Shown in pieces: positions 1-64,000 of a DNA stretch of 64,000 nt (its first letter is position 1; each line of letters begins with the position of its first letter). Below the pieces are notes generated by a model. The model was given only the letters and a program-made list of their open reading frames with translations, was not told the origin of the DNA and did no database searches. The position numbers were made by a program, and so were the translations under genes. The stretch is from Actinomycetota bacterium (GTDB lineage: Bacteria; Actinomycetota; UBA4738; HRBIN12), in contig DATHCP010000003.1 in assembly GCA_035490535.1 (NCBI GenBank), positions 4,467-68,466 of the forward strand, read 5' to 3'.

Positions 1-752
1 TCCCCCTCCTCGGGCGCCGCGGCCTCCGGCTGCGCCGCGGCGGCTCGAGCCGCTCGCGAAGATCGGAGCGGGCGCTCCCACTCCCCGCCGAACCGCGAGA
101 CCACCAGCGCCACCGCGCTGACCAGGTAGAGCTGCCCGAACAGCGCCTCCGAGACCGCCAGCATCTTCGGGAAATCCTGCGCGGCCGTGTAGTCGCCGTA
201 GCCCACGGTCGTGAGCGTGACGAAGCTGAAGTACGTGATCTCGAGGGAGTTGGCCTTCTGGGTCTGCACGAAGAACGGCGTCGGTTTGTCGATGTAGTCG
301 ATCGTCTTGTAGACGAACGTGAAGAACAGGCCGATCAGCAGGTAGAGACACAGCGCGCCGGCCACGACCTGAACGTCGACCACCTTCTCGTGCGAGAGGC
401 GTCGGAGGATCGCGATCGGAGCTGCGATCGCCATCATGGCCCCGACCGTCGTGGTGGCGAGCGTGGGCCAAGCGGTCGAGGAAGCGCCGCCGATGTAGAT
501 CGAGACGATCGCGGCGCCGACCGCGATGATCACGGCGATCCGCGCGACCCGAAGGACGATGCCCCGCTCGGACATCCGCAGGATGAACAGCAACGCCGCG
601 CCCTGGGCCATCAGGGCCAGAACCCGCGCCCAGCCGTGCTCGCCAGAGAACGCGAAGCCGAAGATCGAGACCACGATCAGGAGCAGCGCGACCCCGAACC
701 GCGCCGGGGCCAGGTGCTCGCTCTGCTCGAACTGTTTCCGCAGGCGGCTCAT
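1..752 (-). CDS. Potassium channel family protein (partial; C-terminal end lies beyond the window's left edge)
   Basis: Minus-strand ORF starting at the ATG at 752 and running off position 1 with no in-frame stop, which is why it is absent from the ORF track. Translation gives several TM helices and the pore sequence FSFVTLTTVGYGDY, the canonical TVGYGD K+ selectivity filter. The plus-strand ORFs 390..767 and 526..792 are its shadows. Confidence 0.8.
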   Translation of the reverse strand, partial: MSRLRKQFEQSEHLAPARFGVALLLIVVSIFGFAFSGEHGWARVLALMAQGAALLFILRMSERGIVLRVARIAVIIAVGAAIVSIYIGGASSTAWPTLATTTVGAMMAIAAPIAILRRLSHEKVVDVQVVAGALCLYLLIGLFFTFVYKTIDYIDKPTPFFVQTQKANSLEITYFSFVTLTTVGYGDYTAAQDFPKMLAVSEALFGQLYLVSAVALVVSRFGGEWERPLRSSRAARAAAAQPEAAAPEEG

Positions 753-801
753 CCCGCCGCAGGATAGGCCGACCGGCCCCCCACCTGGGTAGCCTGCCCG
801 C

Positions 802-1200
802 ATGGACGGCAACCGACGGCTCACGCTCACCGCGAACGACGACGGCACCGTGACGGCCACGAGCCGTACCGGCCACACGATCACGATCGACCACGAGGGC
901 GAACGCGGGCTCTCTCCGCTGGAGCTCCTCTTGGCGTCGCTCGGCAGCTGCAGCGCGGTCGATCTGGAGATCCTGATGCGCAAGCAGCGCGACCCGATCG
1001 TCCCGTTCGAGATCGAGGTCGTCGGCGAGAAGGAGGACGCGCGGATGCAGTGGCTGCGCGTGACCTACACGGTGCCCGCCGGCACCGACCCGACGAAGCT
1101 CGAGCGCGCCCGTTCCAAGACCGCGGACGATCTGTGCTCCGTCTCCCGGACCTTGGCCCGGGGCTGCCCCGTCGAACACGTCACGGAGCTCGCCGGCTGA
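802..1200 (+). CDS. OsmC/Ohr family peroxiredoxin-like protein
   Basis: 132 aa. The motif LELLLASLGSCSAVD, with the conserved Cys in an OsmC-like context, is typical of the OsmC/Ohr fold. Confidence 0.85.
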   Translation: MDGNRRLTLTANDDGTVTATSRTGHTITIDHEGERGLSPLELLLASLGSCSAVDLEILMRKQRDPIVPFEIEVVGEKEDARMQWLRVTYTVPAGTDPTKLERARSKTADDLCSVSRTLARGCPVEHVTELAG

Positions 1201-1244
1201 GCCGGGCTACGATGCCCTCGCCGCCGAGCTCCCAGGGAGGACCC

Positions 1245-1547
1245 ATGGCCACGGTCCACGCGTCGCTGAACCAACCACCGGACGAGGCGGAGGCCTCGAT
1301 CCGTCGTCAGGCCGCGAGGTTGGGCTACGCCCTCGCCGAGGGCCAGAGCGGCCCGGGGCTGTTCTCGTTCACCCGAGGGGTCTCGCTGTTCTCCTGGGGA
1401 TCGAAGCTCACCGTGAAGGTCGAGCCGGAATCGACCGGCTCCCAGCTGACCGTCACCACCGACGAGAAGTTCGCGATCTCCGATTGGGGACGCGGCAAGC
1501 GCGCGGCAGGCAGGCTCCTGGACGCGATCGGCGCCCAGGAGGAGTGA
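1245..1547 (+). CDS. Hypothetical small protein
   Basis: In-frame ATG at 1245 preceded by GGGAGG 6 nt upstream. The upstream part of track ORF 1050..1547 overlaps the OsmC gene in another frame. No recognisable domain. An alternative start exists at 1212. Confidence 0.5.
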   Translation: MATVHASLNQPPDEAEASIRRQAARLGYALAEGQSGPGLFSFTRGVSLFSWGSKLTVKVEPESTGSQLTVTTDEKFAISDWGRGKRAAGRLLDAIGAQEE

Positions 1548-1554
1548 GGTCGAG

Positions 1555-2253
1555 CTAGGTCAGCAGCGCGACGTAGGGGTGCAGATCGCCCTCGACGATC
1601 CGGTCGATCCGCCAGCCGGTCCCCTCGATCAGCTCCTCCATCTCCGAGGGCGACACCAGCAGGTAGTCGAACCACGGATCCACGAGGTTCCGGTAGCGGA
1701 CGCGCAGGCGGAGCTGCCCGGCCATCCGACCCCGGCGCCGGTTGCGCTCCTGGTACGCGAGGTGGGCAGGATCCTCGGTCGTGTGGGGATCGGTGCTGCT
1801 GGCCACGATCCGATCGGTGAGAGGACGCATCTCCTTCAGCAGCCGCCGGCCCTTCGCCCGCGAGGAGAACAAGCCGAAGTTGTTCCCGTAGAACACGATC
1901 GTTCCGAAGGGCCCGAGCGACGCGTCGACGTCCTCGAACCGCATCTGCCGCACGTCGCGGACGCCGCGACGGCGCGCGACCGCGACCGCGCCGGGAGACG
2001 GATCGATCGCGACCACCTCGTGCCCGCGTGCCTGAAGCTCGAGCGACACCCGTCCCGGACCACATCCGACATCGAGGACCCGGCCCCCGACCCAGCGGAG
2101 CGCACGCCGCTCCGCGGCCGGCCACCGCCGCACGGGCGCGAAGTAGGTCTCGCGGAGCGGCTCGATGAAGCCGTCGTCGCGCTCGATCACCTCGCCGTCG
2201 ACGTCGCGGCCGTCCAGCACGTCGAGCAGCATCGACCCGAACGCGTCCTGCAC
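1555..2253 (-). CDS. Class I SAM-dependent methyltransferase
   Basis: 232 aa. Motif I is VLDVGCGPGRVSLEL, a Gly-rich SAM-binding loop, with a Rossmann-like fold following. Confidence 0.8.
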   Translation of the reverse strand: MQDAFGSMLLDVLDGRDVDGEVIERDDGFIEPLRETYFAPVRRWPAAERRALRWVGGRVLDVGCGPGRVSLELQARGHEVVAIDPSPGAVAVARRRGVRDVRQMRFEDVDASLGPFGTIVFYGNNFGLFSSRAKGRRLLKEMRPLTDRIVASSTDPHTTEDPAHLAYQERNRRRGRMAGQLRLRVRYRNLVDPWFDYLLVSPSEMEELIEGTGWRIDRIVEGDLHPYVALLT

Positions 2254-2330
2254 CGCGTCACGCTACCGCCGACGGCAGCCCCGAGCGGCCGAGTGACGGC
2301 TACCCTGCTCGTCATGACCCGACCGAGCCC

Positions 2331-3215
2331 ATGACCTCCAGCCTGCTCCTGGACGTCTCGAGCCTGATGTACCGGTCGTACTTCGCGCTGCGCCAGCCGG
2401 GCTTCTACGCGAAGGACGGCCGGCCGGTGGCGGCCGTCTACGGCTACCTCGACATGGTCACGCGCCTGCAGACCACGCGGCACCCCGATGAGATCGTGCA
2501 CGTCTACGACCACGACTGGCGCCCGATCGCGCGCACCGAGATCTACCCCGGCTACAAGTCGAAGCGCCAGCCCGACCCGGATGACCTCCCGGCGCAGTTC
2601 GGCCTGCTGCGGACCGTGCTGGACGGCACCGGGATGCTGCAAGCGCAGACCGAGGGCTGGGAGGCGGAGGACGCGATCGGCGCGTTCGGCGTGGACGCCC
2701 GCGACGACGACCGGATCGAGATCGTCTCGGGCGACCGCGACCTGATCCAGCTGGTGCGCGACCCGGTCGTGAAGCTCCTGTTCACCGTGCGCGGCGTGAC
2801 CGAGCTGCTCGAGCTGGACGAGGCCGGCGTGCTGACGAAGTACGGGGTGCCGGCGTCGCGCTACGGGGAGTTCGCGATCCTGCGCGGCGATCCGTCCGAT
2901 GACCTTCCGGGGGTGAAGGGGATCGGTGAGAAGACCGCCCGCACCCTCGTGAACGCGTTCGACTCGATCGACGACATGCTGGCGGCCGCGGCGCGCGGGG
3001 ACCCCGCGATCACGCTCTCGAACCGGACGAAGCTGCTGGCCTCGCGCGACTACCTCGACGCGATGCGGAAGATCGTGCCGATCAACGCCGACGCGCCGCT
3101 GACGCTGTGGGCCGGGGACCGCGATGACGCGGCGCTCGGGGAGCTCGCCGACGAGCTCGGGCTGGGCGGTCCGGTGCAGCGGCTGCTGGCGGCTCTCGAC
3201 GCGCCGACGGCCTGA
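2331..3215 (+). CDS. 5'-3' exonuclease (FEN/Pol I N-terminal nuclease-like, stand-alone)
   Basis: 294 aa. YPGYKSKRQP and the helix-3-turn-helix motif LPGVKGIGEKTA are characteristic of 5' nuclease domains. The size fits stand-alone 5'-3' exonucleases of actinobacteria. Confidence 0.85.
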   Translation: MTSSLLLDVSSLMYRSYFALRQPGFYAKDGRPVAAVYGYLDMVTRLQTTRHPDEIVHVYDHDWRPIARTEIYPGYKSKRQPDPDDLPAQFGLLRTVLDGTGMLQAQTEGWEAEDAIGAFGVDARDDDRIEIVSGDRDLIQLVRDPVVKLLFTVRGVTELLELDEAGVLTKYGVPASRYGEFAILRGDPSDDLPGVKGIGEKTARTLVNAFDSIDDMLAAAARGDPAITLSNRTKLLASRDYLDAMRKIVPINADAPLTLWAGDRDDAALGELADELGLGGPVQRLLAALDAPTA

Positions 3216-3950
3216 TCAGCCCGTCGCGGCGTCGTGGACCTGCCAGGTGGTCGCCTCTGCGCCCTTCACGCTCTCCGTCGTGTCCAGCACGATCCCGACG
3301 CTGCCGTCCTCGCGCCACATGCACGCGGCGGCCGTCGTGTCGTTCCCGGAGACCGGCACGCAGCGGTAGTCGGTTCCGTCGTGGGTCTCCGCGACGTCGC
3401 CCGTCCGGTCCACGGTGGCGCCGCTCTTCTCGATCCCGCCGACGAAGTCGTCGAAGAGCTGATCGGTCGACTCGACCGACCGGCCCGAGACCAGCATCAC
3501 CAGGAAATCGGGCTGCGCGCCGTTCCCGTACGCGCCGGCGACGACGTCCAGGTCATCGCGTGCGCCGATGTCCTTCATGTCCTTCTCGAAGTCCTTCGCG
3601 GACTGCGTCGTGAGGCGCGGGCGGCCCGCCACCGAGTCGGGGAGGTGCGCTCCGCCGGCGAAGAAGACCGCGTGGACCGCGAAGGCGGCCACCGCCGCCA
3701 CGGCGACCCCGATCAGCGCCTTGACGATCGAGGAGCCGCCGCCACGCGAGGTGGTCGGGGGCACCGCGGTGGGCTGGAAGGCGGGCTCGGGCTGCGGCAT
3801 CCGGCCGAAGCCGGGGATCCCGGCCATCCCGGGTCGGCCCGGCGGCGGGGGCGGCGGCACGAACCGCGCGTAGCACTTCCAGCAGAAGTCCGCCTCAGGG
3901 CCGTTCTCGGCACCGCACGACGGACAGGCACGCTTCTCGTCGACCTGCAT
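3216..3950 (-). CDS. Zinc-ribbon, proline-rich membrane-anchored protein (hypothetical)
   Basis: Start moved to the ATG at 3950 (MQVDEKRACPSCGAENGPEADFCWKC), which has a GAGAGGAAGGG RBS. It has an N-terminal CxxC...CxxC zinc ribbon, a PPPPPPGRPG linker, one TM helix (ALIGVAVAAVAAFAV) and an extracytoplasmic C-terminal domain. Confidence 0.55.
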   Translation of the reverse strand: MQVDEKRACPSCGAENGPEADFCWKCYARFVPPPPPPGRPGMAGIPGFGRMPQPEPAFQPTAVPPTTSRGGGSSIVKALIGVAVAAVAAFAVHAVFFAGGAHLPDSVAGRPRLTTQSAKDFEKDMKDIGARDDLDVVAGAYGNGAQPDFLVMLVSGRSVESTDQLFDDFVGGIEKSGATVDRTGDVAETHDGTDYRCVPVSGNDTTAAACMWREDGSVGIVLDTTESVKGAEATTWQVHDAATG

Positions 3951-4008
3951 GGAGCCCTTCCTCTCTGGGGAAGGCATCGGCATCCCTGGGGGGACCCTGA
4001 GCGCCCGA

Positions 4009-5169
4009 TCAGAGCGCCGAGTAGGTGTCGAAGTCGGCCTCGACCTTGGGCACGACCCCGACCACGTACATCCCGTCCAGGCAGCCGGGGCACCAGGACG
4101 AGGCCGCGATCGCGTGGGCGGTGGCGATCGGGTCTGAACAGGCCTTCAGGCTGTCGATGATCGCCCCGTACCCGTAGACGTCCCAGCCGTGCTGGATCGT
4201 CTCCTTCGTAGCCTGCAGACCCTGTTGCAGCGACGTGTAGTTCTGGACGCCGACGCTGTTGAAGTCGGTCGACCCGTCCATCCCGTGCGTCGTCGCCAGC
4301 GGATTCCATGCGGCCTGCGTGAACTCCTGCACCTGCCACGACACGACCAGGACCTGGTTGTTGCGGCACGTCGGCGCCCCGAAGATCCGCAGGAACAGGT
4401 CGGCCCAGTCTCCGTAGGAGACGTGGGCGGAGCCCTGGAACGCCGAGGCCACCGCCGCGACGCTCTGACCCTGCAGCTCCTTCTGGAGCGTCGCGATCAG
4501 GTGGACCAGGCGCGAACGCGTCGCGTCCAACCGGTCCCACGCGGCTAGCTCGGCGGTGAGCGCCTGCGCCCGCTGCTGGCGGGCGGTGGCCAGCTCCCGG
4601 AGCATCGCGCGGCGCGCGGCCATCAGGGCGTCGACGCCGTGCGCGTGCCGCTCGAGCCGCGTCTGGGCGACGAGGAGCTCGGAGGCGATCTGCGACTGCG
4701 CGTCGGCCACGGCGTCCCCGAACGCGAGCCGGTCCTGGAGCTCGCCGATCGAGCCGGCGCCGAGGATCAGGTCGAGCGTCTGCGCACCCGGCACGCCGCC
4801 CGGGTTGTCCATGAACGACTCGACCGCCGCGTCGTGGAGCCGGATCTGGGTGTCCCGGTACGCGACCTGGACGGCCGCGATCCGGTCCTGGATCCGCATC
4901 CGCGCGTGCAGCAGGAGCCCCAGCTCGCGGTCGGCCCGCGCGTAGCGTGCCCCCGCCTCTGCCGCCTGGGCGCGCAGGCCGTCGAGCGTGGCGGCCTCGG
5001 AGCGGATCCGTTCGGTGAGCGCCTGGAGCTGCGCCTTCGCCTGGTCGAGCTGGGAGGACGACGACCCCAACGCGTACGGCGCGAACGCGCCTGCCAGCAG
5101 GAGCGCGAGCACGGCGGCCGTCGTCCGCGTCCGGGCGCGGCGGCGCCCGAAGGACCCATCCCCGGTCAT
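4009..5169 (-). CDS. Secreted coiled-coil protein with C-terminal Cys-containing globular domain (hypothetical)
   Basis: 386 aa. It has a signal peptide (AAVLALLLAGAFAPYALG) and a long Ala/Gln/Arg/Leu-rich coiled-coil region, followed by a C-terminal domain of about 140 aa with several Cys and Trp. No catalytic motif recognised. Confidence 0.55.
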   Translation of the reverse strand: MTGDGSFGRRRARTRTTAAVLALLLAGAFAPYALGSSSSQLDQAKAQLQALTERIRSEAATLDGLRAQAAEAGARYARADRELGLLLHARMRIQDRIAAVQVAYRDTQIRLHDAAVESFMDNPGGVPGAQTLDLILGAGSIGELQDRLAFGDAVADAQSQIASELLVAQTRLERHAHGVDALMAARRAMLRELATARQQRAQALTAELAAWDRLDATRSRLVHLIATLQKELQGQSVAAVASAFQGSAHVSYGDWADLFLRIFGAPTCRNNQVLVVSWQVQEFTQAAWNPLATTHGMDGSTDFNSVGVQNYTSLQQGLQATKETIQHGWDVYGYGAIIDSLKACSDPIATAHAIAASSWCPGCLDGMYVVGVVPKVEADFDTYSAL

Positions 5170-5260
5170 GTCCCCGGATATCGTCGTCGGGCGGGGTCGG
5201 GTTGAATCGTGGTGCGAGGCAAGGCTCCTGGCTCCGGATCCCCGCCCGTAGACTGGGCCG

Positions 5261-6148
5261 GTGCGTCCGCCGTGCCGGATCGGGATCCAGCTCCCCGAGG
5301 TCGAGCGCGCGGTGGGCTGGCCCGAGGTCGCGGCGATCGCGCGAGCGGCCGAGGAGACCGGCTTCGACTCGGTCTGGGTCGGGGATCACCACCTCTACCG
5401 CGACGACGGACGGCCCGAGCGGGGACCGTGGGAGGCGTGGTCGATCCTCGCGGCACTGGCCGCGGTGACCGACCGCGTCCGCCTCGGCCCGCTCGTGGCC
5501 TGCCTGAACTTCGTCGAGCCCGGCGTGCTCGCCCGGGTGGCCTCGACGGTGGACGCGATCGCGGACGGCCGCCTGGTGCTCGCCGTCGGCGCGGGCTGGA
5601 ACCGGGCCGAGTTCGACGCGTTCGGGATCGCGTTCGATCACCGGGCGGCGCGGTTCGAGGAGGCGTTCGAGATCGTGCGGCGGCTCCTGGCGGGTGAGCG
5701 GGTGACGTTCGCGGGCCGGTACCAGCGGGTGAAAGACGCGGTGGTGCTGCCGGCCCCGATGCGCCGCCCCCCACTGGTGATCGGCTCGAACGGACCACGG
5801 ATGCTTGCGGCGGCGCTCCCCCACGTTCAGGCGTGGAACACCTGGTTCGACGACTACGACAACCGGCCGGACGGGTTCGCGGAGCTGCGGGCGCGGATCG
5901 ACGCGGCCTGTGAGACCGCCGGGCGCGATCCGGCGACGCTGGAGCGGAGCGCGTGCCTGTTGGTCCGGGTGGACGAGCGCGCGGCGGCCGAGCGCCCGAC
6001 CGTCGGGTTCGACGCCGTCCGGCTCGGGGATGCAGCGGCGACGATCGGCGCGATGGCCGAGGCGGGCGCCGACGAGGTGATCGTGGTGGCCGATCCGATC
6101 ACCGAGACATCGGTGCGGAGCGTGGCCGCCGCGATCGAGCTGGGCTGA
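5261..6148 (+). CDS. LLM-class (luciferase-like) F420/flavin-dependent oxidoreductase
   Basis: 295 aa with a GTG start. FDSVWVGDHHL and LVLAVGAGW are typical of luciferase-like monooxygenase TIM barrels. Confidence 0.8.
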   Translation: MRPPCRIGIQLPEVERAVGWPEVAAIARAAEETGFDSVWVGDHHLYRDDGRPERGPWEAWSILAALAAVTDRVRLGPLVACLNFVEPGVLARVASTVDAIADGRLVLAVGAGWNRAEFDAFGIAFDHRAARFEEAFEIVRRLLAGERVTFAGRYQRVKDAVVLPAPMRRPPLVIGSNGPRMLAAALPHVQAWNTWFDDYDNRPDGFAELRARIDAACETAGRDPATLERSACLLVRVDERAAAERPTVGFDAVRLGDAAATIGAMAEAGADEVIVVADPITETSVRSVAAAIELG

Positions 6149-6151
6149 GGT

Positions 6152-6736
6152 TCAGCGCGCGAGACCGCGCGTGAACGCCGAGATCGCCAGGCCGAGCCCG
6201 GCGCCGCCGACCAGGTCCAGCGGCAGGTGCGCGCCCACGTACATCCGCCCGTAGCCGGTCGCGCCGACGCCGCCCAGGAGCAGGGGGCGCGCCCAGCCCG
6301 GAACCGAGCGCCACGACGTGACCGCGATCGTCGTCGCGACGGCCGTGTGGCCCGAGACCCACCCCAGATCGCCGGCGATCGGCTCGCGGATCCGGACATC
6401 GGGGAGGAGCTTCTCGGGCCGTGCTCGGCCGCCGAGCGGCTTGGCCTGCTTCGCGAGGAGCCAGGCGGCCGTGCCGCCGAGGCCCACGGCGGCGGCGAGG
6501 TGCCGCCGGCCGGCCAGGAGGGCCACCGCGGCGACCGCCGGCACCGTGCCGAAGGTGCCCATCTGCATCACGGCGCGGACCGGCGCGCGGATCGCGTCCG
6601 GAGCCTCGTTCGCCCACCGGAAGACCCGTTCCTCCTCGGGCGGAACCTCGCCGTCGACGACCAGCCGCCGGCTCCAGGCGAACAGCGCCACGCCCGCCGC
6701 GAACAGTGCGACGTCGGTGGCGCGGCCTCGGAACAT
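6152..6736 (-). CDS. PAP2 family phosphatase (membrane)
   Basis: 194 aa. It carries the three PAP2 motifs: KQAKPLGGRARP (KxxxxxxRP), SGHTA (PSGH) and YVGAHLPLDLVGG (SRxxxxxHxxxD-like). It is a multi-TM protein. Confidence 0.8.
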   Translation of the reverse strand: MFRGRATDVALFAAGVALFAWSRRLVVDGEVPPEEERVFRWANEAPDAIRAPVRAVMQMGTFGTVPAVAAVALLAGRRHLAAAVGLGGTAAWLLAKQAKPLGGRARPEKLLPDVRIREPIAGDLGWVSGHTAVATTIAVTSWRSVPGWARPLLLGGVGATGYGRMYVGAHLPLDLVGGAGLGLAISAFTRGLAR

Positions 6737-6770
6737 GGCGGCGAGGATACGTGCGGCCCCACGGCTCCGG

Positions 6771-6800
6771 TCAGATCCGGTCAGATCCGGTCAGATCCGG
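6771..6800. repeat. Perfect 10-bp tandem triplication (TCAGATCCGG x3) spanning the hutI stop codon
   Basis: Directly visible: ggtcagatccggtcagatccggtcagatccgg. The proximal copy encodes the last codons (DRI*) of the minus-strand hutI, and the other two copies lie just downstream. Confidence 0.7.
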
Positions 6801-7954
6801 TCGCCGCGTCGGATCACGGTGCGGATCAGCGGCGCACCCGGCCGGTACGCGAGGTGGACGTGCGAGGGAGCCTCGAGCACCAGCAGGTCGGCGAACCCGC
6901 CCGGCGTGACGCGCCCCACGTCGGTCCGCCGGAGCGCCGCGGCTCCCCCCGCCGTCGCCGACCAGACCGCCTCGGCCGGCGTCATCCGCATCGCCGTGAC
7001 CGCGAGCGCCACGACGAGCGGCACGTTCGTGGTGAACGACGTGCCGGGGTTGCAGTCGGTCGCGAGCGCGACCCGGACGCCGGCGTCCAGGAGCCCGCGG
7101 GCGTCGGGCCAGGGGTGGCGTGTCGACAGGTCGGCGACGGGAAGGAGGGTCGCGACGACGTCGGCGCCCGCCAGGGCGTCGACGTCGTCGGCGCTCAGGT
7201 ACGTCAGGTGGTCGGCGCTCGCGGCGCCGACCTCCGCGGCCAGGCGGGCGCCGGGGCCGTGCTCGAGCTGGTTCGCGTGCAGGCGCAGGCCCAGGCCGCG
7301 ATCGGCCGCCGCCAGGAGGATCCGCCGCGCCGCGTCCTCGTCGAAGGCGCCGCGGTCGCAGAACACGTCGCACCAGCGGGCGAGGGGCGCGCACGCGTCG
7401 AGCATCTCGCCCACCACGAGGTCCACGTAGGCGGCCGGATCGTCGGCGAGCTCCGGCGCCACGACGTGGGCGCCCAGGAACGTCACCTCGTCGGTGATCG
7501 TGCCCGCGACGCCGAGCAGGCGAGCCTCGTCGTCGACCGTCAGCCCGTAGCCCGACTTCACCTCCACGGTGGTCGTGCCGGTCCGGAGCGCCTCCTCCGC
7601 CAGGCGTCGGGCGTTGGCGCGGAGGTCCTCGTCGCTCGCGGCGCGGGTCGCGGCGACCGTCGTTCGGATCCCGCCGGCCGCGTACGTCTCGCCGCGCATC
7701 CGCGCGTCGAACTCGCCCGCGCGATCGCCGGCGAAGACCAGGTGCGTGTGGGCGTCCACGAAGCCGGGCAGGACCGCCGCGCCGGCGGCGTCGATCCGCG
7801 GGCCCGGAACCCCTTCGGGGGCCGCGTCCGTGGGGCCGATCCACACGACCCGCTCACCCTCGATCGCGACCGCGGCGTTCCGGAGCAGCCCGAGCGGCCC
7901 CTCGCCCAGCTCCGGATCGTTCGTGACGAGCTCGCCGACGCCCGCGACGAGCAC
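6791..7954 (-). CDS. hutI: Imidazolonepropionase
   Basis: 387 aa, amidohydrolase fold. [14 protein letters not shown] is the metal-binding HxH, and further matches are [17 protein letters not shown] and ATDCNPGTS. It lies 4 bp downstream of hutU. Confidence 0.9.
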
Positions 7955-7957
7955 GCC

Positions 7958-9643
7958 TCAGGCCTCGGCCATCGGCACGCGCACGCCGCGCTCGCGCGCG
8001 ACCTCCTCCGCGTGCTCGTACCCCGCGTCGACGTGGCGGAGCACGCCCATCGCCGGGTCGTTCGTCAGCACGCGCTCGGCCTTCTCCCCCGCCTCCTCCG
8101 TGCCGTCGACCACGACGACCTGCCCGGCGTGGATCGAGCGGCCGATCCCCACGCCGCCGCCGTGGTGGATGCTGACCCACGACGCGCCGCTCGCCGTGTT
8201 CACCAAGGCGTTCAGCAGCGGCCAGTCGGCGATCGCATCCGAGCCGTCGGCCATCGCCTCGGTCTCGCGGTACGGGCTCGCGACGCTCCCGCTGTCCAGG
8301 TGATCCCGTCCGATCACGATCGGCGCGGTCAGCTCGCCGCTGGCCACGAGCTCGTTGAACCGGACCCCGGCGACCGCGCGTTCGCCGTAGCCGAGCCAGC
8401 AGATCCGGGCCGGCAGCCCCTGGAACGCCACGCGTTCTCCGGCCATCGCGAGCCAGCGCTGCAGGCGCTCGTCGTCGGGGAACAGCGCAGCCACCGCGCG
8501 ATCGGTCGTCGCGATGTCCTCGGGATCGCCCGAGAGCGCCGCCCAGCGGAACGGGCCCTTGCCCTCGCAGAACATCGGGCGCACGAACGCCGGCACGAAC
8601 CCCGGATACGCGTAGGCCCGGTCGTGCGCGAGCCCGCCCTGCTCGGCGCCCCCGCGCAGGTTGTTGCCGTAGTCGAACGCGATCGCGCCGGCTTCCTGGA
8701 ACGCCACGATCGCATCCACGTGCGCGGCCATCGAGTCGAACGACCGGCGCTCGTAGCCGGCCGCGTCGGCGGCCCGCAGCGCGTCGGCCTCGGCGACCGA
8801 CAGCCCCGACGGCACGTAGCCCCCGAGCGGATCGTGGGCGCTGGTCTGGTCCGTGACGACGTCGGGGCGCCAGCCGCGCCGCACGAGCTCCGGCAGCACG
8901 TCGGCGCAGTTGCCGAGCAGTCCGATCGACACCGCCTCGCGCGCGTCGCGGGCATCCTCGGCCCACCGCAGGGCCTCGTCGAGGTCGGCGGTCTCGCGGT
9001 CGAGGTACCGCGTCTTGATCCGGCGCTCGATCCGCGAGGGATCCACCTCGACGCAGATCGCGACGCCGTCGTTCATCGTCACGGCCAGCGGCTGCGCGCC
9101 GCCCATCCCGCCGAGCCCGCCCGTCAGCGTGATCGTGCCGGCGAGCGTCCCGCCGAAGTGCTGCGAGGCACACTCGGCGAACGTCTCGAAGGTCCCCTGC
9201 AGGATCCCCTGCGTGCCGATGTAGATCCACGAGCCTGCGGTCATCTGCCCGTACATCGTCAGGCCGAGCGCCTCGAGGCGTCGGAACTCGTCCCACGTCG
9301 CCCACTCCGGCACCAGGTTCGAATTCGCGATCAGCACGCGCGGCGCCCATGGGTGGGTGCGCAGCACCCCGACCGGCTTGCCGGACTGGACCAGGAGGGT
9401 CTCATCGTCGCGGAGGCGCCGCAGCTCGCGCACGATCGCGTCGAAGGCCGCCCACGAACGGGCCGCGCGGCCGGTTCCGCCGTAGACCACGAGGTCGTCG
9501 GGACGCTCGGCGACGTCGGGGTCCAGGTTGTTCATCAGCATCCGCATCGCGGCTTCCTGCGGCCAGCCGAGGCAGGTCAGCTCGGAGCCGCGGGGCGCGC
9601 GGACCTCGCGGGCTCCGGCGGTCGTCGACGTCACGCGTCTCAC
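7958..9643 (-). CDS. hutU: Urocanate hydratase
   Basis: 561 aa. [42 protein letters not shown] and the NAD-binding region are characteristic of urocanase. Confidence 0.9.
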
Positions 9644-9677
9644 CTCCCCGGCGACCCGACCGGCCGCCGCGAGCAGC

Positions 9678-10109
9678 CTAGTCCGTGACCAGGTCCACGC
9701 GGACGCGGGTCAGCGAGACGCGGATCGGCTGGCGGTAGTCCTCGGCGAGCCGCGGCCACGCCAGATCCAGGCGGCGGGCCTCGTGGTCGTACTTGCCGAC
9801 GTACGCCGCCACCGCGTCCAGGCGAGGACCCTCGGGGAGTTCGGCGAGGCCCTCGAACGTGACGACATCGTCTCCGCCCTCGTCGGTGCGCAGGGCGATG
9901 GACACGCGCGGGTTCGCACGCAGGTTCCGAACCTTCGGCGCCCCAGGCATGCTCCAGATCCACAGCACCTCGCCCTCGGCCAGGAACCACACCGGCGAAG
10001 GCTGCGGCTGGCCCTCGACCGTCACGGTCGTGAGCCACAGCACGAGCTCCTCGTCGAGGCGCCGGATCGCGTGCGCGTGATGGGGATCCGAACGGTTCAG
10101 GACGGACAC
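9678..10109 (-). CDS. PPOX-class (pyridoxamine 5'-phosphate oxidase-like) F420/FMN-binding protein
   Basis: 143 aa. [19 protein letters not shown] matches the split-barrel PNPOx-like fold family common in actinobacteria. Confidence 0.75.
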
Positions 10110-10157
10110 GGCCGTAGTATCCCTGGCCGGCGGGGACGTTCGGACGGAGGAGGAACG

Positions 10158-10706
10158 ATGCCGGCTTCACGGGTGGACGTGCGCGCGATCCAGCGGCCGA
10201 TCCGCGAGGGCTTCGCGGCCGATCCGTCGACCGCGGTGCGACGGCTCCGCGTCACGGGCGGTACGGCGGACCTTGCCGACCCGCTGCACTGCGAGGTCGA
10301 ACCCGACTCCGTGCCGGGCTGGTCGATCCGCTCCGGCGCCCACCCGTCGGTCGGCGGCACGGGCGACGTGCCGTGCTCGGGCGATCTGCTCCTGGCGTCG
10401 CTCGCGGCGTGCCAGGAGACGACGCTGCGGATGGTGGCCGCGAACCAAGGGATCCCGATCGAGCACCTCGAGGTCATCGCCGAGGCCGACTGGGATCCGC
10501 GCGGCACGCTGGCGATGGGCCGGGAGTATCCGGTCGGCCTGCGGACGATCTCCGTGCGCACCACCGTCACGATCGCCGGCGACGAGGGCGGCGAGCGGGC
10601 CGCACGCCTGCTCCGCAGCGCGGAGCGCTACTGCGTGATCCTCGACACGCTCCGGACCGGGGTCGAGGTCGAGGCGTCCTTCGAGGTCCGTGCCGCCGGT
10701 GCTTGA
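10158..10706 (+). CDS. OsmC family protein (second paralog)
   Basis: Start at the ATG at 10158 with a GGAGGAGGAACG RBS. SGDLLLASLAACQETT is an OsmC-like motif. The upstream part of track ORF 9528..10706 is shadow sequence. Confidence 0.8.
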   Translation: MPASRVDVRAIQRPIREGFAADPSTAVRRLRVTGGTADLADPLHCEVEPDSVPGWSIRSGAHPSVGGTGDVPCSGDLLLASLAACQETTLRMVAANQGIPIEHLEVIAEADWDPRGTLAMGREYPVGLRTISVRTTVTIAGDEGGERAARLLRSAERYCVILDTLRTGVEVEASFEVRAAGA

Positions 10707-11163
10707 GGAGCCGGCCGGCGTCGCCGCCGCCCGTGCGGCCGGTCTGACGTTCGACGTCGTACGGACCGAGCGACCCTCCAGTGCGCAGGAGAGCGCCGAG
10801 CTGCAGGGCATCGCGCTCGACCGGCTGCTGCGCACGATCGTGATCCGCCGCGGCGCCGACGACTACGTGTTCGTGCTGGTGCCGGGCGGGCGGCAGATCG
10901 ACTGGCCGAAGCTCCGCGCGCACCTCGGCACCCGGCGGCTCTCGCTGCCCGAGGAGGCCGAGGCGAAGGCGGCGACCGGCTACGAACGCGGCGCGATCAC
11001 GCCGTTCGGCGCGAAACACGCCTGGCCCGTGATCGCCGACGCATCCGTCGCCGGCCAGGCCACGGTGGCGATCGGCGCGGGCGCTCGCGGCGTGAACCTC
11101 CACGTGGGATCCGCCGATCTGCTGCGCGCCCTTGACGCCGACGTCGTCGACGTGACCGCTTAG
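10690..11163 (+). CDS. YbaK/EbsC family aminoacyl-tRNA editing (deacylase) domain protein
   Basis: 157 aa with a GTG start. GAITPFG and VAIGAGARGVNLHV are conserved features of the YbaK/ProX deacylase fold. Confidence 0.75.
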   Translation: MPPVLEEPAGVAAARAAGLTFDVVRTERPSSAQESAELQGIALDRLLRTIVIRRGADDYVFVLVPGGRQIDWPKLRAHLGTRRLSLPEEAEAKAATGYERGAITPFGAKHAWPVIADASVAGQATVAIGAGARGVNLHVGSADLLRALDADVVDVTA

Positions 11164-12158
11164 GCGCGCTCGCGCACGATCCGCAGCAGCACCAGGATCG
11201 CGGCGCCGACCGCGAGGAGGATCGCCAGGAGCACGTAGCGCTGCGCGGAGCTGCTGATCTTGAGCTCCGAGGAGAGCTTCGAGCCGAGCGTCGTGTAGAC
11301 GCCGTTGAGCGAACCGAGGTTGCCGGTGGCGACGTTCGCGGGGGTTCCTCCGGTGGTCGAGGCGATCGATGCCAGCGCGTTCTTGCCTGCGTTGCCCTTG
11401 TCGTTCCCCACGATCGCGACCGTGTACACCGGGACGCCGAGCGTCTGCGCCTGCTTGGTGGCCGTGTCGGTGTCGACGGTCCCCCCTTGGTTCACCCCGT
11501 CGGACAGGAGGATCACCGCGGAGTCGACCGGTGCGTCGGCGAGCCACAGCCCCTGGATCTCCTGCAGGGCGCTCGCGAGTCCGTCGCCCATCACCGTGCC
11601 CGGCGGCGGGTCGCGGAACAGATCCTGGAGCGCCGCGTCGACCTGTGCGCGATCGGTCGACGGCGGCGCGAGCACGCTCGCTTTCGCGTCGAACGCGACG
11701 AGCCCGACGCGGAAGTTGGGCGGTACGGAGTCGACGAAGCTCCGGGCCGCGTCCTGCGCCGCCGCGAGCCGCGTGCCGGGCTTCGCGTTGCCCATCGACT
11801 GCGAGGTGTCGATCGCCAGCATCACGATCGGCCCGTTCTGGTTCTTCTCCACTCGGAACTTCGACACCGCCACCCCGATCGAGGCGACGGCGCCGATCAG
11901 GAGCACCACCGGGAGGACCCGGAGCCACCAGGGCGATCTCGCGAACGCCGACCGCTGGCCCGGCCGCTTCGGAGCCGGCGTGGACCGCATCGGCTCGGAT
12001 CGCGGCGCCTGCGCGCCGAGCCGCATGTCCCGTGGCGGCAGCTTCGCGGGCGGGCGCTTCGAAGGAGCCGGGCCCGGGGATCGACCACTCAAGCCCAGCA
12101 CGTAGACGACGGCGACGATGCCCACCAGGAGGGCGACCGTCACGAGGATCACGGTCAC
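11160..12158 (-). CDS. VWA (von Willebrand factor type A) domain-containing membrane protein
   Basis: 332 aa. It has N- and C-terminal TM helices. The MIDAS motif is LAIDTSQSM (DxSxS), and the downstream T and D residues fit a VWA fold. It resembles BatA/BatB-like proteins. Confidence 0.75.
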   Translation of the reverse strand: MTVILVTVALLVGIVAVVYVLGLSGRSPGPAPSKRPPAKLPPRDMRLGAQAPRSEPMRSTPAPKRPGQRSAFARSPWWLRVLPVVLLIGAVASIGVAVSKFRVEKNQNGPIVMLAIDTSQSMGNAKPGTRLAAAQDAARSFVDSVPPNFRVGLVAFDAKASVLAPPSTDRAQVDAALQDLFRDPPPGTVMGDGLASALQEIQGLWLADAPVDSAVILLSDGVNQGGTVDTDTATKQAQTLGVPVYTVAIVGNDKGNAGKNALASIASTTGGTPANVATGNLGSLNGVYTTLGSKLSSELKISSSAQRYVLLAILLAVGAAILVLLRIVRERA

Positions 12159-12205
12159 GGGGTAACGCTAGCCCGAGACAGGGCTCCGGAGAACGACCGG
12201 AAGCC

Positions 12206-12547
12206 TTACGGCCGAGGCCGGAGTTCGACCGTGCCGTCCGTCACGCGGGTCTCGAAGGCCGGAACCGGACGGGGCGCCGGGGCTCGGACGACCCCGCCGT
12301 CGGTCAGACGGAAGACGCTCCCGTGCGCCGGACACGTCACGGTCGCGAGCGAGTCGAGCACCTTGACCGCGCCCCGGTCCAGCGGCGCGCCCTGATGGGT
12401 GCACCGGTTGCCGATCGCGAAGATCCGGTCGCCGGCCCGATAGAGCAGGACCTGGGTGCCATCCACATCGGCGCGGGTCGCCCGGCGGTCCGGAAGGTCC
12501 GCGACCGGCATCACCGGCGTCCAGGCGTCGTCCGACATGGGCTGCAT
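12206..12547 (-). CDS. Rieske (2Fe-2S) domain protein
   Basis: Start at the ATG at 12547 (MQPMSDD). CTHQGAPL ... CPAHGSVF gives the CxH-(15-17)-CxxH Rieske ligand pattern. The upstream part of the track ORF is shadow. Confidence 0.75.
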   Translation of the reverse strand: MQPMSDDAWTPVMPVADLPDRRATRADVDGTQVLLYRAGDRIFAIGNRCTHQGAPLDRGAVKVLDSLATVTCPAHGSVFRLTDGGVVRAPAPRPVPAFETRVTDGTVELRPRP

Positions 12548-12569
12548 CGTACGTGGTGCCGGCGCACCC

Positions 12570-13340
12570 TCAGGCCGTCGCGCCGACGAACGCCAGGATC
12601 CGGCGCCACGCGTCGGCGCTCGCCTCGGCGTGCTCGACCGCGTGCCGGTCGAAGAACGAGTGCGGCGCCTCCGGATACACCACGATCTCCTCCTCGACCC
12701 CGGCGGCGACCAGCGCCTCGCGGAACGCCTCCACGGCCTCGGCCGGCACGGCCTGGTCGGCGCCGCCGAAGAGCCCGAGCACCGGGCACGCATACGAGGC
12801 CGCGCGCTCGACCGGCGCGGCCCGGTCGTCCTCGTCGGCCCGCTGGACGCGGCCGTAGAATCCGATCACGCCGTCCAGCCCTTGCCCGGCCGCGGCCTCG
12901 TTGAACGAAGCACGGCCCCCGAAGCAGAACCCGACCGTGTAGGTCCGCACGGCCGCGCCGCCATCCGGCGAGCGCACGTGCGCGATCGCCGCGGCCGCAT
13001 CGAGGGCGACCTGTTCCGGCGTGGTCCGCCGGACATGGGCCATCGCATCGAAGTCGTCGTCGCGCGCACCGGTCCCCGCGGTCCGGCCGAAGTAGTCGAA
13101 CGCGGTCGCGTGGACGCCCGCCTCGGCGAACCGCTCGGCCAGCTCGCGGTAGAAGGGATGCAGGCCGCGGACGTCCGGGAAGATCACGACGCCCGGCGCC
13201 TCGGCCACCGCGGCGCGCGCTCCGTAGGCCGCGAGCCGGGTGCCGTCGCCTGCCTCGAGCACGAGCTCGCCGGCGCCGGCGAGCCCGGCGCCGCCCGCGA
13301 TCGGAGGCAGTGGCGGGCGCGCCTCGGGTCCGTAGCACAT
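12570..13340 (-). CDS. Dienelactone hydrolase family protein
   Basis: Start at the ATG at 13340 (MCYGPEARPP). It has an alpha/beta hydrolase fold with the nucleophile elbow TVGFCFGG and the DLH-like C-terminal His region (PEAPHSF). Confidence 0.8.
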   Translation of the reverse strand: MCYGPEARPPLPPIAGGAGLAGAGELVLEAGDGTRLAAYGARAAVAEAPGVVIFPDVRGLHPFYRELAERFAEAGVHATAFDYFGRTAGTGARDDDFDAMAHVRRTTPEQVALDAAAAIAHVRSPDGGAAVRTYTVGFCFGGRASFNEAAAGQGLDGVIGFYGRVQRADEDDRAAPVERAASYACPVLGLFGGADQAVPAEAVEAFREALVAAGVEEEIVVYPEAPHSFFDRHAVEHAEASADAWRRILAFVGATA

Positions 13341-13398
13341 CGGTGGGCCTCCTCGAACGCTCGGGTCCGAGCGCATCGTACGGTCGCGGCTCGATAGG

Positions 13399-14493
13399 GT
13401 GCGGTCCGTGACCGTCCTGCACGTGTTCGCGGTGATCGCGGGAACCGTGCTGCTCCTCGTCGTGTCGTGGGAGACGTTCGAGACGCTGGTGCTTCCCCGC
13501 CGCGTGGACCGGCGGCTGCGGTTGACGCGTCTGTACTTCCGGAGCACATGGAAGGTCTGGTCGGCGATCGGGCGGGGCGGCTCCGGGCCTCGCCGCGAGA
13601 CCTACCTCAGCGTGTACGCGCCCTTGTCCCTCCTGTTCCTGTTCGCGGGTTGGGCGCTGGGGGTGATCCTGTCGTTCGCGCTGATCCAGTGGGGCCTGCA
13701 GCTCGCGACGGTCGGGCACCGCGCCGGTGGGTTCGGCACGTACCTGTACTTCAGCGCCACGACGTTCTGGACGCTCGGCCTGGGCGATGTGCAACCCCAG
13801 ACCTCGCCGGGCCGCGCGCTCACCGCGATCGAGGCGGGCCTCGGGTTCGCCTACCTGGCGCTCGCGATCTCGTACCTGCCGGTGATGTACCAGGCGTTCT
13901 CCCGCCGCGAGGCCACGATCTCGATGCTCGATCAGTGGGCGGGCTCGCCGCCGAGCGCCCTGGAGATCTACCGGCGCGCGAGCCAGTTCGACGACCTCGC
14001 CTCGGTGAACGGGCTGCTCGCCGACTGGGAGCGGTGGTCCTCGGAGCTGCTCGAGAGCCACCTGTCGTACCCGATCCTCGCGTGGTTCCGGTCGCAGCAC
14101 GACAACCAGTCCTGGCTCGCCGCGCTCACCACGATCCTCGACGCCTCGGCGCTCGCCCTCGCCGGGGTCGACGGCGTCTCCCCGTGGCAGGCGCGGCGGA
14201 CCTTCGCGATGGCCCGGCACGCGGCGGTCGACCTCGCACAGGTCCTGGCCAACCGCACCGAACCGACCGCCCACATGCGCCCGCAGGACCGCACGTCGGT
14301 GCGCGAAGCGCTGGAAGCGGCGGGCGTGACGCTGCACCCTCGGTTGGAGGAGCGCGTCGCACCGTTCCGCCAGATGTACGAGCCGTACGTCCACGCCCTC
14401 TCGCACCGGCTCCAGATGCCGCTTCCGCCGTTCGCCGGCGGCGTCGGCGGTCCGGACGACTGGGAGAGCTCCGGCTGGACGATCCCGGGCTGA
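13399..14493 (+). CDS. Ion-channel (2TM pore-loop, K+-channel-like) membrane protein with variant TLGLGD filter and large cytoplasmic C-terminal domain
   Basis: 364 aa. Two TM helices flank a pore-helix/filter-like segment YLYFSATTFWTLGLGDVQP, which resembles the Ion_trans_2 signature but has LGLGD instead of VGYGD. A soluble C-terminal region of about 200 aa follows. Confidence 0.5.
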   Translation: MRSVTVLHVFAVIAGTVLLLVVSWETFETLVLPRRVDRRLRLTRLYFRSTWKVWSAIGRGGSGPRRETYLSVYAPLSLLFLFAGWALGVILSFALIQWGLQLATVGHRAGGFGTYLYFSATTFWTLGLGDVQPQTSPGRALTAIEAGLGFAYLALAISYLPVMYQAFSRREATISMLDQWAGSPPSALEIYRRASQFDDLASVNGLLADWERWSSELLESHLSYPILAWFRSQHDNQSWLAALTTILDASALALAGVDGVSPWQARRTFAMARHAAVDLAQVLANRTEPTAHMRPQDRTSVREALEAAGVTLHPRLEERVAPFRQMYEPYVHALSHRLQMPLPPFAGGVGGPDDWESSGWTIPG

Positions 14494-14503
14494 GCCCGCC
14501 GGC

Positions 14504-15967
14504 TCAGTCGGGGCGCAGTCCGACCGCGCGGTCGAGCAGGTTCAGCTGGTCGGCGAGCCACGTCGCGGGCGTGTGGGCCAGCACCGTCCGCGAGAGCCCC
14601 CGGGCGCGCCGCGTGCGTTCATCCGAGCCCATCTCGAGCGCCTGGGCGATCGCGTCGGCGGTCTCGCGCACGTCGAACGGGTTCACGCCGATCGCATGCC
14701 TGCCGAGCCGGCCGAACGCGCCGGCGTTGCGGGACAGGACCAGCGCGCCGACCTTGCGGTTCACGAGCGGCCCCTCCATCGCGACGAGGTTCATCCCGTC
14801 GAACACCGGGTTCACGATCATCGCGTCGTAGACCCCGTAGGCCGCCACCGCGTACGGCAGGTCGTGCTGCAGGCGCACGACGATCGGCGCCCAGCCGTCG
14901 CGGCCGAGCTCGGTGTTGATCCGGTGCGCTTCGGCCAGGCATTCGTCGCCGTACTCGCGGTAGGCATCGAGCTCCTCGCGCGAGGGCGTGAGCAGCGCCA
15001 GGAACCGGACGCGGCCGTGCCACTGCGGATGCCGCCGCAGGAAAAGCTCGTAGGCGCGGAAGCCGCGCAGGATGTTCTTCGAGGGCTCGAGCCGGTCGAC
15101 GCGGAGCAGGAGCTTCTGGTCGCCGAGCGAGGCCTTGATCTCGGCGCGGATCGCGCGAACCTCGGGATCGGCCGACATCGCGCGCAGCGGCTCGGCGCTG
15201 ACCGAGACCGGGAACGCGCGCACGAGCGAGGTCCGGCCCTCGAGCGTCAGGCGCCAGCGTCGGAGGTCGGCCTTCGCCCCCTGCAGCGCCCGCGACGAGA
15301 GCAGGAAGTTCTCGGCCCAGGTCCGGGTCTGGAAGCCGATCACGTCGGCGCCGGCCACCCCGCGCACGAGCGCCTCCCGCATCCCGACCGGCAGCAGCCG
15401 CATGTAGGTCTGCCCGGGATGCGGCACGTGGGAGAAGTGCACGATCCGCGCGCGGGGCCGCAGATCACGCAGGTACCGCGGCACGAGCGACAGGTGGTAG
15501 TCCTGGATCAGGAACACCGCGTCGGACGGCGCGGTGTCCAGGACCTCGGCGAAGGCCCGGTTCGCCTTCTCATAGGCGCTCCACGCCTCGTCGGTCGACG
15601 CATCGAACACCGGCGCCCGCGCGATGTCCCACAGGAAATGGCTCGTGAACCACAGCACGCCGTTCGCGATCTCGTTGTAGTAGCCGTCGTACACGTCGGG
15701 ATCGAGCGGAACGAACCGCAGGCGCAGGCCGATCGACTCGTCGACCGCGGCCTCGTCGGGCACCACGCGATCGGCCTCGGACAGCGCCGCCGAGACCCAC
15801 AGGGCCTCGTCCCGGTAGAAGACGCCCGACAGGGTCGTGACCAGGCCGCCCGCGCCGCGCTGCGGCGCGAAGCCGCCCGCCCCGTCCGGCTCGAACGTGA
15901 CGGGCCCGCGGTTCGACGCGATCACCAGCGGCGATTCGATCGCTGGCGGGACGCCGGTCGTCGCCAT
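14504..15967 (-). CDS. otsA: Alpha,alpha-trehalose-phosphate synthase (GT20 family)
   Basis: Start at the ATG at 15967 (MATTGVPPAIESPLVIASNRGPV). The SNRxPV N-terminal motif, GGLVTTL and the C-terminal VNPVFDGMNLVAMEG...LVLSRNAGA...GVNPFD region are typical of GT20 OtsA. Confidence 0.8.
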   Translation of the reverse strand: MATTGVPPAIESPLVIASNRGPVTFEPDGAGGFAPQRGAGGLVTTLSGVFYRDEALWVSAALSEADRVVPDEAAVDESIGLRLRFVPLDPDVYDGYYNEIANGVLWFTSHFLWDIARAPVFDASTDEAWSAYEKANRAFAEVLDTAPSDAVFLIQDYHLSLVPRYLRDLRPRARIVHFSHVPHPGQTYMRLLPVGMREALVRGVAGADVIGFQTRTWAENFLLSSRALQGAKADLRRWRLTLEGRTSLVRAFPVSVSAEPLRAMSADPEVRAIRAEIKASLGDQKLLLRVDRLEPSKNILRGFRAYELFLRRHPQWHGRVRFLALLTPSREELDAYREYGDECLAEAHRINTELGRDGWAPIVVRLQHDLPYAVAAYGVYDAMIVNPVFDGMNLVAMEGPLVNRKVGALVLSRNAGAFGRLGRHAIGVNPFDVRETADAIAQALEMGSDERTRRARGLSRTVLAHTPATWLADQLNLLDRAVGLRPD

Positions 15968-16118
15968 CACCCCGGAGTCTAGGGATATGGCGCGCGAAGC
16001 AACCTGGCCCGTCTGGGGACTTGCCGGTTCGGCAGGCGGATGTTGCAATCGCCCCAACGCTTTGGCGCCGCGCCGCCGGATGGGCTGCGTGGAACCGGCT
16101 CAGGGATGGGGGATACAG

Positions 16119-16982
16119 ATGCTGCCTTCGGCGTTCGAGTACCACCGCCCGTCCACCCTCGAGGAAGCGCTCGCGCTGCTGGCCGAGCACGGGGAGGACG
16201 CGAAGGTCCTGGCCGGGGGCCAGAGCCTGATCCCGTTGATGAAGCTCCGCTTCGCCGCCCCCGAGCACCTGGTCGACGTGAACCGGATCGAGGGGCTCGA
16301 CGGGATCGAGGAGCGTGACGGGTCGCTGCGGATCGGGGCGTTGGTGCGCCACAACCACCTCGCCGCCTCCGACGTGATCGCGAAGTACCCGACGATCGCC
16401 GCGGCGGCCCCGCAGATCGCCGATCCGATCGTGCGGAACCTCGGCACGATCGGCGGCTCGCTGTCGCACGCCGACCCGGCCGGTGACCTCGGCTCCGTGA
16501 TGCTCGCGCTCGGCGCCAGCGTGATCCTGCGGAAGGCCGGCGGGGAGCGCGAGGTCCCGATCGGGGAGTTCCTGCTCGACACGTTCCAGACCTCGATCCA
16601 GCCCGACGAGATGCTGACCGAGATCCGCGTCCCAACCCCGTCGGCAGGCTCCGGCGGGACCTACCTGAAGATGGAGCGGAAGGTCGGCGACTTCGCCACG
16701 GTCGGCGCGGCGATCTTCGTGCAGATGGCCAACGGCACGATCGGATCGGCGGGCATCGGCCTCACGTCGGTCGGCCTGAAGAACCTGAAGGCCACGACGG
16801 CCGAGGCGGCCCTCGCCGGCGCCACGCCCGGGGACGACGCCTTCGCGGAGGCCGGCCGGCTCGCGGCCGAGGCCGCCGAACCGGTCACCGACGTCCGAGG
16901 CAGCGAGGCGTACAAGCGGCACGTCGTCGACGTCTACGTCCGGCGGGGACTCGCCCGCGCCGTCGAGATGGCTCGCGGCTGA
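16119..16982 (+). CDS. coxM: Carbon monoxide dehydrogenase medium (FAD-binding) subunit
   Basis: Start at the ATG at 16119. AGGQSLIPLMKLR and GTIGGSLSHADPAGD are FAD-binding molybdopterin dehydrogenase motifs. It is the first gene of an M-S-L gene order. Confidence 0.85.
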   Translation: MLPSAFEYHRPSTLEEALALLAEHGEDAKVLAGGQSLIPLMKLRFAAPEHLVDVNRIEGLDGIEERDGSLRIGALVRHNHLAASDVIAKYPTIAAAAPQIADPIVRNLGTIGGSLSHADPAGDLGSVMLALGASVILRKAGGEREVPIGEFLLDTFQTSIQPDEMLTEIRVPTPSAGSGGTYLKMERKVGDFATVGAAIFVQMANGTIGSAGIGLTSVGLKNLKATTAEAALAGATPGDDAFAEAGRLAAEAAEPVTDVRGSEAYKRHVVDVYVRRGLARAVEMARG

Positions 16983-17006
16983 GCCCCGAACAGGAGGATC
17001 GAACCG

Positions 17007-17489
<483 letters not shown>

Positions 17490-17518
17490 GCCCGCACCCG
17501 TAAAGGAGACGAACCGAC

Positions 17519-19873
<2,355 letters not shown>

Positions 19874-19901
19874 TCCGCGCGGAGGTGAGAGGCTTCCCCA
19901 C

Positions 19902-20873
19902 ATGAAGCCCGAGGTCCTGGGCCTGGCCGCCGAGCTGTCGGCACGCGGCGAGCCGTTCGTGCTCGCGACCGTCGTGTGGCGACGCGCGCCCTCGTCGGGC
20001 AAGGCCGGAGCCACGGCGCTGATCACCCAGGACCGCACGGTCCGCGGATGGCTCGGTGGCGCGTGCGCCGAGCCGACCGTGGTGCGGGAGGCGCTGAAGG
20101 CGCTCGATGACGGTGCGCCGCGGTTGCTGTTCCTGGGCACGCCGGAGGAGCTGGAGGTCCATGCGCGCGACGGCGTCGTGACGGTACCGATCGCATGCCA
20201 GAGCGAAGGCGCCTTGGAGGTGTACGTGGAACCCGTGATGCCCCAGCCGCAGGTGATCGCGATCGGACGGTCACCGGTCGCCGCGTCGCTCGCCGCCCTG
20301 GCCGCCGGCCTCGGTTGGCGGGCCGTCCGGATCGACGAAGACGCCGACGGACCCTCCGAGCGGGACGGCGTCCGGGTCCTGGCCGAGCTCGACCTCGCGG
20401 CCGCCGGCGCCGACGACCGGTCCTACGTCGTCGTGGCCACCCAGGGCCACTACGACGAGGAAGCGCTGACCCGGGCCCTCGAGACCCCGGCCGCCTACGT
20501 GGGGCTGGTCGCATCCATGAAGCGCGCGGCCTCGGTGCTCGGCTACCTGGCCGACCGGGGAACGTCCTCGGAGGCGCTCGCCCGGGTGCACGCGCCCGCG
20601 GGCCTCGACCTCGGCCACGTCTCCACCGAGGAGATCGCGGTCGCGATCCTCGCGGAGATCGTGCAGCTGCGTGCGGCCGGAACGCTCGCTCCGGCCGAAC
20701 CGGCCACACCGGCGCGGCACGAGGAGATCGATCCGGTCTGTGGGATGACCGTCGACGTCGCCGACGCGCGGTTCCGGACCGTCCACGAGGACCGGACGTA
20801 CTACTTCTGCTCGGCGGCCTGCCTGGAGACGTTCTCGGCGGATCCGGAGCGGTTCGTCACCGTCGCGGGGTGA
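19902..20873 (+). CDS. XdhC/CoxF-like molybdenum-cofactor insertion protein fused to a C-terminal YHS/TRASH metal-binding domain
   Basis: 323 aa. The N-terminal region (AELSARGEPFVLATVV) is XdhC_CoxI-like, and a Rossmann-like XdhC_C region (VIAIGRSPVAASLAALA) follows. The last ~45 aa, DPVCGMTVDV...YYFCSAACLETF, is a YHS-type CxxxxxxxxxxYxFCSxxC motif. Confidence 0.75.
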   Translation: MKPEVLGLAAELSARGEPFVLATVVWRRAPSSGKAGATALITQDRTVRGWLGGACAEPTVVREALKALDDGAPRLLFLGTPEELEVHARDGVVTVPIACQSEGALEVYVEPVMPQPQVIAIGRSPVAASLAALAAGLGWRAVRIDEDADGPSERDGVRVLAELDLAAAGADDRSYVVVATQGHYDEEALTRALETPAAYVGLVASMKRAASVLGYLADRGTSSEALARVHAPAGLDLGHVSTEEIAVAILAEIVQLRAAGTLAPAEPATPARHEEIDPVCGMTVDVADARFRTVHEDRTYYFCSAACLETFSADPERFVTVAG

Positions 20874-20884
20874 CAGCCCCGGGT

Positions 20885-21550
20885 TCAGCGCTCCGAATCG
20901 TCCGGCGACAGCCGGCCGATCAACGCCCACGCCGACGGAACGAGTGCGGCCGCGACGAACAGCTTGATCACGTCACCGACCACGAACGGATACAGCCCGA
21001 GCTCCAGGGCGGTCTGGAGGCTCTTGGGCTCCCCGGCGATCGTCGCGGGGAGCGCCTGGTAGAGCCAGGGCACGCCGATCGCGTAGATCACGATCGAGCC
21101 CAGGAGCATCGCCGAGATCGACGTGCGGATCGACCGATCCCACCCGTGCCGCGAGAGCCAGCCGACCAGCGCCGCCGCGAGCACGAAGCCCCACAGGTAG
21201 CCGCCGGTCACCGAGGCCAGGCGGAGTACCTCCGCGCCGGAGGCTCCCGCCGCGAAGAACGGCAGGCCCACGGCCCCCTCGAGCAGGTACAGACCGACCG
21301 ATGCGACGCCGAGCCCTGGACCGAGCGCCGCCCCGACGAGCAGCACGCCGAGGGTCTGGCCGGTGATCGGCACCGGGGTGAACGGGAGCGGAACCGACAG
21401 CTGCGCGAGCCCCGCGATCAGGAGCGAGCCGCCCACGACGCAGGCGACCTGGAACCATGCCCGGGCCGCCGAGCGTGACCGGGGCGGTGCCAACCGAAGC
21501 GCGAGCGTCGTCACCGAGCTGCCCCCTCCCGTTCCGTGGACCCGGAGCAT
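20885..21550 (-). CDS. bioY: Biotin transporter BioY (ECF S-component)
   Basis: LAQLSVPLPFTPVPITGQTLGVLLVGAALG is a hallmark BioY segment. The exact start is uncertain because the ORF's N-terminus is Arg-rich, so an internal GTG is possible. Confidence 0.8.
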   Translation of the reverse strand: MLRVHGTGGGSSVTTLALRLAPPRSRSAARAWFQVACVVGGSLLIAGLAQLSVPLPFTPVPITGQTLGVLLVGAALGPGLGVASVGLYLLEGAVGLPFFAAGASGAEVLRLASVTGGYLWGFVLAAALVGWLSRHGWDRSIRTSISAMLLGSIVIYAIGVPWLYQALPATIAGEPKSLQTALELGLYPFVVGDVIKLFVAAALVPSAWALIGRLSPDDSER

Positions 21551-21595
21551 AGGCGAGGGCGCAACGCCCCGCAGGGACGCGGCGGGTGCGCGGGG

Positions 21596-23032
21596 TCAGC
21601 CGACGGGCTCGAGCGCGGCCGCCGGGGTGATCGCGCCCGGCAGCTCCACGTGGAACGAAGCGCCGCCGCCGGCGCGGTCCTCGACCCAGGCGCGCCCGCC
21701 GTGCAACTGCGCGAAGTTCGCGACGATCGAGAGCCCGACGCCGACGCCCGGCGCGTAGCTCTTCACGTCGTCGCCATGGTCGAACGGCTCGAAGATCCGC
21801 GCCCGCAGCTCGGGCGGCACCCCCGCGCCGTCGTCCTCGACCACCAGCAGGACACCCTCGTCCTGCGGTTCGACGCGGACCCACAGGTTCGTGCCGGTCG
21901 AGTGCCGCTGCACGTTCACCAGCAGACTCTCGACGATGCGCTCCACCTTGGCCGCGTCGACGTCCACGACGAGCGGCGCCGCATCGACGTGGACGGTGCG
22001 GGTCTCTGCCACGCCCGTCTCCGCGATCGCCTGCCGGACCAGCTCGGCCACATCGGTGGGCGCCCGGCGGGGCTCGATGATCCCCTGCGCGAGCCGGTCG
22101 AGGTCGAGCAGGTCCGACACGAGCCGGTTCAGCTTGCGTGCGTTCGCCTCGAGCCGTTCGGTCAGGTCGCGGACGTCCTCCCGTGACAGGCCGAGATCGT
22201 CGGCGGTGCGCAGCGAGATCGCGCATCCGAGCACGGCCGACAGGGGGGTCCGCAGCTCGTGCGAGACCGCGGTCAGGAACTGGGTCTTCAGCTCGTCGGC
22301 CTGCCGCAGCCGGTCGGCGGCCTCGCGCTCGATCTGCGCCTGTTTGCGGAGCTGGCGCGACGCGCCCAGGACGATCGGCAGCAGCACCAGGTAGAGCACG
22401 CCGAGCCCGACGATCAGCAGGAGCTGGATCCGGTGGACGTCGCGGGCCACGGTCGACTCGGTGGGGCCGTAGGGGACGTACATCTCGAACACACCGGCCG
22501 GAGCCTGGCCCTTCCCGAACGTCAGGGGCGTGTACACCTCGAGGAGCTCGCCGTAGGCGTTGAGCAGCTTCTCCGTGCCGACGTCGACCTCCTCCCCGTC
22601 CTCATCCCCGCCGCCGGGCGCATCGGCATCGAGCAGCTCCGAGTGGGTCTCGCCGGCGAGCGACTCGGCGAGGCTGTCGGACGGTCCGTCGGGCGAGCTG
22701 CGCCCGATCAGGCTGTGGTCGTCGGAGTACACGATCGTCGCGTCGCGGTTCCAGATCTTGATCCGGGCGAGCTGGCCGCCCTGCGCTCCGGCGAGCGCCC
22801 GGTCGAGCTCGGCGATCTGGCGATCGCTCAGTCCCGAGGTCAGCTCGCCCGCGGAGAGCTGCGGCTGGATCCCGAGCGTGGCGACCAGCTTCGTCGACTC
22901 CACCGCGTTCGCGAGGGCCCGCTGGCGCACCTGGGACTCCAGGCCGCGCTGGAGCACCACCCCGAGCACCAGGATCGGCAGGGCGGCGGCGATCGCCACC
23001 TTCTGCAGCAGGCTGAGCCTCGAGGACATCAC
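21596..23032 (-). CDS. Sensor histidine kinase
   Basis: 478 aa. It has a TM helix, an extracytoplasmic domain and a second TM helix. The HisKA H-box is ELKTQFLTAVSHELRTPLSAVLG, and the HATPase_c region contains the G-boxes DDGAGVPPE and GVGVGLSIV. No response-regulator gene is adjacent. Confidence 0.85.
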   Translation of the reverse strand: MMSSRLSLLQKVAIAAALPILVLGVVLQRGLESQVRQRALANAVESTKLVATLGIQPQLSAGELTSGLSDRQIAELDRALAGAQGGQLARIKIWNRDATIVYSDDHSLIGRSSPDGPSDSLAESLAGETHSELLDADAPGGGDEDGEEVDVGTEKLLNAYGELLEVYTPLTFGKGQAPAGVFEMYVPYGPTESTVARDVHRIQLLLIVGLGVLYLVLLPIVLGASRQLRKQAQIEREAADRLRQADELKTQFLTAVSHELRTPLSAVLGCAISLRTADDLGLSREDVRDLTERLEANARKLNRLVSDLLDLDRLAQGIIEPRRAPTDVAELVRQAIAETGVAETRTVHVDAAPLVVDVDAAKVERIVESLLVNVQRHSTGTNLWVRVEPQDEGVLLVVEDDGAGVPPELRARIFEPFDHGDDVKSYAPGVGVGLSIVANFAQLHGGRAWVEDRAGGGASFHVELPGAITPAAALEPVG

Positions 23033-23121
23033 GAGCTCCCGGTCGGGGTTCCCTTCCGGGATATCGAGCTCCCGAACGCGCCGCTTGAGGGGCTCGGAGG
23101 CCTCCTGGCGCGGAAGGCTTC

Positions 23122-23916
23122 TCAGCCGGCGAGGCGCTCCACCAACGCGAGCTCGTCCGGCTCGAAGCGCCGCCCGTCGCCGGCATCCGCGTTCGCGCGG
23201 ACGTGCTCGGGGTCGCCGCTACCGGGGATCGCGACCGAGATCCGCGGATCGGCGACGCACCAGCGCAGCAGCGCCTCGGGCCACGACGCGACCCCGAGCG
23301 GCGCGAGGTCGACGGCGGAGGGTGCCCTGCGGAGCAGGTCCCCATCGCCGAAGGGGCGCATCGCGATCACACCCAGACCCAGCTCCGCGGCCAGCGGCAG
23401 GATCTCCCGCTCCGCGTCGCGCTCACGGGGGTTCCACGGGACCTGAACCATCCCGATCCGTCCGGAGCGCATCGCCCGCGCCAGTTCGTCGAACGCGGTG
23501 GCCGCGTAGTGCGTCGCGCCGAGCACCCCGATCCGGCCGGCGTCCCGTTCGGCCTCCATCCAGTCGAGCTGCGCCCGCCAGGCCGTGAGGTTATGGACCT
23601 GCAGCACGTCGACGCGATCGCCGAAGTACCGGAGCTGCGCGGCGAACTGGCGCCGCCCCTCCTCCTCCGAGCCCGACCAGATCTTCGTGGCCACGATCGC
23701 CTCCGGCCGGCGAGACCCGAGCGCGCGGCCCAGCACCTGCTCGGCGCGCCCGTACATCGGCGAGGAGTCGATCAGGTTCGCCCCGGTTCCGAGGGCCGCG
23801 GTCACGACGGCCCGCGCGCGCGGCTCGTCTCCCGGCACGACGTCCAGGGCGTTCCAGGTGCCGAGGCCGACCACCGGCACCTCGAGGCCGGTGGATCCGA
23901 ACGCACGTCGCTCCAT
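23122..23916 (-). CDS. Aldo/keto reductase
   Basis: Start at the ATG at 23916 (MERRAFGSTGLEVPVVGLGTW). The GLGTW motif, LIDSSPMYG and a C-terminal IPGS region indicate an AKR TIM barrel. Confidence 0.8.
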   Translation of the reverse strand: MERRAFGSTGLEVPVVGLGTWNALDVVPGDEPRARAVVTAALGTGANLIDSSPMYGRAEQVLGRALGSRRPEAIVATKIWSGSEEEGRRQFAAQLRYFGDRVDVLQVHNLTAWRAQLDWMEAERDAGRIGVLGATHYAATAFDELARAMRSGRIGMVQVPWNPRERDAEREILPLAAELGLGVIAMRPFGDGDLLRRAPSAVDLAPLGVASWPEALLRWCVADPRISVAIPGSGDPEHVRANADAGDGRRFEPDELALVERLAG

Positions 23917-23974
23917 CGGGTCGCAACGTACCCGCGTTCGACGGCCCGCGCGGGACCTCGCTAGCATCGGCGCG

Positions 23975-24433
23975 ATGTCGGCCGAGACCGGAGCGCTCGT
24001 GCGTCGCTTCTACGACGAGGTCTGGAACGGCGGCGACGTCGAGGTCGCGCGGGACCTCTTCGCGGAGGACTACGTCCGCCACGACCTGCGGCCGACGACG
24101 GCGGGCGCCGGCGGGGCTGGCATGGCCGCGATCGCGCGAGCCTTCCGCGCCGCGTTCCCGGATCTGCGGATGACGGTCGACGTGCTGATCGCCGAGGACG
24201 ACCTGGTCGCCGCCCGCTGGACCTCGACCGGAACCTTCACCGGCCCGTGGGGCGATGTCGAGCCCACGGGGCGACGTGCGACGTTCAGCGGCGTCAACAT
24301 CTTCCGGATCCGGAACGGGCGGATCGTCGAGCTCTGGAACCATCGCGACGACCTCGGCCTGATGGAGCAGGTGGGCGCGCCGGTGTTCGCGGGGAGCCCC
24401 CGCGATCCGGACGGACCGACCGCGGACGCCTGA
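23975..24433 (+). CDS. Ester cyclase / SnoaL-like (NTF2-fold) protein
   Basis: Start at the ATG at 23975. VRRFYDEVWNGGD and a later YVRHD are the canonical N-terminal motifs of SnoaL-like polyketide-cyclase-family proteins. Confidence 0.7.
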   Translation: MSAETGALVRRFYDEVWNGGDVEVARDLFAEDYVRHDLRPTTAGAGGAGMAAIARAFRAAFPDLRMTVDVLIAEDDLVAARWTSTGTFTGPWGDVEPTGRRATFSGVNIFRIRNGRIVELWNHRDDLGLMEQVGAPVFAGSPRDPDGPTADA

Positions 24434-24436
24434 GCC

Positions 24437-25174
24437 GTGCCTCCGCAGACGCTGCTCCTGCCCGGCATCCTCACGCCGGCCGAGGACCGCTACCGGCCGC
24501 TGATCGCCGCGCTCGGCCGCGACGCGGAGGCGATCCCGAAGGAGCTCGAGGTGTACGCACCGGGCCGTTCGGCGAGCTACGGGATCCGCGACGAGCTGGA
24601 CGGGATCGATCGCGCGGCCGACGCGGCCGGCTTCGAGACGTTCCATCTGGTCGGGCACTCGGCCGGCGGAGCGATCGCGCTCGCCTACGTGGCCGCTCGG
24701 CCGGGGCGGGTCCGCACGCTCGCGCTCGACGAACCCGCGACGGACTTCTCCCCCGAGGCGCAGGAAGCCGTCGCCGCCGACGCGCGGGCGAGCGCCAAGG
24801 GCGGCCCGGGGGCCTTCGCCGCCCGGCTGGTCCGGCCGGGCGTGCGCGTTCCGGAGCCGGCCGCGGCGCCGCCGGTGGACCGCGTGGTGGGTGCGGCCAC
24901 CTTCTCCCGCGCGCTGCTGCGGCACCGGATCGATCCCCGGGCCTTCCCCCGCTTCCCGGGTCCGGTGCTCTTCACGATGGGCACCGACAGCGACTTCCGC
25001 TGGGAGCGGATGGCCGAGCGCCTCCAGGACTCCTTCGGAACCTTTACGGTGCATCGCGATGCCGGACGGAACCACCTCGAGCCCGGGTTCGTGGCCGACC
25101 CGGGCGCGGCCGCCTCGCGGCTCCTCGCCCTCTGGCGGTCGAGCCGGGGCGATCCCTGGCCGGCCAGTCCCTGA
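24437..25174 (+). CDS. Alpha/beta hydrolase
   Basis: 245 aa with a GTG start. The nucleophile elbow is HLVGHSAGGAIAL (GxSxG). Confidence 0.75.
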   Translation: MPPQTLLLPGILTPAEDRYRPLIAALGRDAEAIPKELEVYAPGRSASYGIRDELDGIDRAADAAGFETFHLVGHSAGGAIALAYVAARPGRVRTLALDEPATDFSPEAQEAVAADARASAKGGPGAFAARLVRPGVRVPEPAAAPPVDRVVGAATFSRALLRHRIDPRAFPRFPGPVLFTMGTDSDFRWERMAERLQDSFGTFTVHRDAGRNHLEPGFVADPGAAASRLLALWRSSRGDPWPASP

Positions 25175-25256
25175 GGCCGGTCCGGCTACGTACAACGTGG
25201 AAAGGCGCCGCGCGGGCATGCGGTCCGCTGGCGCGCGGGAAGAGAGGGGGTTCTAC

Positions 25257-26861
25257 GTGAGGCGAACGCTTCGCGTCGGCGCGGCGGTGGCGGTGCTTGC
25301 CGTCATGGTCGCGGCGTGCAAATCGAACTCGTCCACGGCGGGTGGATCGGGCGCGCCGAACAGCTCCGCCACGATCGTCCACGGGACGACCGACTCGATC
25401 GTCTCGCTGGACCCGGCCGGTCAGTACGACCTCGGGTCGCAGCAGATCAGCGGGGAGATCTACGACAACCTGCTGGTGATCCCGGCCGGCGGGAACACGC
25501 CGGAGGCCTCGGCCGCGCAGTCGTGCGCCTACTCGGACCCGAAGACCTACACGTGCACGCTGAAGCCGGGACTGAAGTTCAGCGACGGCTCGCCGCTCAC
25601 GTCCGAGGACGTCGCGTTCTCCTTCAAGCGCAACCTCGAGATCAACGACCCGAACGGCGCGTGCAGCCTGCTCAACGCGATCAACAAGCCGGGGGCGGAC
25701 GGCTGCAAGTGGAACCCCGCGTCGATCGACACCCCGGACGACGCGACGATCACGTTCCACCTCAACGCGCCCGACGCGACCTGGCCGATGATCCTGACAT
25801 CGTCGGCCGCCTATATCGTGCCGTCGGATGTCTTCCCCGAGACCAAGCTCCAGCCCGACGACAAGGTGATCGGCTCGGGCCACTACACGCTGACGAAGTA
25901 CACGCCCGGCCAGCAGGTCGTGCTGGCGCCGAACCCCAACTGGTGGGGCGATCCGCCGGCGAACGGGGGCGTGATCGTCCAGTACTTCGACAAGTCCTCG
26001 GCGCTGAAGCTGGCGCTCGAGCAGGGCGACGTCGACGTGGGCTGGCGGACGTTCACCCCGACGGACGTCGAGGGGATGAAGGGCGAGTCGCAGCTCCAGG
26101 TCCTCACGGGGCCGGGCTCCGAGATCCGGTACCTGGTCTTCAACGAGAGCTTCCCGGCGGGCAAGGAGCTGGCGGTGCGGCAAGCGGTCGCGATGACGGT
26201 CGACCGTCAGGCGATCGTGCACAACGTGTACAACGACACGGTCGCGCCGCTGTGGTCGATGGTTCCGTCGGCCCTCCCGGGCCACATCGATGCCTTCAAG
26301 GACGCCTACGGGGATAGCCCGGACGTGGCCGGCGCGAAGAAGGCCCTGCAGGACGCGGGGATCTCCACGCCGGTGCCGCTCGAGATCTGGTGGACGCCCA
26401 CGCACTACGGCGACTCGTCGGCCGACGAGTACGCCGAGATCAAGCGGTCCCTCGAGTCGAGCGGGCTGTTCACGGTGACCCTGAAGTCCACCGAGTGGGA
26501 CACCTACATCAACGCCGCGGTGACGGACCAGTACCCGAACTACCAGCTGGGCTGGTTCCCGGACTATCCGGACCCGGACAACTACGTCTTCACGTTCTAC
26601 TCGAGCGCGTCGTTCCTGAACGACCACTACAAGAACGCGAAGGTGGACCAGCTCCTGGCCGACGAGCGCGCCTCGACCGACCAGGCGCAACGCGTGAAGG
26701 ACTTCCAGGAGATCCAGAAGATCGGAGCCCAGGACGTTCCGATCGTCCCGATCTGGGAGGGACGTCAGCTGGCGGTCACCACGCAAGGGATCACCGGCGT
26801 GCAGGACACCCTGGACGTCGCCTACCTCCTGCGGTACTGGATGATCGGCAAGAGCTCCTAG
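25257..26861 (+). CDS. ABC transporter substrate-binding lipoprotein, family 5 (peptide/nickel/opine type)
   Basis: GTG start at 25257 with a GAGAGGGGG RBS. The lipoprotein signal is MRRTLRVGAAVAVLAVMVAAC, a lipobox. The size, of about 534 aa, and motifs (YTLTKYTPGQQVVL, PNPNWWG) fit DppA/OppA-like SBP family 5. It is the first gene of a five-gene importer. Confidence 0.85.
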   Translation: MRRTLRVGAAVAVLAVMVAACKSNSSTAGGSGAPNSSATIVHGTTDSIVSLDPAGQYDLGSQQISGEIYDNLLVIPAGGNTPEASAAQSCAYSDPKTYTCTLKPGLKFSDGSPLTSEDVAFSFKRNLEINDPNGACSLLNAINKPGADGCKWNPASIDTPDDATITFHLNAPDATWPMILTSSAAYIVPSDVFPETKLQPDDKVIGSGHYTLTKYTPGQQVVLAPNPNWWGDPPANGGVIVQYFDKSSALKLALEQGDVDVGWRTFTPTDVEGMKGESQLQVLTGPGSEIRYLVFNESFPAGKELAVRQAVAMTVDRQAIVHNVYNDTVAPLWSMVPSALPGHIDAFKDAYGDSPDVAGAKKALQDAGISTPVPLEIWWTPTHYGDSSADEYAEIKRSLESSGLFTVTLKSTEWDTYINAAVTDQYPNYQLGWFPDYPDPDNYVFTFYSSASFLNDHYKNAKVDQLLADERASTDQAQRVKDFQEIQKIGAQDVPIVPIWEGRQLAVTTQGITGVQDTLDVAYLLRYWMIGKSS

Positions 26862-26871
26862 TTCGCGGTTC

Positions 26872-26904
26872 CGTCCGGACCCGGCCTTCGGCCGGGTCCG
26901 GACG
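26872..26904. promoter_or_regulatory. Intercistronic GC-rich stem-loop (14-15 bp perfect stem, 3-nt loop) between the SBP and permease genes
   Basis: CGTCCGGACCCGGCC-ttc-GGCCGGGTCCGGACG lies 11 nt after the SBP stop. There is no downstream U-tract. Such hairpins typically stabilise the upstream SBP transcript or attenuate read-through into the permease genes. Confidence 0.5.
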
Positions 26905-26930
26905 ACGCCTCGCCGTAGCATGGCCCTTCG

Positions 26931-27956
26931 ATGAAGCGATCCTCATCGCTGCGCGGCTACGTCATCACGCGGACGCTGCTCGCGATCCCGATGCTGCTGA
27001 TCCTGCTGACGGTGGTCTTCCTCTTGATGCGCGTGGCGCCGGGGGATCCGATCAGCGCGGCGCTCGGTGGGAAACTCCCCGCCGCGGAGCTCGCGCGCCG
27101 TAAGCACGACGCGGGCTACGATCGGCCGCTCGCCGTCCAGTACGTCGAGTACCTGAAGGACGTTGCGACCCTGAACTTCGGCACCACGATCCTGGACAAC
27201 CGGCCGGTGACCCAGGTGATCGCGCAGAACGGGGCCGCCACGCTCGAGTTGACCTTCTTCGCGATGATCGTCGCGATGGTGGCCGGCGTCGGGATCGGCC
27301 TGCTCGCAGGGGCGTACCGAGATACGGCGATCGACCTGGGCGGCCGGCTGTTCGGGATCGTGCTCTACGCGGCGCCCGTGTTCTTCCTGGGATTCCTCGC
27401 CCAGCTGACGTTCGGCAAGTGGCTCGACTGGTTACCGACCTCCGGCCAGACGAGCCCCGTCGTCGGCGCGACGCTCCAGACGCACACGAACATCCTGGTG
27501 ATCGACGCGATCATCGACCGCAACTGGTCCGCGCTCCAAGACGTCCTGCGCCACCTGATCATGCCGTCCGTCGTGCTCGGGCTGGTGATCGGAGGGATCT
27601 TCATCCGGCTCGTCCGCGTCAACCTGCTCCAGACGATGAAGGGTGACTACGTCGAGGCGGCCAGGGCCCGCGGGGTGAAGGAGCCACGCGTCGTCTACAA
27701 GCACGCGTTCAAGAACGCCCTCGTGCCGGTGATCACGATCATGGGTCTGACGTTCGCCCTCCTGCTGGGCGGCGCCGTGCTGACGGAGGAGACGTTCAAC
27801 TGGCCGGGCATCGGCGCGGAGCTGGTGCGCTACCTCGACAACCGGGACTACATCGCCGTGCAGGGGATCGTCGTCGTCACCGGGATCATCGTGGTGATCG
27901 TGAGCCTGGCGATCGACATCCTCAACGCCTGGGTCGATCCGAGGATCCGGTACTGA
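26931..27956 (+). CDS. ABC transporter permease (DppB/OppB-like)
   Basis: 341 aa with six TM helices. The N-terminal segment is YVITRTLLAIPMLLILLTVVFLLMRVAPGDP, and the EAA-like loop is VEAARARGVKE. Confidence 0.85.
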   Translation: MKRSSSLRGYVITRTLLAIPMLLILLTVVFLLMRVAPGDPISAALGGKLPAAELARRKHDAGYDRPLAVQYVEYLKDVATLNFGTTILDNRPVTQVIAQNGAATLELTFFAMIVAMVAGVGIGLLAGAYRDTAIDLGGRLFGIVLYAAPVFFLGFLAQLTFGKWLDWLPTSGQTSPVVGATLQTHTNILVIDAIIDRNWSALQDVLRHLIMPSVVLGLVIGGIFIRLVRVNLLQTMKGDYVEAARARGVKEPRVVYKHAFKNALVPVITIMGLTFALLLGGAVLTEETFNWPGIGAELVRYLDNRDYIAVQGIVVVTGIIVVIVSLAIDILNAWVDPRIRY

Positions 27957-29002
27957 TGGCCTCGCAGCTCGAGACGCCGCCGGTGCCGTCCTCTCCTCAG
28001 GAGCTCGACGACCTCGCGCCGATGCAGCGCCGCCGGCTCGGCGCGCTCCGGCGGATGTGGGCGCCGATGCACGACGCCAAGGGCATGCCCAAGGCCATCG
28101 TGTGGGTCGGGATCGGGATCACGGTCGCCTTCATCCTGATGGCGATCTTCGCCACGCAGATCGCTCCGTACGCGTTCGACCAGTACAAGACGGCCGAGGG
28201 CGTGCGCTTCATCAAGCAACAGGCTCCGTCTGCGCAGCATCTGTTCGGCACGAACGTGATGTCGACCGACGTGCTCTCGCGCGTGATCTTCGGGTCGCGG
28301 ACCGCGATCGAGGTCGTCCTGCTGTCGCTGTTCGTCTCGATGGGGATCGGTTTGCCGCTCGGGCTGATCTCGGGCTACCACGGCGGCAAGCTCGACCGGA
28401 CGCTCCTCGTGTTCATGGACGCGATGCTCGCGTTCCCGTCATTGCTGTTCGCGATCGTGATCGCGTTCCTGCTGTCCAAGACGTTCGGACATGGGGTCGT
28501 CACGGCGGCGCTCGCGATCTCGATCGTCTACGTCCCGCAGTACTTCCGCGTCGTGCGCAACCACGTGATCAGCATCCGCGAGGAGTCCTACGTCGAGGCC
28601 GCCCGGGCGATGGGCGCGAGGCCATGGACGATCATGCGCCGCTACGTCCTGCAGAACGTGATCCAGAACGTTCCGATCATCGCGACGCTGAACGCGGCCG
28701 ACGCGATCCTCACGCTCGCGGCGCTCGGGTTCCTGGGCTACGGGATCCAGCCGACCGAAGCCGCGGAATGGGGGTACGACATCCAGCGCGCGATCTCCGA
28801 CGCCGGCGCGGGGATCTGGTGGACCGGCCTGTTCCCCGGGCTCGCGATCGTGCTGCTGGTGACCGGGCTGACGCTGGTCGGCGAAGGGCTCAACGACGTG
28901 CTGAACCCGGTGATCCGCAAGCGCCCGATCGAACCCGTCGAGCTCCCGCCCCGGGAGGGTGCGGAGGCGGAGCCGGAGCCCGGGGACGAGGACCAGACGT
29001 GA
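27956..29002 (+). CDS. ABC transporter permease (DppC/OppC-like)
   Basis: 348 aa. The EAA loop is [23 protein letters not shown]. Its start overlaps the previous gene's stop (ATGA-type coupling). Confidence 0.85.
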
Positions 29003-30024
29003 ACCCGCCGGTCCTGTCCGTCCGCGACCTGCGCGTGTGGTACGGCACGGCACGTGGAGCCGTCCGCGCGGTCGACGGCGTCTCGTTCGACCTCACGCCG
29101 GGCGAGACCCTCGGCCTGGTCGGCGAGTCCGGCTGCGGGAAGTCCACGCTCGGCCGCGGGCTGATGGGGCTGCTGCCCGAGGGCACCGCGATCGACGGGG
29201 AGATCCATTACGAGGACCGCGACCTGCTGGCGTTGCCGCCGAAACAGCAACGCAGCGTCCGGGGGCCCGACATCGCGATGATCTTCCAGGAGCCGATGAC
29301 GCGCCTCGACCCGTTGATGCGGATCGACGATCACTTCGCCGAGACGCTGAAGACGCACGAGCCCGACCTGTCGGCGCAGGAGATCCGCACGCGGTCGCTG
29401 GAGGCGCTCGGCGGCATGGGGATCCCGCCCACCCGGTTCCGCCAGTACCCGCACGAGTTCTCCGGCGGCATGCGCCAGCGGATCATGATCGCGCTGGCGC
29501 TGGTGCTCCGTCCGCGCGTCGTGATCGCCGACGAGCCGACCACCGCCCTCGACGTGCTGGTCGAGGCCCAGATCCTGGGGATCCTCGCCGACCTGCGGCG
29601 GAACTTCGACACCGCGTTGCTGCTGATCACGCACAACCTGGGCATCGTGGCCGAGGCCTGCGACCGGGTCGCGGTGATGTACGCCGGCCGGATCGTCGAG
29701 GAGGGGAGCTCGCGCGACGTGTTCCGCGAGCCGCAGCACCCCTACACGCAGGCGCTCCTCGGCTCGATCATCTCGCTGTCCACGACCGAGCTGCGCTCGA
29801 TCCCCGGCGCCCCGCCCGACCTGAGCATGCCGCCGCCCGGCTGCCGGTTCCACCCGCGCTGCGACCAGGCGATGGTGGTCTGCGCCGATCGCGAGCCGAT
29901 CGAGGAGCGTCCGCTGCCGGGTCGCCGCGTCAGCTGCTGGCGCTACGGGCCCGACGAGGAGATCCCGCCGGGCGGCACCGAGCCGCTCGTCCGAGAGGAG
30001 ATCGCGGTTGCGGACGAAGCGTGA
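28999..30024 (+). CDS. ABC transporter ATP-binding protein (DppD/OppD-like)
   Basis: GTG start at 28999 overlapping the permease stop (GTGA). Walker A is GESGCGKST, the ABC signature is FSGGMRQR, Walker B is [12 protein letters not shown], and there is a C-terminal oligopeptide-type extension. Confidence 0.85.
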
Positions 30025-31300
30025 GGAGGACACGCCGCTGCTCGACGTCCGCGACCTGACGACCCACTTCTCGCTGCGTGGATCGTTCGGCGGGCGGCTG
30101 ATCGGGCGCGACGCCGGCTCGGTGAAGGCCGTCGACGGCGTCTCCTTCCAGCTGCACCACGGCGAGGTCCTCGGCCTCGTCGGAGAATCGGGCAGCGGCA
30201 AGACGACGCTCGGCCGGACGATCCTGCGCCTCGCCGACGCCACGGGCGGCTCGATCCGCCTGGACGGCGAAGAGATCGCCCACCTGTCCGAGTCGGCGTT
30301 CCGACCCTACCGGCGCCGGATGCAGATCGTGTTCCAGGATCCGCACGCCTCGCTGAACCCGGCGATGGACCTGCTGACCGCGGTCGGCCACCCGCTCGTG
30401 ATCCACGGCCTCGTGAAGGACAAGGCCGCGCTGCGGGTCGCGGTCGGCGACGCGCTCGAACGCGTCGGCCTCGCGCCGGTCGAGCGGTTCTTCGACAAGT
30501 ACCCGAGCGACCTCTCCGGCGGACAGAAGCAGCGCGCGGTGCTGGCCAGGGCGATCATCCTCGGGCCCGAGCTGCTCGTGGCCGACGAGCCGGTCTCGAT
30601 GCTCGACATGAGCGTGCGCGCGAAGATCCTCGAGCTGATGCTGAAGCTGAAAGACGAGCTCGACCTGACGTACCTCTACATCACCCACGACCTGGCCACC
30701 GCGAAGTTCTTCTGCGACCGGATCGCGATCATGTACCTCGGCCGGATCGTCGAGATCGGCCCGACGGCCTCGATCTTCGCCGATCCGAAGCACCCGTACA
30801 CCGTGTCCCTGCTGCGGGCGATCCCCGATCCCGATCCGGACCGCACCGTCCCGCGCGACCTGCCGCGCGGCGAGGTTCCCGATGCCGTCCAGCCCCCGCT
30901 CGGCTGTTCGTTCCATCCGCGATGCCCGCGGGCGTTCGGCCGCTGCGGATGGGAGAGCCGCGATCTGGCCGATCTGTTCGAGCGCCGGTGGACCGCGATG
31001 GCCGAGGCCGACTACGAGCACGAACGCGCGACGGTCGGCGACCTCGCCCGGATCGAGGCGGCGACGACGGCCGCGACCGTGCCGGCGGGGCGGGGCCGGA
31101 CCGGGGAGGACGTCCTCGAGCTGCTCGCCACGATCCGCGACGCGGACGCCGCGGAACCGTTCTGGTCGGGCGTGCGGGAGATGACCGCGAACGGCGATCA
31201 CGTCGACGTGACGTTCACCGACGGGGAGGATCCGTCGCTGCGGGCAGCCGGCGACGTCGAGGTGGCGTGCCACCTCTACGAGGGGGCCACCTCCGCCTAG
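30008..31300 (+). CDS. ABC transporter ATP-binding protein (DppF/OppF-like) with long C-terminal extension
   Basis: 430 aa. Walker A is GESGSGKTT, the signature is LSGGQKQR and Walker B is LLVADEPVSMLD. Confidence 0.85.
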   Translation: MRTKREEDTPLLDVRDLTTHFSLRGSFGGRLIGRDAGSVKAVDGVSFQLHHGEVLGLVGESGSGKTTLGRTILRLADATGGSIRLDGEEIAHLSESAFRPYRRRMQIVFQDPHASLNPAMDLLTAVGHPLVIHGLVKDKAALRVAVGDALERVGLAPVERFFDKYPSDLSGGQKQRAVLARAIILGPELLVADEPVSMLDMSVRAKILELMLKLKDELDLTYLYITHDLATAKFFCDRIAIMYLGRIVEIGPTASIFADPKHPYTVSLLRAIPDPDPDRTVPRDLPRGEVPDAVQPPLGCSFHPRCPRAFGRCGWESRDLADLFERRWTAMAEADYEHERATVGDLARIEAATTAATVPAGRGRTGEDVLELLATIRDADAAEPFWSGVREMTANGDHVDVTFTDGEDPSLRAAGDVEVACHLYEGATSA

Positions 31301-31833
31301 ATACCCTCGATCGCGGCAACCAGCTCGCGGCAGAAATCCGGGATGTCGGCAACGACGCGGCCCCACACGAGGTTGCCGTCGCGCAGGGCGGGCGCGTCGA
31401 CCCAGATCGCGCCCGCGTTCACCAGGTCGTCCTTGATCCCGAGGCTCCCGGTCGCACGCGATCCCCGCACGATGCCGGCCGAGATCCCGACCAGGCCCGC
31501 ATGGCAGATCATGCCGACGATCTTGCCGGCCTCGTGGGCGCCTCGGACGATCGCCAGGACATCCTCGTGCCGCCGGAGCTTGTCCGGAGCCCAGCCGCCG
31601 GGCACCACGACCGCGTCGAGCGTCTCGACCGCGACGTCGGCCGTGCCGACGTCGCTCGATGCCAGCAGCCCGTTCTTGCCGCGGACCTCCCGGCCGGCGG
31701 CGGTGCCGACGATCAGGACCTCGGCGCCCTCCTCCCGCAGACGCATCACGGTGACCCAGAACTCGAGGTCCTCGAACCCCTCGTCGAGGAAGACCGCAAC
31801 CCGGCGCCCCTCCAGCCGGCCGTCGGCGTTCAT
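31297..31833 (-). CDS. DJ-1/PfpI family (type 1 glutamine amidotransferase-like) protein
   Basis: Start at the ATG at 31833, overlapping the bcp stop as ATGA. The nucleophile elbow is VGMICHAGLV, preceded by VVVPGGWAP. Confidence 0.75.
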   Translation of the reverse strand: MNADGRLEGRRVAVFLDEGFEDLEFWVTVMRLREEGAEVLIVGTAAGREVRGKNGLLASSDVGTADVAVETLDAVVVPGGWAPDKLRRHEDVLAIVRGAHEAGKIVGMICHAGLVGISAGIVRGSRATGSLGIKDDLVNAGAIWVDAPALRDGNLVWGRVVADIPDFCRELVAAIEGI

Positions 31834-32300
31834 ACCGCCTGCAGCGCCTCCAAGGCGTTCGGCACCGTCGCCTCCGGCGTCACGCGGTACCAGGCTCGCG
31901 CGATCCGCCCCTCCTCGTTCACCAGGAACGACGAGCGGATGATGTCGGTCACGACCTCGCCGGTCGATCGCGTGCGCTCGCCCCACGTCCCGTAAGCGTC
32001 GGCGACCGCGTGGTCCTCGTCGGCGAGCAGCGGGAACCCGAGGTGGTACTTCTCGTCGAACGCGAGCTGCTTCGGCGGCGGGTCGGGCGAGATCCCCACG
32101 ACGTCGGCCCCGATGGAGGTGAACTCCTGCCGGTGGTCGCGGAGCGAGCACGACTGCGTCGTGCAGCCGGGGGTGTCGGCCTCGGGATAGAAGTAGATCA
32201 GCAGCTTGCGCCCGGCGAAGTCCTCCAACCGGACCGTCTCGCCATGCTGGTCCAGCAGCGAGAACGACGGGGCGGCATCGCCGGGTTCGAGGGTCGTCAC
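31830..32300 (-). CDS. bcp: Peroxiredoxin (Bcp-type thiol peroxidase)
   Basis: GTG start at 32300 with a CCTCGGGGG RBS. GDAAPSFSLLDQHG...YFYPEADTPGCTTQ contains the peroxidatic Cys in the TPGCT context. Confidence 0.8.
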   Translation of the reverse strand: MTTLEPGDAAPSFSLLDQHGETVRLEDFAGRKLLIYFYPEADTPGCTTQSCSLRDHRQEFTSIGADVVGISPDPPPKQLAFDEKYHLGFPLLADEDHAVADAYGTWGERTRSTGEVVTDIIRSSFLVNEEGRIARAWYRVTPEATVPNALEALQAV

Positions 32301-32351
32301 CCCCCGAGGGTAGCGCGTTAGGCTTCGAGCGCCCGAGGCGCGGAGGCCCGG

Positions 32352-35300
32352 ATGGTCTGCGGGAACTGCGGAACCGACAACGGCGAAGGCCGGAAGTTCT
32401 GCATGGAGTGCGGGGCGCCGTTGGCGCTCGGCTGCCCCGTCTGCGGCAGCCAGAATCCGCCCAGGAGCAAGTTCTGCGGCGAGTGTGGCTCGCCGATCGC
32501 CTCCGCGGAGGACGCGCCGGCGACCGCAGCCGCGGCGCGCCCGGCCGCCGAGCGCCGGCTCGTGACGGTTTTGTTCGCCGACCTCGTCGGCTCCACGCGC
32601 ATGGCCGAGGGCCGCGACCCGGAGGAGGTGCGCGACCTCCTCACCCGGTACTTCGACACCGCCCGCGACGTGATCGAACGCTACGGCGGCCTGGTCGAGA
32701 AGTTCATCGGCGACGCGGTGATGGCGGTCTGGGGCACCCCGACCGCGCACGAGGACGACGCGGAGCGCGCGGTGCGCGCGGCGCTCGAGCTGCTGGACGG
32801 CGTGGAGGCGCTCGGCGAGATGGTCGGCGTGGACCTGCGGGCCCGCGCCGGGGTCCTGACCGGCGAGGCCGCCACGATGATCGGCGCGGTCGACCAGGGG
32901 ATCGTGGCCGGCGACCTGGTCAACACCGCATCCCGCCTGCAGTCCGCGGCCGAGCCCGGCACCGTCCTGGTCGGCGACGCGACGTTCCAAGCGGCCGGGA
33001 AGGCGATCACGTTCGAACGGATCGGCGACCTCGCGCTGAAGGGGAAGGAAGCGCCGGTCCCCGCGTGGCGTGCGCTCCGGATCGTCGGCGAACGCGGCGG
33101 GGTCAACCGGACCGAAGCGATCGAGCCGCCGTTCGTCGGCCGCACGGAGGAGCTCCGGTTGATCAAGGAGCTGTTGCGTGTCACCGGCACGGAGCGGAAG
33201 GCGAGGCTCGTCTCGGTCGTCGGGATCGGCGGGATCGGCAAGTCACGCCTCGCGTGGGAGTTCGAGAAGTACGCCGACGGGCTCGTGGAGGAGCTGTACT
33301 GGCACCGCGGCCGCTGCCCCGCCTATGGCGACGGCGTCACGTTCTGGGCGCTCGGCGAGATGGTGCGCATGCGTGCCCGGATCGCCGAGACCGACGACCC
33401 GGCCGCCGCCTCACGCGCGCTGGCCACCTCGGTGGCCGACCTGATCGCCGATCCCGAGGAGCGCCGCTGGATCGAGCCGCGCCTCGCGCACCTCCTCGGC
33501 CTCGAGCCCGCGCCGCCGGGCGATCGCGCCGAGCTGTTCGCCGCGTGGCGCACGTTCTTCGAGCGCATCGCCGAGCGCGGCACCACGGTGCTGGTCTTCG
33601 AGGATCTCCAGTGGGCCGACGCCGGGATGCTCGACTTCATCGAGTCGATGATCGAGTGGTCCCGGAACCTGCCGATCCTGATCGTGACGCTCGCCCGGCC
33701 CGAGCTGGCCGAACGCCGGCCCACGTGGGGCGCCGGCTCGCGCAGCCTCACCGCCTTGCACCTGGAGCCCTTGCCGGACGCAGCGATGACCCAGCTGGTC
33801 ACCGGCTTCGTCCGCGACCTTCCCGCCGAGAGCGTCGAACGGATCGTCACGCGCGCCGAGGGCGTCCCGATGTACGCGGTCGAGACCGTTCGGATGCTGG
33901 CCGACCGCGGCGTCCTGCACGCGGCCGAGGGAGCGTACGAGCCGGTGGGTGAGGTGGGTGAGCTCGACATCCCGCCCACCCTGCACGCGCTGATCGCCGC
34001 GCGCCTCGACGGGCTGGCGCCGGAGGATCGCGGCCTGCTCCAGGACGCGAGCGTGCTCGGGAAGAGCTTCACGCTCGACGGGCTCGCCGCGATCGCGGGG
34101 CTCGCGGCTCCGGAGCTGGAGCCGAGGCTCCGGGAGCTGACGCGGAAGGAGTTCCTGGAGTTGGACGCCGACCCACGCTCGCCCGAGCGTGGGATGTACA
34201 CGTTCACCCAGTCGATGATCCGCGAGGTCGCCTACGCGACGCTCGCGCGCGCCGACCGGCGCGCCCGCCACCTCGCCGCGGCCCATCACCTCGAGTCCCT
34301 CGGGGACGAGGAGCTGGCGGCGGTGGTCGCGACGCACTACGTCGAGGCCTACCGGGAATCGCCGGCGGGGCCGGAGGCCGACGCTCTGGCCGCCCGCGCC
34401 CGCGACTGGCTCTCGCAGGCCGCCGAACGTGCGACGTCCCTGGGCTCGCCCGAGCAGGCCCTCGCGTACGCGGAGATCGCGCTCGACGTCACTCCGGCGG
34501 GCACCGAGCGGGCAGCGATCCTCGAGGTCGCCGGCCGCGCGGCGGTGCACGCGGCCGAGTTCCCTCGCGCCGTTGCGTTCCTCGAGGAGGCGATCGCCAT
34601 CCTCGGCGGGATCGGGGACCTCGAGTCGGTCGCGCGTGTGACGGCCCGCCTGTGGCGCGCGCTCGCACCCCAGAACCGCCGGATCGAAGGCGCCGAGCGG
34701 ATGGAGGCCGCGCTGGCCGACCTCGGGGATGAGGGCCACGAGGAGGTCCGCGCCAAGGTCTACGCGTCGCTTGCCAGCGCGTACGTGATCACCGACGCCG
34801 CCGAGGTCGCGATCGGATGGGCGGAGCGCGCCCTGGAACTCGCCGAGCGGAACCACCTCACCGAGACGTTGGTCGAGGCGCTCGGCGCGAAGTCGCTCGG
34901 GCTGTTCAACCTGGGCCGGCATCGCGAGGCGACGATCCTGGCGCGCGGGACGCTGCAACTCGCAGAGGAGATCGGGAGCATCCGGATCGCGGGCGAGGCG
35001 TTCATGGGGATCGCGGTCTACGGCTCCGAGGACGACCCGATCGGCTCGCTCCACGCCTTCGAGGAAGCGGCCGACATGGCGCGGCGTGCCGGTGACCGTC
35101 CGCTCGAACTGGTGACGCTTCCGAACCTCGCCGAGTCCGCGATCGAGCTCGGGCACTGGCCCGAGGCGGAGGACGCGATCGCGCGCCTCGACGGCAGGGA
35201 GCTCACCCCGATGACCAGGGACAGCGTCGTGTGTTGCGAGGCGTCGCTGCTCGCGCATCGCGGCGAACCGGATCGGGCGCTCACGCGCCTGGAGAGCGTG

Positions 35301-35843
35301 CGGGTCGAGGTCGAGGCGACCGAGATGGTGCCGCTCCGCGCGTGGTTCTTGCGCGTGCGCTCGGCCGTGCTGCTCCTGCACGGCGATCTGGACGCGGCGT
35401 ACGACGAGGCGATGGGCGCCGTGGCGCTCGATCCTGCCGGGATGAATACGCCGCTCGCAACGCGAGAGGCGTCCCGTGCCGCCGTGTGGGCGCGCGACGC
35501 CGAGCGCGTGCGCCGGGCGATCGCCGCGGTGGGCGTGCTGGGCGGCCGTTGGATCGACGCGGTGCGCCTGACGGCGACCGCCGGCCTCGCCGCGATCGAG
35601 GGGCGGCGGATCGACGCGGTGGCCGGCTACGGACGCGCGATCGACGCGTGGCGCGACCTGAACTGTTCGTTCGACCTGGCCTGCTGCGCGATCGACATGG
35701 CGGCGGTGCTCCCCGGAGAGCCGCTGACGGAGGAGACGCTCGCGGACGCGACCGCCTACCTTCGCGATATCGGCGCCGTCGCGCTCTTGGAGCGGCTGGC
35801 GGCGTTCACCCGCGAGGGCGAGGCCGCATCGACGACGGCCTGA
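32352..35843 (+). CDS. Double-zinc-ribbon / class III adenylate-guanylate cyclase / AAA-ATPase / TPR-like multidomain (STAND-type) protein
   Basis: 1163 aa. The N-terminal region is CGNCG...CMECG...CPVCG...CGECG (double Zn ribbon). The cyclase domain shows VLFADLVGST, FIGDAVMAVWG and LVNTASRLQ, so the metal Asp residues and the Asn/Arg are present. The P-loop is VVGIGGIGKSRL, and a long helical-repeat C-terminus follows. There is no HTH. Confidence 0.85.
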   Translation: MVCGNCGTDNGEGRKFCMECGAPLALGCPVCGSQNPPRSKFCGECGSPIASAEDAPATAAAARPAAERRLVTVLFADLVGSTRMAEGRDPEEVRDLLTRYFDTARDVIERYGGLVEKFIGDAVMAVWGTPTAHEDDAERAVRAALELLDGVEALGEMVGVDLRARAGVLTGEAATMIGAVDQGIVAGDLVNTASRLQSAAEPGTVLVGDATFQAAGKAITFERIGDLALKGKEAPVPAWRALRIVGERGGVNRTEAIEPPFVGRTEELRLIKELLRVTGTERKARLVSVVGIGGIGKSRLAWEFEKYADGLVEELYWHRGRCPAYGDGVTFWALGEMVRMRARIAETDDPAAASRALATSVADLIADPEERRWIEPRLAHLLGLEPAPPGDRAELFAAWRTFFERIAERGTTVLVFEDLQWADAGMLDFIESMIEWSRNLPILIVTLARPELAERRPTWGAGSRSLTALHLEPLPDAAMTQLVTGFVRDLPAESVERIVTRAEGVPMYAVETVRMLADRGVLHAAEGAYEPVGEVGELDIPPTLHALIAARLDGLAPEDRGLLQDASVLGKSFTLDGLAAIAGLAAPELEPRLRELTRKEFLELDADPRSPERGMYTFTQSMIREVAYATLARADRRARHLAAAHHLESLGDEELAAVVATHYVEAYRESPAGPEADALAARARDWLSQAAERATSLGSPEQALAYAEIALDVTPAGTERAAILEVAGRAAVHAAEFPRAVAFLEEAIAILGGIGDLESVARVTARLWRALAPQNRRIEGAERMEAALADLGDEGHEEVRAKVYASLASAYVITDAAEVAIGWAERALELAERNHLTETLVEALGAKSLGLFNLGRHREATILARGTLQLAEEIGSIRIAGEAFMGIAVYGSEDDPIGSLHAFEEAADMARRAGDRPLELVTLPNLAESAIELGHWPEAEDAIARLDGRELTPMTRDSVVCCEASLLAHRGEPDRALTRLESVRVEVEATEMVPLRAWFLRVRSAVLLLHGDLDAAYDEAMGAVALDPAGMNTPLATREASRAAVWARDAERVRRAIAAVGVLGGRWIDAVRLTATAGLAAIEGRRIDAVAGYGRAIDAWRDLNCSFDLACCAIDMAAVLPGEPLTEETLADATAYLRDIGAVALLERLAAFTREGEAASTTA

Positions 35844-35846
35844 GCG

Positions 35847-36467
35847 TCAGAACGTGATGCTCCTCGCGATCACCGTGTCGACCTGGTCCGGCTGGTCCGT
35901 GAACGACACGGACATCCGGCAGTCGAAGACCTTGTTCACGCCGCGGATCAGGTTCCACAGCTCGAACGTGATCGCCTGCCTCGCGTGCGCGGCCAGGCGC
36001 ACGTTCCACGCCCAGGTCGCGTACGGCTCCTTGGTGATCACGTTGTAGTGGTGCCACTCCGACACCTTCCAGGTGCCGATCAGCACCTCACGGATCCGCC
36101 ACCGGTTCCGCATGTTCAGCGGCACCCCGCAGCCCTGCACATGCAAGGTCTGGTCCTGGTCGCTGTCGTTCTGCAGCATCACCCAGAAGCGGATGTCGGT
36201 CCCTTCATCCATCAAGCCCGTCGCGGTCTGATGGGAGCCACTCGTGTTGTAGACGTTGTTGCCCTTGTACGGCGTCGGGAGGTACGGCTTCTTGTTGAAG
36301 GCGCAGCCGTGGTCGAAGCCGCACAGGCGCACCCACGCGTCCGCCCGTGCCTGCACCGGAGGCAGGGCGGCGGCACGCGCCGCCGAGCGCGCCCCCGCCG
36401 CGGGCGAGAACGCCGCGATCGAGGTCACCACCATCAGGAACACCACCAGCGGGAGGGAACGCTTCAT
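35847..36467 (-). CDS. Secreted Cys-containing hypothetical protein in a low-GC (about 58%) gene
   Basis: 206 aa. It has a signal peptide (MKRSLPLVVFLMVVTSIAAFSPAAGA), five Cys residues and many Trp/Asn/Gln residues. The base composition is clearly AT-richer than the flanking DNA. No known domain recognised. Confidence 0.5.
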   Translation of the reverse strand: MKRSLPLVVFLMVVTSIAAFSPAAGARSAARAAALPPVQARADAWVRLCGFDHGCAFNKKPYLPTPYKGNNVYNTSGSHQTATGLMDEGTDIRFWVMLQNDSDQDQTLHVQGCGVPLNMRNRWRIREVLIGTWKVSEWHHYNVITKEPYATWAWNVRLAAHARQAITFELWNLIRGVNKVFDCRMSVSFTDQPDQVDTVIARSITF

Positions 36468-36505
36468 CGTCGGGCCACCTTCGGGGGTCGGGGGTGTGTT
36501 CGGCC

Positions 36506-37075
36506 TTAGGTATCGGTCGGGATCGGGGCGTGCCTGAATCCGCGCTCGTCCCGGGTGAGCTCGTACCGTACCGCGGATCGGCCCCCGCCCCGCGGGATCC
36601 GCTCCACGAGCCGGAGCCCGACCTTCTCCGCCACGCGGATCGATGCGGCGTTCGCGGCGCTCGCGTAGATCCGCACGACCTCGGCCGCGAGCGCGTCGAA
36701 GCCGTACTCCGTCAGCGCCGCAACGGCTTCGGTCGCGTAGCCGAGGCCCTGGAACGCCGGGGAGATCGTGTAGCCGAGCTTCAGCACCTCGGGCTCCGCC
36801 TCGCCGACGCTCAACCCCACGTCTCCGATCAGTTCCTCGTCCTCGCGGCGGATCGCGGACAGCTGCACCCAGCCGCCCGGCTCCCCCGGAGCCCGGCCGG
36901 CCATCTCCTCGATCTCGGCCCGGACGCCCTCGACGTCGGTCCGGTCCCAGCCCTGGTGGCGGTGGACGACGGGATCGCTGCGGTACGCGGAGATCGTCGG
37001 CGCGTCCTCGGGCAGGGAGCGCCGCAGGACGAGCCGCTCGGTTCCGAGCGCGGCGAAACCCGTGTCCACGCGCAT
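36506..37075 (-). CDS. GNAT family N-acetyltransferase
   Basis: Start at the ATG at 37075 (MRVDTGFAALGTERLVLR). LVLRR and the acetyl-CoA site QGLGYATEAV (Q/RxxGxG/A) indicate a RimJ/RimL-like GNAT. Confidence 0.75.
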   Translation of the reverse strand: MRVDTGFAALGTERLVLRRSLPEDAPTISAYRSDPVVHRHQGWDRTDVEGVRAEIEEMAGRAPGEPGGWVQLSAIRREDEELIGDVGLSVGEAEPEVLKLGYTISPAFQGLGYATEAVAALTEYGFDALAAEVVRIYASAANAASIRVAEKVGLRLVERIPRGGGRSAVRYELTRDERGFRHAPIPTDT

Positions 37076-37129
37076 CCCCGAAGGGTACCCGGGCCGACGG
37101 CCCGGCCCGGATCCGGGGTAGCCTCGCGC

Positions 37130-37972
37130 ATGCCGTCGCACCGCCTGGCCGTCGTCGGGCACATCGAGTGGATCCGGTTCGCGCGCGTGCCGGCCGTGCC
37201 GGAGGCCGGCGGGATCGTGCACGCGAGCGAGACCTGGGAGGGCGCCGGCGGCGGGGGCGGCGTCGCCGCGGTGCAGCTCGCCAAGCTCGCCGGCTCGAGC
37301 TTGTTCCTGTCGGCGCTCGGCGACGACCGGACGGCCGACGAGGCCCGCGCCGACCTCGCGACCAAGAGCGTCGAGCTCCACGCGGCGACGCGGCCGGAGC
37401 CGACCCGGACCGCGCTCACGATGATCGACGACCGCCACGAGCGGACGATCGTGACGCTCGGCGACCGGCTGCATCCGCTCGAGGACGATCCCCTGCCGTG
37501 GGATCGACTGGCCGAGGTCGACGGCGTGCTCTTCACGGCCGGCGACGCCGGCGTGGTTCGCCGCGCACGCCGTGCCCGCGTGCTGGTCGCGACGAGCCGG
37601 GCCCTCGACGTGCTGGCCGAGGCCGACGTGCCGATCGATGCGATCGTCGGCAGCGCTGTCGACCCCGCCGAACGCTACGACCGCGGCGACCTGCCGATCG
37701 AGCCGGGCGTCGTCGTGCGCACCGAGGGCTCGAGCGGCGGCACCTGGGAGACCACGGACGGGCGGACCGGGCGCTACGCGCCGGTACCGCCGCCCGGACC
37801 GATCGTCGACACGTACGGCGCCGGCGACAGCTTCGAGGCGGGGCTGACCTACGGGCTGGCGATCGGTTTGGACGTCGCGGACGCGGTCGTGCTCGCGACC
37901 CGCTGCGGCGCGTACGCGGTCAGCGGGCGCGGCCCCACCGGCGGCCAGCTCCGCGCGGCCGACCTCGACTGA
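37130..37972 (+). CDS. PfkB family carbohydrate/nucleoside kinase (ribokinase-like)
   Basis: Start at the ATG at 37130. The N-terminal region is AVVGHIEW, a Gly-rich stretch GAGGGGG is present, and the C-terminal PfkB signature is DTYGAGDSF (DTxGAGD). Confidence 0.8.
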   Translation: MPSHRLAVVGHIEWIRFARVPAVPEAGGIVHASETWEGAGGGGGVAAVQLAKLAGSSLFLSALGDDRTADEARADLATKSVELHAATRPEPTRTALTMIDDRHERTIVTLGDRLHPLEDDPLPWDRLAEVDGVLFTAGDAGVVRRARRARVLVATSRALDVLAEADVPIDAIVGSAVDPAERYDRGDLPIEPGVVVRTEGSSGGTWETTDGRTGRYAPVPPPGPIVDTYGAGDSFEAGLTYGLAIGLDVADAVVLATRCGAYAVSGRGPTGGQLRAADLD

Positions 37973-38064
37973 AGGCAGGACCCCCTGCCTGCCGATGTCA
38001 CGTTCGTATGGTGAGATCGCCGCGTCCCTCGCACCCTTCCACGAGCCGGTGGTACAAGGGGTTC

Positions 38065-39132
38065 GTGGGATCACGCTTGCGGATCTCGGTCCTCAGCGTC
38101 GTCGTGGCCGTGGCGCTCGTGCTCGGCCTGATCGGCGTCACGCGCGGCCGCGCGGACGCGACGCCTGCGCTCCAGCCCGTGGGAGCGCAGGAGTTGCTCG
38201 CCTCGGCGATCAACGCGTCCGCGCGGCCGTTCACGATCTCCGGCTCGGTGACCAGCACGGTCGACGTGGGACTGCCGTCCCTCCCGGCCGGGCTCGGCGG
38301 CGGCGCCACCGGCCCTGCCGCGATGCTGCTCGGCACCCAGGACTACCGCGTGTGGCGCTCGCCCGACGGCGTCCGCCTGGCGCATCTGACCGACCTGGGC
38401 GAGCAGGTCGCGGTGGCCAACGCGACCGACGCCTGGTTCTGGGATTCGAACGCCATGCGCGCCGTGCACCTGGCGGCGCCCACGGCGTCCTCCGGCGGCG
38501 ACCACCCCGCCTGGTTCGCGCCGATCCTCGGCGGCACCGGCGCGACCGGCGCGCCGAAGCTCGATCCCTCCACGCTCGCGAGCGTCGCGTTGCTGGGTCT
38601 GGCGCCGTACGCGGACGTCTCCGTGGGCACCACCGCCGTCGTCGCCGGCCGCCCCGTCTACGACCTGATCCTCACGCCGACCGCACCGGACACGCTGATC
38701 GGCCGGATCACGGTGTCGATCGACGCCGCGAACCGACTGCCCCTCCAGCTCGCGATCACCCCGAAGGGTGCCGACGCCCCGGCGGTACGGATCGGGTTCA
38801 CGTCGGTTTCGTTCGATCCGATCGACCCGTCGATGTTCGACTTCGTGCCGCCGCCCGGCGCGACGGTCGTGGAGCCTTCGCCGTCGAGCCACGCCGGACG
38901 GACGGAAGGACACCTGGACGGCCATCCGCAGACGGTCGTGTTCGGCTCAGGGTTCGGCACGCGGATCGCCGTCAAGCTCACGCGGCCGCTCCCGGCCGAG
39001 GCCGGCGCCCTGCTTCCGTTCGGTGGTCCGCTGTTCTCCGTGATGACCACCCGCGCCGGGGGCGCGACGTGGCTCCTGGCGGGACCGGTCGGGCTGGACA
39101 CGCTGCGCGAGGACGCCACGAAGCTCCCGTGA
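38065..39132 (+). CDS. Secreted LolA/RseB-like (DUF-type) protein preceding an ABC ATPase
   Basis: GTG start at 38065 after AAGGGG, giving the signal peptide GSRLRISVLSVVVAVALVLGLIGVTRGRADA. An alternative ATG exists at 38008. The protein is about 350 aa, beta-rich and Ala/Thr/Gly-rich. The domain assignment is tentative. Its stop overlaps the ATPase start (GTGA). Confidence 0.5.
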   Translation: MGSRLRISVLSVVVAVALVLGLIGVTRGRADATPALQPVGAQELLASAINASARPFTISGSVTSTVDVGLPSLPAGLGGGATGPAAMLLGTQDYRVWRSPDGVRLAHLTDLGEQVAVANATDAWFWDSNAMRAVHLAAPTASSGGDHPAWFAPILGGTGATGAPKLDPSTLASVALLGLAPYADVSVGTTAVVAGRPVYDLILTPTAPDTLIGRITVSIDAANRLPLQLAITPKGADAPAVRIGFTSVSFDPIDPSMFDFVPPPGATVVEPSPSSHAGRTEGHLDGHPQTVVFGSGFGTRIAVKLTRPLPAEAGALLPFGGPLFSVMTTRAGGATWLLAGPVGLDTLREDATKLP

Positions 39133-40076
39133 CCGCCGCGATCGTCGCGCGCGGCCTCTCGAAGCGCTACGGCGAACTCGCCGCGGTCGACCACCTGGAC
39201 CTCACGGTCGAGCCCGGGCAGCTCTTCGGCTTCCTGGGCCCCAACGGCGCCGGCAAGACCACCACGATCCGGATGGCGCTCGGGCTGATCCTGCCGACCG
39301 AGGGCGAGGTCGACCTGCTGGGCGAGCGGGTCGGGCCGGCGCATGCCCCGCTCGAACGCGTGGGCGCGCTCGTCGAAGAGCCCGCCTTCTGGAAGTACCT
39401 GAGCGGCCGGAAGAACCTGGAGTACTTCGCGCGAGCGGGCGCGGGCACCGATCGCGCCGGTTCGCGCGCGCGTCTGGAGCGCGTCGATCACGTGCTCGCG
39501 ACGGTCGGGCTGCTCGAGGCGGCCGACAAGAGGGTGAAGGCCTACAGCCAGGGGATGCGGCAGCGCCTCGGGATCGCCCTGGCCCTGCTCGGCGAGCCCG
39601 AGCTGCTGGTCCTGGACGAGCCCACGAACGGCCTCGATCCGAGCGGGATGCGCGAGATCCGGCTGCTGCTGCGCGCGCTTGCCGACCAGGGCACGACGAT
39701 CTTCGTCTCGAGCCACCTGCTGGCCGAGGTCGAGGCGATGTGCGACCGCGTCGGCGTGATGGCGCACGGCCGCCTGGTGGCCGAGGGCTCACCGGGCTCG
39801 CTGGGCGGCGGCGCCGACCGGGTGCGCATCGAGGTCGACGACGCCGCGGCGGCCCTTCGCGTCGGCGCCGGTCTGAACGGTGTGCAGCTGGAGGGGATCG
39901 GCGCGGGTCCCGGTTCCGGCACGATCACCGCGACGTTCGCCGACGGAATCGGCCCGGCCGACCTGAACGCGGCGTTCGTCCGGGCCGGGATCCGCGTCCA
40001 CGCGTTGATCCCCGTGCGCGAGAGCCTCGAGGACGTGTTCCTGCACCTCGTGGAGGGCGAAGATGTACCGCGTTGA
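39129..40076 (+). CDS. ABC transporter ATP-binding protein (ABC-2/exporter type)
   Basis: Walker A is GPNGAGKTT, the signature is YSQGMRQRL and Walker B is LLVLDEPTNGLD. Confidence 0.85.
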   Translation: MTAAIVARGLSKRYGELAAVDHLDLTVEPGQLFGFLGPNGAGKTTTIRMALGLILPTEGEVDLLGERVGPAHAPLERVGALVEEPAFWKYLSGRKNLEYFARAGAGTDRAGSRARLERVDHVLATVGLLEAADKRVKAYSQGMRQRLGIALALLGEPELLVLDEPTNGLDPSGMREIRLLLRALADQGTTIFVSSHLLAEVEAMCDRVGVMAHGRLVAEGSPGSLGGGADRVRIEVDDAAAALRVGAGLNGVQLEGIGAGPGSGTITATFADGIGPADLNAAFVRAGIRVHALIPVRESLEDVFLHLVEGEDVPR

Positions 40077-40869
40077 GCTCGCGAAGGCGCTCCATCGCTG
40101 GCGCACCTGGCTGCTCGCCGCGGCGATCGCCGGGATCCCGTTCGTGATCGTGCTGGCGATCAAGGCGAACCCCCCCACGCCGCAAGACTCACAGGACGCG
40201 CCACCGTTCCTGCTCCAGGTCTCGACCAGCGGGATGTACGCGGCGCTGACCGGCCTCGCCGTGGTCCAGCCCTTCTTCCTGCCGCTCGCGACCGGGTTGT
40301 TCGCCGGCGACGCGATCGCCGGCGAGTCCCAGGCCGGGACGCTGCGGTACCTCCTCCTCCGTCCGGTCCGACGCACGCGGCTGGTCGTGGCGAAGTACAC
40401 GTCGGCGATGACGCTCCTCGGCTTCCTCGTCGTGGCCACGATCGCGAGTGGCCTGATCTGGGGCGCGATCGTGTTCGGGCTGCATCCGATGCCGACGCTC
40501 TCGGGCACGACGCTGTCGGTGCTCGAGGGGCTCGGGCGGATCGCCGCTTCCGGTGCCTACATGGTCCTGGCGATGTCGGGCATCGCGTGCATCGGCGTGT
40601 GCATCTCCACCCGCACCGACTCCGGCCCGGGCGCCGCGGTCGCCACGATCGTGATCGCGATCGCCAGTCAGATCATGGGGCAGATCCCGAGCCTGCACGC
40701 GGTCCACCCGTACCTGCCCACGAACGGCTGGCTCGCGTTCATCGGCTTCTTCCGCTTCCCGGTCGACTGGAGCGGGATGCGCGAAGGCCTGCTGGTCAGC
40801 GCGGCGTACTCCACGGTCTTCCTGAGCCTCGCGATCTCGGGGTTCCGTCGCCGCGATGTCACGTCCTAG
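40063..40869 (+). CDS. ABC-2 family transporter permease
   Basis: 268 aa with six predicted TM helices. Its start overlaps the ATPase stop by 14 nt. Confidence 0.7.
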   Translation: MYRVELAKALHRWRTWLLAAAIAGIPFVIVLAIKANPPTPQDSQDAPPFLLQVSTSGMYAALTGLAVVQPFFLPLATGLFAGDAIAGESQAGTLRYLLLRPVRRTRLVVAKYTSAMTLLGFLVVATIASGLIWGAIVFGLHPMPTLSGTTLSVLEGLGRIAASGAYMVLAMSGIACIGVCISTRTDSGPGAAVATIVIAIASQIMGQIPSLHAVHPYLPTNGWLAFIGFFRFPVDWSGMREGLLVSAAYSTVFLSLAISGFRRRDVTS

Positions 40870-40930
40870 CCGGGAGCGCTGCATCGCAGCTCGGCTTGTA
40901 CGGTTGCGCCCGGAGGCATAGCCTCCGGTC

Positions 40931-41500
40931 ATGGTCGCGACCGTCGAGCAGCGAACCATCGCCGGCTCGCACCGCCGGCGAGGGAGGGTGCTGCTCGCGG
41001 TCGCGGCCATCGTGCTCGCCGCCGCGTTCGTCGGCGCCGAGATCTTCCTGACCACGACGTATCAACCGTTGAACGCGCCGGCCGGCGGTCATACCGACAC
41101 GACCTATCGACAGGGAGCGCCGTTCTCGTACGCGTTCACCGTGTGGAACACCGGGCGCGTTCCGGTGACGATCACCGGCGTCGACCAGGGACCAACCCGG
41201 TTCTTCAGCCTGTACCGCGTCGACCAGATGCTGGTCTCTCCCCCGAACTCCTTCGGGTCGATCACGGGACCGGCCCCCGACTTCACACCGTTCCAGGGGT
41301 TCACGCTGCAACCCGGCGAGGCTCGAAGCATCCTGATCCGGGCCACCTTCCACGGATGCCGCCACTACGCGCACGACACCGCGATCACGGTCGAACAGCA
41401 ACGCCTGACCTTCCGGACGTTCGGCGCCTCGCGCACGGTGTGGTTCCCGATCCCTCATTTCACGATCCGTTCGCCGAACGTCTGTCCGGGAAGAGCATGA
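40931..41500 (+). CDS. Membrane-anchored hypothetical protein, paralog A (N-terminal TM helix plus beta-rich extracytoplasmic domain ending CPGR)
   Basis: 189 aa with one TM helix (LLAVAAIVLAAAFVGAEIF). It shares conserved blocks with the next gene: VTITGxDxGP, FTLQPGEARSILI, ATFxxC and a C-terminal PxxCPGR. Confidence 0.55.
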   Translation: MVATVEQRTIAGSHRRRGRVLLAVAAIVLAAAFVGAEIFLTTTYQPLNAPAGGHTDTTYRQGAPFSYAFTVWNTGRVPVTITGVDQGPTRFFSLYRVDQMLVSPPNSFGSITGPAPDFTPFQGFTLQPGEARSILIRATFHGCRHYAHDTAITVEQQRLTFRTFGASRTVWFPIPHFTIRSPNVCPGRA

Positions 41501-42075
41501 ACGGCGATGCGGTGATGGGAGCGGCGGGACCGCGTCCCGGATGGCGCCGCCGCGCGGCGATCGGCGCCCTGTTGATCTTCGGACTGCCGACGCTCCTCAT
41601 CGGAGGACTGATCCTCGGTGTGCACGGACTCTCCCGGTACCAACCGCTCACCACCGGCTCGCTCGGAGTGGGACGCCCGCGGTACCGCGAGGGCGAGCGG
41701 TTCGACTTCGCCTACACGCTGCAGAACACGGGGCGATGGAGCGTGACGATCACCGGCCTCGACCTGCCGAGCCCCAGCTTGCTGCGCACCACCGGGATCT
41801 TCGTCTCGAAACCGGGCGCGAGCCTGAACGACGCCGGCGATACCTCGCCGAGGTTCTACGAGCCGTTCCAGAAGTTCACGCTCGCTCCCCACGAAGTGCG
41901 CGGGATCCTGATCCACAACACCTTCGCCAACTGCAACCTCTTCCACTCGAAGGATGTCGCCGCGGTGGGCTCGGTGGCGGAGTCGGTCGACTTCCAGGTG
42001 TTCGGGTACCACGGTCACCAGTGGGTGCCCGTGCGGTTCGCGATCCCGATGCCGAAGGAGTGTCCTGGCCGCTGA
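41497..42075 (+). CDS. Membrane-anchored hypothetical protein, paralog B
   Basis: Start at the ATG at 41497, overlapping the paralog A stop (ATGA). It has one TM helix (AIGALLIFGLPTLLIGGLILGV) and the same conserved blocks: SVTITGLDLPSP, FTLAPHEVRGILI, NTFANC and PKECPGR. Confidence 0.55.
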   Translation: MNGDAVMGAAGPRPGWRRRAAIGALLIFGLPTLLIGGLILGVHGLSRYQPLTTGSLGVGRPRYREGERFDFAYTLQNTGRWSVTITGLDLPSPSLLRTTGIFVSKPGASLNDAGDTSPRFYEPFQKFTLAPHEVRGILIHNTFANCNLFHSKDVAAVGSVAESVDFQVFGYHGHQWVPVRFAIPMPKECPGR

Positions 42076-42127
42076 CCGGGAGGTGACGAGGCGCCCTCCC
42101 GGAGGAGGGCGCCTCGCCGGTGGAGCC

Positions 42128-42445
42128 TCACATCACGTCGAGGACCTCGTGCACCGAGATGCCGCCGCCGCCCTGCAGGACCGGGCAGTCCTTGGCCAGC
42201 GTCGTCGCCTCGTCCAGCGAGCCGGCCTCCAGGATCGAGTAGCCGGTCACCGCCGCCGCGCCGCCATCGCGCACCGCGCCGTCGTTCGCGATCGTCTTGG
42301 CCTGACCCGAGGTCGGGTTGCCGCCGTCGACCACGGCCGAGCCGAGCGTGTGGAACCACCCGTCCCAGGCCTTCATCGCCGCGGCCTGCTCGGCCTCGGT
42401 CTCGGGCATGCTGCCACCGGTGTAGAGCAGCAGGTACTTCGCCAT
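42128..42445 (-). CDS. YciI-like (dimeric alpha/beta barrel) protein
   Basis: Start at the ATG at 42445 with a GAGGGAGGAAGG RBS. The N-terminal MAKYLLLYTGG and the size, of about 105 aa, fit the YCII-related family. Confidence 0.6.
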   Translation of the reverse strand: MAKYLLLYTGGSMPETEAEQAAAMKAWDGWFHTLGSAVVDGGNPTSGQAKTIANDGAVRDGGAAAVTGYSILEAGSLDEATTLAKDCPVLQGGGGISVHEVLDVM

Positions 42446-42549
42446 GCCTTCCTCCCTCGCTCGGGGTCCGCGTTCGGGACCGTCGACCCAACGACGAACG
42501 CGGACCGCCGGGTTCGACAACCGGGGCCGGAACGCGATAGCTATCTGCT

Positions 42550-43077
42550 ATGCCCCCCGAGCGGCAGGAAGCCCTCGCCACGATCCGCGACGGCGACGCG
42601 CGGCTCGCCGCGCTGTTCGCGCGCCTCGACGAGGAGGCGTTCGTGCGGCGCGGGACGATCGGCGATGGCGACTGGTCGGCGAAGGACCTGATGGGCCACA
42701 TCGCGTTGTGGGAGGAGATCGCGCTCGCCTGCATCGACCCGTGGCTCCGCGGCGAGGACCCGGAGCTCGAGGAGCGATTCACCCAGGGCAACGCGGATGC
42801 GATCAACGCCTGGAACGAGCGGCGTAAGCTCGAGTGGCCCCTCGCCCGGGTTCGGGACGAAGCCGCCAGGACCCACACCGAACTCGTCGAGCGGATCGAG
42901 GCGATGACCGACGAGGAGTGGTCGGCGCCGAAACGGTTCGAAGACGAACGGTCGGCGCCCGACCTGGCGACCCAGCTGGGCGGGATCCTCAGCGCCGACC
43001 GGCCGTTCAACCACGCCGACGCGCACCTGCCCGACCTCGAGGCCTACGTCACCTCGCTCGGCGATCCGCCGCGGTAG
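42550..43077 (+). CDS. ClbS/DfsB-like (DinB-superfamily four-helix bundle) protein
   Basis: 175 aa. It has an N-terminal helical region, WSAKDLMGHIALWEE and a C-terminal His, as in the DUF1706/ClbS family. The assignment is moderate. Confidence 0.5.
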   Translation: MPPERQEALATIRDGDARLAALFARLDEEAFVRRGTIGDGDWSAKDLMGHIALWEEIALACIDPWLRGEDPELEERFTQGNADAINAWNERRKLEWPLARVRDEAARTHTELVERIEAMTDEEWSAPKRFEDERSAPDLATQLGGILSADRPFNHADAHLPDLEAYVTSLGDPPR

Positions 43078-44503
43078 GCCGCGGCGGCAGCAGGAGCGGA
43101 GGCCGCGGCGGCTGCGTGAAGTCGAAGTCGGCGATCAGGTCACCCAGCCCGGGCGTTTCCTCCGCCACGAACGGCCGGCTGTCCGGGCGGCCGTCGGTCG
43201 TCGGGTCGAGGCGCTGCCCGTTCAGGAAGTCGTCCTCGATGAACCTCAGGTACGAGTCGGTCGACAGCTCCTGGTGGTCGATGTACCCGGTCCTCGCGTA
43301 CGGGCTGATCACGAGTCCCGGCACACGCAGGCCGAACCCCTGCGGGTTCGCGTTCGGCGGCGGCACGTGGTCGTAGAAGCCACCCCAGTCGTCCCACGAG
43401 AGGAAGATCGCGGTGCTGTCCCACTCCGGGCCGCGCATCGCGGCGTCGACGATCTTCGTGACCCACGCCTGCCCGTTCGCGATCGACGCGGGCGGGTGCT
43501 CGCTGTCGCGGCCGTTGGGGACGATCCACGTCACGTTCGGCAGCGTCCCCTGCCGCGCGTCGCGGAAGTACGCGCGGGCGACCTGGACGTTGCGGAGCTG
43601 GTGATCCTGGTGCACCGTTCGGAACTTCGGCAGCGGGTTCCAGATGTCCGGGGTGTCCACCGTTTGCCCGCGATAGGGGCAGAACATCGCCTGGTCGCCG
43701 CAATCGGGCTGGCTGCCGCGCTGGACGAAGTACCGCCAGCTGATGTGATGCGTGAACAGCAGGTAGCTGAGGTCGGTCCACGCGAACGGGGGCTGTCCGT
43801 CCTGGTTCGGGATCTGTCCGTGGTGATCGTCCCGCTGGTCGAGCTGCGTGTGACAGCTCATCGGATCGCTCGGGTTCTCGCAGCTCGCGCTCCAGCCGGA
43901 CACCATGTCCAGGTGCGCGGGCTCGCTCCAGGAGCGGACCCCTTCGAACATGTGGTCCTGCAGCACGAAGTGCTTCGCGTAGGCCCAGTAGTTCGGGATC
44001 TCCGCGGCGGTGTGGTAGCCGATCGAATCCGGCACGCGGGCGTGCGAGTGCGTGCCCGTGCACTGCGGGGCGGTCCGGCGTGTGGTGCAGTAGGCGAGCC
44101 GGCCCCGGAGCGCCATCCGCACGAACCCGTCCATCCGACCGTGATCGACGTCCAGGCGAGCGGCCGCGTCCGAGTGCGGCCCGCCGTCGTCGATCAGGCT
44201 CCGGTCGTGGAACGGGTGGACGCAGTGGCCGACGAGCGCATCCGGGATGCAGGCCGTCGGAACCCCATCCTTCATCGGGATCCCGTCGGCGCCCGGGAAC
44301 GTCGCGAAGTAGTTGTCGAACGACCGGTTCTCCTGCATCACCACGATCACGTGGCGGATCAGATGGATCCCGGAGGCGTCCCCGAGCTGCGCCTCGACCG
44401 ATCCGACGAGGCCTGCGGGAGGGATCGAGGTCCTCGACGAGCAGGAGACGGTGAGTGCGCCGATCAGCACCGCGGCCGAGGCCGCGAGCCCCGCGCGACG
44501 CAT
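43049..44503 (-). CDS. Phosphoesterase family protein (phospholipase C / acid phosphatase AcpA-like), secreted or lipoprotein
   Basis: Start at the ATG at 44503 (MRRAGLAASAAVLIGALTVSCSS), a signal or lipoprotein peptide. VIVVMQENRSFDNYFATFPG is the phosphoesterase (PLC/AcpA) N-terminal signature. The protein is about 485 aa. Confidence 0.8.
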   Translation of the reverse strand: MRRAGLAASAAVLIGALTVSCSSRTSIPPAGLVGSVEAQLGDASGIHLIRHVIVVMQENRSFDNYFATFPGADGIPMKDGVPTACIPDALVGHCVHPFHDRSLIDDGGPHSDAAARLDVDHGRMDGFVRMALRGRLAYCTTRRTAPQCTGTHSHARVPDSIGYHTAAEIPNYWAYAKHFVLQDHMFEGVRSWSEPAHLDMVSGWSASCENPSDPMSCHTQLDQRDDHHGQIPNQDGQPPFAWTDLSYLLFTHHISWRYFVQRGSQPDCGDQAMFCPYRGQTVDTPDIWNPLPKFRTVHQDHQLRNVQVARAYFRDARQGTLPNVTWIVPNGRDSEHPPASIANGQAWVTKIVDAAMRGPEWDSTAIFLSWDDWGGFYDHVPPPNANPQGFGLRVPGLVISPYARTGYIDHQELSTDSYLRFIEDDFLNGQRLDPTTDGRPDSRPFVAEETPGLGDLIADFDFTQPPRPPLLLPPRPTAADRRAR

Positions 44504-44549
44504 CCTGGTCGACGCCACGCGGGGGATGCGTCGCGCGGGGTGGAGCGGT

Positions 44550-45101
44550 TCAGCGGTGGATCGGCTTGTCCGTGCGGACCGGGCCGTTGAACGGAACCCC
44601 GAACCCCACACCCTCCAGCACGTAGTGCACGGTGGCGCCCCCGTCGGCGGTCACGGACACGTTGAAGCCCGAGGCAACGTAGATCGACCCGTTCAGCGCC
44701 GCCTCCAGGTGACCGGTCGCCGAGCCGCCGTCGACCGTGCCCTGCCAGATGATCGAGCCGGCTCCGAGCGTGATCCCCTTGCGGACCGTAAGCGTGGCGG
44801 CCACACCGTTCGTCACCGGCACGTCGAGGCTGATCCCCGACAGCTCGCCCTTCCCGCTCTTCGTGCCGCTCCCGGTGGCGCTCAGGATCACGGTGTTGCC
44901 CGCATCCTGCGTATACACGAGCGAGCCGCTCGCGTCGGTCCAGAGGCTGCCCGCGGTCACGCGCGCCTTCTGCGCGGTCTTCGGATCCTTCACCGTGACG
45001 AGGTTCGACGCCGCTTGCGCGAGCGGTGGCCCGACCAGGTACCCGACGATCGCCGCCGCCAGCACCAGCCCCGACACGCGGACCCACTTCCCTGCCTGCA
45101 T
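44550..45101 (-). CDS. Secreted Gly/Ser/Thr-rich hypothetical protein
   Basis: 183 aa with a GAGAGAGGGG RBS. It has a signal peptide (LVLAAAIVGYLVGPPLAQAAS), a beta-rich low-complexity composition and no Cys. Confidence 0.5.
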   Translation of the reverse strand: MQAGKWVRVSGLVLAAAIVGYLVGPPLAQAASNLVTVKDPKTAQKARVTAGSLWTDASGSLVYTQDAGNTVILSATGSGTKSGKGELSGISLDVPVTNGVAATLTVRKGITLGAGSIIWQGTVDGGSATGHLEAALNGSIYVASGFNVSVTADGGATVHYVLEGVGFGVPFNGPVRTDKPIHR

Positions 45102-45190
45102 CGCTCCGCCCCTCTCTCGGTGGACGTCCGGATGCGAACGAGTGTCGGTCTCGTTCCGCCCCGACGCAACGACGCGGGGGCGTGCGGGTC

Positions 45191-46156
45191 CTACTCGAGG
45201 CCGTAGAGGCGGCGGGCCGCCGGCGTCATCCGTGCGAGCTCGGACGCCGGGATCGCCGGGGGTCGGTGCTCGGGCTCCGCGTCTCCACGCCGGAAGAACT
45301 TGCGCCGCCCGACCATCGCGGGGGGCTCCGGCTTCGGGGGTCGGGGGACCGACGGGTGCCGAAGTCCCTCGGTGACCTCGGCCGCGGGATGCGCCTCCGG
45401 AACCGTTGGACCTCGCCGCAGCCCGTCACCAACCCCATCACGTCGTTGACGTTCCTGAACTGCATCCCTCAGAACGTCGGGCTTTCGAACTTCTCGAACT
45501 TCTCGAACTTCTCGAACTTCGTGTTGCTGAACTTCCTGAACTTCCTGTGTTCCAACTTCGCGTACCTGGGGGGTTGGAGGTTGCTTCGCAACTTCCTCCG
45601 ACACCAACCTCCTCTCGACCTTCGCGAGCGCGCCCAGCAAGCGCGTCCGCAGGTCGGACGTCCGTCGGTCAGCTTCCTTGACCATCTCGTCCGTCGAGGC
45701 GTCGGCGCGGGAACGTCGGCCCACATCCGACAGATCGATGTCCAGCCGGAAGGGGTACCGGGCGGCCGGCGCCGGAGCGTCCCGCCACGCGGGACCGGGC
45801 GCATCCGCCAGCGGATCCTCCCGGTAGCGGCCGACGAATTCCAGCTTGCCGGGCTCCGCACCGATCACGCGGTCCTCGACCGAGGCGTCCACCAAGCCGG
45901 TCAGCAGCATCGGGCGGCGGATCCTGGGACCGGTACGGCCCTGGGAGCGCTCGGCCGCCTCGGCGCGGAGCTGCCGCTGCTCCTCATCGTCCCGCCGCCG
46001 GAACTCGGCCGCGAAACGCTCTGCGCCCCAACGAGAAGCCCGCATCCGGGCGTAGGTGAGGAGGGCAGCTTCGATGCCGTCGTCGTCCTCGGGCACGTCG
46101 GTGTCGTCGCCCCACGTGCGGAGGTCTTCCAGCCAGAACGCCCCCTCTGCCGCCAT
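45191..46156 (-). CDS. Hypothetical protein containing an in-frame EVR/QEV tandem-repeat segment
   Basis: Start tentatively at the ATG at 46156 (MAAEGAFWLEDL), so that it does not overlap the upstream cyclase gene. It has an acidic N-terminus, and its C-terminal part contains QEVQEVQQHEVREVREVREVR, encoded by the 9-bp repeats. No domain recognised. Confidence 0.4.
   Translation of the reverse strand: MAAEGAFWLEDLRTWGDDTDVPEDDDGIEAALLTYARMRASRWGAERFAAEFRRRDDEEQRQLRAEAAERSQGRTGPRIRRPMLLTGLVDASVEDRVIGAEPGKLEFVGRYREDPLADAPGPAWRDAPAPAARYPFRLDIDLSDVGRRSRADASTDEMVKEADRRTSDLRTRLLGALAKVERRLVSEEVAKQPPTPQVREVGTQEVQEVQQHEVREVREVREVRKPDVLRDAVQERQRRDGVGDGLRRGPTVPEAHPAAEVTEGLRHPSVPRPPKPEPPAMVGRRKFFRRGDAEPEHRPPAIPASELARMTPAARRLYGLE
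45486..45545. repeat. 9-bp tandem repeat (CGAACTTCT x3 plus one variant copy, then TGAACTTCC x2) in a local low-GC (about 45-58%) patch
   Basis: Directly visible: cgaacttctcgaacttctcgaacttctcgaacttcg...tgaacttcctgaacttcc. The repeat is in frame on the minus strand (EVR/QEV units). Local GC is far below the roughly 70% window average. Confidence 0.8.
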
Positions 46157-46190
46157 CCCGATGGGTATCGGCACGCGAGCGGGGGGACCT

Positions 46191-49100
46191 TCAGCCGGAG
46201 AGCCGATCCACCTCCGCGACCAGCGGATCCGCCCCGAGACCCGCGAAGACCTCCCGGGCGCGCGCCCGCCGGTGCGCCGCCTCGGCCCTGCCGAGGCGGC
46301 CCAGGCACCGGGCGGCGCCCAGCAGGGCACCGCCGGTGGCCGGCACGTGCCCGTAGTCGGCCCATCCCTCGGCCGCCTCGTCGAACAGGGCCGCGGCGCC
46401 CTCGTCGTCGCCGTCCGCCTCGGCGAGGGCGGCCCGCGCCGTTGCGACCGAGAGCAGGTGGCGGCGGGTGAACGTCCTCGCCCGCTCGAGGAGTCGCCGC
46501 GCGGCGTCCACGTCGCCGGCGGCGATACACAACCGCACGAGGTCGGCGATCGAGCCTTCGAGGTACCAATCGAGACGGATCTCCGTCATCGCCTCGAGCT
46601 CGGCGACGATCGCGAGCGCGTCCTGCGGCCTGCCGTCGCGCAGCGCGACGAGACCGGCCGTCACGAACGCCGGCACGACCACCTGGGCGTCGCGGAGTTC
46701 GCGACCGACCACGACCAGGTCCTCGGCGGCCGCACGCGCCTCGTCGAGGCGGCCCCGCCACAACAGGACCTGCGTGCGCCAGGGTGTGGTGAGCCCCGCG
46801 GCGTACCGCCCACCGACCTCGTCGGCGTGGCGGAGCACGTCGTCCGCGATCCGCAGCAGCTCATCCCACTCCCCCGCGTCGAACAGCGGGCCGAGGCTGG
46901 TGGTCCAGCAGCCGACGAGCATCTCGCTGAGCGCCCGGTGCTCCGCGAGTGCGGCGCCGGCCGCCGTCGCCTCGAGCGCCGGCGCGGGCCCCTCGGCGGC
47001 CCACAGCACCTCGGCGAGGATCAGCAGCACGCGCGCGTTCTCGCGGGACAGCCCGAGCCGCTCGGTCAGCTCTCGCGCTTCTCGGAGGTCGTCCAGCCCG
47101 CCGAGGTCGCCCAGGTAGCACCGGGACATGCCCCGGTAGGACAGCGCGCGCGGCCGGCTCGCCTCGGCGCCGAGCTTCCCGACGAGCTCCAGCGCGCGCT
47201 CGGAGACCTCGATCGCCTCCTCGAAGTGCCCGGTCAGCAGGTGGTCCGAGGCGATCGACGCGTAACAGTCGGCGAGCTCCGGGCCGGGCGGCTCGGCCTC
47301 GAGGTCGGCCACCGCCTGCGCGAGCAGCTCCCGCGAGCCGGCGGTGTCGCCTTGTTCCCAGCGGACGGTCGCCAGCCAGTTCTCCGCGGCGCCCGCGACC
47401 AGCCGGTCGCCGTTCGCGCGTGCGGCGGCGATCACCTCCTCGTAGGCGGCGCGCGCCTCCGGATAGCGGCCTCGATAGAACGACGCCTCCGCCTGCGCCG
47501 CGAGGATCGCCGCGCGCTCAGGCGCCTCCGCCGGCAGCGTCGCCAACGCGCGGCCGAACGAGGCGTACGCGCTGTCGACGTCCAGGCTCATCTGGCGCTC
47601 GCCGGCCATCACCCAGTACCGCCGTGTGGCGTCCTCGAGGTCGCCGACATCGGTGCGGCCGGCCGAGCGCAACAGCTCCAGGGCGCGGTCGTGATGGAAC
47701 GCGAGGACCTCGGCTTTGTCCGAGACGCGCTCGCCGGCGATCCCCTCGATCCATGCCGCCGCCGCGACGTGCTTCGCCGCCCTGGGCTCGCGCGGGATCT
47801 GGCCGTACGCGACGTCGCGGATCAGGGCGTGCGAGAACGCGTACTCGTGCTGATCCCGGATCGAGGACTCGCGCGAGCGCCGGACCAGCTCGCTCCGCAC
47901 GAGCTCGTGCAGGCGGGCCTCGACATCGGCCGGATCGGCGCCGCCGATCGCGGCCAGCGCGCCGGACCAGAAGACCTTCCCGACCACCGAGGCGTCCTGC
48001 AGCAGGAACTTCTGCTCCACCGGCAGCGTGTCCAGGCGCGCCGCGATCAGGGCCTGCAGGCTCTCCGGCGGCGTGATCTCCGGATCGCCCCCGCCGGCCG
48101 GTCCCACGAACATCCGGGCGAGCTCCTCGGCGAACAACGGGTTGCCGCCGGCGCGTTCGATCAAGGCGCCGCCGACCGCCGAGACCGTCTCTGCCGGCAG
48201 CAGCGAGGCAACGAGGCTCCGCGTGTCGGTCTCGCTGAGCGGCGCCAGCGACACCGTGCTCGCGTTGCGCGTGCCGCCGCCCCAGTTCGGCACGCGATCG
48301 AACAACTCCGGCCGCGCCGAGCACAGGATCAGCATCGGCCCGACGCTCCATTCGACGAGGTACTCCACGAACGCGAGCAGCGCGTCGTCGGCCCAGTGCA
48401 GGTCCTCGAGCACGACGACGAGCGGCCAGTGCGCCGCGACCGCCTCCAGGAACCGGCGCCAGGCGCTGAACGCCTCGGTGCGATCGGCCCCCTCGGACTG
48501 CGGCTCGTCCAGTCCGATCAGCGGCGCGAGGCGTCCCCGGACCCAGCCGCGCTCGCCCGGATCGTCCACGACCGCCTCGACCGTGGCGGTCAGCTTCGCG
48601 CGGGCCTCGGCGGCGTCGTCCGATTCGAGGATGCCGGCCTGCGCCTTCACGACCTGCCCCAGCGCCCAGAACGTCACGCCCTCGCCGTAGGACAGGCTCC
48701 GCCCCTGCCGCCAGGCGATCACCTCGGGAAGGTCGTCGAGGTAGGTGAAGAACTCGCGGATCACCCGGCTCTTGCCCACGCCGGGCTCGCCCATCAGGGT
48801 CACCAGCTGCACCGAGGGCTCGCGAACCGCGCGGGCGAACGTCCGCTTCAGCAGCTCGAGCTCGTCCTCGCGGTCGACCATCGGGGTCGAGCTCCGATCG
48901 AGCATCTCCGCGCCGAAGCGGCTCCGCGCCGATCGCGCGACCCAGATGTGCAGCGGCTTCGCCTTGCCCTTGACCTCGACGGGTTCGACCTCGTCGAAGT
49001 CGAAGGCCTCGGCCGTCAAGCCGTGCGCGCGCTCGCCCACGATCACGCCGCCGACGGGCGCGACCGTCTGCAGCCTGGAGGCGGTGCTCACCACGTCCCC

Positions 49101-49484
49101 GACCGCGATCCCCTGCTTCGTCCGATCGGCGCCGACGGCCACCACGGCCTCGCCGGTCTCCACCCCGATCCGGACCTGGAGGTTCAGCTCGGGCTGCGAC
49201 TCGTTCAGGACCTCGATCGCCGGGGGGATCCGCAGCGCGCTCAGCAGCGCGCGCTGCGCGTCGTCCTCGTGGGCGACCGGCGCGCCGTAGACCGCCATCA
49301 CCGCGTCGCCGATGTACTTCTCCACGACGCCGCCGAACCGCTCGATCTCGCGCGAGACGGTGGCGTGGTAGGTGGCCAGCGCGTCGCGGACGTCCTCGGG
49401 GTCGGCCAGGTCGAACGTCGCGGTGAAGCCCACGAGGTCGCAGAACAGGATCGTGACGACCTTGCGTTCGACGCTGCTGCCCAC
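46191..49484 (-). CDS. Class III nucleotidyl cyclase-like / AAA-ATPase / TPR-like multidomain (STAND-type) protein, paralog 2 (no Zn ribbon)
   Basis: 1097 aa. The cyclase-like domain shows ILFCDLVGFT, YIGDAVMAVYG and VVSTASRLQ, so Ser replaces the usually conserved Asn. The P-loop is MGEPGVGKSRVI, and helical repeats follow. It has the same architecture as 32352..35843. Confidence 0.85.
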   Translation of the reverse strand: MGSSVERKVVTILFCDLVGFTATFDLADPEDVRDALATYHATVSREIERFGGVVEKYIGDAVMAVYGAPVAHEDDAQRALLSALRIPPAIEVLNESQPELNLQVRIGVETGEAVVAVGADRTKQGIAVGDVVSTASRLQTVAPVGGVIVGERAHGLTAEAFDFDEVEPVEVKGKAKPLHIWVARSARSRFGAEMLDRSSTPMVDREDELELLKRTFARAVREPSVQLVTLMGEPGVGKSRVIREFFTYLDDLPEVIAWRQGRSLSYGEGVTFWALGQVVKAQAGILESDDAAEARAKLTATVEAVVDDPGERGWVRGRLAPLIGLDEPQSEGADRTEAFSAWRRFLEAVAAHWPLVVVLEDLHWADDALLAFVEYLVEWSVGPMLILCSARPELFDRVPNWGGGTRNASTVSLAPLSETDTRSLVASLLPAETVSAVGGALIERAGGNPLFAEELARMFVGPAGGGDPEITPPESLQALIAARLDTLPVEQKFLLQDASVVGKVFWSGALAAIGGADPADVEARLHELVRSELVRRSRESSIRDQHEYAFSHALIRDVAYGQIPREPRAAKHVAAAAWIEGIAGERVSDKAEVLAFHHDRALELLRSAGRTDVGDLEDATRRYWVMAGERQMSLDVDSAYASFGRALATLPAEAPERAAILAAQAEASFYRGRYPEARAAYEEVIAAARANGDRLVAGAAENWLATVRWEQGDTAGSRELLAQAVADLEAEPPGPELADCYASIASDHLLTGHFEEAIEVSERALELVGKLGAEASRPRALSYRGMSRCYLGDLGGLDDLREARELTERLGLSRENARVLLILAEVLWAAEGPAPALEATAAGAALAEHRALSEMLVGCWTTSLGPLFDAGEWDELLRIADDVLRHADEVGGRYAAGLTTPWRTQVLLWRGRLDEARAAAEDLVVVGRELRDAQVVVPAFVTAGLVALRDGRPQDALAIVAELEAMTEIRLDWYLEGSIADLVRLCIAAGDVDAARRLLERARTFTRRHLLSVATARAALAEADGDDEGAAALFDEAAEGWADYGHVPATGGALLGAARCLGRLGRAEAAHRRARAREVFAGLGADPLVAEVDRLSG

Positions 49485-49535
49485 GGCCGCAGTGTATGGC
49501 GGCCGGACCAGCGGATTCAGCGGCCGGCCGGCGGG

Positions 49536-50483
49536 CTAGGCCGGCTCGGCCACCCAGCGCATCGGGTCGCCGGCCCCGAGGTCCTCCACCCCGGCGTCGA
49601 TCAGCGCGCCGGCCACGAGCGTGCGCCGGTGCGCGGCGAACGTCAGGACGTGCGCGATCATGCCGCCGTAGGTGAAGACCTCCGGGTCCTCGCAGATCGC
49701 GTCCACGAAGGTCTCGTCCAGGCGCCCCTCGTCCCCGACCGTCCGGACCCGCTCGAGGAAGGCGGATCCTTCCCGGTCGAGGCGTGCCCGCATCGATGCG
49801 ATCGACTCATGCTGCTCGACGTCCCAGTCGTACGGTCGGCCGTCGATCGCCGCGTTCCACATCGCCATCTGCCCGACCAGCCGCGACAGGAGCGACCGCA
49901 ACGTCGGATCGTCGTCGACCCCTTCGACCGAGATCCGGATCGGCTCGTCGAGCTGCGCGTCGCTCAGCGTGCCGGCACGCGTGATCATCTCGCCGACGAG
50001 CCAGACGTGGTGCTCCACCATGCGGTTCAGCAGGTCCATCGGACCCTCCTTCGTTCGTGCGGGCAGCCGCAGGCTGCCCGGCGGATGGAAGTGCACGCCG
50101 CTCGGCGCGTCCAACTGGAACCGGCGGGGCTCGCGTCGCCACGCGGCGGGCGCGGCGCCGTAGGAACGGGCGAAGGCCCGCGTGAACGCCTCGTTCGAGC
50201 CGTAGCCGGCCTCGATCGCGACGTCCAGGACGGAGCGATCCGTCGTCACCAGCCGGTAGGCGGCCCGCTCCAGGAGCACCCGCCGGCGGAACGCGCCCGG
50301 CGGCTCACCGGCCGTCGCCGCCACCACGCGATCGAGGTGGTACCGCGAGAGGTGGACGCGGGCGGCAAGGTCGGCTCCGGAGGCCTCGTGATCGTCCAGG
50401 GCCGAGGACAGGACCTCGACGAAGGAGCGGAAGGTGTCGGTCGCGGTGCTCACGTCCCCATCCTCGTCGAGTCGCCCGTTCAC
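49536..50483 (-). CDS. AraC-family transcriptional regulator fused to a DinB/YfiT-like C-terminal domain
   Basis: 315 aa. The N-terminal HTH_AraC region is LSRYHLDRVV...LDVAIEAGYGSNEAFTRAFARSYGAAP. The C-terminal region of about 170 aa has a four-helix-bundle-like His-containing segment (VEHHVWLVGEM...). It is divergent from the putative RiPP operon. Confidence 0.75.
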   Translation of the reverse strand: MNGRLDEDGDVSTATDTFRSFVEVLSSALDDHEASGADLAARVHLSRYHLDRVVAATAGEPPGAFRRRVLLERAAYRLVTTDRSVLDVAIEAGYGSNEAFTRAFARSYGAAPAAWRREPRRFQLDAPSGVHFHPPGSLRLPARTKEGPMDLLNRMVEHHVWLVGEMITRAGTLSDAQLDEPIRISVEGVDDDPTLRSLLSRLVGQMAMWNAAIDGRPYDWDVEQHESIASMRARLDREGSAFLERVRTVGDEGRLDETFVDAICEDPEVFTYGGMIAHVLTFAAHRRTLVAGALIDAGVEDLGAGDPMRWVAEPA

Positions 50484-50524
50484 GGCTTGATCGGCGTTGC
50501 GCTTCCCGCGGAACCGACCTCCGA

Positions 50525-50553
50525 TTGACCCCCCGGGCAGCGCCGACTAGCGT
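50525..50553 (+). promoter_or_regulatory. Candidate sigma70/SigA-type promoter (TTGACC-17 nt-TAGCGT) for the precursor-methyltransferase operon
   Basis: TTGACC at 50525-50530 and a TANNNT-type -10 (TAGCGT) at 50548-50553 lie about 30 nt upstream of the ATG at 50583, which carries a GGGAGGGGAG RBS. This is sequence inspection only. Confidence 0.35.
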
Positions 50554-50582
50554 TCCCTCCGAGCGCAGCGGGAGGGGAGCCC

Positions 50583-50873
50583 ATGTCGAAGGCAGATGAC
50601 GACGAGGTCTCACTCGTCGACTTCGTGAACGACCTTGCCGACGATCCGGAGCTGGAAGCGCTCTTCGATCTCGAGCCCATCGCGGTGATGATGGAGCGCG
50701 GCCTGAGCGTCGATCAGCAGGCGCTGCTGATGGGCGGCACCGCCGGCGAGATCCGCGACGAGCTGAACCGCGAGCTCGAGAGCAGCGACGCGACCGGCGC
50801 GGTCGCGTTCGTGATCAAGATGCTGAAGCCGGTCGTCATCAAGATGAAGCCGGCGCCGGGTGGCGACCACTGA
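50583..50873 (+). CDS. Candidate RiPP precursor peptide (acidic helical leader plus hydrophobic core with duplicated VIKM(L)KP motif); putative split-borosin substrate
   Basis: 96 aa with a strong RBS. The leader is MSKADDDEVSLVDFVNDLADDPELEALFDLEPIAVMMERGLSVDQQALLMGGTAGEIRDELNRELESSDATG, and the core is AVAFVIKMLKPVVIKMKPAPGGDH. Its stop overlaps the start of the downstream TP-methylase-fold gene. Confidence 0.55.
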   Translation: MSKADDDEVSLVDFVNDLADDPELEALFDLEPIAVMMERGLSVDQQALLMGGTAGEIRDELNRELESSDATGAVAFVIKMLKPVVIKMKPAPGGDH

Positions 50874-51618
50874 GCGGCCCGTCACCGGCTCCCTGACGAT
50901 CGTCGGCTCCGGGATCCGGCCGGGGCTGCACACCACGAGCGAGGCGCGGGCCAGGATCGTGCGCGCCGACAAGGTCCTCTACCTGCTCGCCGAGCCCGCT
51001 CCCACCACGTGGATCGAGAAGCTCAACCCCTCGGCCGAGTCGCTGACGCATCTGTACGAGTCCGACCGCACGCACGACGAGGTCTACGAGGCGCTCGTGG
51101 AGGCGATGCTCGTTCCGGTCCGTGCGGGACTCGACGTCTGCATGGTGACGTACGGCAACCCCGCGGTGTTCGACGAGTCCTCGCACGAGGCGGTCCGGCG
51201 GGCGCGCGCCGAGGGCTATCCGGCGAAGATCCTTCCGGGGGTCTCGGCGCTCGACTGCCTGTTCGTCGACCTCGGCGTCGACCCCGGCCGCCACGGGCTG
51301 CAGACCTACGAGGGGTCCGACTTCGCGCTCGGGGACTTCACGCCGAACGTGCGCGTGCCGCTGGTCCTGTGGCAGATCAGCGTGATCGGGAACACCCGCA
51401 CCGGCGGCTCCGTGAACGTCGACGGGCTGCGCGTCCTCGCCGATCGGCTGGCCGAGCACTACGGCGCCGACCACGAGGTGACGATCTACGAGGCCACCCC
51501 GTTCCCGGTCGGCCGCCCGCTGATCGAACGCTGTGCCGTGCGCGCGCTGCCCGAGGCGGGCGTGACCGGGCTCTCCACCCTCTACGTGCCGCCGCTCGTG
51601 GTTCGGGCGGCCGGCTGA
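50860..51618 (+). CDS. Tetrapyrrole-methylase-fold SAM-dependent methyltransferase, OphMA/SonM-like (putative peptide backbone alpha-N-methyltransferase)
   Basis: 252 aa with a GTG start 14 nt inside the precursor ORF. The motifs SLTIVGSGI, GLDVCMVTYGNPAVF, ILPGVSALDCLFVDLGVDP, GLQTYEGSDF, LVLWQISVIGN, EHYGADHEVTIYEA and GLSTLYVPPL align, by my recollection, with the borosin N-methyltransferase catalytic domain (OphMA: GLDVVGVFYGHPGVF, LPGVSAEDCLFADLCIDP, CLTYEASDF, LVLFQVGCVGI, EYGAEHPVVHY, VSTFYIPP). Membership of the TP_methylase fold is secure. The borosin sub-assignment is inference. Confidence 0.65.
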   Translation: MATTERPVTGSLTIVGSGIRPGLHTTSEARARIVRADKVLYLLAEPAPTTWIEKLNPSAESLTHLYESDRTHDEVYEALVEAMLVPVRAGLDVCMVTYGNPAVFDESSHEAVRRARAEGYPAKILPGVSALDCLFVDLGVDPGRHGLQTYEGSDFALGDFTPNVRVPLVLWQISVIGNTRTGGSVNVDGLRVLADRLAEHYGADHEVTIYEATPFPVGRPLIERCAVRALPEAGVTGLSTLYVPPLVVRAAG

Positions 51619-51742
51619 GCGAGGCGGCGGCTGCGGCGCACCACCGGGCTTCGCGCGGCTGGGCGGCAGCGGCCTCTCGGGAGATGCCTGGCGCTCCTAT
51701 ACTCGCGGCCTGAGCCAGCCGGCGTCCCGAGGAGGACTCGTC

Positions 51743-52012
51743 ATGCCCCAGATCATCGTCACCGCGGCGGTCAACGACGTCGAGGAGTGGTTGAAGTTCA
51801 AGGCCGAGATGGTTCCCGCGATGTCGTCGGTCGCGTCGGACGGGGCCAGTTACGTCGCGGCGGATGGCAGCAACCAGGTCGCCAGCACGTGGGACGTTCC
51901 CGACATGGAAGCCTTCCAGGCAGCCCAGGGCTCCTTCTCTGCGGAGCTGGCCGAGATGGCGGAGCGAGCAGGCATGATCCGCTCGACCATGGTGGTGTAC
52001 GTCAAGAAGTAG
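51743..52012 (+). CDS. Small hypothetical protein (89 aa), possibly independently transcribed
   Basis: It has an excellent RBS (GAGGAGGACTCGTC ATG), a TATACT -10-like hexamer at 51698-51703 and a soluble acidic protein sequence (MPQIIVTAAVNDVEEWLKFKAE...). No domain recognised. Confidence 0.5.
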   Translation: MPQIIVTAAVNDVEEWLKFKAEMVPAMSSVASDGASYVAADGSNQVASTWDVPDMEAFQAAQGSFSAELAEMAERAGMIRSTMVVYVKK

Positions 52013-52069
52013 CCCTCCGTCTCTGCTCGGGACCGCGCGACGATCGGTGCGTGAGACGAGCTGCACCGC

Positions 52070-52425
52070 GGGGAGTAGCTCTGGGTCGAGGAGCGGATCA
52101 CCGAGCTGCTGGACTCCGACGACCGCCGCTCGCTCTTCGCGCAGGCGTGTGCGTCCGGAACCAGTCGAAGTTCTACGACCGTTTCGACGCGGTGGTCCTG
52201 CTCAGCGCGCCTGTGGACGTGATCCTCGACCGGGTCGCGCGCAGAACGACGAACGACTACGGCGGGTCGCCGGTGGAGCGAGCGATGATCGTCGATGACC
52301 TCGCCACGTTCGAACCGCTGCTCCGGCAGGGGTGCACGCACGAGCTGGACGCGAGCCGGCCGTTGGATGAGCTCGTCGCCGACCTGATCGAGATCGCATC
52401 CGATGACGACGGCACCCGCGTGTAG
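52070..52425 (+). pseudogene. Frameshifted remnant of an NMP-kinase/AAA-type P-loop kinase (lacks the P-loop N-terminus)
   Basis: Two adjacent frames read LWVEERITELLDSDDRRSLFAQA and then CVRNQSKFYDRFDAVVLLSAPVDVILDRVARRTTNDYGGSPVERAMIVDDL...ELVADLIEIA. This is kinase-like C-terminal sequence with no Walker A, and the preceding part of track ORF 51787..52425 is shadow over the 89-aa gene. Confidence 0.4.
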
Positions 52426-52455
52426 GCTCGCTCGACCCCAGGACGGGAGGACGTC

Positions 52456-53130
52456 GTGAAGCTGCTCCTCACCTCCGCCGGCATCAAGAACCCGAGCATC
52501 CAGGACGCGCTGGTCGGCCTCCTGAGCAAACCGATCGCCGAGTCCGACGCCCTTTGCATCCCCACCGCGGGATACGGGCATCCGATGGGAACCCCGGCCG
52601 GCGCATGGCGGTTCATCACCGGCAACGCCGGCACCCCCATGTGTGAGCTGGGGTGGAGGTCGGTCGGGGTGCTGGAGCTGACGGCCCTGCCCAGCATCGG
52701 GGAGGAGCGTTGGATCCCTTGGGTCCGCGATGCCGACGTCCTGCTGGCGAACGGCGGCGACGCCCTCTACCTCGCTCACTGGATGCGGGAGTCCGGGCTG
52801 GCCGATCTCCTGCCGTCCCTCGACGGGACGGTATGGGCGGGATTGAACGCCGGGAGCATGGTGATGACGCCCCGTATCGGAGTGGACTTCATGGGGTGGG
52901 AGCCGCCCGGCGGCCTCGACGAGGCGCTCGGGTTCGTCGACTTCTCGATCTTCCCCCATGTGGACCATCCGGATCTTCCCGAGAACACGATGGCTGCAGC
53001 CGAGCGATGGGCGGCGGGCATCCCCGGGCCCGCATACGCGATCGACGACGACACCGCGATCGCGGTGACCGAGGGCTCCGTCGAGGTCGTCTCCGAGGGC
53101 CAGTGGAAGCGGTTCACTCCGACCGGATAG
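52456..53130 (+). CDS. Peptidase E / S51 family (type 1 glutamine amidotransferase-like) dipeptidase
   Basis: GTG start with a GGGAGGACG RBS. MKLLLTSAG, VLLANGGDALYL, AGLNAGSMVMTP (the nucleophile Ser region) and FSIFPHVDH (His) parallel E. coli PepE (LLLLSNS, IIIVGGGNTFQL, GWSAGANLACP, INPHF). Confidence 0.75.
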   Translation: MKLLLTSAGIKNPSIQDALVGLLSKPIAESDALCIPTAGYGHPMGTPAGAWRFITGNAGTPMCELGWRSVGVLELTALPSIGEERWIPWVRDADVLLANGGDALYLAHWMRESGLADLLPSLDGTVWAGLNAGSMVMTPRIGVDFMGWEPPGGLDEALGFVDFSIFPHVDHPDLPENTMAAAERWAAGIPGPAYAIDDDTAIAVTEGSVEVVSEGQWKRFTPTG

Positions 53131-53139
53131 CGTGAGCCG

Positions 53140-53790
53140 GTGGAACGGTCGGAGCGGTCCTTCTGGGCCACGTGGCACGACGACTACGACGACCCGGGCT
53201 CGGACCTCTCCCAACGTCTGATCGCCGTCCAGCGCCGACTCTCCGACGCGATCGACGCGCGGGCTGGCGAGGTCCGCGTCATCAGCGCCTGCGCGGGGCA
53301 GGCACACGACGTCCTCGGCGTGCTCGAGGGCCACCCGCGTGCGTCGGAGGTGCACGCCTGGCTCGTCGAGTCCGACGATCACAACGCCGGGGTCGCGCGT
53401 CGTCGAGCCGAAGCCGCGGGCCTGACGCAGGTTCGCGTGCTCCACGCGGACGCCGGGATCACCGGCACCTACCGGGACGCGGTGCCCGCCGACGTCCTGC
53501 TGCTCTGCGGGATCTTCGGCAACGTCACCGACGAGGACCTCCGTCGGCTCGTGACGAACGCCTCGAGGCTGTGTGCACCGCACGCGACGGTGTTGTGGAC
53601 GCGGCATCGGCGTGAGCCCGATCGGTCGGAGGACGTCCGAGCGTGGTTCGACGAGGCGGGCTACGAGGAGATCGCGTTCGATTCGCCCGGACCGGACCGG
53701 TTCGCCCTGGGGACGGTCCGCCTGACGGCGCCGCCCTTGCCGTACACACCCGATCTCCGGCTCTTCGCGTTCAGGGTGTGGGAGGGGTGA
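53140..53790 (+). CDS. Putative class I SAM-dependent methyltransferase
   Basis: 216 aa, 10 nt after the S51 gene. VISACAGQAHDVLGVLE, VLHADAGI and DVLLLCGIFGNVTDEDL resemble a Rossmann-like MTase core. The assignment is moderate. Confidence 0.5.
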   Translation: MERSERSFWATWHDDYDDPGSDLSQRLIAVQRRLSDAIDARAGEVRVISACAGQAHDVLGVLEGHPRASEVHAWLVESDDHNAGVARRRAEAAGLTQVRVLHADAGITGTYRDAVPADVLLLCGIFGNVTDEDLRRLVTNASRLCAPHATVLWTRHRREPDRSEDVRAWFDEAGYEEIAFDSPGPDRFALGTVRLTAPPLPYTPDLRLFAFRVWEG

Positions 53791-53824
53791 ACCCCAAGAC
53801 CCCGGGGCACGCTAACGTTCGGCG

Positions 53825-54238
53825 GTGCGCAACGTCCGGCAACGCCTCTTGATCGGGCGGATCCTGGCGGTAGTGGGCTTCGTGATCGTCACGCTCGGAA
53901 GCGCGATCCCGCTGGTCGCATACGACGCCGGGGGCTTCCCGAGCCAAGGGGTGCAGGTGGAACGGGTCGCGACGGTTCCTCCTATCGGGATCCTTGTCGT
54001 GATCTTCATCGCGGGCGTGCTCCTCGCGGTGGCCAAGGGCAAGCGCTCCGTGTGGCCCATCGTCATCGGGATCGGCATGTGGCCGGTCATCGATTTGGAA
54101 GCCAGGAAACCCAGCCTCGTCCCGACGCCGGGGGCTGGAAGGCTCATCGTGCCCATCGGCATCCTCGTCGCTGCTGTGGGACTCCTGTTGCTTCCGTCCC
54201 CAGACCGCGGAGTCACTGCCTCGAACCTCGGCTCGTGA
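53825..54238 (+). CDS. Hypothetical membrane protein
   Basis: 137 aa with a GTG start and four predicted TM segments (ILAVVGFVIVTLGSAIPLVAY, IGILVVIFIAGVLLAV, WPIVIGIGMWPVI, LIVPIGILVAAVGLLLL). Confidence 0.4.
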   Translation: MRNVRQRLLIGRILAVVGFVIVTLGSAIPLVAYDAGGFPSQGVQVERVATVPPIGILVVIFIAGVLLAVAKGKRSVWPIVIGIGMWPVIDLEARKPSLVPTPGAGRLIVPIGILVAAVGLLLLPSPDRGVTASNLGS

Positions 54239-54306
54239 TCGCGCGGGTCGGGCGCCACTCAAAGACCTCCCTCCTCGCATCGTCGGGGGCGTGAGACGAT
54301 CGGGTT

Positions 54307-54747
54307 GTGATCCGGAAACGCTGGGACTCCGACGATCGCGGGCGCGGCGTGGCTTCGGGAGATGCCTTCGCCGAACCCGTAGCGGAGTTCGGCGAGCTGA
54401 TGGCCCAACCCGGTTGGATCGCGGAGGAGCCCGAAGCACATCTCCTGCCACACCTCGTGGCCGCATGTGCCGAACCCGACTCGACCCTCGAACTGACCTC
54501 CACGGAGACCGTGGACGACATCTTCGTCGTGGAGCTCACCGCCAAGGAGTCAGCGCGCTCGACGGGTGAACTCCGGCGCGCCGCCGTCGGCCTCCTCGCG
54601 GCGTTCGCCGAGGAGGCCACCTTCATCCGGCAGCGCCAGGACGGCGATGTCCTCGAGTTCGACGTGGCCACCGGAACAGCTCCTGCAGAGGCCAGGTTCG
54701 CGCCGCACGGGCATCTCGTGCGTCTCCGGATCCGTCCTCGGGTCTGA
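54307..54747 (+). CDS. Hypothetical protein
   Basis: 146 aa with a GTG start and acidic, soluble-looking composition. No motif recognised. It could be a shadow ORF. Confidence 0.35.
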   Translation: MIRKRWDSDDRGRGVASGDAFAEPVAEFGELMAQPGWIAEEPEAHLLPHLVAACAEPDSTLELTSTETVDDIFVVELTAKESARSTGELRRAAVGLLAAFAEEATFIRQRQDGDVLEFDVATGTAPAEARFAPHGHLVRLRIRPRV

Positions 54748-54767
54748 ACGCGCTCCGAGCGGCACGC

Positions 54768-55109
54768 TCAAGGAACGATGCAGAAGATGTTGACCGTGAC
54801 GTGCTCGCCCGACCGAACCGTCACGGTTCGAGGCCGCCCGCACGGATCCTTCCCCCCGTTGATGTGCGGGCTGCTGGCGGTGAGCGTGTAGGTGCCCGGC
54901 GAGACGGCGACGGAGAAGCTGCCGTCGGAGCCCGCAGGAACGGACCCTCTGCCCGAGATGTGGATCGTGCCCGGGAGCGGGGTCGGGAGTCCGGGCGCCG
55001 GTCCGCCCTCCCGGTAGTAGTGGCCGGAGATCGTGGTCGTCGACCGGTGACACGCGGGAGCGAACAGAGCCAGCGTCAGAACGAAGCACGCGCAGAGTAC
55101 GGTCCGCAT
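54768..55109 (-). CDS. Secreted/lipoprotein-like beta-sandwich (carboxypeptidase-regulatory-like) hypothetical protein
   Basis: Start at the ATG at 55109 (MRTVLCACFVLTLALFAPACHRS), a signal with a possible lipobox. The beta-rich region is SGRGSVPAGSDGSFSVAVSPGTYTLTAS. Confidence 0.45.
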   Translation of the reverse strand: MRTVLCACFVLTLALFAPACHRSTTTISGHYYREGGPAPGLPTPLPGTIHISGRGSVPAGSDGSFSVAVSPGTYTLTASSPHINGGKDPCGRPRTVTVRSGEHVTVNIFCIVP

Positions 55110-55141
55110 GTCCCGAAGGTCATGCCTCCAACCCGGGAACG

Positions 55142-55624
55142 GTGACAGGTCCCACGCCGCGAGGCAACGAACGGCCTGCTGTCCGGCGGCGGTTGCTCGC
55201 GGACCGCACATCGGCCTACGGTATCCCTGTGGCCATCGAGCCAAAGACCGAGATCGGGGAACGGGTCACATCACGCGCGTTCGTGATCGGGCTCATCGTC
55301 ATCACACTCGTTGCTGGTCTCGTCGGCTACGCGATCGGGTCCGGACACGCGAAGACGCAGGAGCGCCACGGTACGGCCTACGTCGGCAACCGGATGGCGA
55401 GCATCAGGTCGGGGAACCGCTACTACGGCGTCGAGGCGAGCGTCCCCTGGTTCGACCGATCGGGGACCTTCCACGACGACGGATGGCCGAGCTGCCTCGG
55501 CGAGGCGGGCGGCGAGGTCCCCGTCACCTTCGGCCTGGCCCCCGTGTCGCCGCCGAACGCGGGCCTGACCTTCGGGGCCGTCACGTTCATCGATTGTCGA
55601 CCGGGCCAGCAGCGAGGCATGTGA
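55142..55624 (+). CDS. Hypothetical membrane protein
   Basis: It has one TM helix (AFVIGLIVITLVAGLVGYAIG) and then a soluble domain. The start is uncertain, with an internal GTG near 55229 possible. GC is locally reduced. Confidence 0.35.
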   Translation: MTGPTPRGNERPAVRRRLLADRTSAYGIPVAIEPKTEIGERVTSRAFVIGLIVITLVAGLVGYAIGSGHAKTQERHGTAYVGNRMASIRSGNRYYGVEASVPWFDRSGTFHDDGWPSCLGEAGGEVPVTFGLAPVSPPNAGLTFGAVTFIDCRPGQQRGM

Positions 55625-55631
55625 GCCGGCC

Positions 55632-55664
55632 GCACGGGGTGAGGTCGTCGACCCCACCCCGTGC
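55632..55664. terminator. Candidate bidirectional hairpin between convergent genes
   Basis: GCACGGGGTG-aggtcgtcgacc-CACCCCGTGC has a 10-bp perfect stem and an internal palindromic loop (GTCGAC). It lies between the stops at 55624 (+) and 55680 (-). U-tracts are weak, as is usual in high-GC genomes. Confidence 0.35.
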
Positions 55665-55679
55665 TTCCGGCCTTCACGG

Positions 55680-55832
55680 TCAGTAGCCGAAGCCGCCGCC
55701 CGCGCCTGCTCCGCCTCCACCGTGGTGCATGAACACCAGGTAGATCGCGAAGTACACGACCGCGCCGACCGCCAGGTAGATCCCGAGCCAGCGCTTCCAC
55801 CGCCGGCCGTAGCCGGATGCCTTCTGTGCCAT
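55680..55832 (-). CDS. Small membrane protein (50 aa), not in ORF track
   Basis: Translation is MAQKASGYGRRWKRWLGIYLAVGAVVYFAIYLVFMHHGGGGAGAGGGFGY. The ATG at 55832 follows CAGGGAGG about 6 nt upstream. It has a single TM helix and a Gly-rich tail. Confidence 0.45.
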   Translation of the reverse strand: MAQKASGYGRRWKRWLGIYLAVGAVVYFAIYLVFMHHGGGGAGAGGGFGY

Positions 55833-55943
55833 CGTTCGCCTCCCTGTTCGCGGAACTTCGCTCGTGGGGTACTACCGGCGGACGAGGCGAACGGATCACT
55901 CGCGCGCCTGTGGATCGGCTGAGAGTTCAGGAACCGGACGGGC

Positions 55944-56369
55944 CTAGTCCTCGTCGGGACGGCGCAGCTGCTTCGTCCGCGAGCGCCGCTTCTTGTCGGC
56001 CAGCCGGCGTTCGTTCGCGGCCCGGCTCGGCCTCGTTGCCTTCCGCGACGGGGGTGGCGGCGCGATCGCGCGGGCCAGCGTCTCCGCGAGCCGGTCGCGG
56101 GCCGCCTCGCGGTTCTGCAGCTGCGAGCGGCGTGAGGAGGCGACGATCGTCAGCACGCCGTCGTGGAGGCGCCGGCTCAGACGTTCCAGCGCGCGGGCGC
56201 GCTGCACGGGTCCGAGCGAGGGCGACCGCGCGACGTCGAAGCTCAGCTCCACGCGCGAGTCGGCCGTGTTCACACCCTGGCCGCCCGGGCCGGACGCGTG
56301 GCTGAACCGCCACCGGAGCTCACGCTCCGGGATCAGGACCGAACGCGACACCCGCAGCGGACCTGCCAC
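55944..56369 (-). CDS. arfB: Alternative ribosome-rescue factor / peptidyl-tRNA hydrolase ArfB
   Basis: GTG start chosen at 56369 (VAGPLRVSRSVLIPERELRWRFSHASGPGGQGVNT). It has a GGQ motif, and a basic C-terminal tail (RRLADKKRRSRTKQLRR) typical of ArfB. The longer track ORF would overlap the divergent gene at 56452. Confidence 0.8.
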   Translation of the reverse strand: MAGPLRVSRSVLIPERELRWRFSHASGPGGQGVNTADSRVELSFDVARSPSLGPVQRARALERLSRRLHDGVLTIVASSRRSQLQNREAARDRLAETLARAIAPPPPSRKATRPSRAANERRLADKKRRSRTKQLRRPDED

Positions 56370-56451
56370 GACCGCAGTATGCCCGTCGGTCGCGACGAAC
56401 CAGGGACGAACGACCCCAACCGTGGCGGGGGGCACCCGGAACGATGGCGCC

Positions 56452-56856
56452 ATGACCGGAACGCGCACCGTGGGGCTGATCGCGATCAAGGCCGTGCATT
56501 CGGTCCTGTTCTTCGCGATCGGTGGCTGCTTGGTGTACTTCTTGATCGCCGGGTTCGCGCGGCGTTCGGATCGACGCGCGGCGCTCGCCGGCGCCGTGGT
56601 CGCCGGGGAGGCAGCGATCTACGCCGTGAACGGGATGCGCTGCCCCCTCACGGATCTGGCCGAGGACCTCGGCGCCGAGGATGGCTCGGTCGCCGACATC
56701 TACCTGCCCGGGCCACTGCGGCGGAACCTGCCGGTCATCACCGGTCCGATGTTCGCGCTCGCCCTCGCGCTGCACGCGCGCAACCTCGTGCGGGCCGGTC
56801 CATGGCCTACGATGGACCGACCCGACCGAAGGAGCCCGCGATGCGATGGATCGTGA
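56452..56856 (+). CDS. Hypothetical membrane protein
   Basis: Start at the ATG at 56452. It has three TM helices (LIAIKAVHSVLFFAIGGCLVYFLIAGF, ALAGAVVAGEAAIYAV, ITGPMFALALALHA). Confidence 0.45.
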   Translation: MTGTRTVGLIAIKAVHSVLFFAIGGCLVYFLIAGFARRSDRRAALAGAVVAGEAAIYAVNGMRCPLTDLAEDLGAEDGSVADIYLPGPLRRNLPVITGPMFALALALHARNLVRAGPWPTMDRPDRRSPRCDGS

Positions 56857-57212
56857 CCCTGGCCGTGACGGGCCTGTTGCTCGCCGCGCCGATGGAGGCC
56901 TCGGCGAGCCACCGTCCGAACACGTACTGCAGCGTCACCGGCGACATCTGTCAGAGCACCGCGCGGGTCCACGGCGTGCGGATGCTCCGGGTCTCGCTGG
57001 CCGCGAAGTTCTTCTCCCGATACACGCTGTGCGTGACGGCGCCGGACAGGACCACGACCTGTCGGAACTTCAAGATCCACTCCACCGGCATCACCTTCGG
57101 CTCCTCGATCGTGTGGAAGAACCATTTCCCGCGGAAGGGACCGGGTGCCTACACCGTGGTGTGGAAGAGCGGCGGCGCGCGCGTCGGTCACGTCCTGGGC
57201 TTCCACCAGTAG
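56841..57212 (+). CDS. Secreted Cys-containing hypothetical protein
   Basis: Start at the ATG at 56841 with a GAAGGAGC RBS. It has a signal peptide (MRWIVTLAVTGLLLAAPMEASA) and four Cys residues. It is about 123 aa. Confidence 0.5.
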   Translation: MRWIVTLAVTGLLLAAPMEASASHRPNTYCSVTGDICQSTARVHGVRMLRVSLAAKFFSRYTLCVTAPDRTTTCRNFKIHSTGITFGSSIVWKNHFPRKGPGAYTVVWKSGGARVGHVLGFHQ

Positions 57213-57213
57213 C

Positions 57214-57585
57214 TCAGAGCTGCGCGAGCAGCTCGATCGGGAACGGCGGCTGCGCGAGCGGCCGAACCGCGAGCCGGAACAGCAGCAGCGGGTTGTCGTC
57301 GCCGGCGGAGCGGTTCAGGTGCAGCTCGTCGCATCCGGTGCAACGGTGGATCAGCACCCATTCGCCGTCGCCGCGGACCGCGATCGCGATCGGCTCCATC
57401 AGCGACCCGCAGATCGCGGCGCGGTCGCCGGGATCGTCGTCGACGTGCCGGCTCCACAAGCAGTTCGGGCAGTGGTTGCGATGCGCCGAACCGACGGCGT
57501 CGGTGGAGACGTCCAGACGGCAATGGCCGCAACGGAACGAACGGAGCCGCTCGTCGCGGGGATGGCCGCGTCGGTCGCGTGCCAT
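57214..57585 (-). CDS. RNHCP domain-containing protein (Zn-ribbon-like)
   Basis: 123 aa. It contains the literal RNHCPNC motif plus flanking Cys pairs (CGHC...CPNC...CGSL...CTGC). Confidence 0.7.
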   Translation of the reverse strand: MARDRRGHPRDERLRSFRCGHCRLDVSTDAVGSAHRNHCPNCLWSRHVDDDPGDRAAICGSLMEPIAIAVRGDGEWVLIHRCTGCDELHLNRSAGDDNPLLLFRLAVRPLAQPPFPIELLAQL

Positions 57586-57800
57586 GGGTGGACCTCCGGG
57601 TAGATGGTGGACACAGGGCGCCGTGGCCCGGAGGTTCGGATCGCCCTAGCGGGCGTGCGAACGGGTGCCGAGGCACGACGGAACGACCACCGTCACAGCG
57701 ATCATCAAGCCACCGCCTCCCGTTCTGGCCGCGCGTGTCCGCGGCGGATGCGACCGTACCAACCGAGAGCCCGGCGCGCAACGGTGTGTACGGTGAACCG

Positions 57801-58691
57801 ATGGGAGCCCGGTCGCCCGAACGCGTCGAGGTCTCGCGGCCCGACAAGCTGCTGTGGCCCGCGCTCGGCATCACGAAGCGCCGCTACGTCGATTACCTGG
57901 AGGCGGTCGCGCCCCGCATGGTGCCGTGGCTGCGCGGCCGGCCGCTCACGGTGGTGCGCGGCCCCGACGGCGTCGACGGTGAGCGGTACTTCCAGAAGGC
58001 CGCCTCGAAGCACACGCCGCCCTGGATCCGCACGGTGCGGATCCCGGCGCCCAGCGCGAAGCGCGACGTCGACTACGTGGTCTGCGACTCGGCGGCGGCG
58101 CTCGCCTGGCTCGGCAACCAGGCCGCCCTCGAGTTCCACCCCGCGCCGGTGCGCGCCGACCGGCTCGATCGCCTCGATCTGCTGACCGTGGACCTCGATC
58201 CACCCGAGGGTGCGTTCGAAGCCGCCGCCGAGGTCGCGCTGGAGGTGCTCGAGGTGTTCGGGGAGCTCGGCATGGAGGCCGGCGTGAAGACGACGGGCGG
58301 CAAGGGCCTGCACGTCGTGGCGCCGATCGAGCGGCGGCTGTCGCAGCCGGAGCTCCGCGCAGCCGCGTCGGCGCTCGCGCGGATCGTCGAGGGCCGGATG
58401 CCCGGGAAGATCACGGAGGAGTTCCGTAAGGCCGACCGCGGCGGGCGCGTGCTCCTCGACCCCTCGCGCAACGGCGCGGGCGCGACGATCGTAGCCCCGT
58501 ACTCGCCGCGCGAACGTCCGGAGGGCACCGTCTCCTTCCCGCTCACGCCCGAGCAGCTCGGCTCGGTCCGGCCGGCGGACTTCACGATCGCGACGGCGCC
58601 GGGGCTGCTCGACGGCCCGGGGCCGCGCCGCTGGGACGCGCTCGTCTCGGCGCGGTCCCGCGTACCGAGGGAGCTCCTGACCCGGAAGTAG
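57801..58691 (+). CDS. Stand-alone LigD-type NHEJ polymerase/primase domain protein (PolDom)
   Basis: Start at the ATG at 57801. RPDKLLWPALGITKRRYVDYLEAVAPRMVPWLRGRPL, ERYFQK, DLDP (catalytic Asp residues) and TTGGKGLHVV are archaeo-eukaryotic-primase-type LigD Pol motifs. Confidence 0.8.
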   Translation: MGARSPERVEVSRPDKLLWPALGITKRRYVDYLEAVAPRMVPWLRGRPLTVVRGPDGVDGERYFQKAASKHTPPWIRTVRIPAPSAKRDVDYVVCDSAAALAWLGNQAALEFHPAPVRADRLDRLDLLTVDLDPPEGAFEAAAEVALEVLEVFGELGMEAGVKTTGGKGLHVVAPIERRLSQPELRAAASALARIVEGRMPGKITEEFRKADRGGRVLLDPSRNGAGATIVAPYSPRERPEGTVSFPLTPEQLGSVRPADFTIATAPGLLDGPGPRRWDALVSARSRVPRELLTRK

Positions 58692-58692
58692 G

Positions 58693-59341
58693 TCAGGATC
58701 CGTCGGCCGGATCGGCCGGCGGCGTGTCGACCGGCGCCGCGACCGGCGGGGGCGCCTCGGCAGGCGCCGGCGCCTTCTTCCGCCCGGGGAACTGGTCGAC
58801 CTCGGTCTCGTCCCAGACCGTGCTGTTCTTGCCGATCGACTCGACGTTGAACTGGTACTCGAACACCAAGGTGCCGCCGTAGCCGGCGCCGAACAGCACG
58901 AGGGCGGCGGCGATCACCGACAGGCCGGTCACGACCCCGGAGGACTTCCCGTCGTGCAAGGACCCGAGCCGGATCACGAGGTCGGCGATCACGAGCACGG
59001 TGACCGTGAGCATCACGGTCATGTGCCAGTTCGCCGTACGCCAGACCTGGGTGTGCTGGGCCGTGCCGAGGGTTCCGCCCTTCCGGCGGGGCAGCCCCTT
59101 CCACCAGTCCCAGAACCCCGTGAGGATCGTGCCGAGCGACACCACGAACCCGACGACCAGGACCAGGGTCGCGGCGATGAAGAAGTCGTGCGCCACCGCG
59201 GCATCGTTGCGTCCGCCGATCACCGAGACCAGGTCGAACAGGGCCGCGAGCGCGTAGCACACGACCGGAAAGTCGGTCAGCGGCGGATGGGTCGGCTTGC
59301 CCGACCACCCCCGGATGCCGAAGAACCTCCGGCCCTTCATG
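58693..59341 (-). CDS. DUF2231-like integral membrane protein
   Basis: Start at the ATG at 59341 (MKGRRFF). It has four TM helices and a C-terminal Pro/Ala-rich tail. The assignment is by general resemblance only. Confidence 0.5.
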
Positions 59342-59536
59342 GTCCAGGTCGGACGGATCGAGAAGTACCTCGGCACGACGCTCTCCCTCCCTCGCACGGC
59401 TCCTGCCCCGAAGCCTTACCCGTCGGCGGGCGCGTGGCAACCGAGCCGGGCCGCCGGAGGGCTCAACCCTTGCCCTCGCCGCGACGAACACCCTCGCAGG
59501 TGTCGGTTCGCGAACGGGCGGGAGACTGGTAGGGAG

Positions 59537-60985
59537 ATGTTCCAGCTGCGGCACCCTTCCCCGGTCGCGGTCGACGCCGGCATCCCGCCGGACGCGCCGC
59601 GGCGTTCCCCCCACCGCTCCCTCCCTCGCACGCTCGGTCACGTCCTGGTCGTCGCCGCGACGTTCCTGGTGATCGCCGCCTCTTCGATCGCCTTCGGCCT
59701 GCGGGTGACGCCGCTGCGCTCGGTCTCGGCGCTGGGTCAGACCGTGGCGGTCGGGGTGACCACTCCCTCGTTCAGCCTCTCCGGCCCCGGCGAGGTCGAC
59801 CTGTTCGGCCAGCCCCTTCCCACGAAGGTCCGCTTCCTCGGCCCGGTCCGGCCGCGGCTCGTCCTGACGAACATCACGATCAACCAGCAGGTCGCCGGCC
59901 TGTTCGCGCCGGGCAGCGGCGACGGCGCTGCGGCGCGGCTCGGCGACCTGCTCGCCGGCGCATGGCGCCGCTACTTCGTGTCCGAGATCGCGTTCGTGGC
60001 GCTCGGGGCGTTGCTGCTCCTCGGGGCCGTCGCGGGCTGGCGACGGCACGCGTGGACCTGGCGGCGGACCGTCGCGACGATCGCCGGGGGGCTGGTGCTG
60101 GTGGAGGCGCTCAACGTCGGCGTGATCATGCTGACCGCCTACACGGCGCCAGGACGCTTCCACGACGTGCACTCCCTGGGCGAGCTGGTCGGGCAGAGCG
60201 AGCAGGGGCCGATCGCCGCCGCGCCCGGTCCCGCGCTGCCCGGGGTGCAGGCCGTGGTCCTCGGGGATTCGACGGCCGCGGGCCTCGGCGAACCGCCGGT
60301 CCCGGGCGCCACGCCGGTCGACCAGGCGTGCGGGCGGAGCGTGGATGCCTACGCCGAGCACCTGGCCGACGTGAACCGCTGGCGCGTCGAGAACCTCGCA
60401 TGCAGCGGCGCGACGATCCAGGCCGGCGTGCTGGGGCCGCAGGACGTCGACGGGAAGCTGCTGTCGGCGCAACTCGCGGTGGCCAAGCGCGCCGTCGCCG
60501 CCTCGACGATCATCGTGAGCGTCGGCGCCAACGATCTCCAGTGGGGCCCGATGATCCGGCTCTGCGCGATCTCGGACCGCTGCGACGACCGAGCGTCCAC
60601 CGTGTTCTTCCAGCGATCGCTCGCGTTGTTCACGCGCGACTACTACGAGCTGCTCCGGCAGCTGGCCGCGCTGCCCCGCGACCCCCAGGTGCTGATCAAC
60701 CTCTACTACTCGCCGTTCGACACGAGCGCCGACTGCCTGCCCGGCCTCACCCCCGCGAAGATCGGGGTGCTGCTCGCCCGGCTCGATGCGCTGAACGCGG
60801 TCCTCGCGCAGGGCGCCGCGACCTTCGGGTACCTCGCGACCCAGCCCGACTTCAGCGGGCATGGTGCCTGCGGGCCGCAGTCCTACGTCCAGGGCATGGA
60901 CGACCCCGCGCCGTTCCATCCGAACGCCCGCGGCCAGCTCGTGATCGCGCTCGCGGACGAGCGCGCCCTGCTGGGCGCGCCGTAG
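59537..60985 (+). CDS. SGNH/GDSL hydrolase family protein with N-terminal membrane region
   Basis: Start at the ATG at 59537 with an AGGGAG RBS. Block I is VVLGDSTAAGLG (GDS), and further matches are ACSGATI, GANDL and a C-terminal HPNARGQ (the catalytic His region). Confidence 0.7.
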   Translation: MFQLRHPSPVAVDAGIPPDAPRRSPHRSLPRTLGHVLVVAATFLVIAASSIAFGLRVTPLRSVSALGQTVAVGVTTPSFSLSGPGEVDLFGQPLPTKVRFLGPVRPRLVLTNITINQQVAGLFAPGSGDGAAARLGDLLAGAWRRYFVSEIAFVALGALLLLGAVAGWRRHAWTWRRTVATIAGGLVLVEALNVGVIMLTAYTAPGRFHDVHSLGELVGQSEQGPIAAAPGPALPGVQAVVLGDSTAAGLGEPPVPGATPVDQACGRSVDAYAEHLADVNRWRVENLACSGATIQAGVLGPQDVDGKLLSAQLAVAKRAVAASTIIVSVGANDLQWGPMIRLCAISDRCDDRASTVFFQRSLALFTRDYYELLRQLAALPRDPQVLINLYYSPFDTSADCLPGLTPAKIGVLLARLDALNAVLAQGAATFGYLATQPDFSGHGACGPQSYVQGMDDPAPFHPNARGQLVIALADERALLGAP

Positions 60986-61047
60986 CCCGGTTGACCCGCG
61001 CGCGCCGGGCGCGCGATGCTGCGGGCACGCGAACAGGGAGGGGTCCC

Positions 61048-61440
61048 ATGCGAGCTCGAGCGGTGCTGTCCATCGTCGCCGTCGCGGCGGTCTGCGGTGC
61101 GATGCTGCTGTCCGGGATCGCGGCCGGCGTCACGAAGGCCGCGACCACCGTCACGATCAAGGCCCAGAACGGCGACTTCTCCGGCACGATCAGCTCGCCG
61201 CGGCCGAAGCGCTGCGCGAACAACCGGACGGTGAAGGTCTACCACCAGAAGGGGAAGGACCAGAACCTCAAGGTGGACACGGTGATCGGCAGCGACATCT
61301 CGTCGTTGAACGGCGACCACTACGAGTGGTCGACCGGGAACTCGGGCGCGCCGAACGGCAAGTACTACGCGCGCGCGGTCGCGACGGCGAACTGCAAGGC
61401 CGACTCGAGCCCCACCGTCAAGAACGTCAGGAACCCGTAG
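61048..61440 (+). CDS. Small secreted hypothetical protein
   Basis: Start at the ATG at 61048 with a CAGGGAGGGG RBS. It has a signal peptide (MRARAVLSIVAVAAVCGAMLLSGIAAG) and a beta-rich mature region with two Cys. Confidence 0.5.
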   Translation: MRARAVLSIVAVAAVCGAMLLSGIAAGVTKAATTVTIKAQNGDFSGTISSPRPKRCANNRTVKVYHQKGKDQNLKVDTVIGSDISSLNGDHYEWSTGNSGAPNGKYYARAVATANCKADSSPTVKNVRNP

Positions 61441-64000
61441 CGGGGGTCGGCTCGCCCAGGCGCGTCAGCCGCTCCCGGACGTGCCCCGCCTGGAGCGTGT
61501 TCCCTTTCGCCTCGAAGAGCGCTAACGCCTCGCGGGCCGCCTCGACCGCCTCCTCGGTCCGGCCGGCGAGCTCGAGGACCTCGGCGAGCGCGACCCGGGC
61601 ATCCGCTCGGTCGGAGGGGAAGTCCGTCTCGTCCACGATCGCGATCCCGCGTCGCGCGGTTGCTTCGGCTTCGTCGAAGGCGCCTCGGCGTGCGGCGACC
61701 ATCCCCTGAACGCCGAGCCCGATCACCAGCTCCGCGATGCCGTAGCTCTCACGCTTGATCGCCTCCGACGCAGCCCGGTCGGCCTCGTCGTAACGACCGA
61801 GCGCGTACAGCGCCTGGGCACGGAAGGCGGACACGATCCCGACGGCGTCCGAGCCCATCTCCTGGAGTCGTCCGACGGCCTCCCCGAGGATCCGATCCGC
61901 CTCGGCCGCGTTCCCGGACAGGAGTTCGAGCAATCCGATCTGCTGCGATCCGTGGGCGAGCGGGAGGTCCCGGCCGAGTTCACGCAGCCGGCGATCGCTC
62001 TCCTCGATCCGCGCCCGGGCGCCGGCGAGGTCGCCGCGCATCATCAGGACGGTTCCCATCGACGCGGAGATGTCGCGCTCCGCGACCGGGATCCCTCGCG
62101 CCTCCTTCGCGAGCGCCCCGAGGGCGCGGATCGCCTCGTCGGTGTGCATCGGCCCCCACGGCCCGACGGACGAGAGCCAACCGAGCTCCTCGCCGTACAT
62201 GAAGCGGTCCCCGGCGTCGCGGAACAGGTCCGCCGCCCGACGCCACCGCGGCTCCGCCTCGGCCGCACGGCTCGCGCTCCAGGCGATGTCCCCCAGGACC
62301 GTCCAGGCGAACGCCTCACCGAGGATGTCGCCCGCATCCGTGAGGATCGGGAGGCACTCCTCGACGTCGCGCTGGACCTGATCCCGGTCGGGCCGTCCCC
62401 ACGACCGGATCAGCGCCCGGAGGACGCGGGCACGGGCGACGATCGCCTCGGCTCCCTCGGCGCGGGCGATATCGACGGCTCTGGTCGCCGCGGCTTCTCC
62501 TCGCTCCAGCTCGCCCCGCTCGGCGTACGCCATCGCGAGATCCGTGAGCACCGGAACCAGCGCCGGATCCGCGGGCCCCATCAACGAGATCGCCCGGGTC
62601 ATCAACGTCACGGCGGCCGGCATGTCGCCCCGGTCGTAGGCTGCCTTGCCGGCGGCGCGCAGCGACGCCGCAGCGCGTTCGGCGAGCGCGGCCACGCGAC
62701 CCGGATCCGTGCCGAGCTCCTCGAGGTAGCGACAGGCTCGTTCGAGGTGGTACCCGATCAGCTCCTGCTGCTGCGGCGCACGCTCCGCCAGCCAGCCCGC
62801 GAACCGCTCGTGCATCTCGGCCCGTGACGTCTTGGTCAGGCCGTCGTAGGCGGCATCGCGGATCAGCAGGTGACGGAACGCCAGGGCCTCGGCACCGATC
62901 AGGTCCGATCGCTCGGGGCGCACGAACTGCTTGCGCACGAGCGAGTTCACGCGGCTCGCGATCTCCGGATCATCGGAGAGGGCGCGGAGCGCGTCCGGAT
63001 AGAAGACCTGCCCGATCACGCTCGCGGCCAGGAGCGTGTCGCGGTCTCCGGTGTCGAGTCGGTCGATCCGCGCGGCCAGCAGCGCCGAGGTCGTCGGCGG
63101 GATCGCGAGCTCGCCCAGGTCTCCGACGGCGCTCCAGACGTCGTCGATCACCGCGAGCCGTCCCTCGTCGATCAGCATCGCGAGCATCTCCTCGGCGAAC
63201 AACGGGTGTCCTTCGGCCGCGCTCGCCACGCGGGTCCGGACGTCGTCGGAGACGGACTGGACGGCGAGGAGGTTCGCCACGAGCTCGGCGCATTCCTCGT
63301 CGGACAGCGGTTCGAGGGAGATCGAGGTCGCGTTCAGCTTGCCGCCGCCCCAGGCCGGGCGGACCTCGAGCAGCTCGGGCCGGGCCATGCAGGCGAGCAG
63401 GACCGGCGCGTCGACCGACCAGTCAGCCACGTGCTCGATCAACGCGAGCATCGTCGGCTCGGCCCACTGGACGTCGTCGATCAGGAACACCAGCGGCCGC
63501 TCGCTGGCGATCGACTCCAGCAGGCGACGGATCGCCCACAGCGTCTCCTCGGGGCTGACCTCCTCGCCCTCGATGCCGAGGACCTGCGCGACCTGTGCCG
63601 CGATCCGGTCGCGGTTCGCGTCGTCGTGCACGAGCGCGGCGATCCGATCGTGGACCTCGGCCGGCGTCTCGCCGCCGGCCAGCCCGGCGGCCTGCCGGAC
63701 CGCCTCGACGACCGGCAGGAAGGTGATCCCGTCACCGTATGGAAGGCACCGGCCGCGGAGCACGGTCGCCCGGTCGCCCAGCGCGACCACGAACGCCTCG
63801 AGCAGGCGCGACTTCCCGACGCCACCGACGCCGAGAACCGTGAAGAGCTGGCACGCATGGTCGGAGACCGTGCGATCGAACGCGTCGAGCAACAGCGACA
63901 GCTCGCGTTCGCGTCCGACCATCGGGGCGTCGAGCCGCCGCGCGAAGCCCGCGGCGGCCGGATCCACCTTCGAGACCCGATAGGCGACGAGCGGCTCGTC
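61427..64000 (-). CDS. Cyclase-associated AAA-ATPase / TPR-like (STAND-type) protein, paralog 3 (partial; N-terminus beyond the right edge)
   Basis: The reading frame continues upstream of the apparent GTG at 63967 (DEPLVAYRVSKVDP...). MVGRERELSLL plus the P-loop VLGVGGVGKSRLL and helical repeats match the post-cyclase region of the two other paralogs. A cyclase-like domain presumably lies outside the window. Confidence 0.8.
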   Translation of the reverse strand, partial: DEPLVAYRVSKVDPAAAGFARRLDAPMVGRERELSLLLDAFDRTVSDHACQLFTVLGVGGVGKSRLLEAFVVALGDRATVLRGRCLPYGDGITFLPVVEAVRQAAGLAGGETPAEVHDRIAALVHDDANRDRIAAQVAQVLGIEGEEVSPEETLWAIRRLLESIASERPLVFLIDDVQWAEPTMLALIEHVADWSVDAPVLLACMARPELLEVRPAWGGGKLNATSISLEPLSDEECAELVANLLAVQSVSDDVRTRVASAAEGHPLFAEEMLAMLIDEGRLAVIDDVWSAVGDLGELAIPPTTSALLAARIDRLDTGDRDTLLAASVIGQVFYPDALRALSDDPEIASRVNSLVRKQFVRPERSDLIGAEALAFRHLLIRDAAYDGLTKTSRAEMHERFAGWLAERAPQQQELIGYHLERACRYLEELGTDPGRVAALAERAAASLRAAGKAAYDRGDMPAAVTLMTRAISLMGPADPALVPVLTDLAMAYAERGELERGEAAATRAVDIARAEGAEAIVARARVLRALIRSWGRPDRDQVQRDVEECLPILTDAGDILGEAFAWTVLGDIAWSASRAAEAEPRWRRAADLFRDAGDRFMYGEELGWLSSVGPWGPMHTDEAIRALGALAKEARGIPVAERDISASMGTVLMMRGDLAGARARIEESDRRLRELGRDLPLAHGSQQIGLLELLSGNAAEADRILGEAVGRLQEMGSDAVGIVSAFRAQALYALGRYDEADRAASEAIKRESYGIAELVIGLGVQGMVAARRGAFDEAEATARRGIAIVDETDFPSDRADARVALAEVLELAGRTEEAVEAAREALALFEAKGNTLQAGHVRERLTRLGEPTPATGS

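Follow-up and report, generated by a model that had tools for sequence, protein, structure and literature searches.

[quoted passage not shown] We place the pair among the type IV split borosins on the basis of its architecture, the adjacency of the two genes, and homology. An earlier note on this DNA, made from the letters alone, had described the peptide as a borosin-type precursor. That description is borne out by the neighboring 252-aa protein, a homologue of SonM and OphMA, and by a leader that resembles the borosin-binding domain (BBD) of SonA. In the syntenic clade to which the window belongs, the core is evidently a tandem duplication of a cassette that is the signature of the whole subfamily. 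To our knowledge, ribosomal peptides acquire backbone N-methyl groups solely by the borosin route, and backbone N-methylation is prized for the protease resistance and membrane permeability it confers.

Precursor gene and methyltransferase

The precursor ORF begins with ATG, preceded by the Shine-Dalgarno-like sequence GGGAGGGGAG, and its translation ends in ...SSDATGAVAFVIKMLKPVVIKMKPAPGGDH; AVAFVIKMLKPVVIKMKPAPGGDH is the C-terminal end of the peptide that holds both cassettes (Table 1). The last 24 residues occupy positions 50799-50870 and the stop codon 50871-50873, so that the repeat region lies where the earlier note had put it, with its start, given as 50800, one base late. Pfam and NCBIfam searches with the precursor returned nothing usable, a sub-threshold match to the IniB N-terminal model being disregarded, and promoter and terminator scans across 50380-51800 found none.

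Table 1. Positions of the precursor gene, its parts, and the linked genes in the window
Feature	Positions	Strand	Basis
Precursor peptide gene, type IV split-borosin-like, 96 aa	50583..50873	+	ORF, GGGAGGGGAG upstream, orthologues of 70-73% identity
Leader, residues 1-66, predicted five-helix borosin-binding domain (BBD)	50583..50780	+	Profile and predicted fold
Linker SSDATGAVA, residues 67-75, from BBD helix 5 to cassette 1	50781..50807	+	Family-wide variation in length and sequence
Core cassette 1, FVIKMLKP, residues 76-83	50808..50831	+	Corresponds in alignment to the family's single C-terminal motif
Core cassette 2, VVIKMKP, residues 84-90	50832..50852	+	Insertion relative to single-cassette relatives (alignment A3)
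C-terminal tail APGGDH	50853..50870	+	APGGG in L001/L003, single A in L006
Borosin-type alpha-N-methyltransferase (putative), 252 aa	50860..51618	+	Pfam TP_methylase, phmmer PDB matches
Class III nucleotide cyclase - AAA_16 ATPase - TPR protein, 1097 aa	46191..49484	-	Pfam and neighborhood

The internal repeat FVIKMLKP / VVIKMKP on which the earlier note was built is present in the translated ORF and also at the DNA level, where CGTTCGTGATCAAGATG (50806-50822) and CGGTCGTCATCAAGATG (50830-50846) are identical at 15 of 17 positions, the two copies being offset by one additional CTG (Leu) codon. This identity adds little, since the shared ATC, AAG, and ATG codons are the favored ones in high-GC DNA, and we rejected it as a sign of recent duplication. 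Local self-alignment of the whole peptide revealed no excess over chance, with 1444 of 2000 shuffles reaching an equal or higher score; when only the 24-residue core was shuffled, the observed score was reached in 453 of 20000 cases (2.3%). An exact 4-mer recurring within 10 residues was found in 1.2% of whole-peptide and in 0.4% of core-only shuffles. Judged from this precursor alone, the repeat therefore stands barely above chance. We count it as more than chance on the grounds of comparison: the repeated unit is the signature motif of the family, its second copy is an insertion, and that copy is retained in the intact syntenic orthologues.

When the profile of the leader (alignment A1, five orthologues) was compared with the PDB, the best seven matches were all SonA chains, with E-values of 0.01-0.02. 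An AF2 model of the precursor, built from a shallow alignment and of poor overall confidence (pLDDT 56), places helices at residues 11-20, 22-30, 32-39, 43-50, and 54-66; pLDDT is 73-79 at residues 11-40 and falls to 57 by residues 51-60. A Foldseek search with this model against 350,542 PDB chains returned SonA BBD chains as its first 25 matches, with probabilities of up to 0.98 and target-normalized TM-scores of up to 0.76. The corresponding E-values are about 1, as expected for a domain of 50 residues. By profile and by predicted fold, the leader thus resembles the SonA BBD. About 10 residues separate helix 5 from the first cassette, a spacing like that in SonA, in which the BBD comprises residues 1-53 and the first methylation site is L63.

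The methyltransferase gene starts with a GTG that falls among the final codons of the precursor gene, the two overlapping by 14 nt. Its product matches Pfam TP_methylase (PF00590; 7e-19), and phmmer searches against the PDB align it over its full length with SonM (8e-49), OphMA (~1e-45), and MroMA (3e-37); every one of the 25 PDB matches with E<=0.001 belongs to the borosin N-methyltransferases, whose TP_methylase fold is distinct from that of the tetrapyrrole and YabN enzymes. N-methyltransferase activity of the enzyme is assumed from this homology. The signature motifs of borosin methyltransferases have been given as YGHP and DCLFAD (Imani et al. preprint). The window enzyme has YGNP and DCLFVD, within TYGNPAVF and SALDCLFVDLG, and His and Asn alternate at the third position of the former motif among 23 aligned homologues. 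A total of 1068 homologues were found at E<=1e-10.

For SonM, roles have been assigned to two catalytic tyrosines (Y58 and Y71), to cofactor residues, and to a lock formed by W166 and Q167 (PMC8429565). In the alignment of 23, the equivalents of Y58 and Y71 are invariant, that of Y93 is present in 22, and F99, W166, and Q167 are conserved. R67 behaves differently: the R67A variant of SonM is inactive (PMC8429565), and the corresponding residue is His in the window enzyme and in 14 of the 23 homologues, within a surrounding loop that is 3 residues shorter (methyltransferase residues 70-75, window positions 51067-51084). An Arg lies two positions upstream of this column in 19 of the 23. In the clade of the window's methyltransferase, the "top lock" may be built in another way.

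Relatives of the precursor and the doubled core unit

Word-indexed protein searches with the precursor returned 5 and 23 proteins. The family became visible through an exhaustive profile search of 1.84 billion representative proteins, which yielded 44 small peptides, 70-95 aa long, that share the leader of the window precursor. A genome search with the precursor profile found no relatives, and genomes were therefore reached via the methyltransferase. This gave 39 species-level loci. Most of the hosts are uncultured soil bacteria of the Actinomycetota, Gaiellaceae, and Thermoleophilia, and a small number are archaea or Gammaproteobacteria. In 25 of the 39, an ORF encoding the leader immediately precedes the methyltransferase gene, and the arrangement is the same in L001, L006, and L046-L049. 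In all, about 80 related peptides were collected, nearly all of them encoded directly upstream of such a methyltransferase and most with a single cassette.

At the C-terminus of these peptides, a run of hydrophobic residues leads into I/V, K/R, often M, any residue, and P, a pattern that can be written as hydrophobic-hydrophobic-I-K/R-M-x-P. Single-motif examples are ARVFLIKMRP, AIVFVIKMSP, VAVILIKMAP, VFLIKMRP, and VILIKMAP; further core endings include AIVFVIKMSPIPR, FVIKMSPIPR, YVIRMG, HVAYVIRMG, FMIKMK, and FVIFMIKMK. A tail like APGGDH is missing in most related peptides. The earlier note had considered the Lys residues inside the core unusual. They are so next to the borosin cores described in the portion of the literature available to us, which are aliphatic, polar, or acidic; within the subfamily, on the other hand, a basic residue at this place is the rule, and Lys/Arg in the core is one of its hallmarks.

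In alignment A3, cassette 1 of the window precursor corresponds to the single motif of the family, and cassette 2 is an insertion. The syntenic orthologues share the gene order helicase, two ORFs, cyclase, peptide, methyltransferase, RF-1-domain protein, RNHCP, and LigD, and every one of them with an intact frame retains the second IKM-x-P. The two-unit core of L006 is YVIKMLHVIKMSPA, with the C-terminus AVYVIKMLHVIKMSPA and HVIKMSP as the counterpart of cassette 2; that of L001 and L003 is FVIKKAIHIKMSPAPGGG, with the C-terminus AFVIKKAIHIKMSPAPGGG and the counterpart IHIKMSP. The residues that join the two units differ freely from locus to locus (MLKPV, MLH, and KAIH). These two-unit precursors are 52-73% identical to that of the window, and the methyltransferase of L006 is 78% identical to the window's. 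In the next group out (methyltransferases P0012, P0015, and P0019, 71-72% identical), the three loci sampled have single cassettes or IK-IKMK. The comparison of orthologues proposed in the earlier note thus finds the VIK...IKM-x-P units conserved and the number of cassettes varying, from one in most peptides to two or more, which indicates that the duplication of the family's core unit is real and has been retained.

Doublings also occur in other lineages, as in YIIVRLHMIIVRR, YVIVRVIVR, IIVRVIVR, and YIIVHSIVHII, and these arose several times independently. A distant multi-cassette relative was found in L019, a Thermoanaerobaculia MAG, where a 191-residue stop-to-stop frame (2438-3013) contains a BBD precursor from about residue 15; its PVI[RQK]K unit recurs in multiple copies (KPVIRKPVIRKPVVQKPVIKK...), and the frame also has an extended tail rich in Lys and Ala. 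In L046 (827-1528), two tandem single-cassette precursor genes, ending in ...ARVFLIKMRP and ...DRVYLIKMRP, stand ahead of one methyltransferase gene; here the duplication evidently sits at the level of the gene and not within the core. In the precursor of L016 (2444-2980), the core YIIVHSIVHIIFV precedes a tail rich in His, HKHGHKHHHHHDHHSAHTHEDHED, that hints at metal binding. Eight separate stretches of the 754-aa protein P0129 match positions 10-37 of the leader profile, and this may be a multi-BBD or repeat protein. The L001 methyltransferase gene (8266-9022) and the L043 precursor gene (2372-3475) are frameshifted in their MAG contigs, which may reflect long-read or assembly errors instead of pseudogenes.

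The second unit has been lost in one sister lineage. The precursors of L004 and L005 and the representative protein P0126 end in AVA[FL]V[SA]RRRSSSR, the first two through a shared 1-nt deletion, located in the Ile codon of cassette 1 (GTG-TCAAG; L004 about 935-1011, L005 5930-5988), which turns the core into AVAFVSRRRSSSR. Since the two sequences differ by substitutions, come from different projects, and still share an identical 1-nt deletion, we rejected an assembly error as its source. Three later substitutions separate L004 from L005 after the deletion: in the new frame, two are synonymous and one is non-synonymous, while in the old frame all three would be non-synonymous, one of them destroying the Lys of the second cassette. 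Small as these numbers are, they would fit selection in the new frame. Cassette 2 is consequently dispensable at least in this lineage, which may represent either a decaying system or one with a re-invented basic core.

Gene neighborhood and the role of the second unit

The gene for the 1097-aa neighbor encodes a protein with Pfam matches to Guanylate_cyc (4e-23), AAA_16 (2e-19), TPR_12, and TPR_MalT. Of the 45 related loci, about 29 have a homologue next to the precursor and methyltransferase genes, and so do L048 and L049; loci that carry it include L001, L006-L018, L029, L033, and L046-L049. In close loci it lies upstream and divergent and is 57-80% identical to the window protein, and in distant loci it lies downstream and is 34-38% identical. 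The linkage spans Actinomycetota, Gaiellaceae, and Thermoleophilia, and the cyclase-ATPase-TPR gene is likely to be functionally linked to the pair, which suggests a connection to cyclic-nucleotide signaling. GGDEF cyclases have been reported, as yet without explanation, in 56% of split borosin clusters (Imani preprint), an association that runs parallel to that with a class III cyclase in the clade of the window. Beyond the cyclase gene, at 45485-45547, the window contains a 9-nt tandem repeat, TCGAACTTC (4 perfect copies, about 7 degenerate), which encodes EVR/EVQ units in a minus-strand ORF (45191-46330) with conserved hypothetical homologues in L001 and L006.

A far-reaching reading of this linkage would make the N-methylated core peptide a signal and not an antibiotic-type product. 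The TPR sensor of the adjacent class III cyclase-STAND ATPase-TPR protein would read it, the three genes would form a peptide-to-cyclic-nucleotide module, and the number of cassettes would tune the valency or affinity of the ligand. Consistent with this are the linkage itself, the further cyclase or cNMP-binding genes found directly downstream in relatives, the GGDEF association, and the lack of the cyclase gene in exactly the two loci with a frameshifted core, L004 and L005. We nonetheless regard the module as an unlikely proposal.

Downstream of the pair, the surroundings are variable. A block of 4.3 kb (about 51.7-55.9 kb; 51700-55900) contains an 89-aa ORF, a 134-aa ORF, an S51 peptidase gene (52456-53130; Pfam 6e-15), a Methyltransf_25-like gene, and membrane ORFs; a search of the 45 related loci turned up no counterpart to any of its genes, and it looks like a replacement or an insertion. 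Directly after the methyltransferase gene, the nearest relatives have a gene for an alpha/beta-hydrolase-cyclase fusion (L001 9043-10380, L006 7042-8379), and L007, L047 (2328-2729), and L048 have one for a cNMP-binding protein. Upstream, the AraC gene (49536-50483) has a counterpart in L002 alone, which is a partial and nearly identical copy of the window locus. The S51 peptidase, the AraC regulator, the Methyltransf_25-like gene, and the 89-aa ORF were each considered as cluster members and rejected for lack of conservation. Across the 45 related loci, no protease or exporter is conserved with the precursor/methyltransferase pair.

By analogy with SonM/SonA, the five-helix leader would dock on a dimer of the SAM-dependent methyltransferase, which would modify backbone amide nitrogens of the C-terminal core, proceeding from its N- to its C-terminal side. 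Each cassette would be offered to the enzyme as a separate methylation module, and the number of N-methyl groups would be roughly doubled on one cationic, hydrophobic C-terminal peptide. Two equivalent modules are plausible in light of work on SonA, in which engineered duplications of the core gave tris- and tetrakis-N-methylated products whose methyl groups lay where predicted in each of the repeats (PMC11751858, section 2.7). Duplications of 9-15 residues gained methyl groups in both repeats, and those of 5-7 residues were poor substrates, with most of the peptide left unmethylated (PMC11751858). The natural spacing of the repeats in the window precursor is 8 residues, which makes methylation of both cassettes plausible but uncertain. 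SonA itself is methylated at L63 and I65 in YLVIS, and the first site is set by a bulky residue at i-1, Y62 in SonA and F, L, or I in homologues (PMC11751858). The sequence A-F-V-I-K in the window resembles this context, and two registers would be possible. The earlier note had started from the premise that borosins are methylated on hydrophobic runs; this holds, though not exclusively, as types VII-IX are methylated on Asp/Glu.

This same rule of site selection lends itself to a different account of the second unit, in which cassette 1 is the sole methylation site and cassette 2 together with APGGDH forms an unmethylated extension that tunes processing or the properties of the product. Cassette 1 is the unit that aligns with the family-wide motif, and it has an aromatic residue ahead (A-F-V-I-K, compared with P-V-V-I-K in cassette 2), where a large i-1 residue would set the first site as in SonA (PMC11751858). 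The C-terminal residues of SonA affect iterative activity, and methylation of its short duplications (5-7 residues) was poor or off-pattern (PMC11751858); in addition, the AF2 model has a core helix only at residues 71-80, at low confidence. However, the longer SonA duplications were methylated in both repeats (PMC11751858), and all intact orthologues keep I-K-M-x-P in the second unit while the linker between the units varies freely, which is the pattern expected if the second unit is itself recognized. An unmethylated extension is, in our assessment, possible but decidedly the less probable account. The repeat might also be a neutral accident without functional meaning, produced by replication slippage or by chance similarity in a short, low-complexity sequence; RiPP cores are highly variable, the self-alignment of the whole peptide falls within the range of the shuffles, and the frameshifted lineage has lost its second unit. 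We consider this improbable, since the repeated unit is exactly the conserved motif of the family, two units persist among precursors with 52-73% identity, and similar doublings have several independent origins.

The earlier note had also linked the pair to the S51 protease, and a core cut at its Pro-delimited boundaries into two small products would be the consequence of such a link. The S51 gene does share the strand of the methyltransferase gene and lies 0.84 kb downstream of it, and K-P closes both cassettes. Yet tblastn with the S51 protein of the window found a homologue in none of the 45 related loci, not even in the syntenic ones, where other genes such as that for the alpha/beta-hydrolase-cyclase take its position, and two unrelated ORFs separate it from the methyltransferase gene. 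The sole named relative of the S51 protein is the PepE dipeptidase, a weak match far below the model cut-off. Characterized enzymes of family S51, such as PepE and cyanophycinase, are exopeptidases that cleave Asp-X bonds, and the core has no Asp ahead of its final DH. With the genomic link lacking support and the specificity of S51 enzymes pointing elsewhere, cleavage into two products by this peptidase is very improbable. The reading we prefer remains that of a split borosin precursor with two methylation modules.

Relation to known borosin systems

Among the entries listed in the RODEO borosin precursor dataset, there are no IKM-type cores and no leader motifs of this family. A subfamily with Lys/Arg cores was not found described or characterized in the part of the borosin literature available to us, although the survey of Cho et al. 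2022 (Biochemistry 61:183) may list this class of core. The clade of the window is apparently an uncharacterized and abundant one, from uncultured soil bacteria. The rules by which borosin enzymes select their sites are still unclear, and natural, compact, and conserved Lys/Arg cores with one, two, or multiple cassettes are ready-made substrates with which to study them; such substrates could show if cationic cores are tolerated by split borosin enzymes and if methylation is multiplied when a core is duplicated. The strict linkage to the cyclase-ATPase-TPR gene constitutes a second, independent case of borosin genes traveling with second-messenger cyclases and bears on the natural role of bacterial borosins.

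The closest known system is SonM/SonA of Shewanella oneidensis, the source of shewanellamide A. In both cases a discrete methyltransferase of ~250 aa, with equivalents of Tyr58, Tyr71, and Tyr93, adjoins a gene for a small, separate precursor that carries a five-helix BBD at its N-terminus (predicted in the window) and a short hydrophobic C-terminal core ~10 residues past helix 5, and a nucleotide cyclase is encoded in the cluster, GGDEF in Shewanella and class III in the window. In contrast to the YLVIS of SonA, the window core is cationic, conforms to h-h-I-K-M-x-P, and is present twice, and the peptide ends right after it. The window enzyme also differs from SonM in having His at the position of R67, in a loop shorter by 3 residues, and YGNP in place of YGHP. 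Further differences are the order of the genes, precursor then methyltransferase with overlapping stop and start, and the hosts, which are uncultured soil Actinomycetota.

More distant borosins share single features with the pair. OphMA, which gives rise to omphalotin in the fungal type I system, has a homologous methyltransferase domain (~1e-45) and acts iteratively, from N to C, in methylating a hydrophobic core at the C-terminus; unlike in the window, enzyme, BBD, and core are fused there, the core is aliphatic throughout, and OphP macrocyclizes the product. Near-identical core repeats, each of them methylated, are found in the type V pair RceM/RceA and in fungal type II multi-core borosins. 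RceA, however, has ten copies of an acidic/polar unit of 11 residues, compared with the two cassettes of the window precursor. In type V the BBD is part of the methyltransferase and the precursor leader is short, whereas the window precursor carries the BBD itself; with 252 aa and an end-to-end alignment with SonM, the window enzyme has no extra domain.

With respect to the doubled core, the nearest parallel is artificial. In the SonA variants of Crone et al. 2025 (PMC11751858), as in the window precursor, a duplicated core follows a single BBD, the engineered duplications comprising 5 to 15 residues. The window's arrangement differs from these in being natural and in having a spacing of 8 residues with a Pro between the units, just above the duplications of <=7 residues that made poor substrates. 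The doubled core of the window precursor is the natural counterpart of these published engineered duplications.
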